From Flavobacteriales bacterium (lineage in GTDB: Bacteria; Bacteroidota; Bacteroidia; Flavobacteriales_F; PHOS-HE28), in NCBI GenBank assembly GCA_019638115.1, contig JAHBUK010000002.1, positions 5,867 through 69,866 on the forward strand: DNA of 64,000 nt, written 5' to 3'. Below are positions 1-64,000 of this stretch, piece after piece (the stretch's first letter is position 1; every line of letters begins with the position of its first letter). Below the pieces are notes generated by a model that did not search any database, was not told where the DNA came from, and saw only the letters and a list, made by a program, of their open reading frames with translations. The translations under genes were made by a program, and so were the position numbers.

Positions 1-406
1 GGGTGCGGCCTTCCAGCCCCAGGGCCTGCGACCACAGCCCCAGCAGCGCCTCCTCGATGGGGCCATGCGCGCGGCCGATGCAGCTGCGGTAGGCGGGCAC
101 CACGCGATGGATGCGCAACTGCCGCTGGAAGAGGATGTCCTCCTGCACGGACACCAGCAGGTCCAGCATGTCGGGGTCCACGCTCTGGCACTGCTGCATG
201 CGGCGGGCGATGTCCGCGGCCCGCTCCAGGTGGTGCTCCAGCAGCAGGTCGGTGAAGATGGCGAGGTCCGCGAAGTGGTGGTAGAACGAGGACTTGCTCT
301 TGCCGATGGACCGCGCGATGTACTCGATGCGCAGCCCGGCCGGACCCTCGCGGGCGAAGATCCCGTAGGCGGCCTCGATCCAGGGGCGGGCGGTGTCGGG
401 GAGCAT
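1..406 (-). CDS. TetR/AcrR family transcriptional regulator (partial; C-terminus lies beyond window start)
   Basis: Minus-strand translation from ATG (complement of 404-406) gives MLPDTARPWIEAAYGIFAREGPAGLRIEYIARSIGKSKSSFYHHFADL..., a typical TetR N-terminal HTH. The + strand ORF 65..583 is antisense to it. Confidence 0.7.
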   Translation of the reverse strand, partial: MLPDTARPWIEAAYGIFAREGPAGLRIEYIARSIGKSKSSFYHHFADLAIFTDLLLEHHLERAADIARRMQQCQSVDPDMLDLLVSVQEDILFQRQLRIHRVVPAYRSCIGRAHGPIEEALLGLWSQALGLEGRT

Positions 407-414
407 GGCGCGCG

Positions 415-903
415 TCAGGGCCTGAAGGTGTACGGCGCACCGTTGATCAGGAAACTGTGCGAACGCGTCTTCCCGCCGGCTTCCAGGTGTACCACGTTCT
501 CCTGCTCATCGAAGAGGTCCTGCAGCAGCGTGTTGTGGACCGTGAGCGCGCCCAACGTAGGGATGCCCTCCACCTGCAGGTAGCAGTACAGGTCGTCGAA
601 CTCCACTTGCTTGCCGAGGTAGCGCGGCTCGATCGGCTGGCCGTCCATGCTCAGCTTCAGGTGCCGCAGGAGGTACCCGGCGATGAGGCTGTCGGCCTCG
701 GGCAGTTCGCGTTCGGTACCCAGTTTCAGGTCGCGGTCACCGCTCTCGCTCAACAGCGTGTGCTCGATGTCGTGGGTCGTCATCCGCCAGGTGATGTCCA
801 GCGTGCGGGTCTCCGGGTTGTGCCGGATGGTGCAGATGGAGACGTAGAAGTCGTGCAGGAGCAGCGCTCCGATCGACCCCAGTGCAAGGAGCAAGGTCTT
901 CAT
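415..903 (-). CDS. secreted hypothetical protein (DUF6702-like, begins HDFYVS after signal peptide)
   Basis: The ORF trimmed to the MKTLLLALGSIGALLL signal peptide. The mature N-terminus HDFYVSICTIRHNPE resembles Bacteroidota DUF6702 proteins that often neighbour M1 peptidases. Confidence 0.55.
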   Translation of the reverse strand: MKTLLLALGSIGALLLHDFYVSICTIRHNPETRTLDITWRMTTHDIEHTLLSESGDRDLKLGTERELPEADSLIAGYLLRHLKLSMDGQPIEPRYLGKQVEFDDLYCYLQVEGIPTLGALTVHNTLLQDLFDEQENVVHLEAGGKTRSHSFLINGAPYTFRP

Positions 904-921
904 GTACCGCAAAGTTGGGGA

Positions 922-1058
922 GTAGTGGCGAGTGGCGAGTATCGAGTGGCGAGTGAATGCCCCCATCAAAAACGTTCGTCACAGGGGCATTCACTCGCCA
1001 CTCGGCGGGCAGACCAGCGCGCGGGCACTCGCCACTCGCCACTCAAGACTCGCCACTA
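922..1058. repeat. composite palindromic element: tandem GTGGCGA heptamers - AATGCCCCC...GGGGCATT core - inverted tandem heptamers
   Basis: The arms gtggcgagtggcgagtatcgagtggcgagtg and cactcgccactcg...cactcgccactcgccactc are seen directly. The same element type recurs at 19075-19185. Confidence 0.75.
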
Positions 1059-1069
1059 TCTTCGCCAAC

Positions 1070-3391
1070 ATGCATTGGAAGTACGCCCTCCCGGCCCTCG
1101 CCCTCATCGCCATCTGCACGACCGCCCTCGCCCAGGACTCCCCCCGCTACGGACGCGACAAGTTCCGCCAGCTGGAATGGGAACTGCCCACGCCCAACAC
1201 CTATCGCACGGCCAGCGGCGCACCCGGCCACCAGTACTGGCAGCAGAAGGCCGACTACGACATCCGCGTGGAGCTCGACGACGACAAGCAGACCATCACC
1301 GGCAGCGAGACCGTCACCTACTACAACTACAGTCCCGACAAGCTCGATTACCTCTGGATCCAACTGGACCAGAACATGCGCGCCAAGGACAGTGACAGCC
1401 ACAAGATCCGCACGGGCACCCTCAGCGATTCCATGTCGGTGGAACAGCTGGCCCGCATGGTGGACGTGTTCGACGGTGGCTTCCGCATCACCAAGGTCAC
1501 CGATGCCAGCGGCAAGGCGCTGAAGTACACCATCAACAAGACCATGATGCGCATCGACCTGCCGCGCACCTTGGCGCCCAACGCCTCCTACAGCTTCAAG
1601 ATCGATTGGTGGTACCCCATCAACGACCGCATGAAGTACGGCGGCCGCTCGGGCATGGAGTACTTCGAGGAGGACGGCAACTACATCTACACCATCGCGC
1701 AGTTCTTCCCGCGCATGGCCCTTTACGCCGACTATCAGGGCTGGCAGCACAAGCAGTTCCTCGGCCAGGGCGAGTTCACCCTCACCTTTGGCGACTACAA
1801 GGTGGCCATCACCGTGCCGAGCGACCACATCGTCACCGCCACCGGCACGCTGCAGAACGAAAGTGCCGTGCTCACCGCCACCCAACGCGAACGCCTTGGC
1901 CGCGCCCGCATGGCCCGTGAACCGGTGATGATCGTGACCGAAGCCGAGGCCCGCGAAGCCGAAAAGAAGAAGGCCACCGGCAAGAAAACGTGGGTCTTCC
2001 AAGCGAAGAACGTGCGCGACTTCGCCTTCGCCAGCAGCCGCAAGTTCATCTGGGACGGCATGAACCAGCCCGTGGGCGGCAACAACGTGCTGTGCATGAG
2101 CCTCTATCCCAAGGAGGGCAATCCGCTGTGGGAGCGGTACAGCACCAAGGTGGTGGCCCACACCGTGAAGACCTACAGCAAGTACACGGTGGATTACCCG
2201 TACCCCGTGTGCATCAGCGTACACACCGACCGCATCGGCATGGAGTACCCCATGCTCAGCTTCAACGGCGGGCGGCCGGAGAAGGACGGCACCTACAGCG
2301 AACGCACCAAGTACGGCATGATCGGCGTGATCATCCACGAGGTAGGGCACACCTTCTTCCCGATGATCATCAACAGCGACGAGCGGCAGTGGACTTGGAT
2401 GGACGAGGGCCTGAACACCTTCGTGCAGTACCTCACCGAGCAGGAGTGGGACCACGACTACCCCAGCCGCCGCGGGCCCGCACGCCACATCGTGGACTAC
2501 ATGAAGGGCGACAAGAGCGGCATTGAGCCCATCATGACCAACAGCGAGAGCATCACCCAGTTCGGCAACAACGCATACGGAAAGCCCGCCACCGCGCTCA
2601 ACATCCTGCGCGAAACGGTGATGGGTCGCGAGCTCTTCGACCACGCCTTCAAGACCTACTGCGAGCGCTGGAAGTTCAAGCACCCCACGCCGGCCGACTT
2701 CTTCCGCACCATGGAGGACGCCAGCGCCGTGGACCTTGACTGGTTCTGGCGCGGCTGGTTCTTCACCACCGACCATGTGGACATCGCCCTCACCAACCTG
2801 CGCTACATGCAGGTAAAGCCGCTTGACCCCAAGGCCCGTGAAGAACTCGCCCGCAGCGACCGCGCCGCGCAGCCACGTGAACTGGGCAACGAGCGCAACC
2901 GCGAAGCCTTCGAGACCGTGGTGATGCGCGACCCCGCCACCCGCGACTTCTACAACAGCTACGACCCGCTCACCGCCACGCCACGCATGCAGGAGGCCTA
3001 CGACCGCATGATGGCGCGCCTCACGCCCGATGAGAAAGCCCTGCTGGAGCGCGACCTGCACTTCTACGAGCTCAGCTTCGAGAACATCGGTGGGCTGGTG
3101 ATGCCGCTGATCCTGGAGTGGACCTACGCCGATGGCAGCACCGAGATCGAGCGCATCCCCGCCGAGATCTGGAAGACCAGCGACCGCATCAGCAAGGTCT
3201 TCATCAAGGAGAAGGAAGCTACCGGCGTGGTGCTCGATCCCTTCCTGGAGACCGCCGATACCGACCTGAACAACAACGCCTGGCCTCCGAGGATGGCGCC
3301 GACAAGGTTCGATGTGTTCAAGCGCGGGGAGTGGAGGGGTGGAAGGCCGAATCCCATGCAGGAGGGGCAGGGAGCGGGGAGCGGGCGCTGA
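1070..3391 (+). CDS. M1 family zinc metallopeptidase (aminopeptidase N-like), secreted
   Basis: It has the signal peptide MHWKYALPALALIAICTTALAQD. It has the HEVGH...(18 aa)...E zincin motif (IIHEVGHTFFPMIINSDERQWTWMDEGLNTF). It is about 773 aa. Confidence 0.85.
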   Translation: MHWKYALPALALIAICTTALAQDSPRYGRDKFRQLEWELPTPNTYRTASGAPGHQYWQQKADYDIRVELDDDKQTITGSETVTYYNYSPDKLDYLWIQLDQNMRAKDSDSHKIRTGTLSDSMSVEQLARMVDVFDGGFRITKVTDASGKALKYTINKTMMRIDLPRTLAPNASYSFKIDWWYPINDRMKYGGRSGMEYFEEDGNYIYTIAQFFPRMALYADYQGWQHKQFLGQGEFTLTFGDYKVAITVPSDHIVTATGTLQNESAVLTATQRERLGRARMAREPVMIVTEAEAREAEKKKATGKKTWVFQAKNVRDFAFASSRKFIWDGMNQPVGGNNVLCMSLYPKEGNPLWERYSTKVVAHTVKTYSKYTVDYPYPVCISVHTDRIGMEYPMLSFNGGRPEKDGTYSERTKYGMIGVIIHEVGHTFFPMIINSDERQWTWMDEGLNTFVQYLTEQEWDHDYPSRRGPARHIVDYMKGDKSGIEPIMTNSESITQFGNNAYGKPATALNILRETVMGRELFDHAFKTYCERWKFKHPTPADFFRTMEDASAVDLDWFWRGWFFTTDHVDIALTNLRYMQVKPLDPKAREELARSDRAAQPRELGNERNREAFETVVMRDPATRDFYNSYDPLTATPRMQEAYDRMMARLTPDEKALLERDLHFYELSFENIGGLVMPLILEWTYADGSTEIERIPAEIWKTSDRISKVFIKEKEATGVVLDPFLETADTDLNNNAWPPRMAPTRFDVFKRGEWRGGRPNPMQEGQGAGSGR

Positions 3392-3624
3392 GCGCAATAA
3401 GCACCTGATGGACGAAGCCGGGCTGCTGCCACAGTGGTACGCCCATCAGGACCAACGGCTGTGGGAGGAGCTGGAGGCATGGGTGGAGGAACACGGCCTG
3501 AAGCTGGCCGAAGGGTGAAGCCGAGCCGGTCCCCGGACGCTTGAGCGCTGCGCACGGCCGGATGCCGATCCATTGGGATGGGCCGGTCATGGTCCATGAT
3601 ACCCCAGCAATAACAGGCACTTTG

Positions 3625-3678
3625 GAAGAACCGCAGCCAAATGTGCCATCTGAAGCACACATTTGGCTGCGGATAACC
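3625..3678. repeat. hairpin repeat copy 1 (stem ccgcagccaaatgtgcc / ggcacatttggctgcgg)
   Basis: This is a perfect roughly 18-bp inverted repeat with a roughly 14-nt loop. Three copies share the stem sequence. Confidence 0.75.
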
Positions 3679-3840
3679 ACGGCCGGCGGATGGGTGAAAG
3701 GGCGAGCGCATGCTGCTGGTAAGGCATGCTGGGGGAATGCCCGGCACGAACGATGCTCCAAAGCCGACCGATGGCCGGACAGGCATTGCGGACCATCCAT
3801 ATATCTGGGTTCGTAAGTGCTTGTATTTATTGGGTGTTCA

Positions 3841-3893
3841 GAAGAACCGCAGCCAAATGTGCCATCATGAGCATACATTTGGCTGCGGATAAA
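3841..3893. repeat. hairpin repeat copy 2, immediately upstream of ATPase gene
   Basis: gaagaaccgcagccaaatgtgccatcatgagcatacatttggctgcggataaaag is near-identical to copy 1. Confidence 0.75.
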
Positions 3894-3906
3894 AGACTTG
3901 CACATC

Positions 3907-5322
3907 ATGCTTATCGGCCGGGAAGAGGAGCGCGACATTCTCCTGGATGCCTTGTCATCCGGGCATTCCGAGCTGATCGCCATCTATGGAAGACGGCGCA
4001 TCGGCAAGACTTACCTGATCCGCGAAGTGTATGCCGGCAAGGTGGACTTCGAGTTCTCGGGCATGCACCGGGGCACGCTCCGGCAGCAGCTCAAGAACTT
4101 CCACCTGGTGCTGCCCGCACGGCTGCGCAAGGGTGGCCCGCCCACCGACTGGCTGGATGCCTTCGCGCTCCTGGGGCGCTACATCGACGGACTTCGAAGC
4201 AAGCGGAAGAAGGTGCTCTTCATCGATGAGTTCCCATGGCTGGACACTCACCGGAGCGGTTTCCTGGCCGCCTTCAGCCACTTCTGGAACGGCTACTGCA
4301 GCAAGCGGAAGGACATCGTGGTGGTGATCTGCGGGTCGGCGGCCAGCTACATGGTGCAGCGCGTGGTGAACAACAAGGGCGGACTGCACAACCGGCTTAC
4401 ACGGCGGATCCGACTGGCACCCTTCAACCTGCGCGAGACGGAGCAAATGCTGCAACACAGGAAGGTGCGGTTCACACGCTACGATATCATACATCTGTAC
4501 ATGGCGCTCGGCGGAGTGCCCTACTATCTGCAACTGCTGAAACGGGGCGAAAGCATGGCCCAGGCCGTCGACCGGCTGTGCTTCCAGCCGCAGGGCTTCC
4601 TGCGTGGAGAGTTCCACAACGTGTTCGCCTCGCTGTTCGACCATGCCGGCAACCACGAGGCCATCGTACGTGCATTGGCCGGTGTGCGCAAGGGCCTCAC
4701 ACGCACCGCCATCCTGCGCAAGAGCAAGGTGTCGTCTGGTGGCACCCTCACCAAGACGCTCAGTGAACTGGAGGAGTCGGGCTTCATAGAGAAGTATGTG
4801 CCCTACGATGCGAAGAAGGACCCGTTGTACCGCATAACGGATGAGTACACGCAGTTCTACCTGCGCCATGTGGAGGGCGGCAAACCGGTAAGGCGCGCCT
4901 ACTGGGCAAAGGAGATGGGTACACCAGCTTATCGGGCTTGGAGCGGATTCACCTTCGAGACCATCTGCATGAAGCATGTGGAGCAGATCAAGGCGGCGCT
5001 GGGCATCCAGGGTGTGCGCTCCACGGAGGGTAGTTGGATCGGCAAGGGCGATGAAAGCGGTGCACAGGTGGATCTGCTCATAGACCGCGACGACAACGTG
5101 ATCAACCTCTGTGAGATGAAGTTCGCGAACGGGCCCTTCACCATCGACAAGAAGTATGCGAAGGACCTGATGGCCAAGAGCGAGGCATTCCGTTCATCCA
5201 CGCGTTCGAGGAAGAGCATCTTCATCACTTTCGTAACCACCCATGGTGTGGCTCAGAACGCGTACAGCAGCCAGTTGGTGCAGAACGATGTGCGCATGGA
5301 GGCTCTTTTCGAGGAGTATTAA
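3907..5322 (+). CDS. AAA family ATPase (Arch_ATPase/ATPase_2 + DUF234-type ATP-binding protein)
   Basis: It has Walker A GRRRIGKT and Walker B VLFIDEF. The overall architecture matches the widespread 'ATP-binding protein' PF01637+PF03008 family. A TTG start at 3898 is an alternative. Confidence 0.8.
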   Translation: MLIGREEERDILLDALSSGHSELIAIYGRRRIGKTYLIREVYAGKVDFEFSGMHRGTLRQQLKNFHLVLPARLRKGGPPTDWLDAFALLGRYIDGLRSKRKKVLFIDEFPWLDTHRSGFLAAFSHFWNGYCSKRKDIVVVICGSAASYMVQRVVNNKGGLHNRLTRRIRLAPFNLRETEQMLQHRKVRFTRYDIIHLYMALGGVPYYLQLLKRGESMAQAVDRLCFQPQGFLRGEFHNVFASLFDHAGNHEAIVRALAGVRKGLTRTAILRKSKVSSGGTLTKTLSELEESGFIEKYVPYDAKKDPLYRITDEYTQFYLRHVEGGKPVRRAYWAKEMGTPAYRAWSGFTFETICMKHVEQIKAALGIQGVRSTEGSWIGKGDESGAQVDLLIDRDDNVINLCEMKFANGPFTIDKKYAKDLMAKSEAFRSSTRSRKSIFITFVTTHGVAQNAYSSQLVQNDVRMEALFEEY

Positions 5323-5368
5323 CCGCAGCCAAATGTGGCATTCAAGAGGCACATTTGGCTGCGGTTAA
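5321..5368. repeat. hairpin repeat copy 3, overlapping ATPase stop codon; lies between convergent genes
   Basis: aaccgcagccaaatgtggcattcaagaggcacatttggctgcggtt has the same stem family. It likely acts as a bidirectional terminator. Confidence 0.7.
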
Positions 5369-5410
5369 TTGGAATGCCATGCGGCACGAGGATTGGTAAA
5401 ATGCGTTTCC

Positions 5411-6274
5411 TTAGCCCACCACCCACAAAACTCCCTTCTCCAGCCGGAACCGCACTTCATGCCCGATCTCCATCGGCTCGCCATCCAGGTGGGCCAGCGT
5501 ACCGCCCTGCTTCACGTACGCGTTGGTGGCCGGGATGTTGAGCAGGTTGGGGTTGCTGTCCGCGCGGTGGGTGTACACGTCGTAGAAGGCCTTCACCAGT
5601 TGGAAGAACGGTGGCTTACGGACAAGGCGCAATTCCGCGATGCCATCGTCAGGCTTGGAAGAAGGGCTTATGTCCGCGCCATTGCCGAACTCGCGGGTGT
5701 TGCAGAACACGAGCATCAGCACATCTTCCTTGATCGTTTTGCCATCCACGGTCAGTTCAATGGGCATGGGGGGCGTACCGAAGATGTCCTGCACGGTGAT
5801 GCGCGCATAGGTGAACATGCCGCGCGTGCGGCTCTTGTCGAACTTGTCCGCCACACGCGCATCGAAGCCGATGCCTGCGGTGCCGAGGAAGGGATGCTCG
5901 TTGAGGTAGCAGACATCCATGCGTTTGGGTGTTCCGCTGAAGGCGTGGCGCAATGCAGGCTCGGGCTTCAGGGGCAGGCCGATGGAGCGCGCATAACCGT
6001 TGCCACTGCCCATGGCCACGATACCCAGCGCCACGTTGGTGCCGATGAGGCCTGCGGCGATGGCGTTGTTGGTACCATCGCCACCTACGCTGATCACGCG
6101 TTCGCAACCGCTCGCAACGGCCTCCTTCGCCAGGGCGGTGCCGTGTCCCGGTCCTTCCACGGTGCGGATGTCGAGTTGCACCCCCATTTCCGCAGCAATG
6201 CGTTCGGCAAGGGCACGCACCGTAAGCGCCTGCTTCTTCCCCGAGCGGGGATTCATCACCAGCATCGCTTTCAT
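5411..6274 (-). CDS. diacylglycerol kinase catalytic-domain lipid kinase (YegS/DagK family)
   Basis: It has the MKAMLVMNPRSGKK N-terminus and the GGDGT motif (VISVGGDGTNNAIAAGL). Its start overlaps the stop of the upstream LtaS-like gene. Confidence 0.8.
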   Translation of the reverse strand: MKAMLVMNPRSGKKQALTVRALAERIAAEMGVQLDIRTVEGPGHGTALAKEAVASGCERVISVGGDGTNNAIAAGLIGTNVALGIVAMGSGNGYARSIGLPLKPEPALRHAFSGTPKRMDVCYLNEHPFLGTAGIGFDARVADKFDKSRTRGMFTYARITVQDIFGTPPMPIELTVDGKTIKEDVLMLVFCNTREFGNGADISPSSKPDDGIAELRLVRKPPFFQLVKAFYDVYTHRADSNPNLLNIPATNAYVKQGGTLAHLDGEPMEIGHEVRFRLEKGVLWVVG

Positions 6275-8181
6275 TCCGAAGCGGGTTGTGCCACCAACGC
6301 GCCGCGCATCAGGTGGTGGTTGAATTGTTGGATGGCGGCTTTCAAGCGTTGCTCCAGGTTGGTGGCCATGGCCGTACGTGCCTCTTCGCTCAGTGTGTCG
6401 TCGATCATGCGCTGGTCCACCACACGTTCTCCATCGAATTGCAGTTGCATGTGCGCGTTGGTGATGGAGTAGATGCCGTTGGCCGACCAGATGGCCACGC
6501 CCTGATGCGTGTTGCGCAGGGCGCTGCTGCCGAAGCTGAACACGGGTCGTTGCTGCCCTGTGAGATCGAGCACTGTGGGCAGGATGTCGATGTGCTGGGT
6601 GACCGCATCGCGCGCTTCGCCCACCAAGGGGTTGGGATGCTCCGATACTGCAACACCAGGTGCGTAGTAGAGTAGCGGCACCCAGTAGTCGATCGGCAGG
6701 TCGCCGTGTGCACCGGTGCGTTCCAGATCGGCGGTATGGTCGGCGGTGATCACGAACAAGGTGTTGGCATACCAAGGCATGGTGCGCGCCGTGGCGAAGA
6801 ACTGGCGCAGCGCATCATCGGTGTAGCGCAACGTGGGGTGGATGGCCTGTGTGCCTCCTGCGAAACGTTCGGCCTCTTCCTTGGGCAGGCGGTAGGGGTG
6901 GTGGCTGCTCAGTGTGAACACCGTGCTGAGGAAGGGTTCCTGTTCCTTGGCCAACTCTTGCGCCCAGAACTGCAGGAAGGGCCGGTCGCGGATGCCCCAG
7001 TTGCCATCGTAGTCCTCCTTACCGTTGGGGTATTCATCCATGCCCACATAGCGCTGGAAGCCCGCCGAGCGCGTGAAACCATCGAAGCCCATGGTGCCAT
7101 TGCGTCCCCCGTGGTAGAAGCTGGTGTGGTAGCCATCGGCCGCGAAAACACTGGCCAGTGAGGTGAAAGGGATGCTGGCGTAGCGGGAGGTGAGGAAGGC
7201 CTCGTCCATCAGTTCGGGCATGCTGGCGAGGATGGCCGGCACGCCGTCGATGCTGCGGCGCCCGTTGGCATAGGCCCGGGTGAAATTGAGGCTGTGGCCC
7301 ATCAGGGAATCAAGGAAGGGCATGTAGCCCTCGCCGCCCGAAAGGGTGCCGCTGTAAGCTGCGGAGAAGCTTTCCAGGATGATGACCACGACGTTGGGCT
7401 TGCGAGTGGAGGCCGTGTACTCGAAGGGCTGGTGCTCCCTGTTGGGCTGATGCACCACGGGCCACAGGCGATCGGCTTCCTCACGGGGCATGTAGATGCG
7501 CTCCTCCAAGCTGGGCTTGCCGATGCTCATGAGCATGGTGTAGGGCGTGTTGAGCACCACGGGCAGGTTGGCGGCCCCGCCATATCGCGCGCCATCCAAG
7601 GGTTGCAGCGGAATGAGCTGGGTGCCCCCCCGCGAGGCCAGTACCACCAACGCAATGGCAAGCACCCGCCAGCCGATCCGCCAGGGTAGTTTGATCGTGT
7701 CCCCCTTATCCAAGCGTCCGATGCGGCGGTAGCCCCAGGCCACAAGTACCATGGCCACTGCGAAGGCCAGCAGCAGGTACCAGTAGTCGCGCAGGAAGGC
7801 CGGGACCAGGTTGAGCATGTCGCCACCGGCCCCGATGATGTTGAAGAGGTCGCTGGTGCTGCGCTTGAGGGTGAAGGCGTAATAGCCGACATCCACGGTG
7901 TTGAGGAGAAGCCCCAAGGCGCTGGCAACCAGGAAGAAGGCCAGTTGGATGCGTTCCATGCCGGTGCCGGGGCGTGGGGAGAACAGCACCAGCAGCAGCC
8001 AAGGCAGGTACAACCATGCGATGGCGAACAGGTCGAAGCGCATGCCGCCGAGGTATGCCGTGAGCGGCACATCGGGGAAGAGTGCGGCATTGTGCCACAC
8101 GAAGAGCAGGCGCAGCAGGGTGTACAGCGCGGCCACCAGCCCCAGTCGGAGCAGCAGTACGGACAGGGGACCGACGCGCAT
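6271..8181 (-). CDS. LTA synthase family protein / sulfatase (alkaline-phosphatase superfamily, N-terminal polytopic membrane domain)
   Basis: It has about five N-terminal TM helices, then a sulfatase-like domain (VVVIILESFSAAYSG, SSHHPY, ITADHT). I chose the start at MRVGPLSVLLL. The longer ORF to 8529 looks like non-coding leader. Confidence 0.75.
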   Translation of the reverse strand: MRVGPLSVLLLRLGLVAALYTLLRLLFVWHNAALFPDVPLTAYLGGMRFDLFAIAWLYLPWLLLVLFSPRPGTGMERIQLAFFLVASALGLLLNTVDVGYYAFTLKRSTSDLFNIIGAGGDMLNLVPAFLRDYWYLLLAFAVAMVLVAWGYRRIGRLDKGDTIKLPWRIGWRVLAIALVVLASRGGTQLIPLQPLDGARYGGAANLPVVLNTPYTMLMSIGKPSLEERIYMPREEADRLWPVVHQPNREHQPFEYTASTRKPNVVVIILESFSAAYSGTLSGGEGYMPFLDSLMGHSLNFTRAYANGRRSIDGVPAILASMPELMDEAFLTSRYASIPFTSLASVFAADGYHTSFYHGGRNGTMGFDGFTRSAGFQRYVGMDEYPNGKEDYDGNWGIRDRPFLQFWAQELAKEQEPFLSTVFTLSSHHPYRLPKEEAERFAGGTQAIHPTLRYTDDALRQFFATARTMPWYANTLFVITADHTADLERTGAHGDLPIDYWVPLLYYAPGVAVSEHPNPLVGEARDAVTQHIDILPTVLDLTGQQRPVFSFGSSALRNTHQGVAIWSANGIYSITNAHMQLQFDGERVVDQRMIDDTLSEEARTAMATNLEQRLKAAIQQFNHHLMRGALVAQPASE

Positions 8182-8623
8182 GGCGGCGAAGATCGGCACA
8201 AGGTGCCGATCGTAGGGGCGGACGATCGTCCGCCCGCCGCCATACACCAGAAAGACGATCGTTCGCCCGCCGCAGTGCGCAGGACCAAGCCGTAACACCA
8301 CATTCAGCAGCAAGATGTAAGCACGAACGTGGGCCCCGCGCCCGGGATGGAAGCGGCGGCTGGCCGTAGGACGGGCCATGGCAGGGCGTGGAGCGAGGAG
8401 GCCCCGACGGTAGGAGGGGACCCCGGAGCCCCGCCATGCCAGGACCGGACAAGGACACCACAGCGGACAGCCCGATAAGGCGCCCCGAGCAACATCCACA
8501 ACCCGGTGCTGGTATCTGTGCTGTACCAAGCGAGTTGCAGATGTAACGCAGATACCTTTGCCGCACCATTCGGATACCGAAGATCATTTTCTGATCTTCT
8601 GATCGTCCGATCATCTGATCGAC

Positions 8624-10675
8624 ATGTCCCTCGAAGCCACCGAAAAACGCCAGCTCACCTACGAGCGCGGCAACCACAGCGACGCTTTCCTCATCAGCAC
8701 CTACGAGAAGCTGGTGTACCCGCGCATCATCGAAGAGAAGATGCTGAGCCTGCTGCGGCAGGGCAAGATCAGCAAGTGGTTCAGCGGCATCGGGCAGGAG
8801 GCCATCGCCGTGGGCGCCACCATGGCCCTGCAGGACGACGAGTACATCCTGCCCATGCACCGCAATCTGGGCGTATTCACCACGCGGGGCATGCCTTTCC
8901 GCAAGCTGTTCGCGCAGTGGCAGGGCAAGGCCACGGGCTACAGCAAGGGCCGCGAGCGAAGCTTCCACTTCGGCAGCCAGGAGCACAAGGTGGTGGGCAT
9001 GATCAGCCACCTTGGGCCGCAGATGGGCATCGCCGATGGCATCGCGCTGGCCCACAAGCTTAAGAAGGAGAACCGCTGCACCATCGTCTTCACCGGCGAT
9101 GGCGCCACGAGCGAGGGCGATTTCCACGAGAGCGTGAACGTGGCGGCGGTGTGGGACCTGCCCGTGCTGTTCATCATTGAGAACAACGGCTACGGACTGA
9201 GCACGCCCAGCAGCGAGCAGTTCCGCATGAAGCAGTTCACCGACAAGGCCATCGGCTATGGCATCGAAACGGTACAACTGGCGGGCAACAACATCTTGGA
9301 GGTGTACGACGCCCTGGCGTGGTGGGCCAACAGCGTGCGCGAGAACCCGCGTCCGGTGCTGATCGAATGCATGACCTTCCGCATGCGCGGTCACGAAGAG
9401 GCCAGCGGCACCAAGTACGTTCCCAAAGAGCTGTTCGAGGAGTGGGGCAGGAAGGATCCCGTGGCCAACTACGAGAATTGGCTGGTGGCGACGGGTGTGC
9501 TGACCATTGCCCAGAAGGACGAGATCCGTGCGCGGCTGAAGGACGGCATCGAAGCCGATCTGAAGGTGGCGTTCGAGGAGCCGGAACCGGTGCCGGTGGA
9601 AACCGCTGAGGTTGGGGACGTGTATGCAAATTCCGCCACTGGCCTATTGCCGCTGGCTACTGGCCCCTTGGAGGATCGGGCCAGTAGCCAGCAGCCAATA
9701 GCCATTGGCGAGTCCCGCGAGATCAGAATGATCGACGCCATCCAGGAAGGCATGCGTCAAAGCATGGAACGCCACCCGGAATTGGTGCTGATGGGCCAGG
9801 ACATCGCCGAGTACGGCGGGGCCTTCAAGATCACGGACGGTTTCGTGGAGAAGTTCGGCAAGGACCGGGTGCGCAATACGCCGCTGTGCGAGAGCGCCAT
9901 CCTGGGTGCGGCGCTGGGCCTCAGCATCAAGGGCATGAAGGCCATGATGGAGATGCAGTTCGCCGATTTCGTGAGCGAGGGTATGACCCAGATCTGCAAC
10001 AACCTGGCGAAGATCCATTACCGCTGGGGGCAGCACGCCGATGTGGTGGTGCGCATGCCCACTGGCGCCGGAGTGGGGGCGGGGCCCTTCCACAGCCAGA
10101 GCAACGAGATGTGGTTCGTGAAGACGCCCGGCCTGAAGGTGGTGTACCCCAGCAACCCCTACGACGCCAAGGGCCTGCTGATGACCGCCTTCGACGACCC
10201 GAACCCGGTGATGTTCTTCGAGCACAAAGCGATGTACCGCAGTATCAGCGGACCGGTGCCTGAGCAGCCGTACAGCATACCCTTCGGCAAGGCGCGGGTG
10301 GTGCGCGAGGGCAGCGACCTGAGCATCATCACATACGGAATGGGTGTGCATTGGGCGACGGCCGTGCAGGAGGAGACGGGCATCAGCATGGACATCATCG
10401 ACCTGCGTACGCTCGTACCCTTGGACGTGGAGACCATCCTCGCCAGCGTGAAGAAGACCGGTAAGGTGCTGCTGCTGCACGAGGACACACTGACCGCCGG
10501 TTTCGGTGGCGAGCTGGCGGCCATCATCGCAGAGCAGGCCTTCGAGTACCTGGATGCCCCGATCATGCGTGTGGCCAGCTGGGATACGCCGGTGCCCTTC
10601 GCGGTGCCGTTGGAGCAGGGTTTCCTGCCGAAGGGACGGTTGAGGGAGGCGGTGGAACGGTTGGCGGGGTATTAG
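8624..10675 (+). CDS. fused alpha/beta E1 component of a 2-oxoacid (pyruvate/branched-chain) dehydrogenase, TPP-dependent
   Basis: The N-terminal half is E1-alpha-like (TPP motif region GDGATSEGDFHESVN). The C-terminal half is E1-beta-like (LVLMGQDIAEYGGAFKIT..., FEHKAMYR). This fusion is common in Bacteroidota. Confidence 0.85.
   Translation: MSLEATEKRQLTYERGNHSDAFLISTYEKLVYPRIIEEKMLSLLRQGKISKWFSGIGQEAIAVGATMALQDDEYILPMHRNLGVFTTRGMPFRKLFAQWQGKATGYSKGRERSFHFGSQEHKVVGMISHLGPQMGIADGIALAHKLKKENRCTIVFTGDGATSEGDFHESVNVAAVWDLPVLFIIENNGYGLSTPSSEQFRMKQFTDKAIGYGIETVQLAGNNILEVYDALAWWANSVRENPRPVLIECMTFRMRGHEEASGTKYVPKELFEEWGRKDPVANYENWLVATGVLTIAQKDEIRARLKDGIEADLKVAFEEPEPVPVETAEVGDVYANSATGLLPLATGPLEDRASSQQPIAIGESREIRMIDAIQEGMRQSMERHPELVLMGQDIAEYGGAFKITDGFVEKFGKDRVRNTPLCESAILGAALGLSIKGMKAMMEMQFADFVSEGMTQICNNLAKIHYRWGQHADVVVRMPTGAGVGAGPFHSQSNEMWFVKTPGLKVVYPSNPYDAKGLLMTAFDDPNPVMFFEHKAMYRSISGPVPEQPYSIPFGKARVVREGSDLSIITYGMGVHWATAVQEETGISMDIIDLRTLVPLDVETILASVKKTGKVLLLHEDTLTAGFGGELAAIIAEQAFEYLDAPIMRVASWDTPVPFAVPLEQGFLPKGRLREAVERLAGY
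9635..9708. repeat. imperfect ~30-bp inverted repeat (hairpin) located in-frame in the E1 alpha-beta linker
   Basis: ccactggcctattgccgctggctactggcc ... ggccagtagccagcagccaatagccattgg encodes the linker TGLLPLATGPLEDRASSQQPIAIG. Confidence 0.65.
10601..10675. repeat. direct repeat copy 1 (native 3' end of E1 gene)
   Basis: The 75 bp gcggtgccgttggagcagggtttcctgccgaagggacggttgagggaggcggtggaacggttggcggggtattag is repeated about 90% identical at 11225-11299. Confidence 0.8.
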
Positions 10676-10691
10676 GTCGCTGATCGGCATC

Positions 10692-10716
10692 CCACTGCCG
10701 GTGATCGTGGCACCGG
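10692..10716 (+). terminator. hairpin just downstream of E1 stop (9-bp perfect stem ctgccggtg/caccggcag), no T-run
   Basis: It was seen directly. The function is inferred. Confidence 0.3.
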
Positions 10717-10850
10717 CAGCGTCGACTAGGCTGACCGACCGATGGTGATGGACGCGATCAACCTCCTACCACCACATTTTCGGCCGGGACCTTTTCCATC
10801 GAATGCTTCCGTGATTTGTGACACGCCCTTCCCATGAATAGTTTCGCTCC

Positions 10851-11189
10851 ATGCCTTTGGACGTGGACTCTCTGATAGAACGCGGTCTGACCCTGAAAAG
10901 GGAAGGCGGCAGTGGACGTCAGCTCAGTGAATTCCTCGAGCGTGAAGGCGCTGATGAAGGAGCCCGCCGCTTCATCCTGCGGCAGATCGACAAGCGGTTG
11001 CTGAAGGAGCACCAAGCCAAGGGTTCGGGGATGTACCAAAGCATGAAGGGATTCCTGGGCTTCGGGTTGATGGCGGGCGGAGCGCTACTGGGGTGGTTCC
11101 TATGGGCGGGGATCGACGGCTGGAACGTAATCAGCACAGTGCCCTTCATCATGTTCGGAGCAGGTCTGTGGGTGCTGAATTCGAAGTAG
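10851..11189 (+). CDS. hypothetical small membrane protein (soluble N-terminal ~65 aa + two C-terminal TM helices)
   Basis: The ORF has the hydrophobic stretches GFLGFGLMAGGALLGWFLWAGI and VISTVPFIMFGAGLWVL. It lies inside the segment bounded by the E1 3'-end duplication. Confidence 0.5.
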   Translation: MPLDVDSLIERGLTLKREGGSGRQLSEFLEREGADEGARRFILRQIDKRLLKEHQAKGSGMYQSMKGFLGFGLMAGGALLGWFLWAGIDGWNVISTVPFIMFGAGLWVLNSK

Positions 11190-11224
11190 GGGAGATTCTC
11201 TAGGGTATCTGCAGTCGTGCTTAG

Positions 11225-11299
11225 CGGTGCCGTTGGAGTAGGGGTTCCTGGCGAAGGGAAGGTTGAGGGAGGGGGTGGGACGGTTGGCGGGGTATTGAA
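11225..11299. repeat. direct repeat copy 2 (diverged duplicate of E1 gene 3' end)
   Basis: gcggtgccgttggagtaggggttcctggcgaagggaaggttgagggagggggtgggacggttggcggggtattga has about 8 mismatches versus copy 1. Confidence 0.8.
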
Positions 11300-11324
11300 T
11301 GCATGTAAAAAGTTTGAGGACGAC

Positions 11325-12044
11325 ATGAAGAACGGCGCAGTCCTTTTATTGGATGTCCTAGGATGGAAGGGCATATGGCTCCGAAGGTCTGATGCTATTG
11401 AAGCAATGCTGCAACTGGTTGCTAGTTGTCGGGATGCAATATCTTCTTTTTCGGGTGATAAGGTAATGGGGGATAGGTTTTCCGGATTAAGGGTTGAAGT
11501 GCTTACAATATCAGATACTATTGCAATTACTTGCCATGGTGAATTAGATGAATCTGTCGAACTACTTTCTTATGTGGGAAACTATTTAATCATTAATGGA
11601 ATAGGGTGTCATTTGCCGCTGCGAGGTGCGTTAAGTTATGGTCTTTTTAAGTCTTCGAGTAACGTGTTGTTGGGACCTGCGGTAGATGAGGTAGCATCTT
11701 GGTATGAAAATTCAGAATGGATTGGGGGATTCTTAACACCTTCAGCTTCCTTGAAAGTGAATATCGATAATTTTGTTTATCCTCATCTGTTGGTTCGCCA
11801 TGATGTTCCAACGAAAAATGGCACGTACAAAAATGGATTGTGCTTGAACTGGCCTATTGTTTGGGCATCAGAAGAGAATGCTGTAGAGGCTAGGGATAGA
11901 TTCATTTCTCATATCCTGAATTTAGGTCCATCTATGCCCGAAGTATATTCAAAGCTTAGTAATACGATTGATTTTTATGATAAAAATTCCACTCCGGATA
12001 GGGAGAATTTTTCCGAGCTAAAGGACCGGTTTGAAGATAGTTAG
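11325..12044 (+). CDS. standalone class III nucleotidyl cyclase-like (adenylate/guanylate cyclase - GGDEF palm fold) protein, AT-rich foreign gene
   Basis: The coding region is about 40% GC, against a background near 64%. Its motifs align to the class III AC catalytic domain. LLLDVLGWKG matches F.DIVGFT with metal Asp 1. FSGDKVMG matches FVGDAIM with metal Asp 2. GIGCHLPLRGALSYGLF matches GIH.G.AVVGLFG. LGPAVDEVASWYE matches IGPSVNIAARLQE, but with Asn to Asp and Arg to Trp substitutions. Confidence 0.55.
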   Translation: MKNGAVLLLDVLGWKGIWLRRSDAIEAMLQLVASCRDAISSFSGDKVMGDRFSGLRVEVLTISDTIAITCHGELDESVELLSYVGNYLIINGIGCHLPLRGALSYGLFKSSSNVLLGPAVDEVASWYENSEWIGGFLTPSASLKVNIDNFVYPHLLVRHDVPTKNGTYKNGLCLNWPIVWASEENAVEARDRFISHILNLGPSMPEVYSKLSNTIDFYDKNSTPDRENFSELKDRFEDS

Positions 12045-12133
12045 AATTGGAATGTCTGCCTGCCCATTCTTCGTGCTCTTGCCCGATCTATTCGGACCGG
12101 CGGACACGCGCTGCGCAACGTTCTAGGCATGAC

Positions 12134-12361
12134 CTAATTCGCAGGAAGGATCAGCTCATCCAACTTCTTCACCTTCTTCATCACTTTCCCATCCTTGTTC
12201 ACCATCACCAACCATCCATCGCGCTCCACCATGATGGTCTTGCGCACTGAGAACGCCTGCCGCTCCGCGCGCTTCATAGCCGTCTTAAAGGCCTTGGCCA
12301 TGGCTTCACCTTCAGCACTGGGTTTCTTGCGGGTGATGATGGTGGTCTTCTTCACTGGCAT
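12134..12361 (-). CDS. small conserved hypothetical protein (75 aa, lysine-rich)
   Basis: The ORF is MPVKKTTIITRKKPSAEGEAMAKAFKTAMKRAERQAFSV..., with native GC and no overlap with a better gene. Confidence 0.5.
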   Translation of the reverse strand: MPVKKTTIITRKKPSAEGEAMAKAFKTAMKRAERQAFSVRKTIMVERDGWLVMVNKDGKVMKKVKKLDELILPAN

Positions 12362-12432
12362 GCTTCAAAGTTAGCAGGCTCGGTAACGTTCAGTACACAC
12401 GCTCAGGTCGATATTTGTATGCAGAAGAAGCC

Positions 12433-12822
12433 ATGATCCCCATGCGCCCCATCCTCCCCATCCTTCTCGCGGCCCTCTCCCTCACCGCCTGCGTCAAACC
12501 CGACGACATCCACGAGGGCGACTACCACGTGGCCAACCACCTCAGCACCGGTCTGAAGGTCTACGCGGAGTACCGGAACCAGCCCGTGTCCTTGCTGCGT
12601 GACACCGTGCCGCCTGGTGATACGGTCCACATCCACCATGTGAAGGAAGGCAGCGGTGGCCACGTTTACCCCAGCAACTTCTTCTCGGTGTTCCGGATCA
12701 CCACGGTGGACAGCGGCGGTGCCGAGGTGATCGTCCATCAAGGGCTGGACCATCGGCCTTGGCGGACGTGGGATACTGGAACACAAGGCAAAGCGCTTCA
12801 ACTACTGCTGGTGGTGGAGTGA
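12433..12822 (+). CDS. hypothetical lipoprotein
   Basis: It has the lipobox-like signal MIPMRPILPILLAALSLTAC. Confidence 0.5.
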   Translation: MIPMRPILPILLAALSLTACVKPDDIHEGDYHVANHLSTGLKVYAEYRNQPVSLLRDTVPPGDTVHIHHVKEGSGGHVYPSNFFSVFRITTVDSGGAEVIVHQGLDHRPWRTWDTGTQGKALQLLLVVE

Positions 12823-12912
12823 GGCATGCATTTCACCGGCCCGGAAAGTTCCGGTCATCGGTTTTCCGTAGTTGGTCCGCTGGTAGCTTTGGACCACCTA
12901 AACCGCAATACC

Positions 12913-13806
12913 ATGAAACGTGTCCACCTGCTTCTGAGCTCCATGGCCCTGCTGCTGATGCTCGCTCCTTCCTGCGTGTCCAAGAAGAAGTACGCATCCT
13001 TGACCATGTCCAATGAAACACTCCGCAGCAAATTGGAAGAGTGCAACAGGGGAATGGACAAGTGCCGGGGAGACCTGAGCATAACGGAGGCCCGCCTGAG
13101 TGAGCTGCAGAACAAGAACCAGCACTTGGTGGACCAGGTGGCGCAGTTGAACAATACCAACGCCGCCCTGCTGAACAACGTGAGCCAGATGGCCACACTC
13201 TCCAAGCAGGAAGCCGTGAACCTGGAGAAGTCTTTGGAGCAGATCCGCGAACAGGACCTGCGCATCCGCCGCCTGCAAGACGCGATGAGCAAGAAGGACT
13301 CGGTGACCTTGGCCTTGGTGGTGAGCCTGAAAAGCTCGCTCGGCAACCTGAACGACACGGACGTGGTGGTGAACGTGGAGAAAAGCGTGGTCTTCATCTC
13401 GTTGAGCGACAAGATGCTCTTCCGCAGCGGCAGTACCGACCTAAGCCCACGTGCAAAGGAAGTGCTGGCCAAGGTGGCCACCGTGCTCAACGACAAGCCC
13501 GAAATGGAAGTGCTGGTGGAAGGCCACACGGACAATGTGCCCATTCGTAGGGACTGTTTCAAGGACAACTGGGACCTGAGCGCTGCACGTGCCACCACCA
13601 TAGCGCGCGTGTTGCAGACCGATTACAAGGTGGATCCCGCACGGATCACTGCTGGTGGTCGCAGCGAGTATGTGCCCTTGGTTCCGAACGATACCGCGGA
13701 CAACCGTTCCACGAACCGCCGCATCCGCATTGTGATCCTACCCAAGTTGGACCAGTTCTTCGGCATGATCGAGGATGGGCTGAAGCTGGCGGAAGGTCAG
13801 CAGTGA
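12913..13806 (+). CDS. OmpA/MotB family protein with N-terminal coiled coil
   Basis: It has a C-terminal OmpA-like domain (VVFISLSDKMLFRSGSTDLSPRAKEVL...VEGHTDNVPI...NRSTNRRIRIVI) and the signal peptide MKRVHLLLSSMALLLMLAPSC. Confidence 0.8.
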   Translation: MKRVHLLLSSMALLLMLAPSCVSKKKYASLTMSNETLRSKLEECNRGMDKCRGDLSITEARLSELQNKNQHLVDQVAQLNNTNAALLNNVSQMATLSKQEAVNLEKSLEQIREQDLRIRRLQDAMSKKDSVTLALVVSLKSSLGNLNDTDVVVNVEKSVVFISLSDKMLFRSGSTDLSPRAKEVLAKVATVLNDKPEMEVLVEGHTDNVPIRRDCFKDNWDLSAARATTIARVLQTDYKVDPARITAGGRSEYVPLVPNDTADNRSTNRRIRIVILPKLDQFFGMIEDGLKLAEGQQ

Positions 13807-13864
13807 TCAACGAGCCTGTTCATCCAGTGCCTGCTGAGGTGTCGTCGACCATTGCCAGGCTTCT

Positions 13865-14030
13865 GAGAGCCTGTTTAGTATCTCTTCAAACTCGTCCCCC
13901 GGTCTCTTTTCCGCCCATGCTTCGCCGAAAAATGATCCCGTAGGCACCGCTACGCGATGATTTTTCGGTTACGCCTGTACGAAAAACAGCCTCGGGGTCC
14001 ATCGTTCAAGAGATCCTAAACAGGCTCTGA
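13865..14030. repeat. nested inverted repeats in a 520-bp intergenic region (outer tgagagcctgtttag.atctctt.aaac arms ~110 bp apart; inner ccgaaaaatgatc/gatgatttttcgg)
   Basis: It was seen directly. It is a possible MITE remnant or a structured RNA. Confidence 0.4.
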
Positions 14031-14325
14031 ACGATGGTCTCCGTTTCCGACGCGGTCCGGTCATTGTGTTGCGCTTGCGCTGAGAGCATGCGATGGTAAG
14101 CTGCGGGAAGGTTCGATCGGTATCTGAGCGACATGACCTCGAAGCAACAGCCATGGGTGCAATGTGCTGAGGAGGCTTCGTGCGGCGGATTTCGGGAACC
14201 TGACCTCGTTGGAGTAACACGTGTTTCCGTTCGTTGGTCGGCGGTCCGGCCTGTGCGTATTGCCACTCGATCGTGAGCCTTGTTCCATAAGCCTACGTTC
14301 AGCACGCTTAGGTTTGCGCGCTCCC

Positions 14326-15303
14326 ATGCCCCAGCGTACCCATTTCCCTGGCATCTTGCTCGCCATGCTCATCGGTCTGGGCGGGTACTTCGGATCGGCG
14401 TACACTCCCGCTTGGCTCAACGGCATACTTCTGGCGCTGCTGTTGGGCATGGTGGTGGGCAACCTGCTGAAACTACCAGCGGTGGTCCAACCTGGTATCG
14501 GCTTCACCAGCAGCAAGCTCCTTGAGCTTTCGGTACTCTTCCTGGCCTTCAGTATCAACTACGGGCACATCACGCGGCTTGGCGCATCGTCCTTCAGCAT
14601 CGTGCTGATCATGGTGCTGGGCATGGTGTTCATCACCTACCACCTGGCCCGGCAGGTGCGCTGCCCCGGCAGCACGGGCTGGCTGGTGGGCTTCGGAACG
14701 GCCATCTGTGGCAGCAGCGCCATCGCCGCACTGGCGCCCCGCGTGGCGAAGAACAAGGATGATGTGGGCATCGCCATGGCCGTGGTTAACCTCTTCGGTA
14801 GCGTGGGCATGGTCGTGCTGCCGCTGGTGCTCGTGCGCTTCGACCTCAGCGATACCCAGCTCGGCATCCTCATCGGAGGTACGCTGCATAGCGTGGGCAA
14901 CGTGGTGGGCGCAGGCTACACCATCAGCGATGGCGTGGGCGAAGCGGCCACCACCATCAAGTTGGCGCGGGTGGCCATGCTCAGCCCGGCCTTGATCCTC
15001 TTCAACCTGCTGGTGGATCGTGATGAGTCGCAAGGCTGGCGCCAGCAGCTGCGTTTGCCTTGGTACCTCTGGGGCTTCATCGGCATCACGCTCCTGACCT
15101 CGGTCGTCACCCTGCCCGCAGAGCTGCTCCGCGCCGTGGACGTGGCGGGCAAGCTGGCGCTCACCATCGCCTTGGCGGCCATCGGCCTCAAGGTGAGCTT
15201 CGGCGAGCTGCTGGCCAGCGGCCGCAAGGGCTTGGGCTTCGGACTGATCGTGTTCGCCGTGCAGTTCGCACTGGTGGCGGGCTTGATGGTGCTGGTGGGG
15301 TAG
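14326..15303 (+). CDS. yeiH: YeiH/UPF0324 family putative sulfate exporter membrane protein
   Basis: It is polytopic, with the typical motifs GTAICGSSAIAA and LIGGTLHSVGNVVGAGY. Confidence 0.8.
   Translation: MPQRTHFPGILLAMLIGLGGYFGSAYTPAWLNGILLALLLGMVVGNLLKLPAVVQPGIGFTSSKLLELSVLFLAFSINYGHITRLGASSFSIVLIMVLGMVFITYHLARQVRCPGSTGWLVGFGTAICGSSAIAALAPRVAKNKDDVGIAMAVVNLFGSVGMVVLPLVLVRFDLSDTQLGILIGGTLHSVGNVVGAGYTISDGVGEAATTIKLARVAMLSPALILFNLLVDRDESQGWRQQLRLPWYLWGFIGITLLTSVVTLPAELLRAVDVAGKLALTIALAAIGLKVSFGELLASGRKGLGFGLIVFAVQFALVAGLMVLVG
15166..15303. repeat. direct repeat copy 1 (native 3' end of yeiH)
   Basis: The 138 bp atcgccttggcggccatcggcctcaaggtgagcttcggcgagctgctggccagcggccgcaagggcttgggcttcgg... 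is repeated at 16180-16316. Confidence 0.85.
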
Positions 15304-15528
15304 GGTGCAGGGCATCCGTTATCCGGGAGTGGTTCCCCGCCGCAGCGCCAAGGATGGTGAGTGGGAGCGGATCGCCCCCTGCGAACCTGTCTTTGCCCAA
15401 GGCGGACAGGTACGGGGTACGAGCAAGCCCCCCCATCCATCGCAGCAAGCCCTTCTGGAGCGACTTGACGAACTACAAGCGACCACCGCTTACCGACAGC
15501 TAATTGCCGCCGATCGCTCCCGCCACCC

Positions 15529-16071
15529 TCACTGCCCAAAGTGGTAGCCCACGGCCACGGTAAAAGACCAGGGCCGCTGCAGGATCTCCACGTCGGGGCG
15601 CTTGTCCAGGGCATCCAGGTCATCCTCGTATTCCGTGGGGCGCTGCGGGAAGATCACCTGCACGCTCCAGTAGCGCCGGGGCTGGCGAAGGCCATGGATC
15701 TCCAGCCCTATGCCGAAAGAGGTGCCGTAGTAGAGTTGGTTCTCCTCCGGCAGGCCCCGAACGGCGATGGCCGCATTGTAGCCGTACATGCCGGTGATCA
15801 GGGGACACACCCGCGAATTGGGCGATAAACGCAGGTTCATGCCCACGTTGTAGCCCAAGCCTGCCAGGGCATAGCCGCCTCCGGCAAAGAGCGCCACCGG
15901 CTGCCACGGACGCACCTGGAACTGCCCGCCCAAGCCACCGTAGGGTTGGCCGAAACCAATGCCAAAAACCCAAGCGGACGGCACGGCCTAGTAGCCGCTG
16001 GTGGCTTCCGCCAGCTCCTGGGCATGCAGCAGGCCGGGTGCCATGGCGAGGGTGAGGAGGAACTGGCGCAT
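15529..16071 (-). pseudogene. outer-membrane/secreted-like protein gene with in-frame TAG between signal peptide and mature domain
   Basis: The minus strand reads MRQFLLTLAMAPGLLHAQELAEATSGY-TAG-AVPSAWVFGIGFGQPYGGLGG... in one frame. It is intact only if it starts at an internal GTG, which would leave no signal peptide. Confidence 0.4.
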
Positions 16072-16179
16072 GCCTCGAATGTAGGTGCGTGAAGCGGCAT
16101 TTACAAGCGCTCCGACCGTCACCATGGACCGCTCCTCAACGCACCCGCCCTGCAGGGAGTGTAGGGCGCGCAACGGCCC

Positions 16180-16316
16180 ATCGCCTTGGCGGCCATCGGC
16201 CTCAAGGTGAGCTTCGGCGAGCTGCTGGCCAGCGGCCGCAAGGGCTTGGGCTTCGGGCTGATCGTGTTCGCCGTGCAATTCGCGCTGGTGGCGGTGCTGC
16301 TGGTGGCGCTGGGGTG
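16180..16316. repeat. direct repeat copy 2 (diverged duplicate of yeiH 3' end, reading frame preserved)
   Basis: The copy has about 10 substitutions, mostly synonymous or conservative in the yeiH frame, and ends in TGA instead of TAG. Confidence 0.85.
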
Positions 16317-16382
16317 AGCTTCGATCCGTAGGATGGCTTTTCTTTGAAAGGCGCAGCATCCCTAAAGCTGGGCAAGCAACAC

Positions 16383-17285
16383 ATGGTACGATCGATCTTG
16401 AGGGGCTTGTTGCTCATGCTCGTGCTACTCGTAGGCTTTGCGTTCTGGTTGTCTCCGCGTTTAGGCGGACTGATCGACCTGGGCAAGGAGTCCATCGAAA
16501 CCACCATCACTACCCTGAGCTTCGACTCACTCGGTACCGATGGCTACGAGCTCAATTATCCGGACCTGAGTGGTGAGCCTCATTTGGTGGAACTGCGTGA
16601 AACCTATCAGTTGGATACGCTGATCGGCTCGGCATCAAGCTCGCTTGAACAAGTGCTGGCCGTGCAGAGCTGGGTGCAAAGCAGATGGGAACACGATGGC
16701 GACAATTCAGCTGGTACATCGGATGCGATCGCTATTCTGCGGGCGGCAGAGCAAGGGCAACGTTTCCGCTGTGTGGAGTACAGCGTGGTCACCTCAGCCT
16801 GCTTGGCATCGCTGGGCTTCCGGGTCCGTGGTTTGGGCTTGATGACACGTGACATAGCGGAAGTACGTTCCGGCGGTGGTCATGCGGTCAATGAGGTCTA
16901 TCTGCCTGATCTGAAGCGTTGGGCATTTCTCGACCCACAGTACAATGTGATGGTGTTGCGCGATGGTGCTCCGCTGAATGCAGTACAGTTTCAGCATGCC
17001 ATTGCACATGGTATTCCGGTGGAACTTGTAGGCCCCAGCGGAGCCATCAGTACAGAAGATTACCTGAGCTGGGTGGGACCGTACCTCTACTACTTCTACG
17101 TTTCCCTGGATCGACAGTCCATCAGCATTTGGGACAGGGTGGTCGGCAACAAGAAGCAGCTGACGCTTTACCCGATCGGAGCGGATCGCCCTGCTACTTT
17201 CCAAGGCTTGATACGCTGGAACAACACCCATTACACCCACGCCGTACGGGATCTGTATCCCGTGGTGGAAGACCAAATTCGCTAA
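16383..17285 (+). CDS. transglutaminase-like cysteine peptidase superfamily protein
   Basis: It has a Cys-His-Asp arrangement (FRCVEYSVV; GGGHAVNEVY; AFLDPQ) and an N-terminal TM/signal MVRSILRGLLLMLVLLVGFAFWL. Confidence 0.65.
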   Translation: MVRSILRGLLLMLVLLVGFAFWLSPRLGGLIDLGKESIETTITTLSFDSLGTDGYELNYPDLSGEPHLVELRETYQLDTLIGSASSSLEQVLAVQSWVQSRWEHDGDNSAGTSDAIAILRAAEQGQRFRCVEYSVVTSACLASLGFRVRGLGLMTRDIAEVRSGGGHAVNEVYLPDLKRWAFLDPQYNVMVLRDGAPLNAVQFQHAIAHGIPVELVGPSGAISTEDYLSWVGPYLYYFYVSLDRQSISIWDRVVGNKKQLTLYPIGADRPATFQGLIRWNNTHYTHAVRDLYPVVEDQIR

Positions 17286-17665
17286 GCGCAGCCCTTCACC
17301 GCCACGCCGCTGATCTCCACGTTCACCCCGCGCGGCAGGCCCTTCACCGCATAGGCTTCGCGTGCTGGTGGTACCTCGCCGAAGTAGCTGCCGTACACCT
17401 CGTTCACCGCCGCGTAGAGGCTCATGTCGCTAAGCAGGATCGTGATCTTCACCAGGTCGCTGTAGTCCATGCCGGCGGCCTTCAGCAGCTTGCCGAGGTT
17501 CTCCATCACCTGCCGCGTTTCGGTTGCGATGTCGCCGGTGTGCAGATTACCCGCTTCGTCGAGCGCGATCTGGCCGCTGAGGTAGAGCGTGCCATTGGTG
17601 AGGATGGCCGGCGTGTAGGGTGCGATTGGCTTTGCCGCGTTGGGCGGGAAGATGGCTTGTTTCAT
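17282..17665 (-). CDS. ridA: RidA/YjgF family reactive intermediate deaminase
   Basis: It reads MKQAIFPPNAAKPIAPYTPAIL...GQIALDEAGNL...PARE..AVKGLPRGVNVEI. The long upstream extension in the ORF track is non-coding repeat. Confidence 0.8.
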   Translation of the reverse strand: MKQAIFPPNAAKPIAPYTPAILTNGTLYLSGQIALDEAGNLHTGDIATETRQVMENLGKLLKAAGMDYSDLVKITILLSDMSLYAAVNEVYGSYFGEVPPAREAYAVKGLPRGVNVEISGVAVKGCA

Positions 17666-17710
17666 GGGTGCGAAGGTGGGGAAAGGGGCGAGGGGCGGAA
17701 TGGGCATAAA

Positions 17711-17882
17711 TGAAGAATGAAAAATGTAGAAGGAAAAATGATGAATGAAAGATGCCGGGACCAAGGTGGTGAGCTGAACGGGTCGGTGGATGGATGTCAG
17801 ACTTGGCTTGCGATGGACGGCGCCAGCTTCGCGGGTAGCAGTAGTCACAGTTCTACATTTTTCATTCTACATTTTTCATTGC
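17711..17882. repeat. composite palindromic element (gaatgaaaaatgtagaa arms / ttctacatttttcattc x2 inverted, ~95-bp GC-rich core)
   Basis: It was seen directly between ridA and surE. It has the same tandem-arm/core/inverted-arm architecture as the GTGGCGA elements. Confidence 0.65.
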
Positions 17883-17894
17883 AAGACACGCTCG

Positions 17895-18701
17895 ATGCCC
17901 ACGGATACCTTTGCCCCCGCAATGGAACAACTGCCCCTCATCCTGGTCACCAACGACGATGGCATCTTCGCCCCCGGTATCCGCACCTTGGCGGAAGAGA
18001 TGAAAGCCTACGGCCGCGTGATGGTGGTGGCGCCGGACAAGCCGCAGAGCGCCATGGGCCACGCGATCACCATCCACAGCTTCCTGCGCCTGCAAAGCGT
18101 GGACCTGATGGACGGCGTGGAGGCCTGGAGCTGCAGCGGCACGCCCGTGGATTGTGTGAAGCTCGCCATCTACAAACTCCTCGGTGGCAACAAGCCCGAC
18201 CTGTTGGTGAGCGGCGTGAACCACGGTGCCAACATCAGCATCAACGTACTGTACAGCGGCACCATGAGCGCGGCGGTGGAAGGGGCCATGGAAGGCATCC
18301 CCAGCATCGGCTTCAGCCTGATGGACCACGCCATCGAGGCGGACTTCAGCCAGGTGCGACCCGTGATCCGCAGTGTGGTGGGCAACACCCTGAAGCACGG
18401 CATGGCACCCGGCACCTGCCTGAACGTGAACGTGCCGCGCAACGATGGGATGCCGCTCGCCGGCATGCGCGTGTGCCGTCAGGCCAAGGCCAACTGGGAG
18501 GACGAGTTCGAGACGCGGCTCGATCCCGGCAACAAGGAGTACTACTGGCTGCGCGGCGAGTTCAAGAGCGAGGACCAGGGCCACGACACCGACGTGTATG
18601 CCGTGAACAACCGCTATGTGAGCATCGTGCCCACGCAGTACGACATGACCGCCCACCACAGCATTGCCACCCTCAACACCTGGGACCATGCGCTGGGATA
18701 G
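17895..18701 (+). CDS. surE: 5'/3'-nucleotidase SurE
   Basis: It has the LILVTNDDGIFAPGI N-terminus, which is the SurE signature. Confidence 0.85.
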   Translation: MPTDTFAPAMEQLPLILVTNDDGIFAPGIRTLAEEMKAYGRVMVVAPDKPQSAMGHAITIHSFLRLQSVDLMDGVEAWSCSGTPVDCVKLAIYKLLGGNKPDLLVSGVNHGANISINVLYSGTMSAAVEGAMEGIPSIGFSLMDHAIEADFSQVRPVIRSVVGNTLKHGMAPGTCLNVNVPRNDGMPLAGMRVCRQAKANWEDEFETRLDPGNKEYYWLRGEFKSEDQGHDTDVYAVNNRYVSIVPTQYDMTAHHSIATLNTWDHALG

Positions 18702-18987
18702 TCTTATCGTGGGCCTCGTGCTCGGCCTCATCACCCCGGTGCTGGGCTTCTTCATCTACGGGGCCATCCACGTGAACATCATCCGTCCGCACCTGGACCT
18801 GCCGTACTTCATCCACGACCTGTTCCTGGGCACGCGGGTCTACCAAGCGCCCATCCTCAGCCTGTCGCTGCTGGCCAACCTGCCGCTCTTCTTCCTGCTG
18901 GACCGCTATGTGCTCTACAAGGCCATGCGCGGGGTGATCACAGCGACCTTCATCTACGGCGTGGTCATCGTGGTGCTTTGGATGTGA
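18688..18987 (+). CDS. hypothetical small membrane protein
   Basis: It reads MRWDSLIVGLVLGLITPVLGFFIYGAI..., has three hydrophobic segments, and overlaps the surE stop by 14 nt. Confidence 0.45.
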   Translation: MRWDSLIVGLVLGLITPVLGFFIYGAIHVNIIRPHLDLPYFIHDLFLGTRVYQAPILSLSLLANLPLFFLLDRYVLYKAMRGVITATFIYGVVIVVLWM

Positions 18988-18992
18988 AGGCC

Positions 18993-20219
18993 ATGGGCAA
19001 GCGCATCTACATGATAGCCGGTGAAGCCAGTGGCGACCTCCACGGGGGGAACCTGGTGCGCGAGCTAGTGAAGATGAGTGGCGAGTGGCGAGTGGCGAGT
19101 GAAATGCCCCTTCCAAGGGATGCTGATCCCGGGGCATTACACTCGCCACTCGCCACTCATCACTCGCCACTCATTACTCCTCACGCGCCACTCCGCATCC
19201 GAGCCTGGGGGGGCGATCGCATGGCCGCTGCCGGCGCCGAAGTGGTGAAGCATTACCGCGAGCTGGCCTTCATGGGCTTCACGCAGGTGATCATGAACCT
19301 GCGCACCATCCTCCGCAACATCGAGCAGTGCAAGGAGGACATCGAAGCCTTCAAGCCCGATGCGCTGGTGCTGATCGACTACCCCGGCTTCAACCTGCGC
19401 ATCGCCGAATGGGCGCACGCCAAGGGCATCCCCGTGCACTACTACATCAGTCCGCAGGTGTGGGCCTGGAAGAAGGGTAGGGTGCACACCATCAAAAAAG
19501 TTGTGGACCACATGTACGTGGTGTTGCCCTTCGAGCAGGCCTGGTATGCGCAGTACGGCATGGCGGTGGACTTCGTTGGGCACCCGCTGCTGGATGCGAT
19601 CGAGCACGAAGGCAAGACCCCGCTCCAGCCCCTTCCCGGCGATGATGGCCGTCCGGTGGTGGCCCTGCTGCCCGGCAGCCGTAGGCAGGAGATCGCGCGC
19701 ATGATGAAGCTGATGCGTGCCACCGCGCGCCATTTCCCGGACCACCGCTTCGTGCTGGCCGCCGCGCCCTCCATACCGGACGAGGTCTACGCAGCCCAGC
19801 CCGGCGATCCGCCCGTTACCGTGGTGAAGGGCCGCACCTACGACGTGTTGCGCCACGCCCGCGCCGCGCTGGTCACCAGCGGCACCGCCACCTTGGAGAC
19901 GGCGCTCTTCGGGGTGCCTGAGGTGGTGTGCTACAGCGGCAGCGCCATAAACGTGTGGCTGGCCCGCCGTCTGGTGAAGGTGAAGTACATCAGCCTGGTG
20001 AACCTGATCATGGACCGCGAGGTGGTACGCGAACTGATACAGAGCGAGCTCACCGAGCAGAGCCTGCGTACCGAACTCGCCGCATTGCTGGCGGATGGTC
20101 CCAGGCGCAACACCATGCTCGCCGACCTGGCGGAATTGGGGCGCGTGTTGGGCGGCCCCGGAGCTTCGCGCAAGGTTGCATCGGGCGTGTGGAAAAGTCT
20201 GTTCAGCGCTTCACGCTGA
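18993..20219 (+). CDS. lpxB: lipid-A-disaccharide synthase LpxB carrying a ~37-codon in-frame repeat-element insertion
   Basis: It has the MGKRIYMIAGEASGDLHGGNLV N-terminus and the ...GGDRMAAAGAEVV...ISPQVWAWKKGRV LpxB motifs. Residues WRVASEMPLPRDADPGALHSPLATHHSPLITPHAP are encoded by the palindromic element. Confidence 0.85.
   Translation: MGKRIYMIAGEASGDLHGGNLVRELVKMSGEWRVASEMPLPRDADPGALHSPLATHHSPLITPHAPLRIRAWGGDRMAAAGAEVVKHYRELAFMGFTQVIMNLRTILRNIEQCKEDIEAFKPDALVLIDYPGFNLRIAEWAHAKGIPVHYYISPQVWAWKKGRVHTIKKVVDHMYVVLPFEQAWYAQYGMAVDFVGHPLLDAIEHEGKTPLQPLPGDDGRPVVALLPGSRRQEIARMMKLMRATARHFPDHRFVLAAAPSIPDEVYAAQPGDPPVTVVKGRTYDVLRHARAALVTSGTATLETALFGVPEVVCYSGSAINVWLARRLVKVKYISLVNLIMDREVVRELIQSELTEQSLRTELAALLADGPRRNTMLADLAELGRVLGGPGASRKVASGVWKSLFSASR
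19075..19185. repeat. composite palindromic element (GTGGCGA heptamer family) inserted in-frame inside lpxB
   Basis: gagtggcgagtggcgagtggcgagtg-aaatgccccttccaagggatgctgatcccggggcatt-acactcgccactcgccactcatcactcgccactc is 111 bp, a multiple of 3. Confidence 0.8.
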
Positions 20220-20256
20220 GCCCGCCACCGCCAGATACTTTTGGGCGCCCACCAGA

Positions 20257-21450
20257 ATGCGCCCCTTCTTCCTATTACTTGGCGTGATCGCCATTGGTGC
20301 ACACGCGCAGGAACGCATGGTGCGCATCGGCCTGCTGCACGACCGCACCGTGAAACAAGTGGTGGTGATGAGCGCCAAGGGCAACAGCACGGTGCTGGCC
20401 GATGGTGTCCGGGTGGGCGAGATACAGACCAACGACGGCCTGAAGATCGAGGTGGGGCCCGGCGGCCTGGTGGCCAAGTCGCTCACCCTTTCCGTGGAAG
20501 CCAAAGAGCGGATTGAAGTGGTGCCGCGCTTGGCCGATGGTGGCTTCCGGATGCGGGCACCCGAGACCAAGGTGGCCGAGCGCACCTACCCCGGCAGCTT
20601 GCTGGTACTGCGCAGTGGCACTAGCTTGAAGCTGCGCAACCACGTGATGCTGGAGAACTACGTGGCCGGAGTGGTACAGGCCGAAGCAGGCAATCATCAC
20701 CACATCGAGTACTACAAGCTGCAGAGCGTGAGCTGCCGTACCTATGCGCTGAGCAATCTGCGCAAGCACTTGCCAGACGGCTTCGAGCTTTGCGATGGGG
20801 TACACTGCCAGGTGTTCCATGGTAGGGTGCGCAACGACAGCATCCGCATGGCGGTGGATGCCACGCACAGCTTGGTGTTGGTGGACCCCGAGATCCGCTT
20901 GATCCACGCCACCTTCCACAGCAACTGCGGCGGCGAGACCGTGAACGCCGAGGATGTATGGAGCAAGAGCGAGCCCTACCTGCGCGCCACGGCCGATACC
21001 TTCTGCCTCGGTGCTCCGCAATCCAATTGGGAGAAGACCATCCCGCGCCGCGAATGGGTGGCCTACCTGAAACGGCGCTATGGTATACAGGCGGACAACG
21101 AAGCACTGTTGGAGCCGCTGCTCAACTACGAACCGCAGTGCCGTGATCTTTACCTGGGTAACATGTGGCCATTGGTTCCGCTGAAGAACGTGCGCGAGGA
21201 CTTCAAGCTGCGCTCCACTTATTTCAGTGTGCGCAGCGAAGGCGAGAACGTGGTGCTGAAAGGCCGCGGTTTCGGGCACGGTGTGGGGCTCTGCCAGGAA
21301 GGCTCCATGCGCATGGCCCGCGCGGGACGCTCCTACACCGACATCCTGCACCACTACTACACGGATGTCCACCTGGTGGATCTCCAGACCCTGGATTTCT
21401 TCCGCGAAGAACGGCCGGCCAACGGTCCTTCCGCGCCCACCAGCCGCTAA
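20257..21450 (+). CDS. SpoIID/LytB domain-containing protein
   Basis: It has the signal MRPFFLLLGVIAIGAHAQ. It has the SpoIID-type motifs (LENYVAGVV.AE, TYALSN, HSNCGGET, GRGFGHGVGLCQEGSMRMA). Confidence 0.8.
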   Translation: MRPFFLLLGVIAIGAHAQERMVRIGLLHDRTVKQVVVMSAKGNSTVLADGVRVGEIQTNDGLKIEVGPGGLVAKSLTLSVEAKERIEVVPRLADGGFRMRAPETKVAERTYPGSLLVLRSGTSLKLRNHVMLENYVAGVVQAEAGNHHHIEYYKLQSVSCRTYALSNLRKHLPDGFELCDGVHCQVFHGRVRNDSIRMAVDATHSLVLVDPEIRLIHATFHSNCGGETVNAEDVWSKSEPYLRATADTFCLGAPQSNWEKTIPRREWVAYLKRRYGIQADNEALLEPLLNYEPQCRDLYLGNMWPLVPLKNVREDFKLRSTYFSVRSEGENVVLKGRGFGHGVGLCQEGSMRMARAGRSYTDILHHYYTDVHLVDLQTLDFFREERPANGPSAPTSR

Positions 21451-21469
21451 GCCCGGCTACCTTCGGCCC

Positions 21470-22699
21470 ATGGCTCAAGCCCGCATCGTCGTAAACGACA
21501 CCCACCAACGCATCCGTCAGGGCCATCCCTGGGTGTTCGCCACGCAGGTGGTGAAGGAACAAGGCAGCTACCAGCCCGGTGATGTGGTGCAGGTGGTTGA
21601 TGTACGCCACGGTCCACTGGGGCAGGGCTACATCAACCCGGCATCCATGATCCGGGTGCGCATGCTCACCAACGACATGGCCGATCGGGTGAGCGCGGCT
21701 TTCATTACCGCACGGGTGGAACGGGCGGTGCGCATGCGCGAGCAGGTGTGGTTGCAGCGCGATGCGCAGGGGCGCGCAAGCGGCAGTTGCCGCCTCATCT
21801 TCGGCGAAGCCGACCAACTGCCCGGCCTGGTGGTGGACCGTTTCCAGGATGTGAACACCGGTACCGTGGTGCTCGTGCTCCAGTTCCTCACCCTGGGCAT
21901 GGAGCGCTGGCGCAGTGTGGTGGTGAAGGCGCTGGAGGACCTCGTGAAGCCTGATGGCCTGGTGTTGCGCAACGATGTGCCCATCCGCGAGAAGGAAGGT
22001 CTGGCCCAGGAGAAGGGCTTCGCTTCGGCCGCCTGCAACACCAAGATGATCATCGCCGAGCGTTCCGGTGCGGGCGAGCCGGTGCTGATGCACGCCGACC
22101 TGATGGAGGGGCAGAAGACCGGCCATTTCCTGGACCAGGTGTTGAACCACGGCTCCATGGCCTTGGTGAGCCGTGGCAAACGGGTGCTGGATTGCTTTAC
22201 GCACACCGGTGGTTTCGCCCTGCATGCGGCACGGCACGGTGCGGCCGAAGTGCTGGGTTTGGACATCAGTGCGGATGCCGTTGCCCTGGCCACGCGCAAC
22301 GCCGAATTGAACGGCTTCACAAAGGTTCGCTTCCAAGCGGCCAACGTGTTCGATCACCTTACCGAGGCCAGCCGCACGGGCCAACAGTGGGATGTGATCG
22401 TGCTGGACCCACCGGCTTTCGCCAAGAGCAAGGGAGCCTTGGAGAACGCCTATCGCGGCTACAAGGAGATCAACCTGCGGGCATTGAAGTGCCTGCGCCC
22501 CGGTGGCGTGCTGGTTACTTGCAGTTGCTCGCAGCACATGGTGCCGGAGCTTTTCCGCCAAATGGTGGAAGAGGCTGCCTGGGATGCCGGAGTGCGCCTG
22601 CGTGAATTGTACAACGGATCACAACCTCCGGATCATCCGGTGCTGTGGGGTGCGCCTGAAACGCACTACCTGAAGTGCTTGATGCTGGAAGTGCTTTAG
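21470..22699 (+). CDS. rlmI: class I SAM-dependent 23S rRNA (cytosine-C5) methyltransferase, RlmI/RlmK-like (PUA + MTase)
   Basis: It has the MTase motifs VLDCFTHTGGFALHAA and DVIVLDPPAFAKSK, with an N-terminal PUA-like region. Confidence 0.75.
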   Translation: MAQARIVVNDTHQRIRQGHPWVFATQVVKEQGSYQPGDVVQVVDVRHGPLGQGYINPASMIRVRMLTNDMADRVSAAFITARVERAVRMREQVWLQRDAQGRASGSCRLIFGEADQLPGLVVDRFQDVNTGTVVLVLQFLTLGMERWRSVVVKALEDLVKPDGLVLRNDVPIREKEGLAQEKGFASAACNTKMIIAERSGAGEPVLMHADLMEGQKTGHFLDQVLNHGSMALVSRGKRVLDCFTHTGGFALHAARHGAAEVLGLDISADAVALATRNAELNGFTKVRFQAANVFDHLTEASRTGQQWDVIVLDPPAFAKSKGALENAYRGYKEINLRALKCLRPGGVLVTCSCSQHMVPELFRQMVEEAAWDAGVRLRELYNGSQPPDHPVLWGAPETHYLKCLMLEVL

Positions 22700-22997
22700 G
22701 CGCCCTGAAGCTCGTGCCCGAAAAGGGCTTCCGGCTCGTGCCGGCGACGTGGCAGCAAGGCCACCAGAAACCCCAGCGGCCCCAAGGGCAGACCGATCAT
22801 GTACCAGCTCATCAGGTCGTAGCCGCGTTGCCCTGCGATGAAGGCGGTGATCAACGCGAAAACAAAGGGGAGGACCAGTAATGCGATCATTTCCAGTGTG
22901 TTTCTGGATGATGAAGCTAATGGCACCTGTAGCGATCGATCCTCGGGGTAGGTAGAAAGGTGTTCTCGTGCGATGAACTACCTTTTCCGACAGACGA

Positions 22998-25130
22998 ATG
23001 GAAAGGGTAGTGGATCTGAGAGGGCCCAGAAGGGCGATCGTGCGTGCGCCGATGGTGCGCTTCGCCACCCCCGTGATCCTCGGTGTGGCCTTTTCATCGG
23101 TGTTGCTGGTCCCTGCCAAGGTGCTCCTCATCGCTCAGTTGCTCACGGGGATCACAGCTTTTTTCATGCTGCTTTCCCCGCGAAGCGTGCTGTACCGCAA
23201 AGCCGGAGGAAACCTGCTCTTTCTGGGCCTCTTCTGCTTCGGTCTGTATTGGAGCGCGGTACATACCCCGCAGTCCGATCCCCACCACTTGGTGCAGCAA
23301 CGGCATGGCGAAGGGCCATGGGCAGTGCAGGTGAAAGTGGTGAATGGCAGTTCGGGACGGGTGTTCCGTGCGGATGCTCGCGTGATCGGTCAGTTCCAAG
23401 ATGATTCGTTGCATGCATACACCGGCAACGTGCTGCTGGCACTGCTTGCCAATGCGGACGAACCCTTGCCGCGAGCCGGCGATCGCCTGTTGGTGGAGGC
23501 CCCCTTGGAGCGCATCGATCGTGTGGCGGACCCCGGCGGTTTCGATCGCGTCAAATGGGCCGCCAGCCGAGGCATGTACTATGAGCTGTTCGCCCCAGAA
23601 GGTCATTGGCGGCCGGTGGACCATCGTGCACAATGGACGGATCCCTTCACAGGGTTGCGCGCGCGCATCAGCACCTGGCTGGACGGGAGTGAGCTGCCCC
23701 TGCGCGAGCGTTCCTTGGTGAAGGCCCTGGTGCTGGGCCAGCGCGACGAACTGGACAGCGAGCAACGACAGGCCTTCTCGCGCAGCGGGACCATACACGT
23801 GCTTGCGGTTTCAGGCATGCACGTGGGGCTCATCTTCGCCATCTTCTCGTTCGTGTTGGCTTGGTGGGGGCGCAGCGATCGCGCGCGCATCTTCCGCGGT
23901 CTCTTCATCCTGCTGGCCCTGTGGGGTTATGCCGGGCTTACCGGTGGATCGCCAAGCGTGCTGCGTGCCACCATCATGTTCAGCCTGTTCACATTGGCCA
24001 ACATGGCCGAGCAACGCACCGACCACCTCAACAGCTTGTTCGGCGCGGCTTTGATCCTGTTGCTCGTGGATCCCGGAATGATGTGGTCCTACGGTTTCCA
24101 GCTGTCTTTCCTGGCGGTGTTCGGCATCATCCTCTTCTACCGCCCGTTGCGTGGCCTGCTGTTGCCCGAGAGCAAGCTCATGGCAAGCATCTGGGCCTTG
24201 GCCGTGGTCTCCATTTCGGCGCAGCTGCTCACCGGTCCGCTTTCGGTCCACCTGTTCAAGGCTTTCCCCATGTGGTTCCTGCCGGCCAACATCGTGGTGG
24301 TTACCGCCGTGGGCATTGCGGTGAATGCATCGGTGGCCCTAATCGCGCTCTACAAAGTGCCTGTGCTGGGTACGGTGTTGACCTGGGCGTTGACCAAGCT
24401 GCTGCAAGGGGTGGGCATCATCACCGCGTTCGTCGGTGGGCTGCCGGGTGCCTATCCGGACATCCGCATCGGAGCATGGACCACCGTGCTCATCTACCTG
24501 CTGCTCTTCGCGATCTCCGCTTGGTTGATCTGGGGCTGGCGCAGCATGCGCTGGGTGGTCACCGGCCTGGTGGTCCTGCTGGTGTTCGACATCGAGGAGC
24601 GCGTACGCAGCATCAATACTTCATCAACGTTCACGGTCTACGACAGCGGGGGCTTCCCGATGGCTTCCATGCAAAGCGGTCGCAACCTGGTGGTGCTCTG
24701 CGATGCGGACAGCCTGAAGGGGCATCCCGCGATGCTGAAACGCTTGGAGAACCACCGGCGCACGGTGGGTCTGAACGAGCCACTGCTTCTCGATCATGCG
24801 GAAGTGCAGCAGAACGTTCTACTTGATCGCGGTGCAACGCTGAGCGGTGCAGGTCGTTGGTCTTCGCCGCATTTCCAAGTGGCCGTGTTGGACAGTGGCC
24901 GTGCCTTTGAGCCCCTGCATGAAGGACGCACGTGGGACGTATTGCTTGTACAGGATGCGCGTGCCTTGCGCCACGTTCCGGACAGTGCTCTACAAGGTGC
25001 GGTGCAGCACTTGGTGCTCTGGGGATCATCCTCGCGCTGGTCGCGCAACCAGGTGCAGGAGCGCTGTGCCGCACTGCGCATTCCCTTCCACGCGGTGCGC
25101 GAGCAGGGTGCCTTCGTCCTGCGCAGGTGA
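22998..25130 (+). CDS. comEC: ComEC/Rec2 family competence protein
   Basis: It has the competence-domain motif IHVLAVSGMHVGLIF and is polytopic. The start is uncertain (22998 or 23051). Confidence 0.75.
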   Translation: MERVVDLRGPRRAIVRAPMVRFATPVILGVAFSSVLLVPAKVLLIAQLLTGITAFFMLLSPRSVLYRKAGGNLLFLGLFCFGLYWSAVHTPQSDPHHLVQQRHGEGPWAVQVKVVNGSSGRVFRADARVIGQFQDDSLHAYTGNVLLALLANADEPLPRAGDRLLVEAPLERIDRVADPGGFDRVKWAASRGMYYELFAPEGHWRPVDHRAQWTDPFTGLRARISTWLDGSELPLRERSLVKALVLGQRDELDSEQRQAFSRSGTIHVLAVSGMHVGLIFAIFSFVLAWWGRSDRARIFRGLFILLALWGYAGLTGGSPSVLRATIMFSLFTLANMAEQRTDHLNSLFGAALILLLVDPGMMWSYGFQLSFLAVFGIILFYRPLRGLLLPESKLMASIWALAVVSISAQLLTGPLSVHLFKAFPMWFLPANIVVVTAVGIAVNASVALIALYKVPVLGTVLTWALTKLLQGVGIITAFVGGLPGAYPDIRIGAWTTVLIYLLLFAISAWLIWGWRSMRWVVTGLVVLLVFDIEERVRSINTSSTFTVYDSGGFPMASMQSGRNLVVLCDADSLKGHPAMLKRLENHRRTVGLNEPLLLDHAEVQQNVLLDRGATLSGAGRWSSPHFQVAVLDSGRAFEPLHEGRTWDVLLVQDARALRHVPDSALQGAVQHLVLWGSSSRWSRNQVQERCAALRIPFHAVREQGAFVLRR

Positions 25131-25895
25131 TCAGCTGAACGCCAGCTCCGGATAGCTGAGCGGGGCGAGCACTTCGGGTACGTTGCCGAGCGCCTGCTTG
25201 CCCAGGAGCGGGGCCACGGTATAGGCCTCCAGTTCCGTCTCCGGATAGGCCTGTATCGCATTCAACACGAGGTCCTGCTCGCTGTGCGCGTTCAGCCACA
25301 GCGCATCCAACTCACGCGGCACGATGAAGGGCATGCGCGGCCCCTCGGCCTTGGGGTTGTTGTGGATGCCTTCCATCAGCGCATTGGCGGCGGTGGTCAC
25401 GATGCTCACGGTGCTCAGCGCGATACCCGTGTCGGGCGCATGCCAGGTGGAGCGGATGCCGCCGAGGGCCATGGGCTCATCATTGCGCAGGCGGATGTGG
25501 TAGGGGAAGGTGCGCTTGCCGAAGTGGAAGAACTCGAAGAAGCCATCCACCAGCACCAGGCAGCGCTGCTTCGCGGCCAGACGGAACGCGGGTTTCTCGA
25601 AGATGGTCTCGCCGCGTGCGTTCAGTGTTTGGCGGCTCAGTTGCGCAGCTTGAGCAGCATCCCTGGCCCAGGGCGGCACCAGTCCCCAGCGCAACAGGTC
25701 GAAGTGCGGGCCGTCATCGCGCGAGAAGCACAACAACTGCGGATGTGCGAATCCACTGACATGGAACATGGGCACCTGCGTGCGCGTGAGTTCCTCCAAC
25801 TGCTGCTCCAGGTCCTGCACTTCCGCATCCGAAGCACCCGCCCTGCGGGCATAGGTGATCTTGCGCTTGGTGAGGTAGGCCACGTTGTAGCACAT
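25131..25895 (-). CDS. SOS response-associated peptidase (SRAP/YedK, abasic-site processing protein)
   Basis: The N-terminal MCYN (Cys2) and overall SRAP-like sequence. It is convergent with comEC with zero gap. Confidence 0.75.
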   Translation of the reverse strand: MCYNVAYLTKRKITYARRAGASDAEVQDLEQQLEELTRTQVPMFHVSGFAHPQLLCFSRDDGPHFDLLRWGLVPPWARDAAQAAQLSRQTLNARGETIFEKPAFRLAAKQRCLVLVDGFFEFFHFGKRTFPYHIRLRNDEPMALGGIRSTWHAPDTGIALSTVSIVTTAANALMEGIHNNPKAEGPRMPFIVPRELDALWLNAHSEQDLVLNAIQAYPETELEAYTVAPLLGKQALGNVPEVLAPLSYPELAFS

Positions 25896-25928
25896 GGTAC
25901 ACAGGCACGGCGCGTGCCCCTTAAGAGG

Positions 25929-26798
25929 TCAGAGCTCGCTGAGCAGGAAACGGTCCTTCACTCGCACACCCTTGTCGGTCTGTTGCACAGTGCAGCATTC
26001 GGTGTGTGCATCATGCTCGAAGAAGAGCACGTAGTCGTTCTTCGCCGCCACGTCCAGGAAGTCGCTCTTCTCATCGATGGTGAGCAGCGGGCGCGTATCG
26101 TAGCCCATCACCCAGGGGATCGGCAGGTGGTGCACGCTGGGCAGCAGGTCCGCCATGAAGACCACCGTGCGGCCCTTGTAGCGGATGTGCGGGATCATCA
26201 TCGCATCGGTGTGCCCGTTCACCAGGAACACATCGAAGTCGGGGAACACGTTGCGGATGTAGCAGTTCTCCTCGTTGCTGCGCCGGCCGATGTTCACGTG
26301 CTTCAGGCGCCCGCTCTCGGCGATGGGTTGGATGTTCTCTTTGAGGAAGGAGGCCTTCTCGCGGGCATTGGGTTTGGTGGCCCATTCCCAGTGGTACTCG
26401 TTGCTCCAATAGTGGGCATTGCGGAAGGTTGGTTCGAAACCGTCGCGCGCGCTGTTCCATTTCACGCTTCCGCCGCAGTGGTCGAAATGCAGGTGGGTGA
26501 GGAACACGTCCGTGATGTCGTCCGGGGTGAAGCCCAGCTTCCGGAGCGAGCTTTCCAACGTGGTCTCGCCGTGCGGCTCATAGTGCCCGAAGAACTTGGC
26601 GTCCTGCTTGTCGCCCATGCCGTTGTCGATCAGGATCAGCCGCTTGCCATCCTCCACCAGCAGGCAGCGCAGCGCCCAGGTGCAGAGGTTGTTGTCGTCA
26701 GGTGGCAGTTGTTTGCCCCAGAGCTTCTTGGGCACCACGCCGAACATGGCGCCGCCGTCCAACTTGAAGAAACCGGTATCGATGGTGTGGAGCTTCAT
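25929..26798 (-). CDS. MBL-fold metallo-hydrolase
   Basis: It has the THLHFDHCGG motif. I chose the start at MKLHTIDTGFFKLDGGAMFG. Confidence 0.8.
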   Translation of the reverse strand: MKLHTIDTGFFKLDGGAMFGVVPKKLWGKQLPPDDNNLCTWALRCLLVEDGKRLILIDNGMGDKQDAKFFGHYEPHGETTLESSLRKLGFTPDDITDVFLTHLHFDHCGGSVKWNSARDGFEPTFRNAHYWSNEYHWEWATKPNAREKASFLKENIQPIAESGRLKHVNIGRRSNEENCYIRNVFPDFDVFLVNGHTDAMMIPHIRYKGRTVVFMADLLPSVHHLPIPWVMGYDTRPLLTIDEKSDFLDVAAKNDYVLFFEHDAHTECCTVQQTDKGVRVKDRFLLSEL

Positions 26799-26999
26799 GG
26801 GGAACGAAGATCGGCCTTGTGGAACGGGTGGCCAAACAAGGTTCTCATGCATTGCGGCTTCGCGTTGTGAGGATGCGCACAGGGCTGCTATCGACAGCGG
26901 AAAGTTCATGATCGGACGGTCCGTGATGCGTTAGGCCTCACAACATTCGCGTGCTTCGCTCAGCGATCCTGAGCACCTGCGCTCAAGCACCCTGCGAAC

Positions 27000-28367
27000 A
27001 TGTCCTCCAAACGCGTCCACTTCATCGCCATCGGCGGCAGCGCCATGCACAACCTGGCCATCGCCCTGCACCAGCAAGGCTTCGATGTTACCGGCAGTGA
27101 CGACGAGATCTTCGAGCCCAGCCGCAGCCGCCTGGACCGCCTGGGTCTACTACCCGATAAGCTGGGCTGGCATCCGGAGGACATCACTTCGGACATCGGT
27201 GCGGTGATCCTGGGCATGCACGCCCGCATCGACAACCCCGAGCTGAAGCGTGCGCAGGAACTGGGCATTCCGGTGTTCAGCTACCCCGCCTACTTCCACG
27301 AGCGCACCCGCAACAAGACGCGTGTGGTGATCGGCGGCAGCCACGGCAAGACCACCATCACCAGCATGATCGTGCATGTGCTGCGCCACGCGGGTGTGGA
27401 GTTCGATTACCTGGTGGGTGCACAGCTCGAAGGCTTCGACTGTATGGTGAAGCTCAGCGATACCGCGCAGGTGGCCATCATCGAAGGCGACGAGTACCTC
27501 GCTTCGGCCTTGGAGCCCCTGCCGAAGTTCCACTTGTACAAGCCCGATATCGCGCTCATCAGCGGCATCGCGTGGGACCACATCAACGTGTTCAAGACCT
27601 TCGAGAGCTACGTGGACCAGTTCCGCAAGTTCATCGCCTGCATAGAGCCCGGAGGCAAGCTGGTGTATTGCGCGGAGGACGCCGAGGTGAAGCATCTGGC
27701 CGACGAGGCGTCCGCCGAACTGCCCAAGGTGGCCTACGGTGTTCCGGCGCACCGCATCTTGGATGGCCGTACGATCCTGGACACGGCGATGGGTGAGGTG
27801 CCCTTGCAGGTCTTCGGCAGGCACAACCTGCAGAACCTGGAGGGCGCGCGCCACGTGTGCCACCTGCTGGGCATCGGCGATGGCACGTTCTACCCGGCGA
27901 TCGCCACCTTCCAAGGCGCGGCACGGCGGCTGGAGAAGCTGGCCGAGGTGCCTGGGCGTGCGGTCTACAAGGACTTCGCGCATTCACCCAGCAAGCTGAA
28001 GGCGACAGTGCAGGCCGTGCGCGAGCAGTTCCCCGACCGGACGCTCACCGCATGCATGGAACTGCACACCTACAGCAGCCTCAGCGAAGGCTTTTTGGAC
28101 CAGTACGCCGGAAGCATGGACGCTGCCGATCGGGCCATCGTGTTCTACGATCCCCACGCTGTGCAGCTCAAGCGCCTGCCTGCGATCCCTGCGGAACGCA
28201 TCCAGCAGGCCTTCGGTCGTGCGGATGTGCAAGTGCTCACCGATCCCATTGCCGTTATGGGCGCTGTGCGCGGCGGCACTGTTGGCAAGGATGTGCTGCT
28301 GATGATGAGCAGCGGCAATTTCGGTGGGCTCGATCTGCAGGCGCTGAGCGAGGCCTTTATCGCATGA
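27000..28367 (+). CDS. mpl: UDP-N-acetylmuramate:L-alanyl-gamma-D-glutamyl-meso-DAP ligase (Mpl)
   Basis: It has the MSSKRVHFIAIGGSAMHNLAIAL N-terminus and the Mur-ligase P-loop GGSHGKTTITSM. Confidence 0.8.
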   Translation: MSSKRVHFIAIGGSAMHNLAIALHQQGFDVTGSDDEIFEPSRSRLDRLGLLPDKLGWHPEDITSDIGAVILGMHARIDNPELKRAQELGIPVFSYPAYFHERTRNKTRVVIGGSHGKTTITSMIVHVLRHAGVEFDYLVGAQLEGFDCMVKLSDTAQVAIIEGDEYLASALEPLPKFHLYKPDIALISGIAWDHINVFKTFESYVDQFRKFIACIEPGGKLVYCAEDAEVKHLADEASAELPKVAYGVPAHRILDGRTILDTAMGEVPLQVFGRHNLQNLEGARHVCHLLGIGDGTFYPAIATFQGAARRLEKLAEVPGRAVYKDFAHSPSKLKATVQAVREQFPDRTLTACMELHTYSSLSEGFLDQYAGSMDAADRAIVFYDPHAVQLKRLPAIPAERIQQAFGRADVQVLTDPIAVMGAVRGGTVGKDVLLMMSSGNFGGLDLQALSEAFIA

Positions 28368-28833
28368 AGCGACGCATCACCTTGTGGTGCAACAGGCCGA
28401 TCAGGAATGTCTGGAACGCGCTTACCATGAGCAGGGCGAAGAAGGTGATGGTGGCGTAGTTGAAGGGCGTGAAGAAGCGTTCCATGCGTTCGCGGATGAG
28501 TGCCTCGGGTTGCCCTTCGGAAACGCCGAGCGCCACGCGCTCCTCGATCTTGGCGCGGAACAGGTCTGCTTCCACGTGGGTGTAGTATTGCCACAGGAAG
28601 AAGCTCATGATCAGGGTATAGAGCGCCGCATTCTTGAAGCCTTCACGGAGCAGGTCGGGAAAGCCGCTGCTGCGGTCCTTCTGCAAAGTGCGCTGGCCGG
28701 TGAAGTAGACGATGGTGACGATGGCCAGAAAGTGGACCAGCATGAAATCCGTGCCTTCCGCCGGGCGTCCGTTGTAGAACAGCACCATGCGCAAGGTGAT
28801 GACGGATAGGGCCGTGAGGAGGGCGAGGAGCAT
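28357..28833 (-). CDS. hypothetical membrane protein (DUF4199-like)
   Basis: It has four hydrophobic segments, with Bacteroidota-type small membrane protein composition. Confidence 0.45.
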   Translation of the reverse strand: MLLALLTALSVITLRMVLFYNGRPAEGTDFMLVHFLAIVTIVYFTGQRTLQKDRSSGFPDLLREGFKNAALYTLIMSFFLWQYYTHVEADLFRAKIEERVALGVSEGQPEALIRERMERFFTPFNYATITFFALLMVSAFQTFLIGLLHHKVMRRFMR

Positions 28834-28902
28834 TGCCGCGCGGTGAAAGGACTGTTCGATTTGATCTGAATAGGAGGTCCGCTGCGTTGTTATCTGCGGA
28901 GG

Positions 28903-30822
28903 TTACCCATTCATCGACACCAAAAACTCCTCATTGCTCTTCGTCCCTTCCATGTGCTTCTTCACGAAATCCATGGCTTCCACGCTGTTCATGTCGGCCA
29001 AGTGCTTGCGCAGGATCCAGGTGCGTTGCAGCACGTCCTTGTGGTGCAGGAGGTCGTCGCGACGGGTACCGCTGCTGAGGATGTCGATCGCAGGGAACAC
29101 ACGGCGGTTGCTGATCTTGCGATCGAGCTGCAGTTCCATGTTGCCGGTGCCTTTGAATTCCTCGAAGATCACTTCGTCCATCTTGCTGCCGGTATCGATC
29201 AGCGCGGTGGCGAGGATCGTGAGGCTGCCGCCGTTCTCGATCTTGCGGGCCGCACCGAAGAAGCGCTTGGGCTTCTGCAGCGCATTGGCGTCCACACCAC
29301 CGCTGAGGATCTTGCCGCTGGCAGGCTGCACGGTGTTGTAGGCGCGGGCCAGTCGGGTGATGGAGTCGAGCAGGATCACCACATCGTGACCGCATTCCAC
29401 CATGGCCTTGGCCTTCTCCAGCACCAGGCCGGCAACTTGCACGTGGCGCGTTGCGGGCTCATCGAAAGTGCTTGCGATCACTTCCGCCTTCACGTTGCGC
29501 GCCATCTCGGTCACCTCCTCCGGACGCTCATCGATCAACAGCACGATGAGGTATACCTCCGGGTGGTTCTTGGCGATCGCGTTGGCCACGTCCTGCAGCA
29601 ACACGGTCTTACCGGTCTTGGGCTGCGCCACGATCAGGCCGCGTTGTCCTTTGCCGATGGGGGCGAAGAGGTCCAGCACGCGCATGCTGAGGTTGGCGCC
29701 CTGCTCCGCGAGGTTGAACTTCTCGTCGGGGAAGAGCGGCGTAAGGAACTTGAAGGGCACACGATCACGCACCCACTCAGGGTCGCGACCGTTGATGCTT
29801 TCCACCTTCACCAGCGGGAAGAACTTGTCGCCTTCGCGCGGCGGACGGACATAGCCGTGCACGGTATCGCCGAGCTTCAGGCCGTACTGCTTGATCTGCT
29901 GCTGGCTCACGTACACATCGTCGGGTGAGGCCAGGTAGTTGTAATCGCTGCTGCGCAGGAAACCGTATCCCTCGGGCATCACCTCCAGCACGCCGTCGGT
30001 CTCCACGAAGGCCTCGAAGTTGATCTGCTCGCGCTGCGGTTGGCGCTCTTGGCGTTCGTTGCGCTGCTGGTCGCGATCATGGCGCCCCTGCTGGTCGTTG
30101 CGGTTCTGCTCGCCGCGCTGCTGTTCCGGGCGTTGCTGTTCGCCGCGCTGTTGGTCGCCGCGGTTCTGCTCGCCACGTTGCTGTTCGTTGCGCGGGCGCT
30201 CGCCTTGTTGTTGCTGATCACGCTGCGGGCGTTCGGGACGGCGTTGGTCGCGGCGGTCGCGGTCGTCGTTGCGCGCGCCGCCTGCCTCGGGTTGTGCAGG
30301 TCGGTCCCCGCGCTGTTCGCGGCGGTCCTGGCGTTGCTCGGGCTGGCGTCGTTCGTTGCGTTGGTCTCGGTCGCGACGCTCGCGCACCGGGGGCGCTTCT
30401 GGTGCATCGGAAGCTTGCGGCAGCTCAGCGGGTGCGGCCTCTTCCTTCACGCTTGAAGCTGGGCGCTCGTCCTCCTCCTCGTCATCGTCGTCATCCTCAT
30501 CATCGTCATCATCATCATCATCGTCGTCATCATCGTCATCCTCATCGGCATTGCTGAAGAGTCCTTCATCCAGGGTGGCGGGTTCGGGATCCTCCTCCGG
30601 CACCACCTCGTCGGCCGTGGCCATTTCGGCTATTGCTTGCTCATCACCCACGAATGTGGGGCCGATCGGTTTTTCGCGGGCCTGGTGCTTCTCCTGTTCT
30701 TCCAGGATCTTGGCGATGAGGTCCTGCTTCTTGAGCGTTTCGGCCTTCTTCAGGTTGAGCGCCTTGGCGATCTCCTTCAGTTCGGCGAGCTTCATGGCGC
30801 TCAATTTCGACTGGTCGTACAT
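28903..30822 (-). CDS. rho: transcription termination factor Rho with large disordered N-terminal insertion
   Basis: It has the N-terminus [24 protein letters not shown]. It has a poly-D/E tract followed by an RQ-rich repeat region. The C-terminal RecA-like ATPase has [15 protein letters not shown]. Confidence 0.9.
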
Positions 30823-31105
30823 GGACGAAGGGAATGAATGATTGGGAGGGAAAGGACCCGGGTCGGGTCACTTCTGTGGAGCCTTGCGGCTGCTGGGAAA
30901 ACCGTGATGAGGAACGTTGGAAAGGTGCGGAACGGGCTCAACATCAACCCATCATATGCAACACACCTTGTATTGATGCGGTGCAATGTTAACGCCTTCG
31001 GCCGAACTGACGCGCTTGCTCCGACGAAAAAGCGACATCCGGGCATCGGCACCATGGCACTTCTACCTTTGCCGCCCCCGGAGCCCATCCGGGAACCCTG
31101 GTACC

Positions 31106-31579
31106 ATGTGGCAACGCAAACAATCCCTTTTCCTGCTTCTCGCCGGCCTGCTGGCCCTCTCCACCTGGCTGTTCCCCATAGCCACATTCGAGCGTGCCGA
31201 TGGGGTGCATGCCCTGCGCACCACGGGCATCTTCGGGCCTGACGGCGTGGAGAACGCGGAACGTGCACCCATGCTGCCTTTCCACCTGCTGCACTCCATC
31301 CTTGGTGCGGCCTTGCTGGTAAGTATCCTGCTTTATGGCAAGCGCTTGCGGCAGGCTGCGGTGGTGCGTGGTACCTACCTGATCACCTTGGCCGTCATCG
31401 CCTTCCAATACATCACGCGCAACTCCACGTTGGCCTACTTGGCGGAGAAGGGTGCTGTGGATGCCAGCTACGGCCTCTCGTTCTATGCGCCGATCATTGG
31501 TTTGGTGCTGGCGTTCCTGGCCGAGCGCGCCATCCGTTCCGATGAGGCGCTGGTGCGCAGCATGGACCGCCTGCGCTGA
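31106..31579 (+). CDS. hypothetical membrane protein (DUF4293-like)
   Basis: It reads MWQRKQSLFLLLAGLLAL and is polytopic. Confidence 0.5.
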   Translation: MWQRKQSLFLLLAGLLALSTWLFPIATFERADGVHALRTTGIFGPDGVENAERAPMLPFHLLHSILGAALLVSILLYGKRLRQAAVVRGTYLITLAVIAFQYITRNSTLAYLAEKGAVDASYGLSFYAPIIGLVLAFLAERAIRSDEALVRSMDRLR

Positions 31580-31591
31580 TCCAGCTTCCGC

Positions 31592-33160
31592 TCAGCGCGC
31601 GATCTCCACCAACAGCGAAGTGCTGCTTTCACCGGCGCGCAGCACCAGAAGGTAGGTACCTGCCGCAACGCCCTGCACGTCCAGTTCCCAGGTCGCTTCG
31701 CCGTAAGTATTCCGCAGGTCGCGACCGCTCACCTTGTTGCCCCGCAGGTCGAAGAGTTCAGCGATGATGCGCTGCTGAACACAATCGCCCAATTTCACGA
31801 AGAGCTTGTCCTGCGTGGGGTTCGGGAAGATCTCCGCGCGGCAGGGGAAGCGGTGCAGGTGCTCCTCCACGCCCACGAGGCTCGCCAGGTTGAAGGTATC
31901 CGCCCCGGCATTGATGGGCTCCGCGAGCATGGCGGCAGCGGCGAGCACGGCCTTGGTGCTGTTGGTGAAGAACTCCATGTCCAGCGTGGCCACCACGTCG
32001 TTCGGGGTGTGGTAGTTGGCGTTGCGGAACTCGCTACCGTCGGTGAGCATCAGCGCCTTCATGCCGGCATCCCAGAAGCGCGAATGGTCGCTGCGGCGCA
32101 GGTCGGGTGCGATCTGTCCGTTGCCGGGAACGTTCAAGGCGATGCGCTTCAGTTGCGGAACGTGCGTATCGCAGGCTTGCAGGAAGGCGTCGCTCAGCGG
32201 AACGGACACGGCATTGCCCACCACCGTGAGGAAATTGCCCCGGTATTCATCCGCTTCCAACGCAGCGATGGCATTCGGGAAAAGGATGTTGAAGCCGGCC
32301 GGCACGCTCTGGCTGTTGGGCACATCGCTGTAGTAGCCGATCATCTCCATGTTCAGCACGCCTTCCACCTGCTCCCACGCGGGAATGCCGCTCTGCACAT
32401 AGTAGCCGGAGCCTACGAGTCCTTGCTCCTCGTAGGAGAAGCCGATGAAGCGCAAACTGTTGCGGAAGCGGTACTGCCCAAGGATGCGCGCGATCTCCAA
32501 CGTGGCGGCCACACCGGTGGCATTGTCGTCCGCACCGGCCGTGTTGCTCACTGCATCGTAGTGGCCATCCACGATGTAGGTGCGGTGGTCGTTCACCAGG
32601 CCGGCATTGCGCCCGATCACGTTGGGAACACTGGTGCCGAGGAAGTTCACCGTTTGCGTAGTCACCTCCAGGCCGGCAGCACCGAAAGCGTTCAACAGGC
32701 TATCGCGAATGGCCGCAATGCCTTCCGGGTGACTGCTGTGGTGGCGGGGAATGGCCACGTTGTTCAAGCGTTGGGTCATGCGTGCGAGGTCCACCTGTTC
32801 CACCATCTCCTGGATGCTGGGCGCATGGCCATCATCCGCCACCACCAGTATGCGTGATGCGTAGATGTCGGGCAGTGCGCCATAGTTCCACGTGATCGTT
32901 CGGCCGCTGCCGGGTGCGATCCCCGCGCCGATGTCACCGCTAACAGCGCTCACATCGGCGGTGAAGCTGGCACCGTCCGTGGAGGCCTTGAAGAGCACGG
33001 TGCACGGGTCGTTCTCGGCATCGGCCAGGTCGTAGCTCACGCTGACGGTGCTGGCACCTTCATCCACCAGCACGTTGGTGATGGTGACCGAGGGTGCAGC
33101 GTTCTGTGCGAACGCAGCGCTGGTGAAGAGCAGGAAGGCTGGAAGTACGGTGCGCAACAT
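31592..33160 (-). CDS. M28 family zinc peptidase with T9SS C-terminal sorting domain
   Basis: It has the signal MLRTVLPAFLLFTSAAFAQ. It has the M28 region (IVDGHYDAVS...AGADDNATGVA...FSYEEQGLVGS). The C-terminus GTYLLVLRAGESSTSLLVEIAR is a T9SS sorting domain. Confidence 0.8.
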   Translation of the reverse strand: MLRTVLPAFLLFTSAAFAQNAAPSVTITNVLVDEGASTVSVSYDLADAENDPCTVLFKASTDGASFTADVSAVSGDIGAGIAPGSGRTITWNYGALPDIYASRILVVADDGHAPSIQEMVEQVDLARMTQRLNNVAIPRHHSSHPEGIAAIRDSLLNAFGAAGLEVTTQTVNFLGTSVPNVIGRNAGLVNDHRTYIVDGHYDAVSNTAGADDNATGVAATLEIARILGQYRFRNSLRFIGFSYEEQGLVGSGYYVQSGIPAWEQVEGVLNMEMIGYYSDVPNSQSVPAGFNILFPNAIAALEADEYRGNFLTVVGNAVSVPLSDAFLQACDTHVPQLKRIALNVPGNGQIAPDLRRSDHSRFWDAGMKALMLTDGSEFRNANYHTPNDVVATLDMEFFTNSTKAVLAAAAMLAEPINAGADTFNLASLVGVEEHLHRFPCRAEIFPNPTQDKLFVKLGDCVQQRIIAELFDLRGNKVSGRDLRNTYGEATWELDVQGVAAGTYLLVLRAGESSTSLLVEIAR

Positions 33161-33204
33161 GGCTTGGACGGATGGGTGTTCCGGCCAAGATAGCCCCAGC
33201 GGGA

Positions 33205-33987
33205 TCAACCGCGCTTGGCCGTGGCCGCCTTGAACTTGGCGATGGCGTTCCGCGTGAACTCGGAGAGCACCAAACGACCGGAGATCGCCGCACGCTCGGC
33301 GAGGAGCCGGTCCCAATCCTCTGTGCCGCGCCACATCACGCGCTTCAACTCGGCCATGGCCTCTGGGCTGTATGCCGCCAGCTCGTGCGCCAGTTCATTC
33401 AAGCGGATGTCGAGCGTGCCCACATGGCTGAACAGTTCGCTGAAGAGCCCATGGCGTTCGCACCAATGCGAGTCGCGGCGCGTGGCGGGCGTGGCGCTCA
33501 TCAGCCCGAAGGCCCCGGCACCCACCTTGCGTTCCACTGCGGGACCCACCACGAAGGGGCCGATGCCGATGGCCAGTTCGCTCAGGCGTGCCGTGGCTTC
33601 CTCGTGCGCCAGGGCGAAGTCCACCGCAGCTGCAAGACCCACACCTCCGCCCACGCAATGCGCATGGATGCGGCCGATGACGAAGACCGGTGCCTTGCGG
33701 ATGGCGTTGATCACCAAGGCGAATCCACTGAAGAATTCCAGGCCTTTCGCTTCATCCTCGATGGCCACCAGCTCATCGAAACTGGCACCGGCACAAAAGG
33801 CCTTGTCGCCTTCGCTGCGCAGGATGATGACGCGCACCTGCGGGTCCATGCCACATTGTTCGATGGCCTGTGCCATGCCGCGCAGGATGTGGCCGGGCAG
33901 GCTGTTGCTCTTGGGGTGGTGGAAGGTGACGGTGGCGATGCCATCCTTCACATCTGAATTCACGTAGCCGTCGCTCATGGATGCCAA
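33205..33987 (-). CDS. enoyl-CoA hydratase/isomerase (crotonase) family protein
   Basis: It has the crotonase fold motifs (KAFCAGASFDE, IHAHCVGGGVGLA). Confidence 0.8.
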   Translation of the reverse strand: MASMSDGYVNSDVKDGIATVTFHHPKSNSLPGHILRGMAQAIEQCGMDPQVRVIILRSEGDKAFCAGASFDELVAIEDEAKGLEFFSGFALVINAIRKAPVFVIGRIHAHCVGGGVGLAAAVDFALAHEEATARLSELAIGIGPFVVGPAVERKVGAGAFGLMSATPATRRDSHWCERHGLFSELFSHVGTLDIRLNELAHELAAYSPEAMAELKRVMWRGTEDWDRLLAERAAISGRLVLSEFTRNAIAKFKAATAKRG

Positions 33988-34038
33988 TGGTATGAGGGCG
34001 CGAAGTTCGGCCTCTTCGTCATTCCCACGAAGCGATCC

Positions 34039-34815
34039 CTATCGTACGCCATCCAACCACTCCTTGAAGCCCCGTGCCTTCTCACGGCTCACCATCACCT
34101 CGGTGGGTGCGGCTGGCTTCAGTTCCACCTTCAGCTTGCCGTTGAAGTGTTGGTGTACCACGGCGATGCACTGCACACAGGCGATGCACTGGCGGTTGAG
34201 GCGATGAAAGACCGTTGGGTCCAGTTGCTGCTCGATCTCGTCCAGCGGCTGGTCCAGCAGGTGGCGCTTGCCGTCGCGTGTGTGCAGTTCGGTCGTGCCT
34301 TCGCTGCTGAGGAAGTAGGCGATGTCGCGCGTGGGCACCGGCAGCAGCTTGGTGCCGAGCTTCACCAGGAAACGTTCGCGGTAGCTGGTTTTCGTGCCGT
34401 TCACCGCGGCCAGGAGGCGCTCGATGTCCGGCAGGGCGGGCGCTGTGCTGCGTTGCACAAGTGCCTCGAACTTGGCGATGCTGCGCGCCAGGTCCTCCTC
34501 TTCCACGGGCTTCAGCAGGTAGTCGATGCCGTTGGTGCGGAAGGCCTCCAGCATGTACGCATCGTAGGCCGTGGTGAAGACGATGGGGCAGGGGGGCGGC
34601 AACTGCCGGTAGATCTCGAAGCTGAGCCCGTCGCTGAGCTGTATGTCGCTGAAGATGAGCTCTGGCGCGGGGTTGGCGGGGAACCAATCCAGCGCCGCTT
34701 CGATGCTGTCCAGTACGTCCACCACTTCCAAGCCGGGATGATGCTGCGCCAACAAGCCGCTCAGCCTGCGGTAGGCCGGGGCTTCGTCTTCGATGATCAG
34801 GGTGCGGCGCTTCAC
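34039..34815 (-). CDS. LytTR family two-component response regulator
   Basis: It has a REC domain (MKRRTLIIEDE...DVLD) and a C-terminal LytTR DNA-binding domain. Confidence 0.85.
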   Translation of the reverse strand: MKRRTLIIEDEAPAYRRLSGLLAQHHPGLEVVDVLDSIEAALDWFPANPAPELIFSDIQLSDGLSFEIYRQLPPPCPIVFTTAYDAYMLEAFRTNGIDYLLKPVEEEDLARSIAKFEALVQRSTAPALPDIERLLAAVNGTKTSYRERFLVKLGTKLLPVPTRDIAYFLSSEGTTELHTRDGKRHLLDQPLDEIEQQLDPTVFHRLNRQCIACVQCIAVVHQHFNGKLKVELKPAAPTEVMVSREKARGFKEWLDGVR

Positions 34816-35849
34816 GCGTGTACAGGTGTACGTTCGCTTAACTCCAACAAGGGCAGCGCCACCAGGAAGTGTTCGCGCGTTTCGATCACGTCCACCGGCC
34901 GGTCGCTGAGGATGGCGTAGCGCTGCTTCACGTTGCTGAGCCCGGTGCCGGTGCCTTCCACGCTGCCCTGCTTGCGGCGCAGGTTGTTGCGCACCACCAG
35001 CGTGCGGCCGTTCTCCACGTGGATGTCCACCTGCAGCGGATGGGCCAGCGAGGCCACATTGTGCTTCAGCGCGTTCTCCAACAGCAGTTGCAGGCTCAGC
35101 GGCGCCACCAGCAGGCGGCGGTGTTCAGGTTCCACCGCCACGGTGATGTGCAGCGCCTCCTCGAAACGCACCTTCATCAGGTGGATGTAGGCCTCGGTGA
35201 AATCCAGTTCCGTGCCCAGGTCAACCACTTCCTTGTCCTTGTGCTGCAGGATGTAGCGGTACACATGGCCCAATGCCTTGGTGAAACGCACGGCCTGCGT
35301 GGGATCCTCGGGGATCAGGGCCACCAGCGTGTTCAGGCTGTTGAAGAGGAAGTGCGGGCTCACCTGGTTGCGCAGGATGTCCAGCTCGGCGCGCAATTGT
35401 CGGCTCTTCAGCGCTTCGGCCTCGATGGCCTGCCGCTTCCACATTTGGAAGAAGTAGCCAGCTTCGTAGAGCGTGCCGATCAGCGCCGTTGTTGCGAAGC
35501 ATTTGATCAAGTTCCCGCGCCATTCGCCGTTGGTGTAGGCGTTCTCTTGGAGGCCCAACGCATCCAGCGCGGTGCAAGTGAACATGTCAACGACGAGGAT
35601 GTAGGCGCTTAGCGCCAGGACGGTGAGCCCGATCCGCTGTGCGGTGCGCTCGAACCCGGGGAAACGGCGGCGGAAGTGTGAGATGATCATGAAGCAGCCT
35701 TGCCAGATGAGACCCGTAATGAGCAGGGTGACACCAAAGTCGAGCAAGTTCAAGCCCCTGTCGTGGGAAAGTACGCTCAGGATCAGCGCCACCAGCGGGA
35801 TGCCGATGATGCGGGGCCAGGGCTCGCGGAAGGGGTGAAAGGGCTGCAT
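34812..35849 (-). CDS. sensor histidine kinase (LytS/YehU-type, His_kinase PF06580)
   Basis: It has polytopic N-terminal helices, the H-box FLFNSLNTL, and an HATPase C-terminus. It overlaps the regulator start by 4 nt. Confidence 0.8.
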   Translation of the reverse strand: MQPFHPFREPWPRIIGIPLVALILSVLSHDRGLNLLDFGVTLLITGLIWQGCFMIISHFRRRFPGFERTAQRIGLTVLALSAYILVVDMFTCTALDALGLQENAYTNGEWRGNLIKCFATTALIGTLYEAGYFFQMWKRQAIEAEALKSRQLRAELDILRNQVSPHFLFNSLNTLVALIPEDPTQAVRFTKALGHVYRYILQHKDKEVVDLGTELDFTEAYIHLMKVRFEEALHITVAVEPEHRRLLVAPLSLQLLLENALKHNVASLAHPLQVDIHVENGRTLVVRNNLRRKQGSVEGTGTGLSNVKQRYAILSDRPVDVIETREHFLVALPLLELSERTPVHA

Positions 35850-36097
35850 GCGTTGCGGTCCCGAAAGTAGCGCCGGGCAACGCGTGCTGTCGAGCCATGG
35901 GGGATGGAACAGCGGATGCGGGGGCTGAAGCGTAGGAGTCAGGGGATGAAGCGGAGGATATGTTCCCGGTGAGGATGCCGCGCGTTCCAACAGGCCTTTC
36001 CGGCGCTTCAGCAGGGAGGTCCTTCGCTCCACGGGAAAGGCATGGACATAGGGTGGAAGGTCCGGCCACTTTCGCCACCGGAACAAACCCCGAAGCC

Positions 36098-38488
36098 ATG
36101 CGCCCACAGAAACTCCTCCCCATGATCGCCCTGCTGTTGCCGGGCCTGTTGCACGCCCAGAACCAGGTGGTGAAGGGCACCGTGAAGGACGCCGACACCC
36201 AGATGCCCCTGATAGGCGTGAACATCGTACTGCTGGAAAGCGCCCCCTTTCTCGGTACCACCACTGACCTCGATGGCCGCTTCCGCATGGAAGGTGTGCC
36301 CGTGGGGCGCCAGCAATTGCAGGTCACGTCCATCGGCTACAAGAGCACCGTGATCCCCAACGTGCTGGTGACCGCCGGCAAGGAAGTGGTGCTGGAGATC
36401 GGCCTCACCGCATCCGTGGAGAGCCTGCAGGAAGTGGTGATCACCGGCGAGCGCAGCAAGGACCGGCCCGCCAACGACCTGGCCAAGGTGAGCGCCCGCA
36501 CCTTCAGCCTGGAGGAGGTGACACGCTACAGCGGTGGCCGCAACGATGTGGCGCGCCTGGCCACCAACTTCGCCGGGGTGAGCGCCGCCAACGATGCGCG
36601 CAACGACATTGTCGTACGCGGCAACTCGCCCACCGGCCTGCTCTGGCGTATCGAGGGATTACCCATCGGCACCACCAACCACTTCGGTACGCTGGGCACC
36701 ACCGGTGGTCCGGTGAGCGCGCTCAACACCAACCTGCTCCGCACGAGCGATTTCCTCAGCGGCGCCTTTCCGGCGGAATACGGCAACGTGAACGCGGCCG
36801 TGTTCGATGTGAAATTCCGCAACGGCAATCCGGACAAGCACGAGTTCACCGCGCAGATGGCGGCCTTCAGCGGCGCGGAGTTGATGGCCGAGGGGCCGCT
36901 GAGCCGCAAGAACCAGTCGTCGTACCTGGTGAGCTACCGCTATGGCATCGCCGGTGCCGCCGCCACGGGAACCAGCGCCGTGCCCTACTTCCAGGACCTT
37001 GCCTTCAAGCTCAACTTCGGGCAAAGCAAGCTGGGGCGTTTCGAGCTCTTCGGCATGGGCGGCCGCAGCAGCATCGACTTCCTCGGGGCCGAGATCGACA
37101 GCACCGACCTTTTCGCCGATCCCACAGTGGACACCTACTTCCGCTCCGACGTGGCGCTCATCGGACTCTCGCACTTCCTGCAGCTCGATGACAAAAGCTA
37201 CCTGAAGACCACCATCGGCAGCACCTACCTCGGCACCGACTTCACGCAGGACAACATCCTCGGCGGTGCCAGCGACCAGGCCGCACGCCGCTACCAGGCC
37301 ACCACCGCGCTGGACCGCGAACAACGCTACACCGTGAGCAGCCAATACAACCGCAAGTTCTCGCCGCGTTTCAGCCTGCGTGCCGGCATCCTCAACGAGT
37401 TGTACGACCTCGACATCGATTGGAAGGACCGCGACCGCCGTGCCGGCATCCCCGACCTGGATGGCGACAGCATCCCCGACTTCTTCGTGCAGGTGCGCGA
37501 TGTACAGGGCACGATCAACCTCTTCCAAGCCTATGCGCAGGGCGAGTACAAGTTCACGGACGAACTCAGCTTCACCGCCGGTGTACATGGCCAGCACCTC
37601 GACCTCAACAACGATGTGATGCTCGCCCCGCGCGCCGCGCTCGCCTGGCAGTTCCGCCCGCGCCAACGCCTTTCGCTCGCCTACGGTCTGCATGGCCAGA
37701 TGGCCCCCTTGCCGGTGCTGCTCTACGTGGATCCCACCACCGGCGCGAACAACCGCGACCTGAAGTTCCAGAAGGCCCACCACGTGGTGCTCGCCTATGA
37801 TCATCGCTTCGAGGGCGACTGGCGCGTGAAGACCGAAGCCTATCACCAGTGGCTCTACGACGTGGGCATCGAGCGCACGCCCAGCAGTTACTCCGTGCTG
37901 AACGAGGGAGCGGACTTCATCTTCACCGAGCGAGCCGGACTGGTGAGCGATGGCACGGGCCGCAACTACGGCGTGGAACTCACCATCGAGAAGTTCCTGA
38001 GCCGCGGCTACTATGCGCTGGCCACCGCATCGGTCTTCGATTCGCGCTACACCGGCAGTGACGGCATCGAGCGCAACACCGGCTTCGCCAACCGCTACGT
38101 GCTGAACACCCTATTGGGCAAGGAGTGGGGCATCGGCAAGGACAAGCGCAACGCCCTCACCTTCGACACGCGCCTCACCACCAGCGGCGGTCGGCCCTTC
38201 AGCCCCATCGACCTGGAAGCCACCCGCGAAAACCTGGGTCGCGAGGTGTACGTGGACAGCGAGGCCTTCAGCAAACGCTACGATGCCTACCTGCGCCTTG
38301 ATGTGAAGTTCGGCATGCGCCTCAACGGCAAGGCCGGCAAGGTGAGCCACCAATTCTTCGTGGACCTGCAGAACATCACCGACCGTGAGAACATTTTCGT
38401 GGAGCGCTACAACCGCGTCACCGACCGCGTGGGCCCGGTGTACCAGAACGGGTTCTTCCCGGATTTTATGTACCGCGTTCAGTTTTAG
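36098..38488 (+). CDS. TonB-dependent receptor with N-terminal carboxypeptidase-regulatory-like domain
   Basis: It has the signal MRPQKLLPMIALLLPGLLHAQ and a CarbopepD_reg-like region VKGTVKDADTQMPLIGVNI. It has a plug domain and the C-terminal beta-barrel terminus YRVQF. Confidence 0.85.
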   Translation: MRPQKLLPMIALLLPGLLHAQNQVVKGTVKDADTQMPLIGVNIVLLESAPFLGTTTDLDGRFRMEGVPVGRQQLQVTSIGYKSTVIPNVLVTAGKEVVLEIGLTASVESLQEVVITGERSKDRPANDLAKVSARTFSLEEVTRYSGGRNDVARLATNFAGVSAANDARNDIVVRGNSPTGLLWRIEGLPIGTTNHFGTLGTTGGPVSALNTNLLRTSDFLSGAFPAEYGNVNAAVFDVKFRNGNPDKHEFTAQMAAFSGAELMAEGPLSRKNQSSYLVSYRYGIAGAAATGTSAVPYFQDLAFKLNFGQSKLGRFELFGMGGRSSIDFLGAEIDSTDLFADPTVDTYFRSDVALIGLSHFLQLDDKSYLKTTIGSTYLGTDFTQDNILGGASDQAARRYQATTALDREQRYTVSSQYNRKFSPRFSLRAGILNELYDLDIDWKDRDRRAGIPDLDGDSIPDFFVQVRDVQGTINLFQAYAQGEYKFTDELSFTAGVHGQHLDLNNDVMLAPRAALAWQFRPRQRLSLAYGLHGQMAPLPVLLYVDPTTGANNRDLKFQKAHHVVLAYDHRFEGDWRVKTEAYHQWLYDVGIERTPSSYSVLNEGADFIFTERAGLVSDGTGRNYGVELTIEKFLSRGYYALATASVFDSRYTGSDGIERNTGFANRYVLNTLLGKEWGIGKDKRNALTFDTRLTTSGGRPFSPIDLEATRENLGREVYVDSEAFSKRYDAYLRLDVKFGMRLNGKAGKVSHQFFVDLQNITDRENIFVERYNRVTDRVGPVYQNGFFPDFMYRVQF

Positions 38489-38496
38489 TAATACAG

Positions 38497-38640
38497 GGTG
38501 AATGGGAGTTGGTGAATGGCGAATGGGAAGTGCCGTCCCGCGATCATCAACCTCGCAACCTGTGCGACATCGTAGGCATTTCCCATTCACCACCTCCCAT
38601 TCATCACCTCCCATTCACCAACTCCCATTCACCATTCGCC
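38497..38640. repeat. composite palindromic element (GAATGGGAG nonamer arms, inverted CTCCCATTC arms)
   Basis: gggtgaatgggagttggtgaatggcgaatgggaag...core...catttcccattcaccacctcccattcatcacctcccattcaccaactcccattcacc has the same architecture as the GTGGCGA family. Confidence 0.7.
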
Positions 38641-38682
38641 TGTTCATTCACCTCTCCACCAACCAGCACCCCTCAACCAACC

Positions 38683-39498
38683 ATGCAACAGATCATCCTC
38701 ATCACCGGCGCTTCCAGCGGAATGGGCAAAGCCTTCGCGCAGCGCCTGCTCAACGAGGGCCACATCGTATACGGCGCCGCACGGCGTGTGGAGCGCATGC
38801 ACGACCTGGAGCACGCAGGCGGCCACGCGATCGCCATGGACGTTACCGATGATGCCTCAATGCAGGATGCCGTGGCGCGCATCATCGCTGAGCAGGGCCG
38901 CATCGACGTGCTGATCAACAACGCGGGCTACGCCATCTACGGTGCGGTGGAAGAGACAAGCATCGCGGACGCGCGCCGCCAGTTCGAGGTGAACCTCTTC
39001 GGACTGGGACGGCTCACGCAACTGGTGCTGCCCCACATGCGCAAGGCGGGCAAGGGGCGCATCATCAACATCAGCAGCATGGGCGGTAAGATGTACACGC
39101 CGCTGGGCGCCTGGTACCACGCCACCAAACACGCGCTGGAAGGCTGGAGCGATTGCCTGCGTTTGGAGCTGAAGCCCTTCGGCATCGATGTGGTGATCGT
39201 GCAACCGGGCATCATCAAGACCGAGTTCGCCGATGTGATGACCGCGCCAATGCTGCAACGCAGTGGTGTGGGGCCCTATGGCGAGTTGGCGCGACGCGTG
39301 GCCAAGGGTGCTGAGAACGGCAGGGAAGGCGGGCAGGGATCGGTACCCGAGGTGATCGCCGAGCTGGTGTCGAAGGCCGTCCGTGCCCGTAAACCGCGCA
39401 CCCGCTATGCCGGTGGTTTCCTGGCCAAGCCGGTGATGTTCATGCGCATCTACGGCGGCGACAGGCTGTTCGACAAGATGATCATGAAGGCGGCCTGA
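38683..39498 (+). CDS. SDR family oxidoreductase
   Basis: It has the TGASSGMGKA Rossmann motif and a YxxxK active site region (YHATKHALEGW). Confidence 0.85.
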   Translation: MQQIILITGASSGMGKAFAQRLLNEGHIVYGAARRVERMHDLEHAGGHAIAMDVTDDASMQDAVARIIAEQGRIDVLINNAGYAIYGAVEETSIADARRQFEVNLFGLGRLTQLVLPHMRKAGKGRIINISSMGGKMYTPLGAWYHATKHALEGWSDCLRLELKPFGIDVVIVQPGIIKTEFADVMTAPMLQRSGVGPYGELARRVAKGAENGREGGQGSVPEVIAELVSKAVRARKPRTRYAGGFLAKPVMFMRIYGGDRLFDKMIMKAA

Positions 39499-39510
39499 AC
39501 AAGCACGAAC

Positions 39511-39864
39511 ATGCCCATCCCCGAACTACCTGCAAGCTTTCATCTCTCCATCACCGGCCTTCGCGTGAAACCCGGCCTGATGAACCGCTTGCGTTTCCAG
39601 TACCATGCGGTGCGCTCCTTCATGCAGGCGCAGAAAGCACCGGGCGTGCTCCACGTGGCGGCCAGGCGCATCTACGGTGTGGAGCATACCGTCACAGCTT
39701 GGAAGGACCGCGATGCCATGCTGGCCTTCGTGCGCAGTGGGGCGCATCTGGAAGCCATGAAGGCCTTCCATCGGATCGCCGAGGGATCCACCTTCGGTTA
39801 CGCCACGGACCGCATACCGGACTGGCCGGAGGTGCATACGTTGTGGAAGGAGCGAGGGGTGTAG
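39511..39864 (+). CDS. hypothetical protein (DUF3291/ABM-like)
   Basis: The ORF has plausible codon usage. The fold assignment is tentative. Confidence 0.45.
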   Translation: MPIPELPASFHLSITGLRVKPGLMNRLRFQYHAVRSFMQAQKAPGVLHVAARRIYGVEHTVTAWKDRDAMLAFVRSGAHLEAMKAFHRIAEGSTFGYATDRIPDWPEVHTLWKERGV

Positions 39865-39919
39865 TATCGATAGTTCGATTTTCAAGTCGAAGATCGGATC
39901 GGGGATAAGCCTTCCTATC

Positions 39920-40468
39920 TTGCTCCCCGTGCCGGTAGAACCCATACAGCTTCTCGAACGCGTTGCCACTGGCGACGAGGCTGCATTGGCCGCACTTTAC
40001 GATGCGTTCAGTCCTGCCATTTATGGTGTGGTGCTGCGGATGGTGGAGAAGGAGGAGCAGGCACAGGAAGTGTTGCAGGACACCTTCGTGAAGATCTGGC
40101 GCAACGCCCGTTCGTACGACAGTGGCAAGGGGCGCCCCTTCACCTGGATGGTGAACATCGCCCGGAATGCCGCCATCGATCTGTTGCGCTCTGCGGATGT
40201 GAAGCGCAGTGAAATGATCCGACCGATAGAGGATCACGTATATCGGATCGGATGCGACGACCTGAACATGGATCTGGAAGGTGCCGATGTACGGAATGTG
40301 TTGACCAAATTGCGTCCGGAGCACCGCGACTTGATCGTACAGGCCTATTACCAAGGATATTCCCAGCAGGAGATCGCGGACCGGACCGGGTCTCCGCTTG
40401 GAACAGTGAAATCGCGCACACGCGCAGCTTTGCAGGAACTGAGAACTTTGCTCAAGGATCACCGATGA
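39920..40468 (+). CDS. RNA polymerase ECF-type sigma-70 factor
   Basis: It has region 2 (DTFVKIWRNA) and region 4 (YYQGYSQQEIADRTGSPLGTVKSR). Confidence 0.8.
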   Translation: MLPVPVEPIQLLERVATGDEAALAALYDAFSPAIYGVVLRMVEKEEQAQEVLQDTFVKIWRNARSYDSGKGRPFTWMVNIARNAAIDLLRSADVKRSEMIRPIEDHVYRIGCDDLNMDLEGADVRNVLTKLRPEHRDLIVQAYYQGYSQQEIADRTGSPLGTVKSRTRAALQELRTLLKDHR

Positions 40469-41277
40469 ACGCCGACGAGATCATCAGCAGTGGTATGCTC
40501 GAAGCCTACGCGATGGGCCAGCTGAGCGGTGCCGACGCGCGCGTGGTCGAACAGGCCTGCGCCGATGATCCGCGTGTGCGTGCGGAGTTGGACCAGATCG
40601 AAGAAGCGTTCGAGTTGCAGGCCATGGCAGCGGCCGTTGCTCCGCCACCCGCCATCAAGGCCCAGGTGTTGCAGGCGGTGAGCGCAGAGAAGAAGGGCCC
40701 TGCCACAGCACCACCGGTTATCCCCATAACGCGCGATACCAAGGCGCCACGCTCCTGGGCTTGGCTGGCAGCCGCGGCCACCATCGCCTTCGTGGTAAGC
40801 GCCGCCGTGAACGTGATGGTGCTTTCGGAACTGAAGAACGTGCGCGTTGAATTGGCGCGCTTGGAGAACGACCGCAGTGTGTTGGCGGAAGAACTACAGG
40901 TGCAGCGTGCTTCTTTGGAACGTTCGCAGAACATGCTGGCCGTGGTGAGCGATCCACGTATGCAAGTGGTGGCCCTGAACGGAACCGCCGCCGACCCGGC
41001 AGCCAAAGCCCGCGTATACTGGGACAAGGAGCGCAAGGCCGTACACATCGATGTGCTTCAATTGGCCCAAGCGCCAGCCGGTAAACAGTACCAGCTCTGG
41101 GCCATCGTGGATGGACAGCCGGTGGATGCCGGTGTGTTCGACATGGGTGATGGTACCGCACCGATCCAAGCCATGAAGGGCATCGGCAACGCGCAGGCTT
41201 TCGCGGTAACGCTGGAGCCCGAGGGCGGAAGCGTGAACCCCACCTTGGAGGCCATGGTCCTCATCGGTCAGGTCTGA
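40465..41277 (+). CDS. anti-sigma factor (RskA-like)
   Basis: It overlaps the sigma gene stop, has a single TM (AWLAAAATIAFVVSAAVNVMVL), and has an anti-sigma-K-like C-terminal domain. Confidence 0.7.
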   Translation: MNADEIISSGMLEAYAMGQLSGADARVVEQACADDPRVRAELDQIEEAFELQAMAAAVAPPPAIKAQVLQAVSAEKKGPATAPPVIPITRDTKAPRSWAWLAAAATIAFVVSAAVNVMVLSELKNVRVELARLENDRSVLAEELQVQRASLERSQNMLAVVSDPRMQVVALNGTAADPAAKARVYWDKERKAVHIDVLQLAQAPAGKQYQLWAIVDGQPVDAGVFDMGDGTAPIQAMKGIGNAQAFAVTLEPEGGSVNPTLEAMVLIGQV

Positions 41278-41486
41278 TCCAACTTACCACCGACCATTCT
41301 TCATTTTTTTTCGGTGTGATGATCGACCCGGTGCAGTTGCGCTGTGTGGTACGAGCTGCTTAGCGGTCTGAAGAATAGAGCGTTAGGGAGCGGCGAAGAT
41401 TTTTCTTCTGCCATGTGATCCGATCGGACCGGAGCGGCCGTATGTGAAAGGGACAGGACTCTTCACAACACCAAACCAGTTCGATC

Positions 41487-44400
41487 ATGAGACGACCAAC
41501 TATCCGCAACTATGTTGTTTGTGCCGCCTTCTGCGCGGCCCTTCCCGGGGCGTGGGCTGCCACCATACCGGTAACCAATACCAACGATGCAGGTGCCGGT
41601 TCGCTTCGCGAAGCGGTCGCGCTTGCGAACGCGGGTGACACCATCACCTTCGATGCATCCACCAACGGAACACCCATCGTGCTCGGCACCGGTGGTATCT
41701 CCATTGCCGTTCCGCTCACTGTGCTTGGCAACGGTGCTTCCAATACGGTGATCAGCGGTGGAATGCTGGATCGCGTCTTCCACATCACCAATGCGGACGG
41801 CGTGGAACTGAACGGCCTCACCCTTACCATGGGGCAGGCAGAGCACGGTGGAGCGTTGCTCATCGCGGGTTCCACGGTAAGCCTGGTGGAATGTATGGTC
41901 ACCAACAGCATGGCCATGATCAACGGTGGTGGTATTCATGCTACTGGCGGATCATTGTTCCTGATGGGTACCACCGTTTCGGGCAACGTTGCTTCCGGAG
42001 CTGCGGCTTCGGAAGGTGGTGGTGGCATCTACAACGCAATGAACACGTTGATGATCGATGCCACGTCGGCATTGACCAACAACATGGCCAATGGTGCCAG
42101 CGGGAACGGAGGTGGTCTATTCACGGCATCGGGTGTGGTGCAGATCACCGGCGCCACCATCTCGGGCAATGCTGCCAACCGCGCTGGTGGTGGTATCGAG
42201 ATCACCGTGGGTGACCTGCTCTTGGCGGATGTGATGCTCAGCGACAACGATGTGGCTGGAATGGCCGGCACACCGAACCCAGGCAATGGTGGCGGATTGC
42301 ATGCCACCGGTGCAAGTACCATCATGATCACGGGCGGTACAGTGACCATGAACCGCGCTGGCCGCGAAGGTGGTGGCCTGTGGAATGCTGCCGGTACCAT
42401 GACGGTGGATGGCGTAGTGGTGGATAACAACGTGGCGCACGGTCCTGCGGCACACGACGGTGGAGGTGGACTCTTCAACAACGGTGGAACGTTGATCGTG
42501 CAGAACGGCACCATGATCACCAACAACGTGGCCGATGGCGCTGCCGGCAGTGGCGGTGGTGTCTTCAACGAAGTGAATGGTGTGCTCACGATCACCGGAA
42601 GTACCATAATGGGTAACTCCGCCGTGCGTGCTGGTGGTGGCATCGAGGACAATGCCGGCGCAGCCGGTAGTGTCACTTTGGTGGATGTGATCCTGAACAA
42701 CAACATGACGGGTAGTGCGCCGGGTAATGGTGGTGGTTTCCACATCACCGGTCCTGGTGTCGCGACGATCACTGGCGGAACCGTGAACGGCAACGTTGCT
42801 GCCCTTGAAGGCGGTGGCTTGTGGAATGGCACCGGCACCATGCTGGTGGATGGTGTAACGATCGATGGCAACGTGGCCAACGGCGCCCTGGCCGATCAAG
42901 GCGGTGGCGGCATCTTCGCCATTGGCGGAACCGTTACGGTCCAAAACGGAACGGTGATCAGCAACAACATGGCGAACGGCGCTGCGGGTAGCGGCGGCGG
43001 TATCATGATCGATACCACGGCCACGCTGATCATCATGAACAGCACCTTGCACAACAACCACGCGAACCGCGCGGGTGGTGGCATCGAGATCTTCGGTAAA
43101 CCCGGTTTGCTGCACGTGGTAACGGACGTGATCTTCACCGACAATACCACCGGTCCTGCGCCAGGCAATGGCGGTGCGGTCCACATCACAGGCCCCGGCG
43201 ACATGAACATCACCGGCGGATCGGTGACCGGCAATACCGCCACTCGTGAAGGCGGTGGTCTTTGGAACGGCTCCGGAACCATGGTGGTGGATGCCGTGAT
43301 GATCGATGGCAACATCGCAAGCGGCCCTGCTGCGGATGATGGTGGAGGGGGACTCTTCAACAATGGTGGAACACTGATCGTGCAGAACGGTACCATGGTG
43401 ACCAACAACATCGCCGATGGTGCTGCTGGTAGCGGTGGTGGCCTGTTCAACTTCAACGGAGTGGTCATGGTCGATTCCGTGTACTTCGGCATGAACGAAG
43501 CGGTGCGTGCGGGTGGTGGCATTGAAGCGCTCAACGGAACCACCACCGTGAGCAACTCCATGTTCGTTGGCAACGACTGTTCAGCGGAAGGAGTGCTTCC
43601 CGCCTTTGCGCCGGGTAATGGCGGAGCGGTACACGTGACCGGTGCAGGAGTGTTCACCTTCATGACCAGCACGGCGGAGAACAACAAGGCAGGCAACGAA
43701 GGAGGCGGTCTTTGGGGAGCCAACGCGGGCGTGCTGAACGTCGTGCGCAGTACGGTGAACGACAATCTTGCGCCCAAGGGTGGCGGCCTCTTCCTGCAAG
43801 GTGGTGGTCCTGATACGGGCGTGATGCTCGTGGATCGTTCCACGGTAGCAGCGAACAAAGCGACCACTGGTGGCGGTGTGCAGGTGAATGGTGGCGAGGC
43901 GATGTTGCTGGCCTCCACGATCGCAGGCAACAGCGCCTTGGAGACCGGTGGTGGCGCATTCCTGATGGCTGGCATGATCAGCACCAACAGTTCCATCATT
44001 GCGGACAACACGGCGCCGATGGCCGCTGACTTCAGTGGTGGTTTCAGCAACGCCATGTTCACCTTGGTGGAAGATGGAACGGGTGCAATGGGCATCGCCG
44101 ATGGCGTTGACGGCAACCTGGTCGGTGCGGATCCCGGCCTCATGCCCTTGATGGACAACGGTGGAGCTACGCGTACCATGGGCCTGGCTTGTGGCAGCGT
44201 TGCCATCAACGCCGGAGATCCTGCCCTGATGGACGACGATCAGCGGGGCATGCCGGTGTTCAACATGCAGCGTGACATGGGTGCTTTCGAGCTGCAAGTG
44301 GATTGCGATTCACTCTGTGCCGAATTCTCCGTGGAGATCGAAACGGGTTGTGTTGCCGTGGACAATGGTTGGGCGAACATCGTTGAGATCAACGGAGCCA

Positions 44401-44834
44401 TGGAACCCTACTACATCGAATGGAGCACGGGCTCCATGGAGATGGGCATCACCGATCTCATGGATGGCGACTACTGGGTGATCGTGAAGGATGTGAACGG
44501 CTGTGTCACGAAAGTGGATTTCACGATCGACTGTAGCACGGTCGGCGTGGGCGAATTGGAAGGACCACTGGGAGCAAGTGTGAGTTTGTACCCTGTACCT
44601 GCCAATGAGCTGCTGAACGTTTCCGTGACGACTGCGGTGGATGGTGTGATGGACCTGTTTGTGACGGATGCTGTCGGACGCCGGGTGATGGAATTCACTT
44701 CGGAAGTGTTTGCGGCCGGTGCGCTGCGCACGGTAACGATGGATGTGGGTGCATTGGGCAATGGTAGCTACCTGCTCACGATGGTCGGTCGCAATGGATC
44801 GACAAGCTCCGTACGCTTCATCATAGCGCGGTAA
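41487..44834 (+). CDS. large T9SS-secreted parallel beta-helix repeat protein with SprB repeat and Por C-terminal sorting domain
   Basis: It has tens of GGG(L/I)(F/W)N...GT(L/M)x(V/I) beta-helix units. It has an SprB-type repeat (EPYYIEWSTGSMEMGITDLMDGDYWVIVKDVNGC). The C-terminus SYLLTMVGRNGSTSSVRFIIAR is a T9SS CTD. Confidence 0.8.
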   Translation: MRRPTIRNYVVCAAFCAALPGAWAATIPVTNTNDAGAGSLREAVALANAGDTITFDASTNGTPIVLGTGGISIAVPLTVLGNGASNTVISGGMLDRVFHITNADGVELNGLTLTMGQAEHGGALLIAGSTVSLVECMVTNSMAMINGGGIHATGGSLFLMGTTVSGNVASGAAASEGGGGIYNAMNTLMIDATSALTNNMANGASGNGGGLFTASGVVQITGATISGNAANRAGGGIEITVGDLLLADVMLSDNDVAGMAGTPNPGNGGGLHATGASTIMITGGTVTMNRAGREGGGLWNAAGTMTVDGVVVDNNVAHGPAAHDGGGGLFNNGGTLIVQNGTMITNNVADGAAGSGGGVFNEVNGVLTITGSTIMGNSAVRAGGGIEDNAGAAGSVTLVDVILNNNMTGSAPGNGGGFHITGPGVATITGGTVNGNVAALEGGGLWNGTGTMLVDGVTIDGNVANGALADQGGGGIFAIGGTVTVQNGTVISNNMANGAAGSGGGIMIDTTATLIIMNSTLHNNHANRAGGGIEIFGKPGLLHVVTDVIFTDNTTGPAPGNGGAVHITGPGDMNITGGSVTGNTATREGGGLWNGSGTMVVDAVMIDGNIASGPAADDGGGGLFNNGGTLIVQNGTMVTNNIADGAAGSGGGLFNFNGVVMVDSVYFGMNEAVRAGGGIEALNGTTTVSNSMFVGNDCSAEGVLPAFAPGNGGAVHVTGAGVFTFMTSTAENNKAGNEGGGLWGANAGVLNVVRSTVNDNLAPKGGGLFLQGGGPDTGVMLVDRSTVAANKATTGGGVQVNGGEAMLLASTIAGNSALETGGGAFLMAGMISTNSSIIADNTAPMAADFSGGFSNAMFTLVEDGTGAMGIADGVDGNLVGADPGLMPLMDNGGATRTMGLACGSVAINAGDPALMDDDQRGMPVFNMQRDMGAFELQVDCDSLCAEFSVEIETGCVAVDNGWANIVEINGAMEPYYIEWSTGSMEMGITDLMDGDYWVIVKDVNGCVTKVDFTIDCSTVGVGELEGPLGASVSLYPVPANELLNVSVTTAVDGVMDLFVTDAVGRRVMEFTSEVFAAGALRTVTMDVGALGNGSYLLTMVGRNGSTSSVRFIIAR

Positions 44835-45059
44835 CGCACGTACACCTGTTGCTTGGATGGGCCATTCCGAAAGGGATGGCCCATTCGCATTGGAGTAGGT
44901 CCACACAGGAATGAGCGGAAGTGATGGAAGAGGGAGTCGCGGAAAGAATTTACGGGAGCGTCGATCCAAAGCATCATCCGGCACCGTATGTCTGTTTGAA
45001 GGTGGCCGAGCTAAAACAAGCAAAGCAGGCGCCACCGGAAACAACCAAAACCAAGAACA

Positions 45060-45629
45060 ATGAGAACGATGAGGAATTTGGGTCTGGCCTTGATGATGAT
45101 GGGTCCGATCGGCTTCGCGAATGCGCAAAGCGAAAAGGGGAATACCGTGATGGTGGGAGGCGAGGCGATGTACCCGATGAAGGACATCGTTACGAATGCA
45201 GTGAACTCCAAGGACCACACCACCTTGGTAGCTGCTGTGAAAGCGGCAGGTTTGGTGGTCACGCTTCAGGGTGATGGTCCTTTCACCGTTCTCGCCCCCA
45301 CCAACGCGGCGTTCGCCCAACTGCCAGCAGGTACCGTGGACAACCTGCTGAAGCCGGAGAACAAGAACACGCTTACCACGGTGCTTACCTACCACGTTCT
45401 TGCCGGCAAGTTCGATTCCGCTGCGATCAAAGCAGCGATCAAGAAGGGAGGTGGAAAGGCGAAGATGAAGACCGTGGCCGGACAGGAGCTCACCTTCAGC
45501 CTGAATGGCCCGAACAACATCACGGTGTGGGATGCGAATGGTGGATATGCCAACATCAGCATCTACGACGTGAACCAGAGCAATGGTGTGATCCATGTGA
45601 TCGATACCGTACTGCTTCCCAAGAACTGA
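45060..45629 (+). CDS. fasciclin (FAS1) domain protein
   Basis: It has DHTTLVAAVKAAGLV, FTVLAPTNAAFAQLP and GVIHVIDTVLLP. Confidence 0.85.
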   Translation: MRTMRNLGLALMMMGPIGFANAQSEKGNTVMVGGEAMYPMKDIVTNAVNSKDHTTLVAAVKAAGLVVTLQGDGPFTVLAPTNAAFAQLPAGTVDNLLKPENKNTLTTVLTYHVLAGKFDSAAIKAAIKKGGGKAKMKTVAGQELTFSLNGPNNITVWDANGGYANISIYDVNQSNGVIHVIDTVLLPKN

Positions 45630-45657
45630 AACCGATCGATGTGGTGTTCCGGTGGTA

Positions 45658-45691
45658 GGGGCCGCTTTCGTCAACAATGACGGAGCGGCCC
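45658..45691 (+). terminator. nested hairpin downstream of the fasciclin gene (gggccgct ... agcggccc), no clear T-run
   Basis: It was seen directly. Confidence 0.3.
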
Positions 45692-45745
45692 TGACCGGAA
45701 CTCGAAAGGAAATCAGGCATTGAACAACCCCAAGTACCGATCACC

Positions 45746-46156
45746 ATGTGCAGAACATCGCTCACCCTTCAACGGATCTTCTTCGCAGCCCTTGCGGTCG
45801 TTGTATTGCTCGGCGGCGCGTTGGCTTATCATGTTCACCAAGTGACCAGCGCGCCCAAAGGGCATCTTGCCAACATTCAAATGGCTCGCATGGACCTTCA
45901 AGGTTCCATCGATCAGGAGCAGGCAGCTGAATTAAAACATGCGATACTGGCGGTAGCAGGTGTGCAACACTGCTTCGTGAACAGCGATGCAGGTACGGTA
46001 ACCTACGGCTATGACCGAAAGGTGCTGACGCAAGATGCCGTGGTCGACCAGGTGCGCAAGACCACTTCACTACCCGTGGAACAATTCGTGGTCTCCGCGA
46101 AAGATGTTGCGGGCGGATGCCCCATTAAAGCCCCCAGTGCATCCAGCTTCTGGTGA
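45746..46156 (+). CDS. hypothetical membrane-anchored protein (HMA-like fold without CxxC)
   Basis: It has an N-terminal TM helix and then a roughly 70-aa beta-alpha-beta-like region. This is weak. Confidence 0.4.
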   Translation: MCRTSLTLQRIFFAALAVVVLLGGALAYHVHQVTSAPKGHLANIQMARMDLQGSIDQEQAAELKHAILAVAGVQHCFVNSDAGTVTYGYDRKVLTQDAVVDQVRKTTSLPVEQFVVSAKDVAGGCPIKAPSASSFW

Positions 46157-46213
46157 ACAAGATGCTGGAGAACACCATGATGAACGAACCTCTGAACAAA
46201 CACCACAACAACC

Positions 46214-46789
46214 ATGAAGACCTCCATTGGAACACTACTGTTGACAGCCCTCACCTCCGTGATCATCATCACAGGTTGCAAAAAGGACGACGATACGCCA
46301 ACTCCTCCCGGCCCTGGTCCAGCGCCAACTCCGTCATTGTACCTGAGGCTGGGTGGCGATACGTTGGTCGCCGACCCAGCCGCTCCAGGCATGGAGGTGA
46401 AGAAAGGCTACCTGGCCATCCGATCGGTGGTCGATAGTTCCATTTTCGTGATCGCTGCGGATCCTGAATTGCAGCCATATTTCGCCGTGCTGTTGGGTGA
46501 AGTGGGCGCTGGCCAACTCACCAACCTGGCTGTTCTCAGCAAAAGCCTAAGCGACTTCTTCGCTGTGGGAGCTGGAGCCACCAGCATTCAATACGCCGGG
46601 CTCAACATGGTGGATGCACACAACCCGGCCACCAATCCGCGCATGACCGGGCTTGTGACGAACGAAGCCCACGACCGATTCATTGCGGATGTTGTGATCG
46701 GAGCTCAACAGAACAACGTGCCCATGTCGATCATTCAGGAGTTCGGCGCGCTCATGGAATCGTTGCGCAGCCAGATCGTGCAAGGGTAG
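46214..46789 (+). CDS. group 1 truncated hemoglobin-like lipoprotein
   Basis: It has the lipobox IIITGC. It has trHb-like motifs (LYLRLGG, ADPELQPYF, proximal-His region MVDAHNPATNPRMTG). Confidence 0.6.
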   Translation: MKTSIGTLLLTALTSVIIITGCKKDDDTPTPPGPGPAPTPSLYLRLGGDTLVADPAAPGMEVKKGYLAIRSVVDSSIFVIAADPELQPYFAVLLGEVGAGQLTNLAVLSKSLSDFFAVGAGATSIQYAGLNMVDAHNPATNPRMTGLVTNEAHDRFIADVVIGAQQNNVPMSIIQEFGALMESLRSQIVQG

Positions 46790-46807
46790 GAACGTTGCTT
46801 TTCCGGA

Positions 46808-46844
46808 AAGGGCGCTGGGCTTTCGGGTTCAGCGCCTTTTCATT
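46808..46844 (+). terminator. Rho-independent terminator (stem gggcgctg/cagcgcc, then TTTTCATTT)
   Basis: It was seen directly after the trHb stop. Confidence 0.5.
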
Positions 46845-46873
46845 TCCGGTCGGTACTGGCGAGCTTTGTTGCC

Positions 46874-47089
46874 ATGTACGGAACATGGTTGTTACCCGCA
46901 GTATTGCTGCTGTTCGCATGCGGTCCCAAAGAGCAATGCCCCGATCCTGAACTCCGCGCCAAACACCAGGACGACACGTGTACCATGGACTACACGCCGG
47001 TCTGTGGCTGCGACGGCAAAACCTACTCCAACGCCTGCCATGCGCAGCGGGAAGGTGTACGGGTGGTGGGGCAGGGGGAATGCCCATGA
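46874..47089 (+). CDS. Kazal-type serine protease inhibitor domain lipoprotein
   Basis: It has the lipobox LLLFACG and the canonical Kazal core DYTPVCGCDGKTYSNACHA. Confidence 0.7.
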   Translation: MYGTWLLPAVLLLFACGPKEQCPDPELRAKHQDDTCTMDYTPVCGCDGKTYSNACHAQREGVRVVGQGECP

Positions 47090-47111
47090 ACGCTTGCGTT
47101 ATCTTCGCTTT

Positions 47112-47324
47112 ATGAGCACGAAAGAATTGATCGAAGAGATCCAACGCCTGCCCGTGGCGGAACGTATCCGGGTGCTCGAGGCCACACTGCGCAGTTTGCG
47201 GGAGAAGGAACTCAAGCACACCCTTTCCATTGCTGCGGAAGAACTGGAAACGGAGTACCGCTCCAACAAGGGTTTGACAGCGTTCACGGACATCGACATG
47301 GATGCCTTCTATGAAGCAAGGTGA
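47112..47324 (+). CDS. type II antitoxin (putative addiction-module component)
   Basis: MSTKELIEEIQRLPVAERIRVLEATL... is about 70 aa. It sits immediately upstream of, and overlaps, the MazF-like toxin. Confidence 0.6.
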   Translation: MSTKELIEEIQRLPVAERIRVLEATLRSLREKELKHTLSIAAEELETEYRSNKGLTAFTDIDMDAFYEAR

Positions 47325-47658
47325 GATCTGGTCGGTGAACCTGGATCCTACGCAAGGTGCCGAGATCCGCAAGACCCGGCCCGTGATCATCGTAAATGAT
47401 GATGCCTTGGGCCGATTGCCATTGCGAGTGGTCGTGCCGCTTACCGAGTGGAAGGATCGTTACGCTCAAGCCCCATGGATGGTCCGCGTGGATGCCGACC
47501 AACGCACGCGCTTGTCGAAAACATCGGCGGCAGACTGTTTCCAGGTTCGGTCGATCAGCGAGACCCGATTTGTTGCCCGGATCGGTTCAGTGGATGACAC
47601 ACTCATGGATGAGGTACGCGCAGGACTGGCAGCCGTTTTGTCCATCTCGAACGGGTAG
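47311..47658 (+). CDS. mazF: MazF/PemK family endoribonuclease toxin
   Basis: MKQGEIWSVNLDPTQGAEIRKTRPVIIVNDD is the PemK/MazF signature. Confidence 0.8.
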   Translation: MKQGEIWSVNLDPTQGAEIRKTRPVIIVNDDALGRLPLRVVVPLTEWKDRYAQAPWMVRVDADQRTRLSKTSAADCFQVRSISETRFVARIGSVDDTLMDEVRAGLAAVLSISNG

Positions 47659-47703
47659 GCTGGGGCGATCGTGTAATTGGGCTTCTGTCGATCCCCAGGG
47701 GTC

Positions 47704-48573
47704 TTATCCTGGCAACGGCACCCACTCCGTCTCCCCCTCGATCTTCGGGAAATCCTGCGCCATCCAACGTTGACGCGCTTCCTCGATGGTGGCGCGCTCG
47801 GTAGCCACGAAGTTCCAGTGGATGTGGCGATCTTCAGGGAAAGGCTCACCGCCAAAGAGGAACACACGTGTGCCCGGCTCCAGTGTGAAGGCGCACAAAT
47901 CGGGGTTCTTGGATACCAGGATCTGCTTGGGGCCAAAGCGCTCGCCATCGTTAACGATCGCGCCTTCCAGGATGTACAGCCCCGACTCCCCGAACAACTC
48001 CTTGCCGATCTCCAGCGTGCTCCGTTCCGTGCTTTGGATGTCGAGGAAGTAGAGCGGGCTGTGTACCGGCACGGGTGAGCGTTTGCCGAATGCTTCGCCG
48101 GCCACCAATGTGATGCGCACACCATCCTGCTCCCAGGTGGGCAGTTGGTCCTCACCCGCATGGAAGAAGGAGGGCTCCATGAACTCCTTGTCCTTGGGCA
48201 GCGCCACCCAGATCTGCAATCCGTGCATGCCTTTGGGTTTGCCGCGCAGGTGGTCCGGCGTGCGCTCGCTGTGTACGATGCCCTTGCCGGCCGTCATCCA
48301 GTTCACCTGCCCGGGCTTGATCTCGATCGCCGTGCCCAGGCTGTCGCGATGCATGATGCTGCCCTCGAAGAGATAGGTCAGCGTGCTCAGGCCGATGTGC
48401 GGGTGCGGCGGTACGTCGAAGTCGGTGCCGTCGGTGAACTCCACCGGGCCCATGTGGTCGATGAAGCAGAACGGCCCCACCAAGCGCTTCTTGCGAAAGG
48501 GGAGAAGTCGCCCCACCAGGAAATTGCCGATGTCGGCTTCGCGCTCCTCGATGATCAGGTCGATGTTGGACAT
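47704..48573 (-). CDS. pirin family protein
   Basis: It has a cupin with HPHIGLSTLTYL and the ...MHGLQIWVALP motif. Confidence 0.85.
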   Translation of the reverse strand: MSNIDLIIEEREADIGNFLVGRLLPFRKKRLVGPFCFIDHMGPVEFTDGTDFDVPPHPHIGLSTLTYLFEGSIMHRDSLGTAIEIKPGQVNWMTAGKGIVHSERTPDHLRGKPKGMHGLQIWVALPKDKEFMEPSFFHAGEDQLPTWEQDGVRITLVAGEAFGKRSPVPVHSPLYFLDIQSTERSTLEIGKELFGESGLYILEGAIVNDGERFGPKQILVSKNPDLCAFTLEPGTRVFLFGGEPFPEDRHIHWNFVATERATIEEARQRWMAQDFPKIEGETEWVPLPG

Positions 48574-48589
48574 GGGGGAAGGTGTGATG

Positions 48590-48870
48590 ATGTGAAAATG
48601 TGAGGATGTGTTGCTTCGCTTTGCTTCGGCAAGCCTCGCAATGACGGCTCGCAATGACAAGATGTGGAGATGTTTTGCTTCGCTGAGCTCGCAATGACAG
48701 ATGTGAAGATGAGAACGCTTCGACTTCGCTCAGCGTTGTGTGTTGCTTCGCTTCGCCTCCCGACAAGCAGGCTCGCAATGACAGATGTGAAGATGGGATG
48801 ATGTGTTGCTTCGCTGCGCTCGCAATGACAGATGTGAAGATGGGATGATGTGAAGGAGTAGGGGGCGGTG
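48590..48870. repeat. intergenic tandem repeat array (~47-bp unit GATGTGAAGATGGGATGATGTGTTGCTTCGCTGCGCTCGCAATGACA, ~5 variable copies)
   Basis: It was seen directly between the pirin start and the peptidase stop. Confidence 0.75.
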
Positions 48871-48877
48871 GTTCAGT

Positions 48878-49693
48878 TCATTGCCTGGCGTAAACGCTCA
48901 TTGTACCCACCTTCATCTGCATGCCGGTTGCGGTCCGCTTCCAGATCACTTCACGGCCGTCCACCACGAAGTCCTCGTCGTTCCAGCTCAAGCGATATTT
49001 CGCGTCTTTGTTGGGGAACTGTTCCAGACGGCCGAACTGGATGGGTTCCGCCAGGTTGTTGAACCATACGAGCCGGTCTTCGGCATCCACGTAGTAGGTG
49101 TTCGCATCGCCGGTGAAGCGCACCACGAAGCGGAATGCATCGTGTACGTGGAAGGGTTCGGGTTCACGACGTTCTGCGATGGCACGGGCCTCTTCCCAGC
49201 CTTGGCGAATGGCCTGTATGCGTGCATGTTTTGGCGGGTGGCGATGCGTGCCGTGCGGATCACCGGTCACCTCCTGGGTGGCCAGTGCTTCTTCCAACGT
49301 GGCTCCCATGGCATGCAGGATGAAGCCCGAGTAATGATCGCAAGCAAGTTCATCTCCCGGGTGTACCTGTCCAGGGTCCAGCGTATGTCCAAGCAGGTGG
49401 TGGGCGATCTCGTGCGCCAGGATGCTTATCGCACTCCAATTGGTGCAGGTGCTGTCCATCACCCGCGCCATGAAACCCGGATTGTAGGCTATGATGCGTT
49501 GCTTCCCCTTGATGTACGCGATGGCGGTGGGAATGTCCAAGTTCTCCACGACCGTGAACCCCGGTTGAAGGCCACTGTGCCGCACGATCCGCTGCACGGC
49601 GTCTTTCGCGGCTCGTTCATTGAGCATGGCGTCCTGTGCCGATGCCATGCATGGCGCAAGCAGAAAGGTGAACAGGAATGCCGGTATTCGCAT
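48878..49693 (-). CDS. putative zinc metallopeptidase lipoprotein (HExxH)
   Basis: It has the signal/lipobox MRIPAFLFTFLLAPCMA. It has the ILAHEIAHHLLGH motif. Confidence 0.55.
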   Translation of the reverse strand: MRIPAFLFTFLLAPCMASAQDAMLNERAAKDAVQRIVRHSGLQPGFTVVENLDIPTAIAYIKGKQRIIAYNPGFMARVMDSTCTNWSAISILAHEIAHHLLGHTLDPGQVHPGDELACDHYSGFILHAMGATLEEALATQEVTGDPHGTHRHPPKHARIQAIRQGWEEARAIAERREPEPFHVHDAFRFVVRFTGDANTYYVDAEDRLVWFNNLAEPIQFGRLEQFPNKDAKYRLSWNDEDFVVDGREVIWKRTATGMQMKVGTMSVYARQ

Positions 49694-49860
49694 GGCGGTG
49701 CCAAGGTATGTGCAGGACGGAACCCCGTGGACGACCTGGGGCGATGGGCATTGGACCATGGCTTGGTGAAGGTCGGAAGGTTGCTCGCCGATCGCTGTGC
49801 ATAACCGATGCGTAGCACCGCTTGATCATCCGAAGGCCAGCCGATACTTTCGTGCCGCCC

Positions 49861-51090
49861 ATGGGATCCATCAAGGTCGTAGAGCTCTTTGCCGGTGTTG
49901 GCGGCTTCCGCATCGGGTTGCAGCGTGCTAGTGATCGCTTCAGCGTGGTATGGAGCAACCAATGGGAACCGGGCACCAAGCGGCAACCAGCATCGGAGAT
50001 CTATGCGGCGCGTTTCGGGCATCAAGGCCACAGCAATGCCGACATCGCCACGGTGCATGCCAAGGAGATACCCAAGCACGATCTATTGGTGGGTGGTTTC
50101 CCCTGCCAGGATTACTCCGTTGCTCGCACGCTGAAACAGGCCGAAGGGCTTGCTGGCAAGAAGGGCGTGCTGTGGTGGGAGATCCACCGCATTCTGAAGG
50201 CACACACTCCTGGCCATGTGTTGCTGGAGAACGTTGACCGGCTACTGAAGTCGCCATCCACCCAACGCGGTCGTGACTTCGCCGTGATGCTGGCTTCCTT
50301 GGCCGATCTCGGCTATGTGGTGGAGTGGCGCGTGATCAATGCTGCGGACTATGGCATGCCGCAGCGTCGTCGCCGCGTGTTCATTCTGGGGCATCACAAA
50401 AGCACGGCCATCGGCAAACAAATGCTGAAGCTGAAGAACGCCGAGACGTGGTTGTTGGAGGACGGCATCTTCGCGGATGCGTTCCGTGCGACGGCCAAAA
50501 GCACGCTTTGCACGTTCGAGTTGAAGGGTGATCTGGCTGATATCACCCAGCGCTTCAACCACGACAAGCGGAGCGCGAAAAGCCCCTTCCTGAGCACCGG
50601 ATTGCTGGTGAGCCGCACGGTGCATACCATGGATGTGAAGCCCTCGTACGCGGGTACCTTCACCACGCTTGGCGAGATCCTGCTGCCGAGCAAGGACGTG
50701 CCCAAGACCTTCTTCGTGCCCGCCACCAAAGTGCGGGGATGGAAGTACCTGAAAGGTGGAAAAAAGGAACTCCGCACCAATGCCAGCAACGGGTTCAGCT
50801 ACAAGTACAGCGAGGGCGCCATGGCCTTCCCCGATCCGCTCGACAAACCCTCGCGCACCATTGTTACCGGCGAAGGAGGAAGCGGTCCATCGCGCTTCAA
50901 GCATGTGGTGCGCACGCCCGAAGGCAAGTTGCGCCGCTTGACACCCGTGGAATTGGAACGCCTCAACATGTTCCCGGACGACCATACGGCCGGTGCCAGT
51001 GATGCGCGTCGCGCCTTCTTCATGGGGAACGCGCTGGTAACGGGTATCGTGGAGCGTATCGGTTCCGTGTTGCAAGCAAGGCTGAAGTAG
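49861..51090 (+). CDS. dcm: DNA (cytosine-5)-methyltransferase
   Basis: It has motif I ELFAGVGGF, motif IV GGFPCQDYS, motif VI ENV, and the C-terminal RRLTPVELERLNMFPDDHT / FMGNALV. Confidence 0.85.
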   Translation: MGSIKVVELFAGVGGFRIGLQRASDRFSVVWSNQWEPGTKRQPASEIYAARFGHQGHSNADIATVHAKEIPKHDLLVGGFPCQDYSVARTLKQAEGLAGKKGVLWWEIHRILKAHTPGHVLLENVDRLLKSPSTQRGRDFAVMLASLADLGYVVEWRVINAADYGMPQRRRRVFILGHHKSTAIGKQMLKLKNAETWLLEDGIFADAFRATAKSTLCTFELKGDLADITQRFNHDKRSAKSPFLSTGLLVSRTVHTMDVKPSYAGTFTTLGEILLPSKDVPKTFFVPATKVRGWKYLKGGKKELRTNASNGFSYKYSEGAMAFPDPLDKPSRTIVTGEGGSGPSRFKHVVRTPEGKLRRLTPVELERLNMFPDDHTAGASDARRAFFMGNALVTGIVERIGSVLQARLK

Positions 51091-51219
51091 GCTCCAGCAC
51101 TGGCGGTAGGCGCGAAGGCCACGGCACGGCTGTTCCGCTCCGCGCACTTCACACGCCGTGGTTGATGGTCGTTCACTACCGTGGCCGTCTTCTCCGTTGC
51201 GTGCTCGGAACTTAGCGCC

Positions 51220-52131
51220 ATGGAATGGCAGCGGGCGATCACCGACTTCAGGATGCATCTGAAGCTCGAGCGTTCCTTGAGCCAGCGCACGGTGGATGCC
51301 TACCTCAGCGACCTCGCCAAGTTGCGTCGCTTTGCAGAGGCCATGCAGCCGGTACACCAGCCGGCGGAGATCACGCTGGAGGAGCTTCAACTCTTCGTGA
51401 CCCAGGTGGTGCGCGATGGTGCCAGTGCCACCAGCCAAGCCCGTTTGCTCAGCTCGGTGCGTGCGTTCTACCGCATGCTACTGATCGAGAAAGTGGTGCA
51501 GGAGGATCCCTCCGAACTGCTCCAAAGCCCGCGCCTGGGGCGTAAGTTGCCTACGTTCCTTACGGTGGAGGAGATCGATGGGATGGAGGCCGCTGTGGAC
51601 ATGAGCCGGGCCCATGCGCACCGTGATCGCGCCATTCTGGCCACGCTCTACAGCTGCGGACTTCGGGTCAGTGAATTGTGCGGGCTGCGCTTGTCATGGC
51701 TTCACTTCGATGCCGGCTTCATCCGCGTGGTGGGCAAGGGCGACAAGGAAAGACTGGTTCCGATAGGACCGGATGCCATGCAACAGATCAGGCAGTACGT
51801 GGAGTTGGAGCGGGTGCATGCCCCCTTGCAGCGCAAAGCGGAGGATGTGGTGTTCCTCAACCACCGCGGGGGTGGGCTATCGCGCGTGGCGGTATTCTCG
51901 CTGGTAAAGAAGCTGGCCGTTCAGGCAGGCATTCGCAAGGTGATCGGGCCGCATACGTTCAGGCATTCCTTCGCCACGCATTTGGTGGAGCGCGGTGCCG
52001 ATCTGAGGGCCGTACAAGAGATGCTCGGCCATGCCAGCATCACCACCACGGAGATCTACACGCACTTGGACCGGGAGTATCTGCGAAGCAACATCATGCA
52101 GTTCCATCCCCGCGCCAAAGCGCGCAGCTGA
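51220..52131 (+). CDS. xerD: tyrosine site-specific recombinase XerD-like
   Basis: It has the R...HxxR...Y catalytic residues (HTFRHSFATHLVERGADLRAVQEMLGHASITTTEIYTHL). Confidence 0.8.
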   Translation: MEWQRAITDFRMHLKLERSLSQRTVDAYLSDLAKLRRFAEAMQPVHQPAEITLEELQLFVTQVVRDGASATSQARLLSSVRAFYRMLLIEKVVQEDPSELLQSPRLGRKLPTFLTVEEIDGMEAAVDMSRAHAHRDRAILATLYSCGLRVSELCGLRLSWLHFDAGFIRVVGKGDKERLVPIGPDAMQQIRQYVELERVHAPLQRKAEDVVFLNHRGGGLSRVAVFSLVKKLAVQAGIRKVIGPHTFRHSFATHLVERGADLRAVQEMLGHASITTTEIYTHLDREYLRSNIMQFHPRAKARS

Positions 52132-52881
52132 TCAATGGTCCAGTTGCACCACGCGACGCTGGCCGGAACCGATGTAGACACCAGGGGCGGGCACACCGGA
52201 GACCGGTCGGCCCAGCACATCCACGTAGGTGGTGCTGGTGTTCAAGGGGCGGTCCTGGTAGCTTTCAATACCGGTGGTGAGCGAGGAGCAAGTGCTGCCC
52301 ACGACCCTGATCTCATCCAGGTGCCAATTGCCTCCGTTGCCTTGGTAGGCCTGCACTTTCAATTGAAAGGTGCCATAGGCCATGTTGTTCAGGATGGGCA
52401 TGCAGCCGAGGTCCGTTAGCACGGTGTTCTCGAATTCCACGCCAACGCTCACATCCGCCACTTCCACCACGGGTTCGTTCACGTTGCTGGTAAAGCCCAC
52501 CTTCAAGCGCTGGGGGCCGGCTTGTTCGCGTCGGTGGCGAATGATGATGCTATCCACCTGCAAGGGGATCATGCTCAGGCCCGATACCAAGCCATAGTGG
52601 TTGGCACTGGGTATGGCGGGCCAGGCGTTCGAGTAGATCGCATTGTCCCCTGTGGTTACCGGATGGGGGCATACCGGAACACCGATCCAGGCCATGTTGG
52701 TTCCGAAGAACAATTGACTGCTGGCCTCCGGGATGTTGCACGCAGTGCAGCCTTCGTTGCAGTTCAACACGGTTCCGCATGCCTGGTTCAGCCATTGGTA
52801 TTCAATGGTGTAGGACTGTGCCACCGCCATTGAGCAGGCAAGTGAAGTACTGGTCAGCAAGGCGAGCGTTCTGAAGTTCAT
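52132..52881 (-). CDS. hypothetical secreted Cys-rich protein with T9SS-like C-terminal domain
   Basis: It has a signal peptide and a C-terminal YVDVLGRPVSGVPAPGVYIGSGQRRVVQL. Confidence 0.5.
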   Translation of the reverse strand: MNFRTLALLTSTSLACSMAVAQSYTIEYQWLNQACGTVLNCNEGCTACNIPEASSQLFFGTNMAWIGVPVCPHPVTTGDNAIYSNAWPAIPSANHYGLVSGLSMIPLQVDSIIIRHRREQAGPQRLKVGFTSNVNEPVVEVADVSVGVEFENTVLTDLGCMPILNNMAYGTFQLKVQAYQGNGGNWHLDEIRVVGSTCSSLTTGIESYQDRPLNTSTTYVDVLGRPVSGVPAPGVYIGSGQRRVVQLDH

Positions 52882-53061
52882 ATCCCTCCGATTTGGGCCT
52901 CCGGGGAGGCTGTTCGGGGGGCTGCTACGGGACTCGTCGACGGATGTTACGGGTTCGTCATTTTTTTCAGCCTGTTCATCCTGCCCGAAGGCTGTGCGCT
53001 ATGCACCGGTCACCTCCGGGCCCTGAACGACCATCGGGCCAGTGTGGTAGCCTCCATCACC

Positions 53062-55515
53062 CTATCGGACAACCTCGAAGCGACGCGTGCCCAAGGCACG
53101 GCCATCGGTGCTGGTGGCGCGCATCAGGTATGGGCCGGTGGCAAGACCGGAAACATCCACTTGCGCTTGGAACGCGCCCTGCGCATTGGCCACACTGCGT
53201 TGCATGATGCGGCCGTCGGTTCCGATCACGTCCAAGATCACGGTGCATGGCACTTCACTATCCCCGCTAACGGTAAGGTGCTGGCTGGCCGGTACCGGAT
53301 AGAGCTCGATGTCCGCCGGGTTCGGTGCTTCCGCATCGGATATGCCGACTATGGCGGAACTCTTAGCCAAGGTGTACTGTCCTTTGCGCAGGTTGTTCGC
53401 ATCGATGTAGCCGCTGCCGTTGGTGAGGTTGCCTGCGGTAACCACCTGCTCCGGATACACCTGCCAGGGCTCGTTCGGTGTGGCGCGGTACACGATGGAG
53501 ATGCCGGCCTCATTGCCAGCTATCAACCCGTGGTCCAGTTGGTTCGAGTTGGCTCCGTAGTAGTAGATGCGTCCACGCAAGGTGGTGCCTTCCGGCCATA
53601 GGCCATCAACGGTCCAATAGTGGGTGTTGCTGATCTGCAGGATCTCGGTCTCCAGCGGACCTTGATCGGGCGGCGCCCAGAGGTGTTCAATGCGCACCAA
53701 GGTCGTATCGGTCAATGCTTCCTGGTACAGGCGGAAGTCCACGTAAGGCAAGGTGCTTACCAGGCTTACACCGGGTATGGCCGTCACTTCGTGGTCCAAG
53801 CGGGCTTGGTTCAAGCGTGCATGGCGGTTCAAGATCACCATGGCCGGCTCGAAAGGGGAGTTCACGTTCAGGTCCGTGAGCGCACCGCTGCACACGATCC
53901 GTTGGTCGTGGGTTTCACCGGTGGCGGAAATGAAGGTGAGGTCCAAGGGCACGTTCAGGTGCATTTCCGAGGTGCCCCGCAGCTTTTGCCCTATGGTGAG
54001 GGCCACGTTCCAGTTGTTGCCATCCTGCTGGGCGCTATGCTCACGTACTTCGAACACCGAATAACCCGGCGCAAAGACCCAGGCATTGAAGAAGTCGTCC
54101 AGGTCGGTGCCGGTGGCAGCTTCCAAGGCATCACGGAAACCTTCAGGGGAGATGGTGGTGTAGGCGTTCAGTTGTTGCAGTGTGTGCATGGCTTCCCGGA
54201 AGAGCTCGTCGCCCAGGTATCCCCGCAGGTTATGCATCACAGCGGCTCCCTTGTAGTAGGTGTGCGTGCCATAGATGTGCGCATCGGGCATGGGCGAGAG
54301 CGCCTGGAAGCCATCGTCGTTCACGTGGGCTTGTCGCAGCACATAGAGCAGGTTGTCCTTCACGGCTTTTTGCAGGCCGGCAGCACCGTCTATCCACTCT
54401 TCCACCAGGTGCCCGGTGTATTCGGCCGGGCCTTCCTTCAGCCACATGTTGTTGTGGATGTCCGGTGTCACCACATCGCCCCACCAATGGTGGCCCAGCT
54501 CATGGCTGTACAGCCCGCGGTTGCTGCTCACCGGCTGGCCGGTCATGAATTGCGGGTAGGCGACGTTGGTCGGTATCTCCAAGGCGCCATCGGTGGTAAG
54601 CACGTAGCCCACGCGTTCAAAGCCGTACGGGCCGTACCAATGCTCGCACACGTCGATCGCGGTGCCCAGGTCCAGGAAACGGGCCATCATGGCATTGAGG
54701 TTTGCCGGTTTGGCCGCCAGGGTAACGGGTATGTCACCGTAAGCGCCGCTGTGGGTGTATGCATGAACAGCGTAGTCTGCAATGGCCACCGCACTGATGT
54801 GCGTTGGTATCGGCTGGTTGAAGGCATAGCTCCGGATCACCGTATCGCCCGCCAACTGCTGTTCCCCGAGAAAGGTGCCCTGGCCGTGCAGCCGGTAGGT
54901 GCCTGCGCTCTTCACGTGGTATCCGTAGGTGGCGCGTTCCACGAACGAGTCGAAACAGGGATACCACACCTTGCCGAAGTGTGGTGGGATGGTGCTGATG
55001 CCGATGCCCAGGTTGTAGATGTATCCGGAAGCGAAGTAGAACCCGCCCCATTGCGGGTCGCGCACGGGGTTCCCTTGGTAATACACGGTCATTTCAGCTT
55101 CCTCGTTGGCGCTGGTCGGGTTCGCCAAGGTCACACGCAACAGGCCATCCGCATGCTCGAAAGCCAGTGGGCCATCCACACCGATCACCGAGTCCACGCT
55201 CAACCCGATGAGGTCGAAGGTGATGTGGGTGACATTGTCCTGCAGGGCTTTGTACGTGATGGTCGTGTGGGCCACCATGCGCTGCCCGGCGTAGTCGGTC
55301 ACGTCCAGGTGGATGTCGTAGTTCAGGATATCGAAGGTGTCGCTGCGGGCAATGGTCTCCAGGATGTTGCTGCGTTCTCCGGCGTTGAGGGGCGCCATGG
55401 GCGCTTGTTGCCCATGGAAGAAGTGGCACCCGAAGGGGTTGGGCTGGGCGTTGGAACGGGATGTTTGGAAGAGCGCTGCGAGGGTGAGCAGGAGAACGAG
55501 GCTGGGTCTGGTCAT
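53062..55515 (-). CDS. M1 family metallopeptidase, T9SS cargo
   Basis: It has the HELGHHWWGDVVTPDIHNNMWLKE zincin motif, the signal MTRPSLVLLLTLAALF, and a C-terminal T9SS CTD. Confidence 0.85.
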   Translation of the reverse strand: MTRPSLVLLLTLAALFQTSRSNAQPNPFGCHFFHGQQAPMAPLNAGERSNILETIARSDTFDILNYDIHLDVTDYAGQRMVAHTTITYKALQDNVTHITFDLIGLSVDSVIGVDGPLAFEHADGLLRVTLANPTSANEEAEMTVYYQGNPVRDPQWGGFYFASGYIYNLGIGISTIPPHFGKVWYPCFDSFVERATYGYHVKSAGTYRLHGQGTFLGEQQLAGDTVIRSYAFNQPIPTHISAVAIADYAVHAYTHSGAYGDIPVTLAAKPANLNAMMARFLDLGTAIDVCEHWYGPYGFERVGYVLTTDGALEIPTNVAYPQFMTGQPVSSNRGLYSHELGHHWWGDVVTPDIHNNMWLKEGPAEYTGHLVEEWIDGAAGLQKAVKDNLLYVLRQAHVNDDGFQALSPMPDAHIYGTHTYYKGAAVMHNLRGYLGDELFREAMHTLQQLNAYTTISPEGFRDALEAATGTDLDDFFNAWVFAPGYSVFEVREHSAQQDGNNWNVALTIGQKLRGTSEMHLNVPLDLTFISATGETHDQRIVCSGALTDLNVNSPFEPAMVILNRHARLNQARLDHEVTAIPGVSLVSTLPYVDFRLYQEALTDTTLVRIEHLWAPPDQGPLETEILQISNTHYWTVDGLWPEGTTLRGRIYYYGANSNQLDHGLIAGNEAGISIVYRATPNEPWQVYPEQVVTAGNLTNGSGYIDANNLRKGQYTLAKSSAIVGISDAEAPNPADIELYPVPASQHLTVSGDSEVPCTVILDVIGTDGRIMQRSVANAQGAFQAQVDVSGLATGPYLMRATSTDGRALGTRRFEVVR

Positions 55516-55648
55516 GGCTGAAGGCGCGTGTGGCAGGCCGAAGCTAACGAAAGTGCTGCGCCGCGTCCGTGCTGTTGAAGCGCTGGTATTGGAACTGAAA
55601 AGGGCCGCACCAACGCGGTACGGCCCTTTTCACGACGAGCATCGGAGA

Positions 55649-56629
55649 TCACTCTTTCACCACACGCTTGGTAAGGGGCTGGCCGTTGGCGAAGAGGCAC
55701 ACGAAGTATTGTCCTGCGGCCCAGTCGTTGGTCGGGAGCTCCAACTGGTGCTTTCCGTGCTGGGTGCCGAGGGTTTGTTCGACCATCACGCGGCCTTTGG
55801 TGTCCACCACTTTCAGCGCCATGTTGGCGGCTTCCTGAACGGCGTACTGAACGGTAAGGAATTCGCTGACGGGGTTGCCGTTCAGCAGGGTCATCTGCAG
55901 GCCGTTGATCCAGGAGTTCTCACCCACGTTCACCGAGCTGGGGGTGAAGATCGGGCCGGCCACGAAGTCGATGTTACCATCACCGTCAATGGCTGCCTTC
56001 AGGGTAACCCAGCTGGGGCCGAGGCGGATCCAGCTGTAGTCGTCGAGTTCCACGTAACCGGAGGCCGTTGCAGCCAGGTTCACGGAATCGCCTGCAGCAA
56101 CCCCCGTGATGTTGTAGCCCACTGCGAAGGTGGAGGGCACCCAGGTGGGGGTGAAGTCGGCATAGGTGAACTCCTCCTCATCGATGGTGGAGATCGCGAT
56201 GTCTTGGAACGCCAGCACGGTGTTGGGGCTTGTTTGGCCGGTGCCGGCGCTGGTGGTGCCAGTGGTGCCGTTCATGCGGTACAAACGGGCCTTTACATGC
56301 GAAGCCGGGTTGCCGGACCCATACACGGCCTGGGCGATCCAGAGCACCATGCCATCAACCGTGGCACCAAGCCCGAAGAGTTCGAACTGTTGTGCGAAAT
56401 CCGTGGTGGGGTATTCGCTCGTTCCCATCAACATGCCGCCGGCAGGGGTGGTATAGATGGCGATCTGCTGATCATTGAAGGCGTTCTCCACGCCAAGTGT
56501 GAAAATGGTGTCCGTACCGCGTGCGAACATGGGCGCACCGTCGAGCAGGTCCATGCTGCCGATCTGCAATTGTGCGCTGGCCAGCTGGGCTGCGGCCAAG
56601 GTCATGGAAAGGAGTACTGCTTTTCTCAT
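55649..56629 (-). CDS. hypothetical T9SS C-terminal target domain protein
   Basis: It has the signal MRKAVLLSMTLAAAQLASAQ. The C-terminus GQYFVCLFANGQPLTKRVVKE is a T9SS CTD. Confidence 0.6.
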   Translation of the reverse strand: MRKAVLLSMTLAAAQLASAQLQIGSMDLLDGAPMFARGTDTIFTLGVENAFNDQQIAIYTTPAGGMLMGTSEYPTTDFAQQFELFGLGATVDGMVLWIAQAVYGSGNPASHVKARLYRMNGTTGTTSAGTGQTSPNTVLAFQDIAISTIDEEEFTYADFTPTWVPSTFAVGYNITGVAAGDSVNLAATASGYVELDDYSWIRLGPSWVTLKAAIDGDGNIDFVAGPIFTPSSVNVGENSWINGLQMTLLNGNPVSEFLTVQYAVQEAANMALKVVDTKGRVMVEQTLGTQHGKHQLELPTNDWAAGQYFVCLFANGQPLTKRVVKE

Positions 56630-56720
56630 TGATCAAAAGGGTTGTTGGGTTCCTGGGTTGTTTGCAAGGTGCCCCAAGATCGGAAAAGAAGTGCACGGTT
56701 CATCACGGGACGGACACCAA

Positions 56721-56748
56721 CGCAAAAGGCCCCGTTGCCGGGGCCTTG
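56721..56748 (-). terminator. Rho-independent terminator after rplS (stem aaggccccg/cggggcctt, loop GCAA, then TTTTGCG)
   Basis: It was seen directly on the minus strand. Confidence 0.55.
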
Positions 56749-56769
56749 AATGCGAATGGTAGGGGAGCC

Positions 56770-57132
56770 TTACTTGGCTGCCACAGGTTGGCGCTTTTCC
56801 TGGATGCGGGCGCTCTTACCGCGACGTTCGCGCAGGTAGAAGATACGGGCACGACGGACCTGGCCACGCTTGTTCACATCGATCTTCTCGATGAAGGGGG
56901 AGGCCACGGGGAAGATCCGCTCCACGCCAACGTTGTTGCTGATCTTGCGAACGGTGAAGGTGGCGGTGCTGCCCGAACCTTTGCGCTGGATAACCACGCC
57001 TTGGTACTGCTGAACGCGTTCCTTGTTGCCTTCCTTGATCATGTAGTGGACCGTTACGGTGTCACCAGCGCTGAATTCAGGAAGCTCCTTCAGCGGCGCG
57101 TATTCTTTCTCGAGTTGCTTGATGCGATCCAT
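56770..57132 (-). CDS. rplS: 50S ribosomal protein L19
   Basis: It reads [11 protein letters not shown]...[10 protein letters not shown]...ERIFPVASP. Confidence 0.9.
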
Positions 57133-57220
57133 GACGTGTGTCGTGTTCTACGGAACCCAGCGCCCCAAGCCGATCAAGGGGATTCGGTTCCGCGTTCGGG
57201 GGCGCAAACGTAAGAAATGT

Positions 57221-57928
57221 TCAGCGATCCGTTGCATCGCCCTCATTACCACCGCCTTGGAGCAGTTCCGGCCGGCGTTGCCGGGTGCGCTCAAGTGCTT
57301 GCTCATGGCGCCAGGCATCGATCTTTCCTTCATGGCCGGAGAGCAGCACTTCGGGCACCTGCCAACCCTGGTAGTCGGCCGGGCGGGTGTACGCCGGGGG
57401 GGCCACCAATCCGTCCTGGAAACTGTCGCTCAGCGCCGAGGTGGCATCGCCCAGCACGCCCGGTATCAACCGGATAAGGGCATCACTGACCACGGCGGCT
57501 GCCAGTTCACCCCCGCTCAGTACATAGTTGCCGATGCTGACCTCGCGGGTCACCAAGTGCTGCCGGATCCGCTCGTCGATGCCCTTGTAATGCCCACAAA
57601 GGAGGATGAGGTTGGTGCGCGTGCTCAGGGTGTTGGCCAATTCCTGGCCCAGTAGTTCACCGTCGGGGCTCATGTAGATCACCTCATCATAGCTGCGCTG
57701 GCCCTTCAGCTCGGTGATCGCCCGGTGCACGGGTTCAAGGGTCATGACCATACCAGCACCGCCACCATAAGGATAGTCGTCCACCCGGCGGTGCTTGTCC
57801 GTGCTCCACTGCCGCAGGTCGTGTACATGCACTTCAGCCAGCCCTTTGGTCTGTGCGCGTTGCAAAATGCTCTCCCCGAACCAGCTATCGAGCAGGCGGG
57901 GTACGGCGGAAAGGATGTCGATACGCAT
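57221..57928 (-). CDS. trmD: tRNA (guanine37-N1)-methyltransferase
   Basis: It has [22 protein letters not shown] and [11 protein letters not shown]. It follows the canonical trmD-rplS gene order. Confidence 0.85.
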
Positions 57929-58071
57929 GGTGCCGGGCCGTTGAAGGCGCGAAGTTCCTCTTTCCCGGGCACTGCGCAAGCGCCGGTGTGACGGCCTTTT
58001 GCTTCGCTCCGGCAGGCTTTTTCTACCTTCGGCATGTCTGTTGCAAAGGCGGCACACCCAAGTTGAAGACC

Positions 58072-58797
58072 ATGAGATACCTGTCGATCCTCGCTTTCCT
58101 GTTCCTTCATTTCACGGCCTCCCACGCACAGAAGGGAGTTTATGAGGACCTGTTGGTGCTCTACGTGGATGAGAAATATGAGAAGTGCATTGCCAAGGCG
58201 GAGGCCTACACCGAAGCGGAAGCCACCAAACGGGATGCGTTGCCCTTTCTCTACGTGAGCATGTGCTACCACGAGATGGCCAAGCAGGAAAAGTACAAGG
58301 ACGATTACCCCAAGGCCTCCCGCGATGCCCTGAAATGGGCCGAGAAGTACCGCCGCAAGGACAAGGACCTGGAGTTCTTCCACAACTACGAGGACTATTG
58401 GATGTCCCTGAACACGCAGGCCATGGAAGAAGGGGAGAACTTGATGGACGACCCCAAAGGCTTGAGCCGCGCACGCCAGGTGTGGACGAGCATGATCAAG
58501 TACTACCCCGAGAACCCGGGCCCTTGGTTGATGCTGGCCATCACCCAATACAACTCCAACCTGGCCAAGGATGGTGACCTCAGCGTGAAGGAGTTCGACA
58601 AGGCCTTCGCCGCAGCGGGTGACATTGCCCGCTTGCCGGCCGACCAGCGCAAACTGCTGAAGAACGCGTTGATCCGCTACGCCGATTTCCTGGCGGCCAA
58701 GGGCATGAAGGACCAGGCACGCAAGTACATCGCGCTGGGTAAGAACGACTTCATGGGTGAACCGGATTTCAAGGGCGCGTACAATTCGCTGCACTGA
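58072..58797 (+). CDS. hypothetical secreted protein
   Basis: It has the signal [20 protein letters not shown] and a K/E-rich helical composition. Confidence 0.5.
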
Positions 58798-58823
58798 TCG
58801 GTACACGCACCAACAAGCATCGG

Positions 58824-58851
58824 ACGGGCCTCAAAAGGCCCGTTCCTTTTT
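58824..58851. terminator. bidirectional Rho-independent terminator between convergent genes (acgggcc tcaaaa ggcccgt + TCCTTTTTCC)
   Basis: It was seen directly. Confidence 0.55.
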
Positions 58852-58908
58852 CCGGTCAGTCGCGTTCGGCCTCGGTCCTGCTTCGGTTCGGCGGTCCTAC
58901 ACAAGCGC

Positions 58909-61197
58909 TCAGCTCCTGTCGCGGGGCAGGTAGCGCAGCACCAGTACAGGCAGCAACAGCAGGTCTGCCACCAGTGCCATGAAGAGCGTGATGCTCACCA
59001 GCAGGCCCATGTGGAACACGCTGGCGAAATCGGAGAAGACCAGGGAGATGAAGCCGCTGAGCAGCATCACACTGGTGATCAGCAAGGCCTTGCCGGCTGA
59101 TAGGAAGGAACGTTTCATGGCATAGGGGAGGCTGCGTCCTTTCATCAATTCGATGCGCAGCTTGCCCAGCATGTGGATGGTGTCGTCCACCGCGATGCCG
59201 AAGGCGATGGTGAAGATGATCGCCGTGCTCACCTTGATGTCGATGCCCACCATGCCCATGATGCCCCCCACAAAGATCAATGGCACCACGTTCGGCACCA
59301 ATGCGATCAGGGTCATCCGCCAGCTCCTGAAAACCCAGGCCATAAGCAGGGCGATGAGCACGAACGCGATGGAAAGGCCCCCGATCAACTGGCTGCTGAG
59401 CTTGGCATTGCTGCGATCGATCAAATAGGCCATGCCCGTTTGCTGGAAATCCAAGGGGACATCATGCTCCACTTCCGCGAGGAAGACATCAAGCACCAGG
59501 TTGCGTTTGCCATGCACATGGCCGCCCTCATCGAGCATGCGCCCGCTCAATCGTGCATGGCGCCCATCGGCGGTTATCACCGTGTTCAGCGCATCCTTTC
59601 CGGCCAGCACAGTGGCGCGTTTGGCAAGGCGCCGCGCATCCGCTTCGTCATCCGGCAGTCTGTAGAACGCCTCACTACCGCCGTTGAAGGCTTTGTTCAG
59701 GGCTTTCATCACTGTTACCGGGCTGATAACGGCTTGCACTCCCTGCACCTGCTCCAGGTGTTGTTGCACCTGTTCCATCACCTGCAGGTTGGGCAGGTCC
59801 CACAGCGAGCCACTGTCGCTGGTGAGGCGCACCTCCATCTCGTACGGCCGTACCCCGCCGAAATGCGCCTCGAACCAGTAGTACTCCTGCTTCTGCGGAT
59901 CGTCCTCCGGCCAGTCCTCCAGCAGGTAGTTGTCCACCTTCAGCCTGCTTATGAACACGCTGCTTACCAGGGCGAGCACTAGGAAGGCATAGGGGATCAT
60001 GCGGCGTTTGCGCAGAACCGTGCGATATAGGCCGTGCAACAAGGGATGCCAGAAAGAGGCCGTGTGGGCGACCTGTGCCTGCACCGGCGTGGCCACAAGC
60101 AGCAAAACCGCTGGCAGCAGGGTGAAGGAAAGTCCGAAGGCCATGAACACCCCGGCCGCGGTTACCACACCGAACTCACGCACCGGACCGATCCCGCTGG
60201 TGAGCAGCGTGGCGAAGCCGATGGCCGTGGTGAGCGAGGTGAGGAAGGTGGCCAGCCCCACCTCGTGGTAACTGATGGCGAGCGCGCGCGACTTGGTGTG
60301 CCCGTTGCGCAGCGCTTCTATGTAGCGTTCCAGAATGTGCACCACATCGCTCATGCCCACCACGAAAAGGATGGTGGGCAGCAGCATGGTGAGGATGCCA
60401 AGCGGTTTGCCCACCAGAGTCATGGCGCCCACCTGCCACAGTACGGTGAGGCCCACCACACCGATCGGTACCAGCACGCCCCACAGGGTGCGGAAGCCCA
60501 CCGCCAGGAACACGGCGAGCAGCGCCACGGAGAGGGAGAAGAAGAGCACCAATTCGTACTGCATCTTCTGGATGTACCAGTATTGCCCGTGGATGCGGCC
60601 ACCCATGCGCACACGCTCCAGGCCGCTGTTGGAAACGGCTTGGTCCACGGCGAGCATCAGGGCATCGCTGCGCTCCTTGCTCAGGCCTTGTTCGGTTTGC
60701 ATGATCATCAGCACGGCCTTGCCTTCCTTGTCGAAGAAGGTGTTGCGCACGCGCTCATCCTGCCAGATCCGGGCGGAATCCGGCGCAAGGGTGCTATCCG
60801 CATCGAGCCGCAGCCATGGCACTTGGAAAACACCCACCGGGGTGATGCGCGGATCCGACAGGCTGGTGGGGCTCGTCACGGAATTCACGTCGGGCACCGT
60901 GCGCAGGCGCTCGGCAAGGCTGTCGAAGGCGGTGAGGAATTCGCGCTGGAACACGCCCTGGGGGCGTTCGGCGGCGATGAGCAGGAAGTCGTTGTCGTTG
61001 CCGAAACGCTCGCGGAACTCCAGGTAGCGGTCCAGTTCCGGGTCGTCGGTGGGGAAGAAGCGCTCGAAATCATGGTCGAGCTTCACATTGCGCAAAGCGA
61101 TGGCGAACACCACGGTGAGCAGGCCCAGTAGGAACAGGGTAAGGCGTGCGTTGCGCGGTGTCAGGTAGCGTTCAATTCGGGGTATGCGCGGGTCCAT
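58909..61197 (-). CDS. MMPL/RND superfamily exporter
   Basis: It has two 6-TM bundles separated by large periplasmic loops. This is the typical MMPL domain organisation. Confidence 0.8.
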   Translation of the reverse strand: MDPRIPRIERYLTPRNARLTLFLLGLLTVVFAIALRNVKLDHDFERFFPTDDPELDRYLEFRERFGNDNDFLLIAAERPQGVFQREFLTAFDSLAERLRTVPDVNSVTSPTSLSDPRITPVGVFQVPWLRLDADSTLAPDSARIWQDERVRNTFFDKEGKAVLMIMQTEQGLSKERSDALMLAVDQAVSNSGLERVRMGGRIHGQYWYIQKMQYELVLFFSLSVALLAVFLAVGFRTLWGVLVPIGVVGLTVLWQVGAMTLVGKPLGILTMLLPTILFVVGMSDVVHILERYIEALRNGHTKSRALAISYHEVGLATFLTSLTTAIGFATLLTSGIGPVREFGVVTAAGVFMAFGLSFTLLPAVLLLVATPVQAQVAHTASFWHPLLHGLYRTVLRKRRMIPYAFLVLALVSSVFISRLKVDNYLLEDWPEDDPQKQEYYWFEAHFGGVRPYEMEVRLTSDSGSLWDLPNLQVMEQVQQHLEQVQGVQAVISPVTVMKALNKAFNGGSEAFYRLPDDEADARRLAKRATVLAGKDALNTVITADGRHARLSGRMLDEGGHVHGKRNLVLDVFLAEVEHDVPLDFQQTGMAYLIDRSNAKLSSQLIGGLSIAFVLIALLMAWVFRSWRMTLIALVPNVVPLIFVGGIMGMVGIDIKVSTAIIFTIAFGIAVDDTIHMLGKLRIELMKGRSLPYAMKRSFLSAGKALLITSVMLLSGFISLVFSDFASVFHMGLLVSITLFMALVADLLLLPVLVLRYLPRDRS

Positions 61198-61271
61198 CAA
61201 CAAACGATGTTGGATGCAGGTGGGCAAAGGTGGGGCAGGAGGGCCATGGCGCGGTCTAACTTTGTCCGCCG

Positions 61272-63416
61272 ATGAGCAGTATGTGGAGCAGGATCGGGCT
61301 GGCGTTCATATTCGTGCTGGTTGTGCAGCCCGCACTGGCAGGGCGCCTCGAAAAGGCGTTCCAAGCCTTGGAGATCCACGATTATTTCAAGGCACGGGAG
61401 CTTTTCCGCAAGGAGGTGAAACGGCAGCCGGCCGCTGCGTGGTACGGCCTCAGCGTCATCAGCGGGCGCGACAACAACCCTTTCTTCGACCTGGATTCCG
61501 CCTACGCCTACATCCTCCGTTCGGATGAAGCGTTCACCCTCACCACCGCCAAACAACGCACTGCATTGGTGAAGGTGGGTGTGGACAACGATGCCATCAT
61601 CAGCCAGTTGGGGCACGTTACCGGTTTGGCCTGGCAGGTGGCCAAGAGCCAGCACACCATTGCGGCTTACGATCGCTACATCAGCACCTTCAAGCGCAGT
61701 GCTTGGCTTGCCGACGCCACCTTGGTGCGCGATCACCTGGCCTTCCAGGAAGCGCGCGAAGCCAATACCGCTGCGGCCTACGCGCACTTCATGGAGCAGT
61801 ACCCCGGAGCACGTGATGTGTACGAGGCCCGCAGCCGCATGCAGGAAGCCTTGTACAGGGAGGCCACGCTCAGCAAGGAACTGGGGGCCTACTTGGCATT
61901 CATCAGGGAGCATCCGCAAAGCCCTTACGTGCGGCAGGCGGAAGAAGAGGTGTACCTGCTGAGCACGCCCGGAAGAACAGCCAAGGAGTATCGGAAGTTC
62001 ATTCAGGAGCATCCCACCAACCACCGTGTGCCGGACGCCTGGCGAAGCCTCTATGAGATCAGTACCCGCGACCTGAGCGTGGGTACCATCACCAAGTTCT
62101 TGCAGGAGTTCCCGGATTACCCCTTCGTGGAGGAACTGGTGGACGATTACAAGACCGCCAACCTGGTCATGCTGCCATTCCGGCGTGATGGGGCTTGGGG
62201 TTTCATGGACGACCAAGGCAACGAGCGGATCAAGGCCGAATACGAATTCGTGGAGCTTTTTGAAGGAGCGCAGGCCGTGGTGGGCCTTGGTGGACGCATA
62301 GGTACCATAAATCGCATGGGCCGCGTGGTGGTACCGATCGAGTATGACGAAGTAATGGATGCCGTGGAGGGCACCAGCACCGTGGAGCGCAATGGCAAAG
62401 TGGGTGCGGTGGACCGGAACGGGGAGTTGGTGGTGCCCATGGTCTACGAAGATGTGGGGGAGTTCTCCCAAGGGCTGGCCTTTGCCAAGCAGGACGGGCG
62501 CTATGGCTACATCAATGCGCGTGGAGATGTGATCATCCCCGCAAGCTTCGGTTCCGCTGGTACGTTCAGCAACGGCTTGGCCGTGATCGGTGAAGAAGGG
62601 CGCTATGGCGTGATCGATATGAAGGGCGATCTGGTGGTGCCGCCCAAGTACGAGTGGGTGGAGGGCTTCCGATCGGGGATCTCACGCGTGCGCATCAACG
62701 GCTTGATGGGCTTGCTCAGTCCCTTCGGTGATGAGATCACACCCGCCAAGTACGATCACATCGGCCCATTCGTGGATGGCCTGGCACTGGTGGTGGAAGG
62801 AAAGCGCTGCGGGTACATGGACATCACGGGCAAATTGGTGATCCCCATGGAGTACGAGTCGGGGCCGGGCGTGGTGGATCGGGGTGATCTGGTGAACGGT
62901 CGTGCACGGGTGCAAGCCCAAGGCAAGCGCTGCCTGATCGATCGGAACAACAGCCGCATACTGCCCTGCCAGTTCGCCGAGATCGGTGATCCGCAAGGCC
63001 CCTTGGTGCCGGTGCGCAAGAAGACCAAGTGGGGCTATGCCGATCGCAAGGGCAACGTGCTCTTCGAGAACCGCTACGATGCCGCCTGGGGCATGGTGGA
63101 AGGTCTGGCGCGCGTATCGAACGGCGGGCTGTTCGGTGCCTTGGACAGCACCGGTAAGGAGGTGGTGCCAGTGCGCTACAACGAGCTTGCTGACGTTCGA
63201 ATGGGTCACTTGGTGGCCAGCAACGAACAAGGCACCGGCCTGCTGGACAGCAAAGGGAAAGTGGTGGTGGCCCTGGTGTATGATGCCGTGGAAGCCATAA
63301 GCCCGACCATTGCACGGGTGGAACTCAACGAGCGCTTCGCGTATGTGCGGCTGAGCGACGGCCGCTTCATCTGGAAGGAGGAAGGGTTCGACGGAGGGCA
63401 GCCCTCAGCGGAGTAG
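61272..63416 (+). CDS. WG (KWG) repeat-containing secreted protein
   Basis: It has a signal peptide and many ...(K/R)(W/Y)G(F/Y)(I/M)D..G..V(I/V)P..Y... repeats in the C-terminal half. Confidence 0.75.
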   Translation: MSSMWSRIGLAFIFVLVVQPALAGRLEKAFQALEIHDYFKARELFRKEVKRQPAAAWYGLSVISGRDNNPFFDLDSAYAYILRSDEAFTLTTAKQRTALVKVGVDNDAIISQLGHVTGLAWQVAKSQHTIAAYDRYISTFKRSAWLADATLVRDHLAFQEAREANTAAAYAHFMEQYPGARDVYEARSRMQEALYREATLSKELGAYLAFIREHPQSPYVRQAEEEVYLLSTPGRTAKEYRKFIQEHPTNHRVPDAWRSLYEISTRDLSVGTITKFLQEFPDYPFVEELVDDYKTANLVMLPFRRDGAWGFMDDQGNERIKAEYEFVELFEGAQAVVGLGGRIGTINRMGRVVVPIEYDEVMDAVEGTSTVERNGKVGAVDRNGELVVPMVYEDVGEFSQGLAFAKQDGRYGYINARGDVIIPASFGSAGTFSNGLAVIGEEGRYGVIDMKGDLVVPPKYEWVEGFRSGISRVRINGLMGLLSPFGDEITPAKYDHIGPFVDGLALVVEGKRCGYMDITGKLVIPMEYESGPGVVDRGDLVNGRARVQAQGKRCLIDRNNSRILPCQFAEIGDPQGPLVPVRKKTKWGYADRKGNVLFENRYDAAWGMVEGLARVSNGGLFGALDSTGKEVVPVRYNELADVRMGHLVASNEQGTGLLDSKGKVVVALVYDAVEAISPTIARVELNERFAYVRLSDGRFIWKEEGFDGGQPSAE

Positions 63417-64000
63417 GGTAACGTGCCCCACGCGCCGTTCCCGGCGCACGTCCGCATTGTCCAACGTGCGGAATTCGAGCACCCACACGTACACCTCGTC
63501 CTGGGCCTCCTTGCCCTTCGCGCGTCCATCCCACGGTGCGTTCTGGTCGGTGCTTTCGTGAATGACCTCTCCCCAGCGATCGAAGATCGTCAAGCGGTAA
63601 TCGGCCACATCGGCACTGATGATCGGAAGGAACACATCGTTGATGCCATCACCATTGGGGGTGAAGGCGTTCGGAACATGCACTTCGGTACCGCATTCGC
63701 CGGGCAGGATCACAATGCTTCCCGTGGCTTCCACGCACTGTCCTGTGGCCACAACCGTGTAAGTGCCCGGTCGCTCCACGTTGAGCAGCGGTCCGGTGCC
63801 GCCCGTGCTCCACGTGTAGCTGGCGTTCGTGGGCAAGCCGGCATCCAACAGCAGCGTAGCACCCGGGCACAGGCTTGTGGTGGGCCCAAGGTCGATCAAC
63901 GTGATAACGGGCAGCACGTTGATGGAAACGGATGCGCTCGTGCTGCATCCTTGATCACTTAGGGTGACCGAATAAAGTCCGGTGCTGCCGACCGCTATGC
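63405..64000 (-). CDS. gliding motility-associated C-terminal domain (CHU_C / T9SS type B) protein, partial (N-terminus beyond window end)
   Basis: The C-terminal region PNAFTPNGDGINDVFLPI...YRLTIFDRWGEVI is the CHU_C signature. The ORF continues to the window edge. Confidence 0.7.
   Translation of the reverse strand, partial: IAVGSTGLYSVTLSDQGCSTSASVSINVLPVITLIDLGPTTSLCPGATLLLDAGLPTNASYTWSTGGTGPLLNVERPGTYTVVATGQCVEATGSIVILPGECGTEVHVPNAFTPNGDGINDVFLPIISADVADYRLTIFDRWGEVIHESTDQNAPWDGRAKGKEAQDEVYVWVLEFRTLDNADVRRERRVGHVTLLR

Follow-up and report, generated by a model that had tools for sequence, protein, structure and literature searches.

The Rickettsia palindromic elements (RPEs) are palindromic repeats of ~100 to 150 nt which belong to several families and lie both between genes and in-frame within unrelated housekeeping genes (Ogata et al. 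2000, 2002; PMC10969869). They are translated as extra, fold-compatible segments at the protein surface, and neither an evident transposase nor a target duplication is reported for them (PMC10969869). In-frame palindromic colonization of housekeeping genes has so far been treated mainly as a Rickettsia peculiarity. REP, BIME, and REPIN sequences are short, G+C-rich, hairpin-forming, high-copy repeats mobilized by RAYTs (Y1 HUH transposases) (PMC3733652, PMC3116915), of which REPs are extragenic, 20 to 40 nt long, and marked by a terminal GTAG or CGTC tag (PMC3733652). Intragenic MITEs (ERIC, Correia/NEMIS, Nezha, and others) are small inverted-repeat elements that can be read through in the open reading frame (ORF) of the host (PMC10969869), and PARCELs are palindromic repeats that are coding in either orientation (PMC2996958). 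Among long simple repeats, heptamers are reported to be the most strongly over-represented in many bacteria, and polymerase slippage has been proposed to cause this (Mrazek 2007, via PMC4679880; PMC4692102); related units are known from distant phyla. The heptamers GGGAATC of Xanthomonas and GGGGAYT of Nostoc occur in inverted pairs (Rehm et al. 2015, PMC4692102), with 70 to 75 convergent, stem-loop-capable pairs per Xanthomonas genome, mostly beside gene ends (PMC4692102). Repeats of this type are reported to be under-represented in coding regions and have been investigated for G-quadruplex formation or as potential signals in translation; cyanobacterial STRR heptamers and TAACTGA repeats (MacGregor 2015, PMC4679880) are other tandem 7-nt systems.

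We analyzed a 64,000-nt stretch of a Flavobacteriales contig (the window), in which the lipid A gene lpxB carries, in-frame, a hairpin-forming element of 118 nt (positions 19076 to 19193) built from 7-base units. Its RNA fold reached −79.7 kcal/mol (z = −11.6) and its DNA fold −49.9 (z = −11.4), and in both cases none of 200 shuffles was as stable. Palindromic form, size, and long hairpin are as in RPEs, and so is the dispersal of copies, some of them intergenic and others in-frame in unrelated genes, translation being inferred here from the frame. However, no sequence relationship with RPEs has been shown, the arms consist of tandem 7-nt units, the copies conserve arms and cores only and have locus-specific loops, the unit is common to many phyla, and the host belongs to the free-living, 61% G+C Flavobacteriales rather than having a reduced intracellular genome. 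By analogy, the element is filed as working like an RPE, not as a member of that group. Two tandem-heptamer arrays that converge on opposite strands are also found in the Xanthomonas-type pairs, but GAGTGGC lacks G3-4 tracts, is accompanied by conserved non-heptamer cores, and occurs in-frame in essential genes. REPs share the hairpin-forming, nonautonomous character, the lack of target duplications, and the frequent placement as inverted pairs after genes; in contrast, the lpxB copy is intragenic and without a tag (no GTAG/CTAC or CGTC/GACG in 19070 to 19196), and no RAYT was found among the 50 ORFs of the window. MITEs differ in having IS-related terminal inverted repeats and target-site duplications, neither of which was seen here, with the IS search confined to the window, and PARCELs in building tandem repeat domains of surface proteins, whereas the insertions reported here are single and lie in enzyme loops. 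Nothing on the DNA unit, on its peptides, or on in-frame palindromes in Flavobacteria was found in the searchable literature, in keeping with the suggestion of the earlier note that the element was undescribed in this lineage.

Table 1. Coordinates of the lpxB element, its host gene, and related palindromes in the window
Feature	Position	Strand	Evidence
lpxB coding sequence, host gene of the element	18993..20219	+	ORF, 408 aa plus stop
Left arm, GAGTGGC x3.7 tandem heptamers, encodes ..SGEWRVAS	19076..19101	+	TRF period 7, 100% matches; inverted-repeat arm
Left core GAGTGAAATGCCCC (family core GAGTGAATGCCCC plus one A)	19097..19110	+	Sequence
Locus-specific 20-nt loop ttccaagggatgctgatccc with small internal 5-bp stem	19111..19130	+	Sequence, fold
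Right core GGGGCATTACACTC (family core GGGGCATTCACTC plus one A)	19131..19144	+	Sequence
Right arm, ~7.7 GCCACTC-phase heptamers, encodes HSPLATHHSPLITPHAPL	19140..19193	+	TRF periods 7/14/21
Second family copy, intergenic between divergent genes	922..1058	+	Fold −97 kcal/mol, z −11.3
Different heptamer palindrome (GCCACTG / GCCAGTA), in-frame in E1 alpha-beta linker	9634..9710	+	Fold −55.4 kcal/mol, z −6.4

The plan common to the family is (GAGTGGC)n, GAGTGAATGCCCC, a loop of ~20 nt, GGGGCATTCACTC, and (GCCACTC)n, with AATGCCCC/GGGGCATT as its pair of 13-nt non-heptamer cores (Table 1). In lpxB, the two arms with their cores (19076 to 19110 and 19131 to 19165, 35 nt each) are 91% complementary; the heptamers of the right arm become increasingly degenerate toward the 3′ end, and the last of them overlaps conserved native P-L codons. 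The composition of the element was as the earlier note had described it, and its extent, previously given as 111 bp at 19075 to 19185, proved slightly wider. Compared with an insert-less orthologue, lpxB has gained 34 codons, or 102 nt (43 versus 9 residues between ...REL and IRAWGG), and where E. coli LpxB has 6 residues the window protein has 41, close to the ~37 in-frame residues estimated before. Since neither a stop codon nor a frameshift interrupts the ORF within the element, translation has to proceed across it, a statement that rests on the intact frame and not on expression data. Programmed bypass was rejected, there being nothing to bypass, and so were an intein and an intron, the ~34 residues holding no splicing domain and giving no Rfam intron match. 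The hairpin apexes encode DADPG and LDPD; that these descend from the native loop is no more than an idea.

The second family copy (Table 1) lies between the genes for a DUF6702 protein (minus strand) and an M1-peptidase-like protein (plus strand). It has heptamer arms at 923 to 955 and 1026 to 1058, cores with an inner stem at 943 to 963 and 984 to 1004 (21 nt, 100% complementary), and a 20-nt loop at 964 to 983; GTAG occurs in it only within a variant heptamer. It had been called nearly identical to the lpxB element, which holds for arms and cores but not for the loop, which is unrelated, nor for a 21-nt non-heptamer segment added to one arm (1005 to 1025). With up to 1 mismatch, GAGTGGCGAGTG occurred 14 times in the window (0.61 expected), a number reached by no shuffle, and 13 of these occurrences fell within the two elements. 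Identical cores stood at window positions 951 and 19097 and in L077, L130, L131, L135, L140, and L144, each with a loop of its own; in related contigs, four distinct loci besides the two window copies had these cores around unrelated loops of 18 to 22 nt. A BLASTN search for empty sites of the intergenic copies, comparing 18 element-bearing loci with the window and the lpxB and E1 loci of relatives, gave no common flanks. Intergenic relatives lay directly behind stop codons or beside TAnnTTTG boxes that resemble promoters, which is also where REP elements lie, and the orthologous ridA-surE spacer held heptamer palindromes with a different unit in each genome.

Palindromes of this class were also found in other housekeeping genes of the clade. 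The window's second in-frame case encodes residues 338 to 363 of a fused 2-oxoacid dehydrogenase E1 alpha-beta protein, between E1_dh (31 to 323) and Transket_pyr (366 to 539). Four palindrome-encoded peptide families, that of the lpxB element and three others, recurred in loops of unrelated genes (those for LpxB, RsgA, and the fused E1 dehydrogenase), and each of six comparisons of peptides from the E1 linker and from the loops of RsgA and LpxB scored above all 2000 shuffles. Filled and empty rsgA alleles differed by one 78-nt palindromic block and were 91.5% identical in nucleotides elsewhere. Such families in unrelated loops, together with the filled and empty alleles, bear out the analogy with Rickettsia drawn in the earlier note. 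Neither the junctions in lpxB nor the filled/empty site of rsgA showed a direct repeat that would indicate a target-site duplication. A common "SART" core for all heptamer units was abandoned, as the units CATGTGN and GATGTGA of relatives do not fit it.

We consider it likely that the lpxB segment is a dispersed, nonautonomous, RPE-like palindromic repeat, probably selfish and tolerated in a permissive loop. The palindrome could also have arisen in place without mobility, which we judge unlikely: replication slippage would have expanded native GCCACTC-like codons into a heptamer array, template switching at the quasi-palindrome would have made the inverted arm, and elements elsewhere would have arisen independently, heptamers of this kind being slippage-prone. 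The native A-P-L codons of lpxB, GCG CCA CTC, contain the heptamer unit, so that local seeding is possible, and the right junction (..GCCACTC|NNN ATC CG), which is common to all orthologues, overlaps them. The centre of the element and the number of units differ between close relatives, one orthologous insert holding internal repeats of 3 x 57 nt plus 5 x 15 nt. Local origin also agrees with the reported over-representation of heptamers in bacteria, with the changing units of the ridA-surE spacer, and with the sharing of the heptamer, not of the cores, across phyla. It does not agree with 13-nt cores that recur unchanged at no fewer than six unrelated loci, with four peptide families that recur in unrelated genes, with the presence or absence of an entire 78-nt element between closely similar rsgA alleles, or with the inserts of orthologues L122 and L124, which are 91.2% identical in genes that are 73.2% identical. 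Dispersal has a difficulty of its own: a transposed unit would not usually have unrelated loops inside identical cores, and this remains unexplained.

In lpxB orthologues, a palindrome stood at the same two junctions in seven cases (L122 to L128), with folds of −43 to −141 kcal/mol, and was missing from L129. The loop was expanded (>14 aa) in 55 of 120 LpxB relatives and measured 8 to 14 aa in the others (total range, 8 to 89 aa). Judged from these comparisons, the insertion is not private to the window genome but old and orthologous in several related lineages of metagenome-assembled genomes (MAGs). E. coli and many Flavobacteriales relatives keep only 6 to 14 residues at this position, as expected if the extra loop is lineage-specific; insert-bearing orthologues carry palindromic DNA, and the finding that would have refuted the earlier note, an equivalent peptide without repeat-like DNA, was not made. 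Between the window and L122, the genes were 94.6% identical and the inserts 78.7%, with 27 gapped columns. In a neighbor-joining distance tree of 121 LpxB sequences (70 to 91% identity), insert-bearing and insert-less sequences interleaved; because it has no support values, the tree was not interpreted, and it does not separate a single gain with many losses from repeated gains at one hot spot.

Variable third codon positions in the arms numbered 1 of 20 between L122 and L124 and 3 of 20 among three sequences, versus 43% and 60%, respectively, in lpxB outside the arms. The arms thus appear to be under constraint at the nucleotide level, or homogenized, far above the other synonymous sites of the gene. 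Only three orthologues could be aligned without gaps, and in their hairpins two pairs had changed on both sides with pairing kept and several on one side only, a result that is suggestive, not decisive; the one pair of E1 linkers compared had 1 compensatory pair. The strong arm conservation could instead reflect function. In such a case, the hairpin would be selected as an RNA or DNA signal (for mRNA stability of the surE-orf-lpxB operon, as a processing site, as a translational brake on lpxB, or as an array to which a heptamer-recognizing protein binds) and the peptide would be a by-product. The conserved synonymous sites, the retention of a hairpin in every insert-bearing orthologue with its compensatory pairs, the extreme fold, and the REP-like placement of intergenic relatives are compatible with this, but we hold it to be rather improbable, given that about half of the related LpxB genes have no insert or a reduced one, that centre and loop have been replaced between genomes with 94.6%-identical lpxB, and that the families in unrelated genes share only the structural permissiveness of their positions. 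No Rfam family matched in the window at gathering thresholds, a permissive scan gave sub-threshold generic miRNA-hairpin matches only, and neither an intrinsic terminator (or terminator-like T tract) nor a sigma-70 promoter was found in 18600 to 19600.

The host gene, with its probable start at ATG 18993, encodes a product that PF02684 LpxB homologues match at 70 to 91% identity and that matches E. coli LpxB (5W8N/5W8S) with an E value of 1.9e-45; the conserved motifs GEASGD, IDYPGFN, LPGSR, and SGTATLE are all present. Against the closest orthologue, variation at codon positions 1, 2, and 3 was 4.4, 1.6, and 10.1%. On sequence evidence, lpxB is intact, functional, and under purifying selection, and not the pseudogene that would have undermined the earlier proposal. 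LpxB is a peripheral membrane enzyme. In an AF2 model of the window protein (mean pLDDT, 84.7), for which Foldseek returned 5W8S/5W8X/5W8N as best matches and E. coli LpxB 5W8S as the nearest, residues 36 to 58 had a pLDDT of <50 between a helix (11 to 28) and a strand (67 to 73). This maps the insert, as the earlier note had asked, to a low-confidence segment between helix 1 and strand 2, and the extra ~34 residues are nonconserved and predicted to be disordered. An adaptive protein loop, by which LpxB would gain a new property such as contact with a membrane or a partner, the palindromic DNA being incidental, is very improbable: the insert does persist in several lineages and surface loops of such an enzyme could matter, but the peptide is hypervariable in length and sequence, is predicted to be disordered, recurs in unrelated enzymes, and is encoded by DNA in which conservation lies at the nucleotide level, synonymous sites included. 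Scarcely credible at all is an assembly chimera or a decayed gene, for although the source is a MAG and repeats can misassemble, a Logan assembly obtained independently has the same protein, orthologous inserts are present in MAGs and contigs from NCBI, ENA, JGI, and Logan, the intact ORF varies as expected under purifying selection, and the unit is also found in complete isolate genomes.

If the lpxB element is indeed a dispersed repeat, its arrival in lpxB would have been a single event, before a group of Flavobacteriales lineages diverged, at a putative surface loop that leads from helix alpha-1 to strand beta-2 of the Rossmann-like domain, away from the catalytic cleft. It may have persisted because the GAGTGGC unit is stop-free in six frames and this alpha-to-beta connection faces away from the cleft; the purely intergenic heptamers of the window (AATGAAG, GGTGAAT, and AATGTAG) are not stop-free in six frames. 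Later remodeling would have involved frame-preserving heptamer slippage, internal deletion, and probably gene conversion from other genomic copies. The element would be of no use to LpxB, as selfish or neutral DNA like the RPEs. Among the 50 ORFs of the window, no insertion sequence and no transposase (IS200/IS605-type or other) was found, a XerC/D-like recombinase being the only enzyme of this kind, and the lpxB element has no defined termini. The hairpin form and the lack of both a target-site duplication and a transposase point to two candidate routes, both untested: copying through a single-strand hairpin, in the manner of REP/RAYT, or recombination by way of the heptamer arms.

The heptamer GAGTGGC is not lineage-specific and occurred in more than 10 phyla; isolates of Brevundimonas and Pirellulaceae are among the carriers of GAGTGGC hairpins. 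Arrays lay in-frame in the genes for DnaE, LeuRS, HisRS, and MutL and in other genes of other phyla, and in-frame units were found in essential genes of at least five other phyla. Coding-region copies numbered at least 12 besides the lpxB element, and in ten further genes in-frame copies were flanked by Pfam domains on both sides. Searched against 1.84 billion protein representatives, the 41-aa insert, a query too short for counting copies, gave 12 matches with E ≤ 0.001, mostly spurious ORFs across arrays, but also a hybrid histidine kinase that has two copies in-frame; protein databases thus already hold spurious ORFs of EWRVASG / SPLATRH repeats. It is possible, if doubtful, that GAGTGGC-class hairpins are one unrecognized, coding-compatible family of many phyla that a shared, sequence-specific mechanism generates or maintains and that inserts in-frame routinely into essential genes (those for LpxB, RsgA, DnaE, LeuRS, HisRS, MutL, and HypF), in which case a dedicated enzyme or host factor may recognize the 7-nt units on hairpin DNA. 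One coherent family would make the RPE phenomenon general in bacteria, no oddity of Rickettsia, and a widespread source of protein loops.

The same behavior as in Rickettsia is now seen in a free-living, G+C-rich Flavobacteriales clade with an element that is built differently, from heptamer arms, cores, and locus-specific loops. If mobile, such elements would continue to supply bacterial enzymes in general with disordered loops and linkers, would mark structurally permissive sites, and would confound orthologue alignment and annotation. With filled and empty alleles at hand and numerous MAGs, the mechanism is open to direct testing; the source metagenomes include SRR29353002, SRR29352994, and SRR28110209. 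The lpxB insert also offers two candidate tryptic peptides, VASEMPLPR and DADPGALHSPLATHHSPLITPHAPLR.

The lpxB start codon that agreed with homologues was the ATG at 18993 (MGKRIYMIAGEASGD...), giving a product of 408 aa, and the palindrome lay between codons 28 and 67. Its arms (19076-19110 and 19131-19165; 35 nt each) were 91% complementary, and the fold of the element was −79.7 kcal/mol (z = −11.6) when treated as RNA and −49.9 kcal/mol (z = −11.4) when treated as DNA. The reading frame ran through the whole insert, which together with the arms and the fold established that the in-frame palindromic repeat proposed in the earlier note is real. In the window, 14 occurrences of the 12-mer GAGTGGCGAGTG (at most one mismatch) compared with an expectation of 0.61, and 13 of them fell in two loci. 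An independent Logan assembly encoded the identical LpxB protein.

Palindromic and array features of the window (plus strand where marked)
Feature	Position	Strand	Basis or fold
lpxB ORF	18978-20219	+	open reading frame
Left array, GAGTGGC x3.7	19076-19101	+	tandem-repeat and inverted-repeat analysis
Left core GAGTGAAATGCCCC	19097-19110	+	sequence
Loop of lpxB element, 20 nt	19111-19130	+	inverted-repeat analysis
Right core GGGGCATTACACTC	19131-19144	+	sequence
Right array, ~7.7 GCCACTC-phase units, degrading toward 19193	from right core to 19193	+	
Second in-frame palindrome, units GCCACTG/GCCAGTA	9634-9710		−55.4 kcal/mol, z −6.4
Intergenic palindrome/array, units AATGAAG/TTCTACATTTTTCA	17708-17880		
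Intergenic palindrome/array, units GGTGAATGGGA/TCCCATTCACC	38497-38650		
Intergenic palindrome/array, GAAGATGT + ~40-nt units	48570-48860		

The LpxB of the window matched E. coli LpxB (5W8N/5W8S; E = 1.9e-45), residues 5-26 aligning with E. coli 9-30 and residues 68-382 with E. coli 37-361, so that 41 residues stood in place of 6. The GEASGD, IDYPGFN, LPGSR, and SGTATLE motifs were invariant in an alignment of 40 relatives. When mapped onto an AlphaFold2 model (mean pLDDT, 84.7), for which the nearest solved folds were the E. coli LpxB structures, the insertion fell in a low-confidence loop (pLDDT < 50 at residues 36-58) between helix 11-28 and strand 67-73. By the general topology of Rossmann-like domains, in which helix-to-strand connections run along the edge facing away from the substrate cleft, the loop is inferred to sit away from the cleft. 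Outside the insert, lpxB differed from its closest orthologue, L122, by 4.4, 1.6, and 10.1% at codon positions 1, 2, and 3, respectively, as is typical of purifying selection; by these criteria lpxB is a working host gene.

In the best 120 LpxB relatives (70 to 91% identity), the loop from ...REL to IRAWGGDRM measured 8 to 89 residues (≤14 in 65 relatives, 15 to 25 in 24, and >25 in 31); with 65 of the 120 at ≤14 residues and E. coli at 6, the extra loop was indeed lineage restricted. DNA of the lpxB locus was compared from eight relatives, in which the order ridA, surE, small ORF, lpxB, spoIID was conserved. Seven of them carried palindromic DNA at the identical two junctions (left, the G of the codon preceding AGT; right, ...GCCACTC followed by NNN ATC CG), folding at −43 to −141 kcal/mol, and the eighth (L129) had no insert and only TTCGCCGTGGCCGATGCGCCCTTGCAG (FAVADAPLQ) at the site, so that this comparison, too, favored the earlier reading. 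The centre GAGTCTG...CAGACTC was common to L122, L123, L124, and L125, whereas that of the window element consisted of AATGCCCC cores. In the relative L127, internal repeats (3 x 57 nt and 5 x 15 nt) yielded the 89-residue loop; the LpxB encoded there (L127:328-1677; P0089) has 449 aa, its loop being built from the 57-nt units and 15-nt LANSP repeats with a fold of −141 kcal/mol. The same loop was enlarged otherwise in P0037, P0039 to P0041, and related LpxB proteins, by (GA)n dipeptide runs (QASGAGAGAGALQ) and in some by a further insert. Repeats of more than one kind have grown in this loop, which is a general hot spot for them.

Between the window and L122, lpxB was 94.6% identical outside the insert and the inserts were 78.7% identical with 27 gapped columns, whereas between L122 and L124 the respective values were 73.2% and 91.2%, the latter without gaps. 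Third codon positions of the heptamer arms were variable in 1 of 20 cases (two sequences) or 3 of 20 (three sequences), compared with 43% and 60% in the remaining lpxB. In the consensus hairpin, 15 of 86 paired columns varied versus 13 of 28 unpaired ones, and two pairs were altered on both sides with pairing kept. The low third-position variation and the contrasts in identity indicated that the arms are conserved as nucleotide sequence, through either selection or homogenisation. Whole blocks (units, centre) are gained, lost, or replaced, each step preserving the frame.

The second copy, at 922-1058 between divergent genes for a DUF6702 protein and an M1-peptidase-like protein, had been described as near-identical to the lpxB element. 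This held for the arms and for the cores (GAGTGAATGCCCC / GGGGCATTCACTC; perfect 21-bp inner stem) but not for the 20-nt loop, which was unrelated, or for the right arm, which was broken by a 21-nt non-heptamer segment. A metagenome scan with the paired cores (GAGTGGCGAGTG[N]AATGCCCC) returned 15 loci, 7 of which were chance matches within one conserved gene and 8 true elements, in contigs of 58 to 68% G+C. The GAGTGAATGCCCC and GGGGCATTCACTC cores were essentially invariant at at least six distinct loci (metagenome elements, the Flavobacteriales locus L077, and both window copies), and the 18- to 22-nt loop between them was locus specific, being conserved only among orthologous loci (L077/L130/L140). 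These shared cores placed the lpxB copy of the window closer to the dispersed family than to its own lpxB orthologues; gene conversion via the heptamer arms is inferred as an explanation. Two elements at orthologous positions upstream of a lipB-like gene (L131:4140 and L135:712) both contained the 7-mer CGAACGA, in one before and in the other after the loop centre, a pattern resembling loop inversion through arm-to-arm recombination.

In a fused 2-oxoacid dehydrogenase E1 alpha-beta protein, the second in-frame palindrome of the window supplied residues 338-363, which coincide exactly with the linker joining E1_dh (31-323) to Transket_pyr (366-539). In 120 relatives this linker was hypervariable (32 to 65 residues) and held several palindrome-peptide families; an orthologue at 85.8% identity retained a hairpin (−57.6 kcal/mol), and another had a different one (−45.1 kcal/mol). 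A GAGTGGC hairpin was also in frame in rsgA of a GTDB Flavobacteriales locus. The RsgA loop between HTTTYAEMFEL and PTFIIDTPGI ranged from 13 to 66 residues (120 relatives), with one family of insert peptides in common with LpxB (EWRVAS...SPLATRHSPL) and others in common with the E1 linker (PLATGP...SSQRP; VVSSQLSV...TDNQQLTT; EPLATSHELEASGSKLAA). Each of the six peptide comparisons between genes scored better than all 2000 shuffles. A single palindromic block of 78 nt distinguished filled from empty rsgA alleles, which were 91.5% identical, and the filled site showed no target duplication. In-frame GAGTGGC arrays were Pfam confirmed in PyrD and LD-carboxypeptidase of other Flavobacteriales MAGs, and in-frame palindromes were general within the clade.

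Beyond the clade, a GTDB scan found the 19-mer GAGTGGCGAGTGGCGAGTG in at least 120 stretches, with ~4 expected by a uniform-composition estimate, a poor null for tandem repeats. Among the matches listed, carriers comprised at least 120 species of more than 10 phyla (including Planctomycetota, Acidobacteriota, Chloroflexota, Verrucomicrobiota, Proteobacteria, Cyanobacteria, and Bacteroidota), complete isolate genomes included, and the inverted partner CACTCGCCACTC lay within 200 nt in 28 of 120 stretches. In-frame, Pfam-flanked GAGTGGC was present in a MenD-like enzyme (Anaerolineae), LeuRS (Caldilineaceae), AnmK, DnaE, and HisRS (Acidobacteriota), MutL and HypF (Ardenticatenaceae), and a hybrid histidine kinase (two copies). 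Only the heptamer was common across phyla, the cores being different (no control scan of other heptamers was made). GAGTGGC is stop-free in all six frames and, because 7 and 3 are coprime, every frame gives an identical cyclic peptide, EWRVASG in one orientation and ATRHSPL in the other. Since one heptamer in two is likewise stop-free, and 74% of those rich in G+C are, GAGTGGC is permissive, not special. Each of the purely intergenic units AATGAAG, GGTGAAT, and AATGTAG of the window contained a stop codon. Database entries P0361, P0362, P0365, P0366, and P0372 were spurious ORFs, mostly SPLATRH / SPLTTHH repeats, i.e., translated heptamer arrays.

A splicing element or bypass was rejected, as lpxB contained nothing splicing-like and nothing to bypass. 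The element had no Rfam family, and at the lpxB copy there was no terminator or sigma-70 promoter signal and no target duplication; no transposase was found among the 50 window ORFs. Rickettsia palindromic elements (RPEs) are ~150 bp long, form ten families, and lie in frame in many unrelated genes in a protein-structure-compatible manner (PMC10969869); the lpxB element works alike but is differently constructed, and the RPE-like interpretation of the earlier note was supported in that sense. REPs bear GTAG/CGTC tags (PMC3733652), which were absent from the lpxB element, and PARCELs are palindromic coding repeats (PMC2996958). Given RPE-like behaviour with a different build, the element was not classed as an RPE, REP, or MITE, and the most fitting name for it is heptamer-array palindromic element; how it is copied is not known. 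Many bacteria have an excess of heptameric repeats, which are scarcely studied (PMC4679880; PMC4692102), TAACTGA heptamers being known from Beggiatoaceae, Cyanobacteria, and a few Bacteroidetes (PMC4679880). No mention of the GAGTGGC unit, of the peptides it encodes, or of Flavobacteria with in-frame palindromes came up in the literature searched, in line with the supposition that the element had not been described for this lineage.

The three intergenic repeats of the window were built from other 7- to 8-nt unit types. The ridA-surE spacer held a palindrome of such short units in every relative examined, with different units in each. Just downstream of this palindrome, a TAnnTTTG box (TACCTTTG; 17906-17924), the Bacteroidetes −7 promoter consensus, lay 8 nt ahead of the surE start codon, and another was found at 1058-1072; this placement suggests very short leaders, with palindromes adjoining promoters. 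Nested palindromes at 13866-14028 (24-nt arms, 92% complementary, around an imperfect palindrome with 48-nt arms) separated a gene of the OmpA family from a Cons_hypoth698 gene and had no Rfam match. In the Rho termination factor (28906-30822, minus strand), an insertion of ~230 residues separated Rho_N (7-46) from the RNA-binding domain (276-349); within it lay tandem repeats of 15/30/60 nt (30088-30204) and a TCGTCA/TCA tract of acidic character (30467-30551). The window also contained type IX secretion sorting domains, and a C-5 cytosine DNA methylase adjoining an XerC/D-like tyrosine recombinase (49822-52128) constituted its only recombinase-type genes. At 5318-5369, across the end of an ATPase gene (3898-5322), lay a perfect hairpin (20-bp stem, 12-nt loop) that is possibly a terminator.
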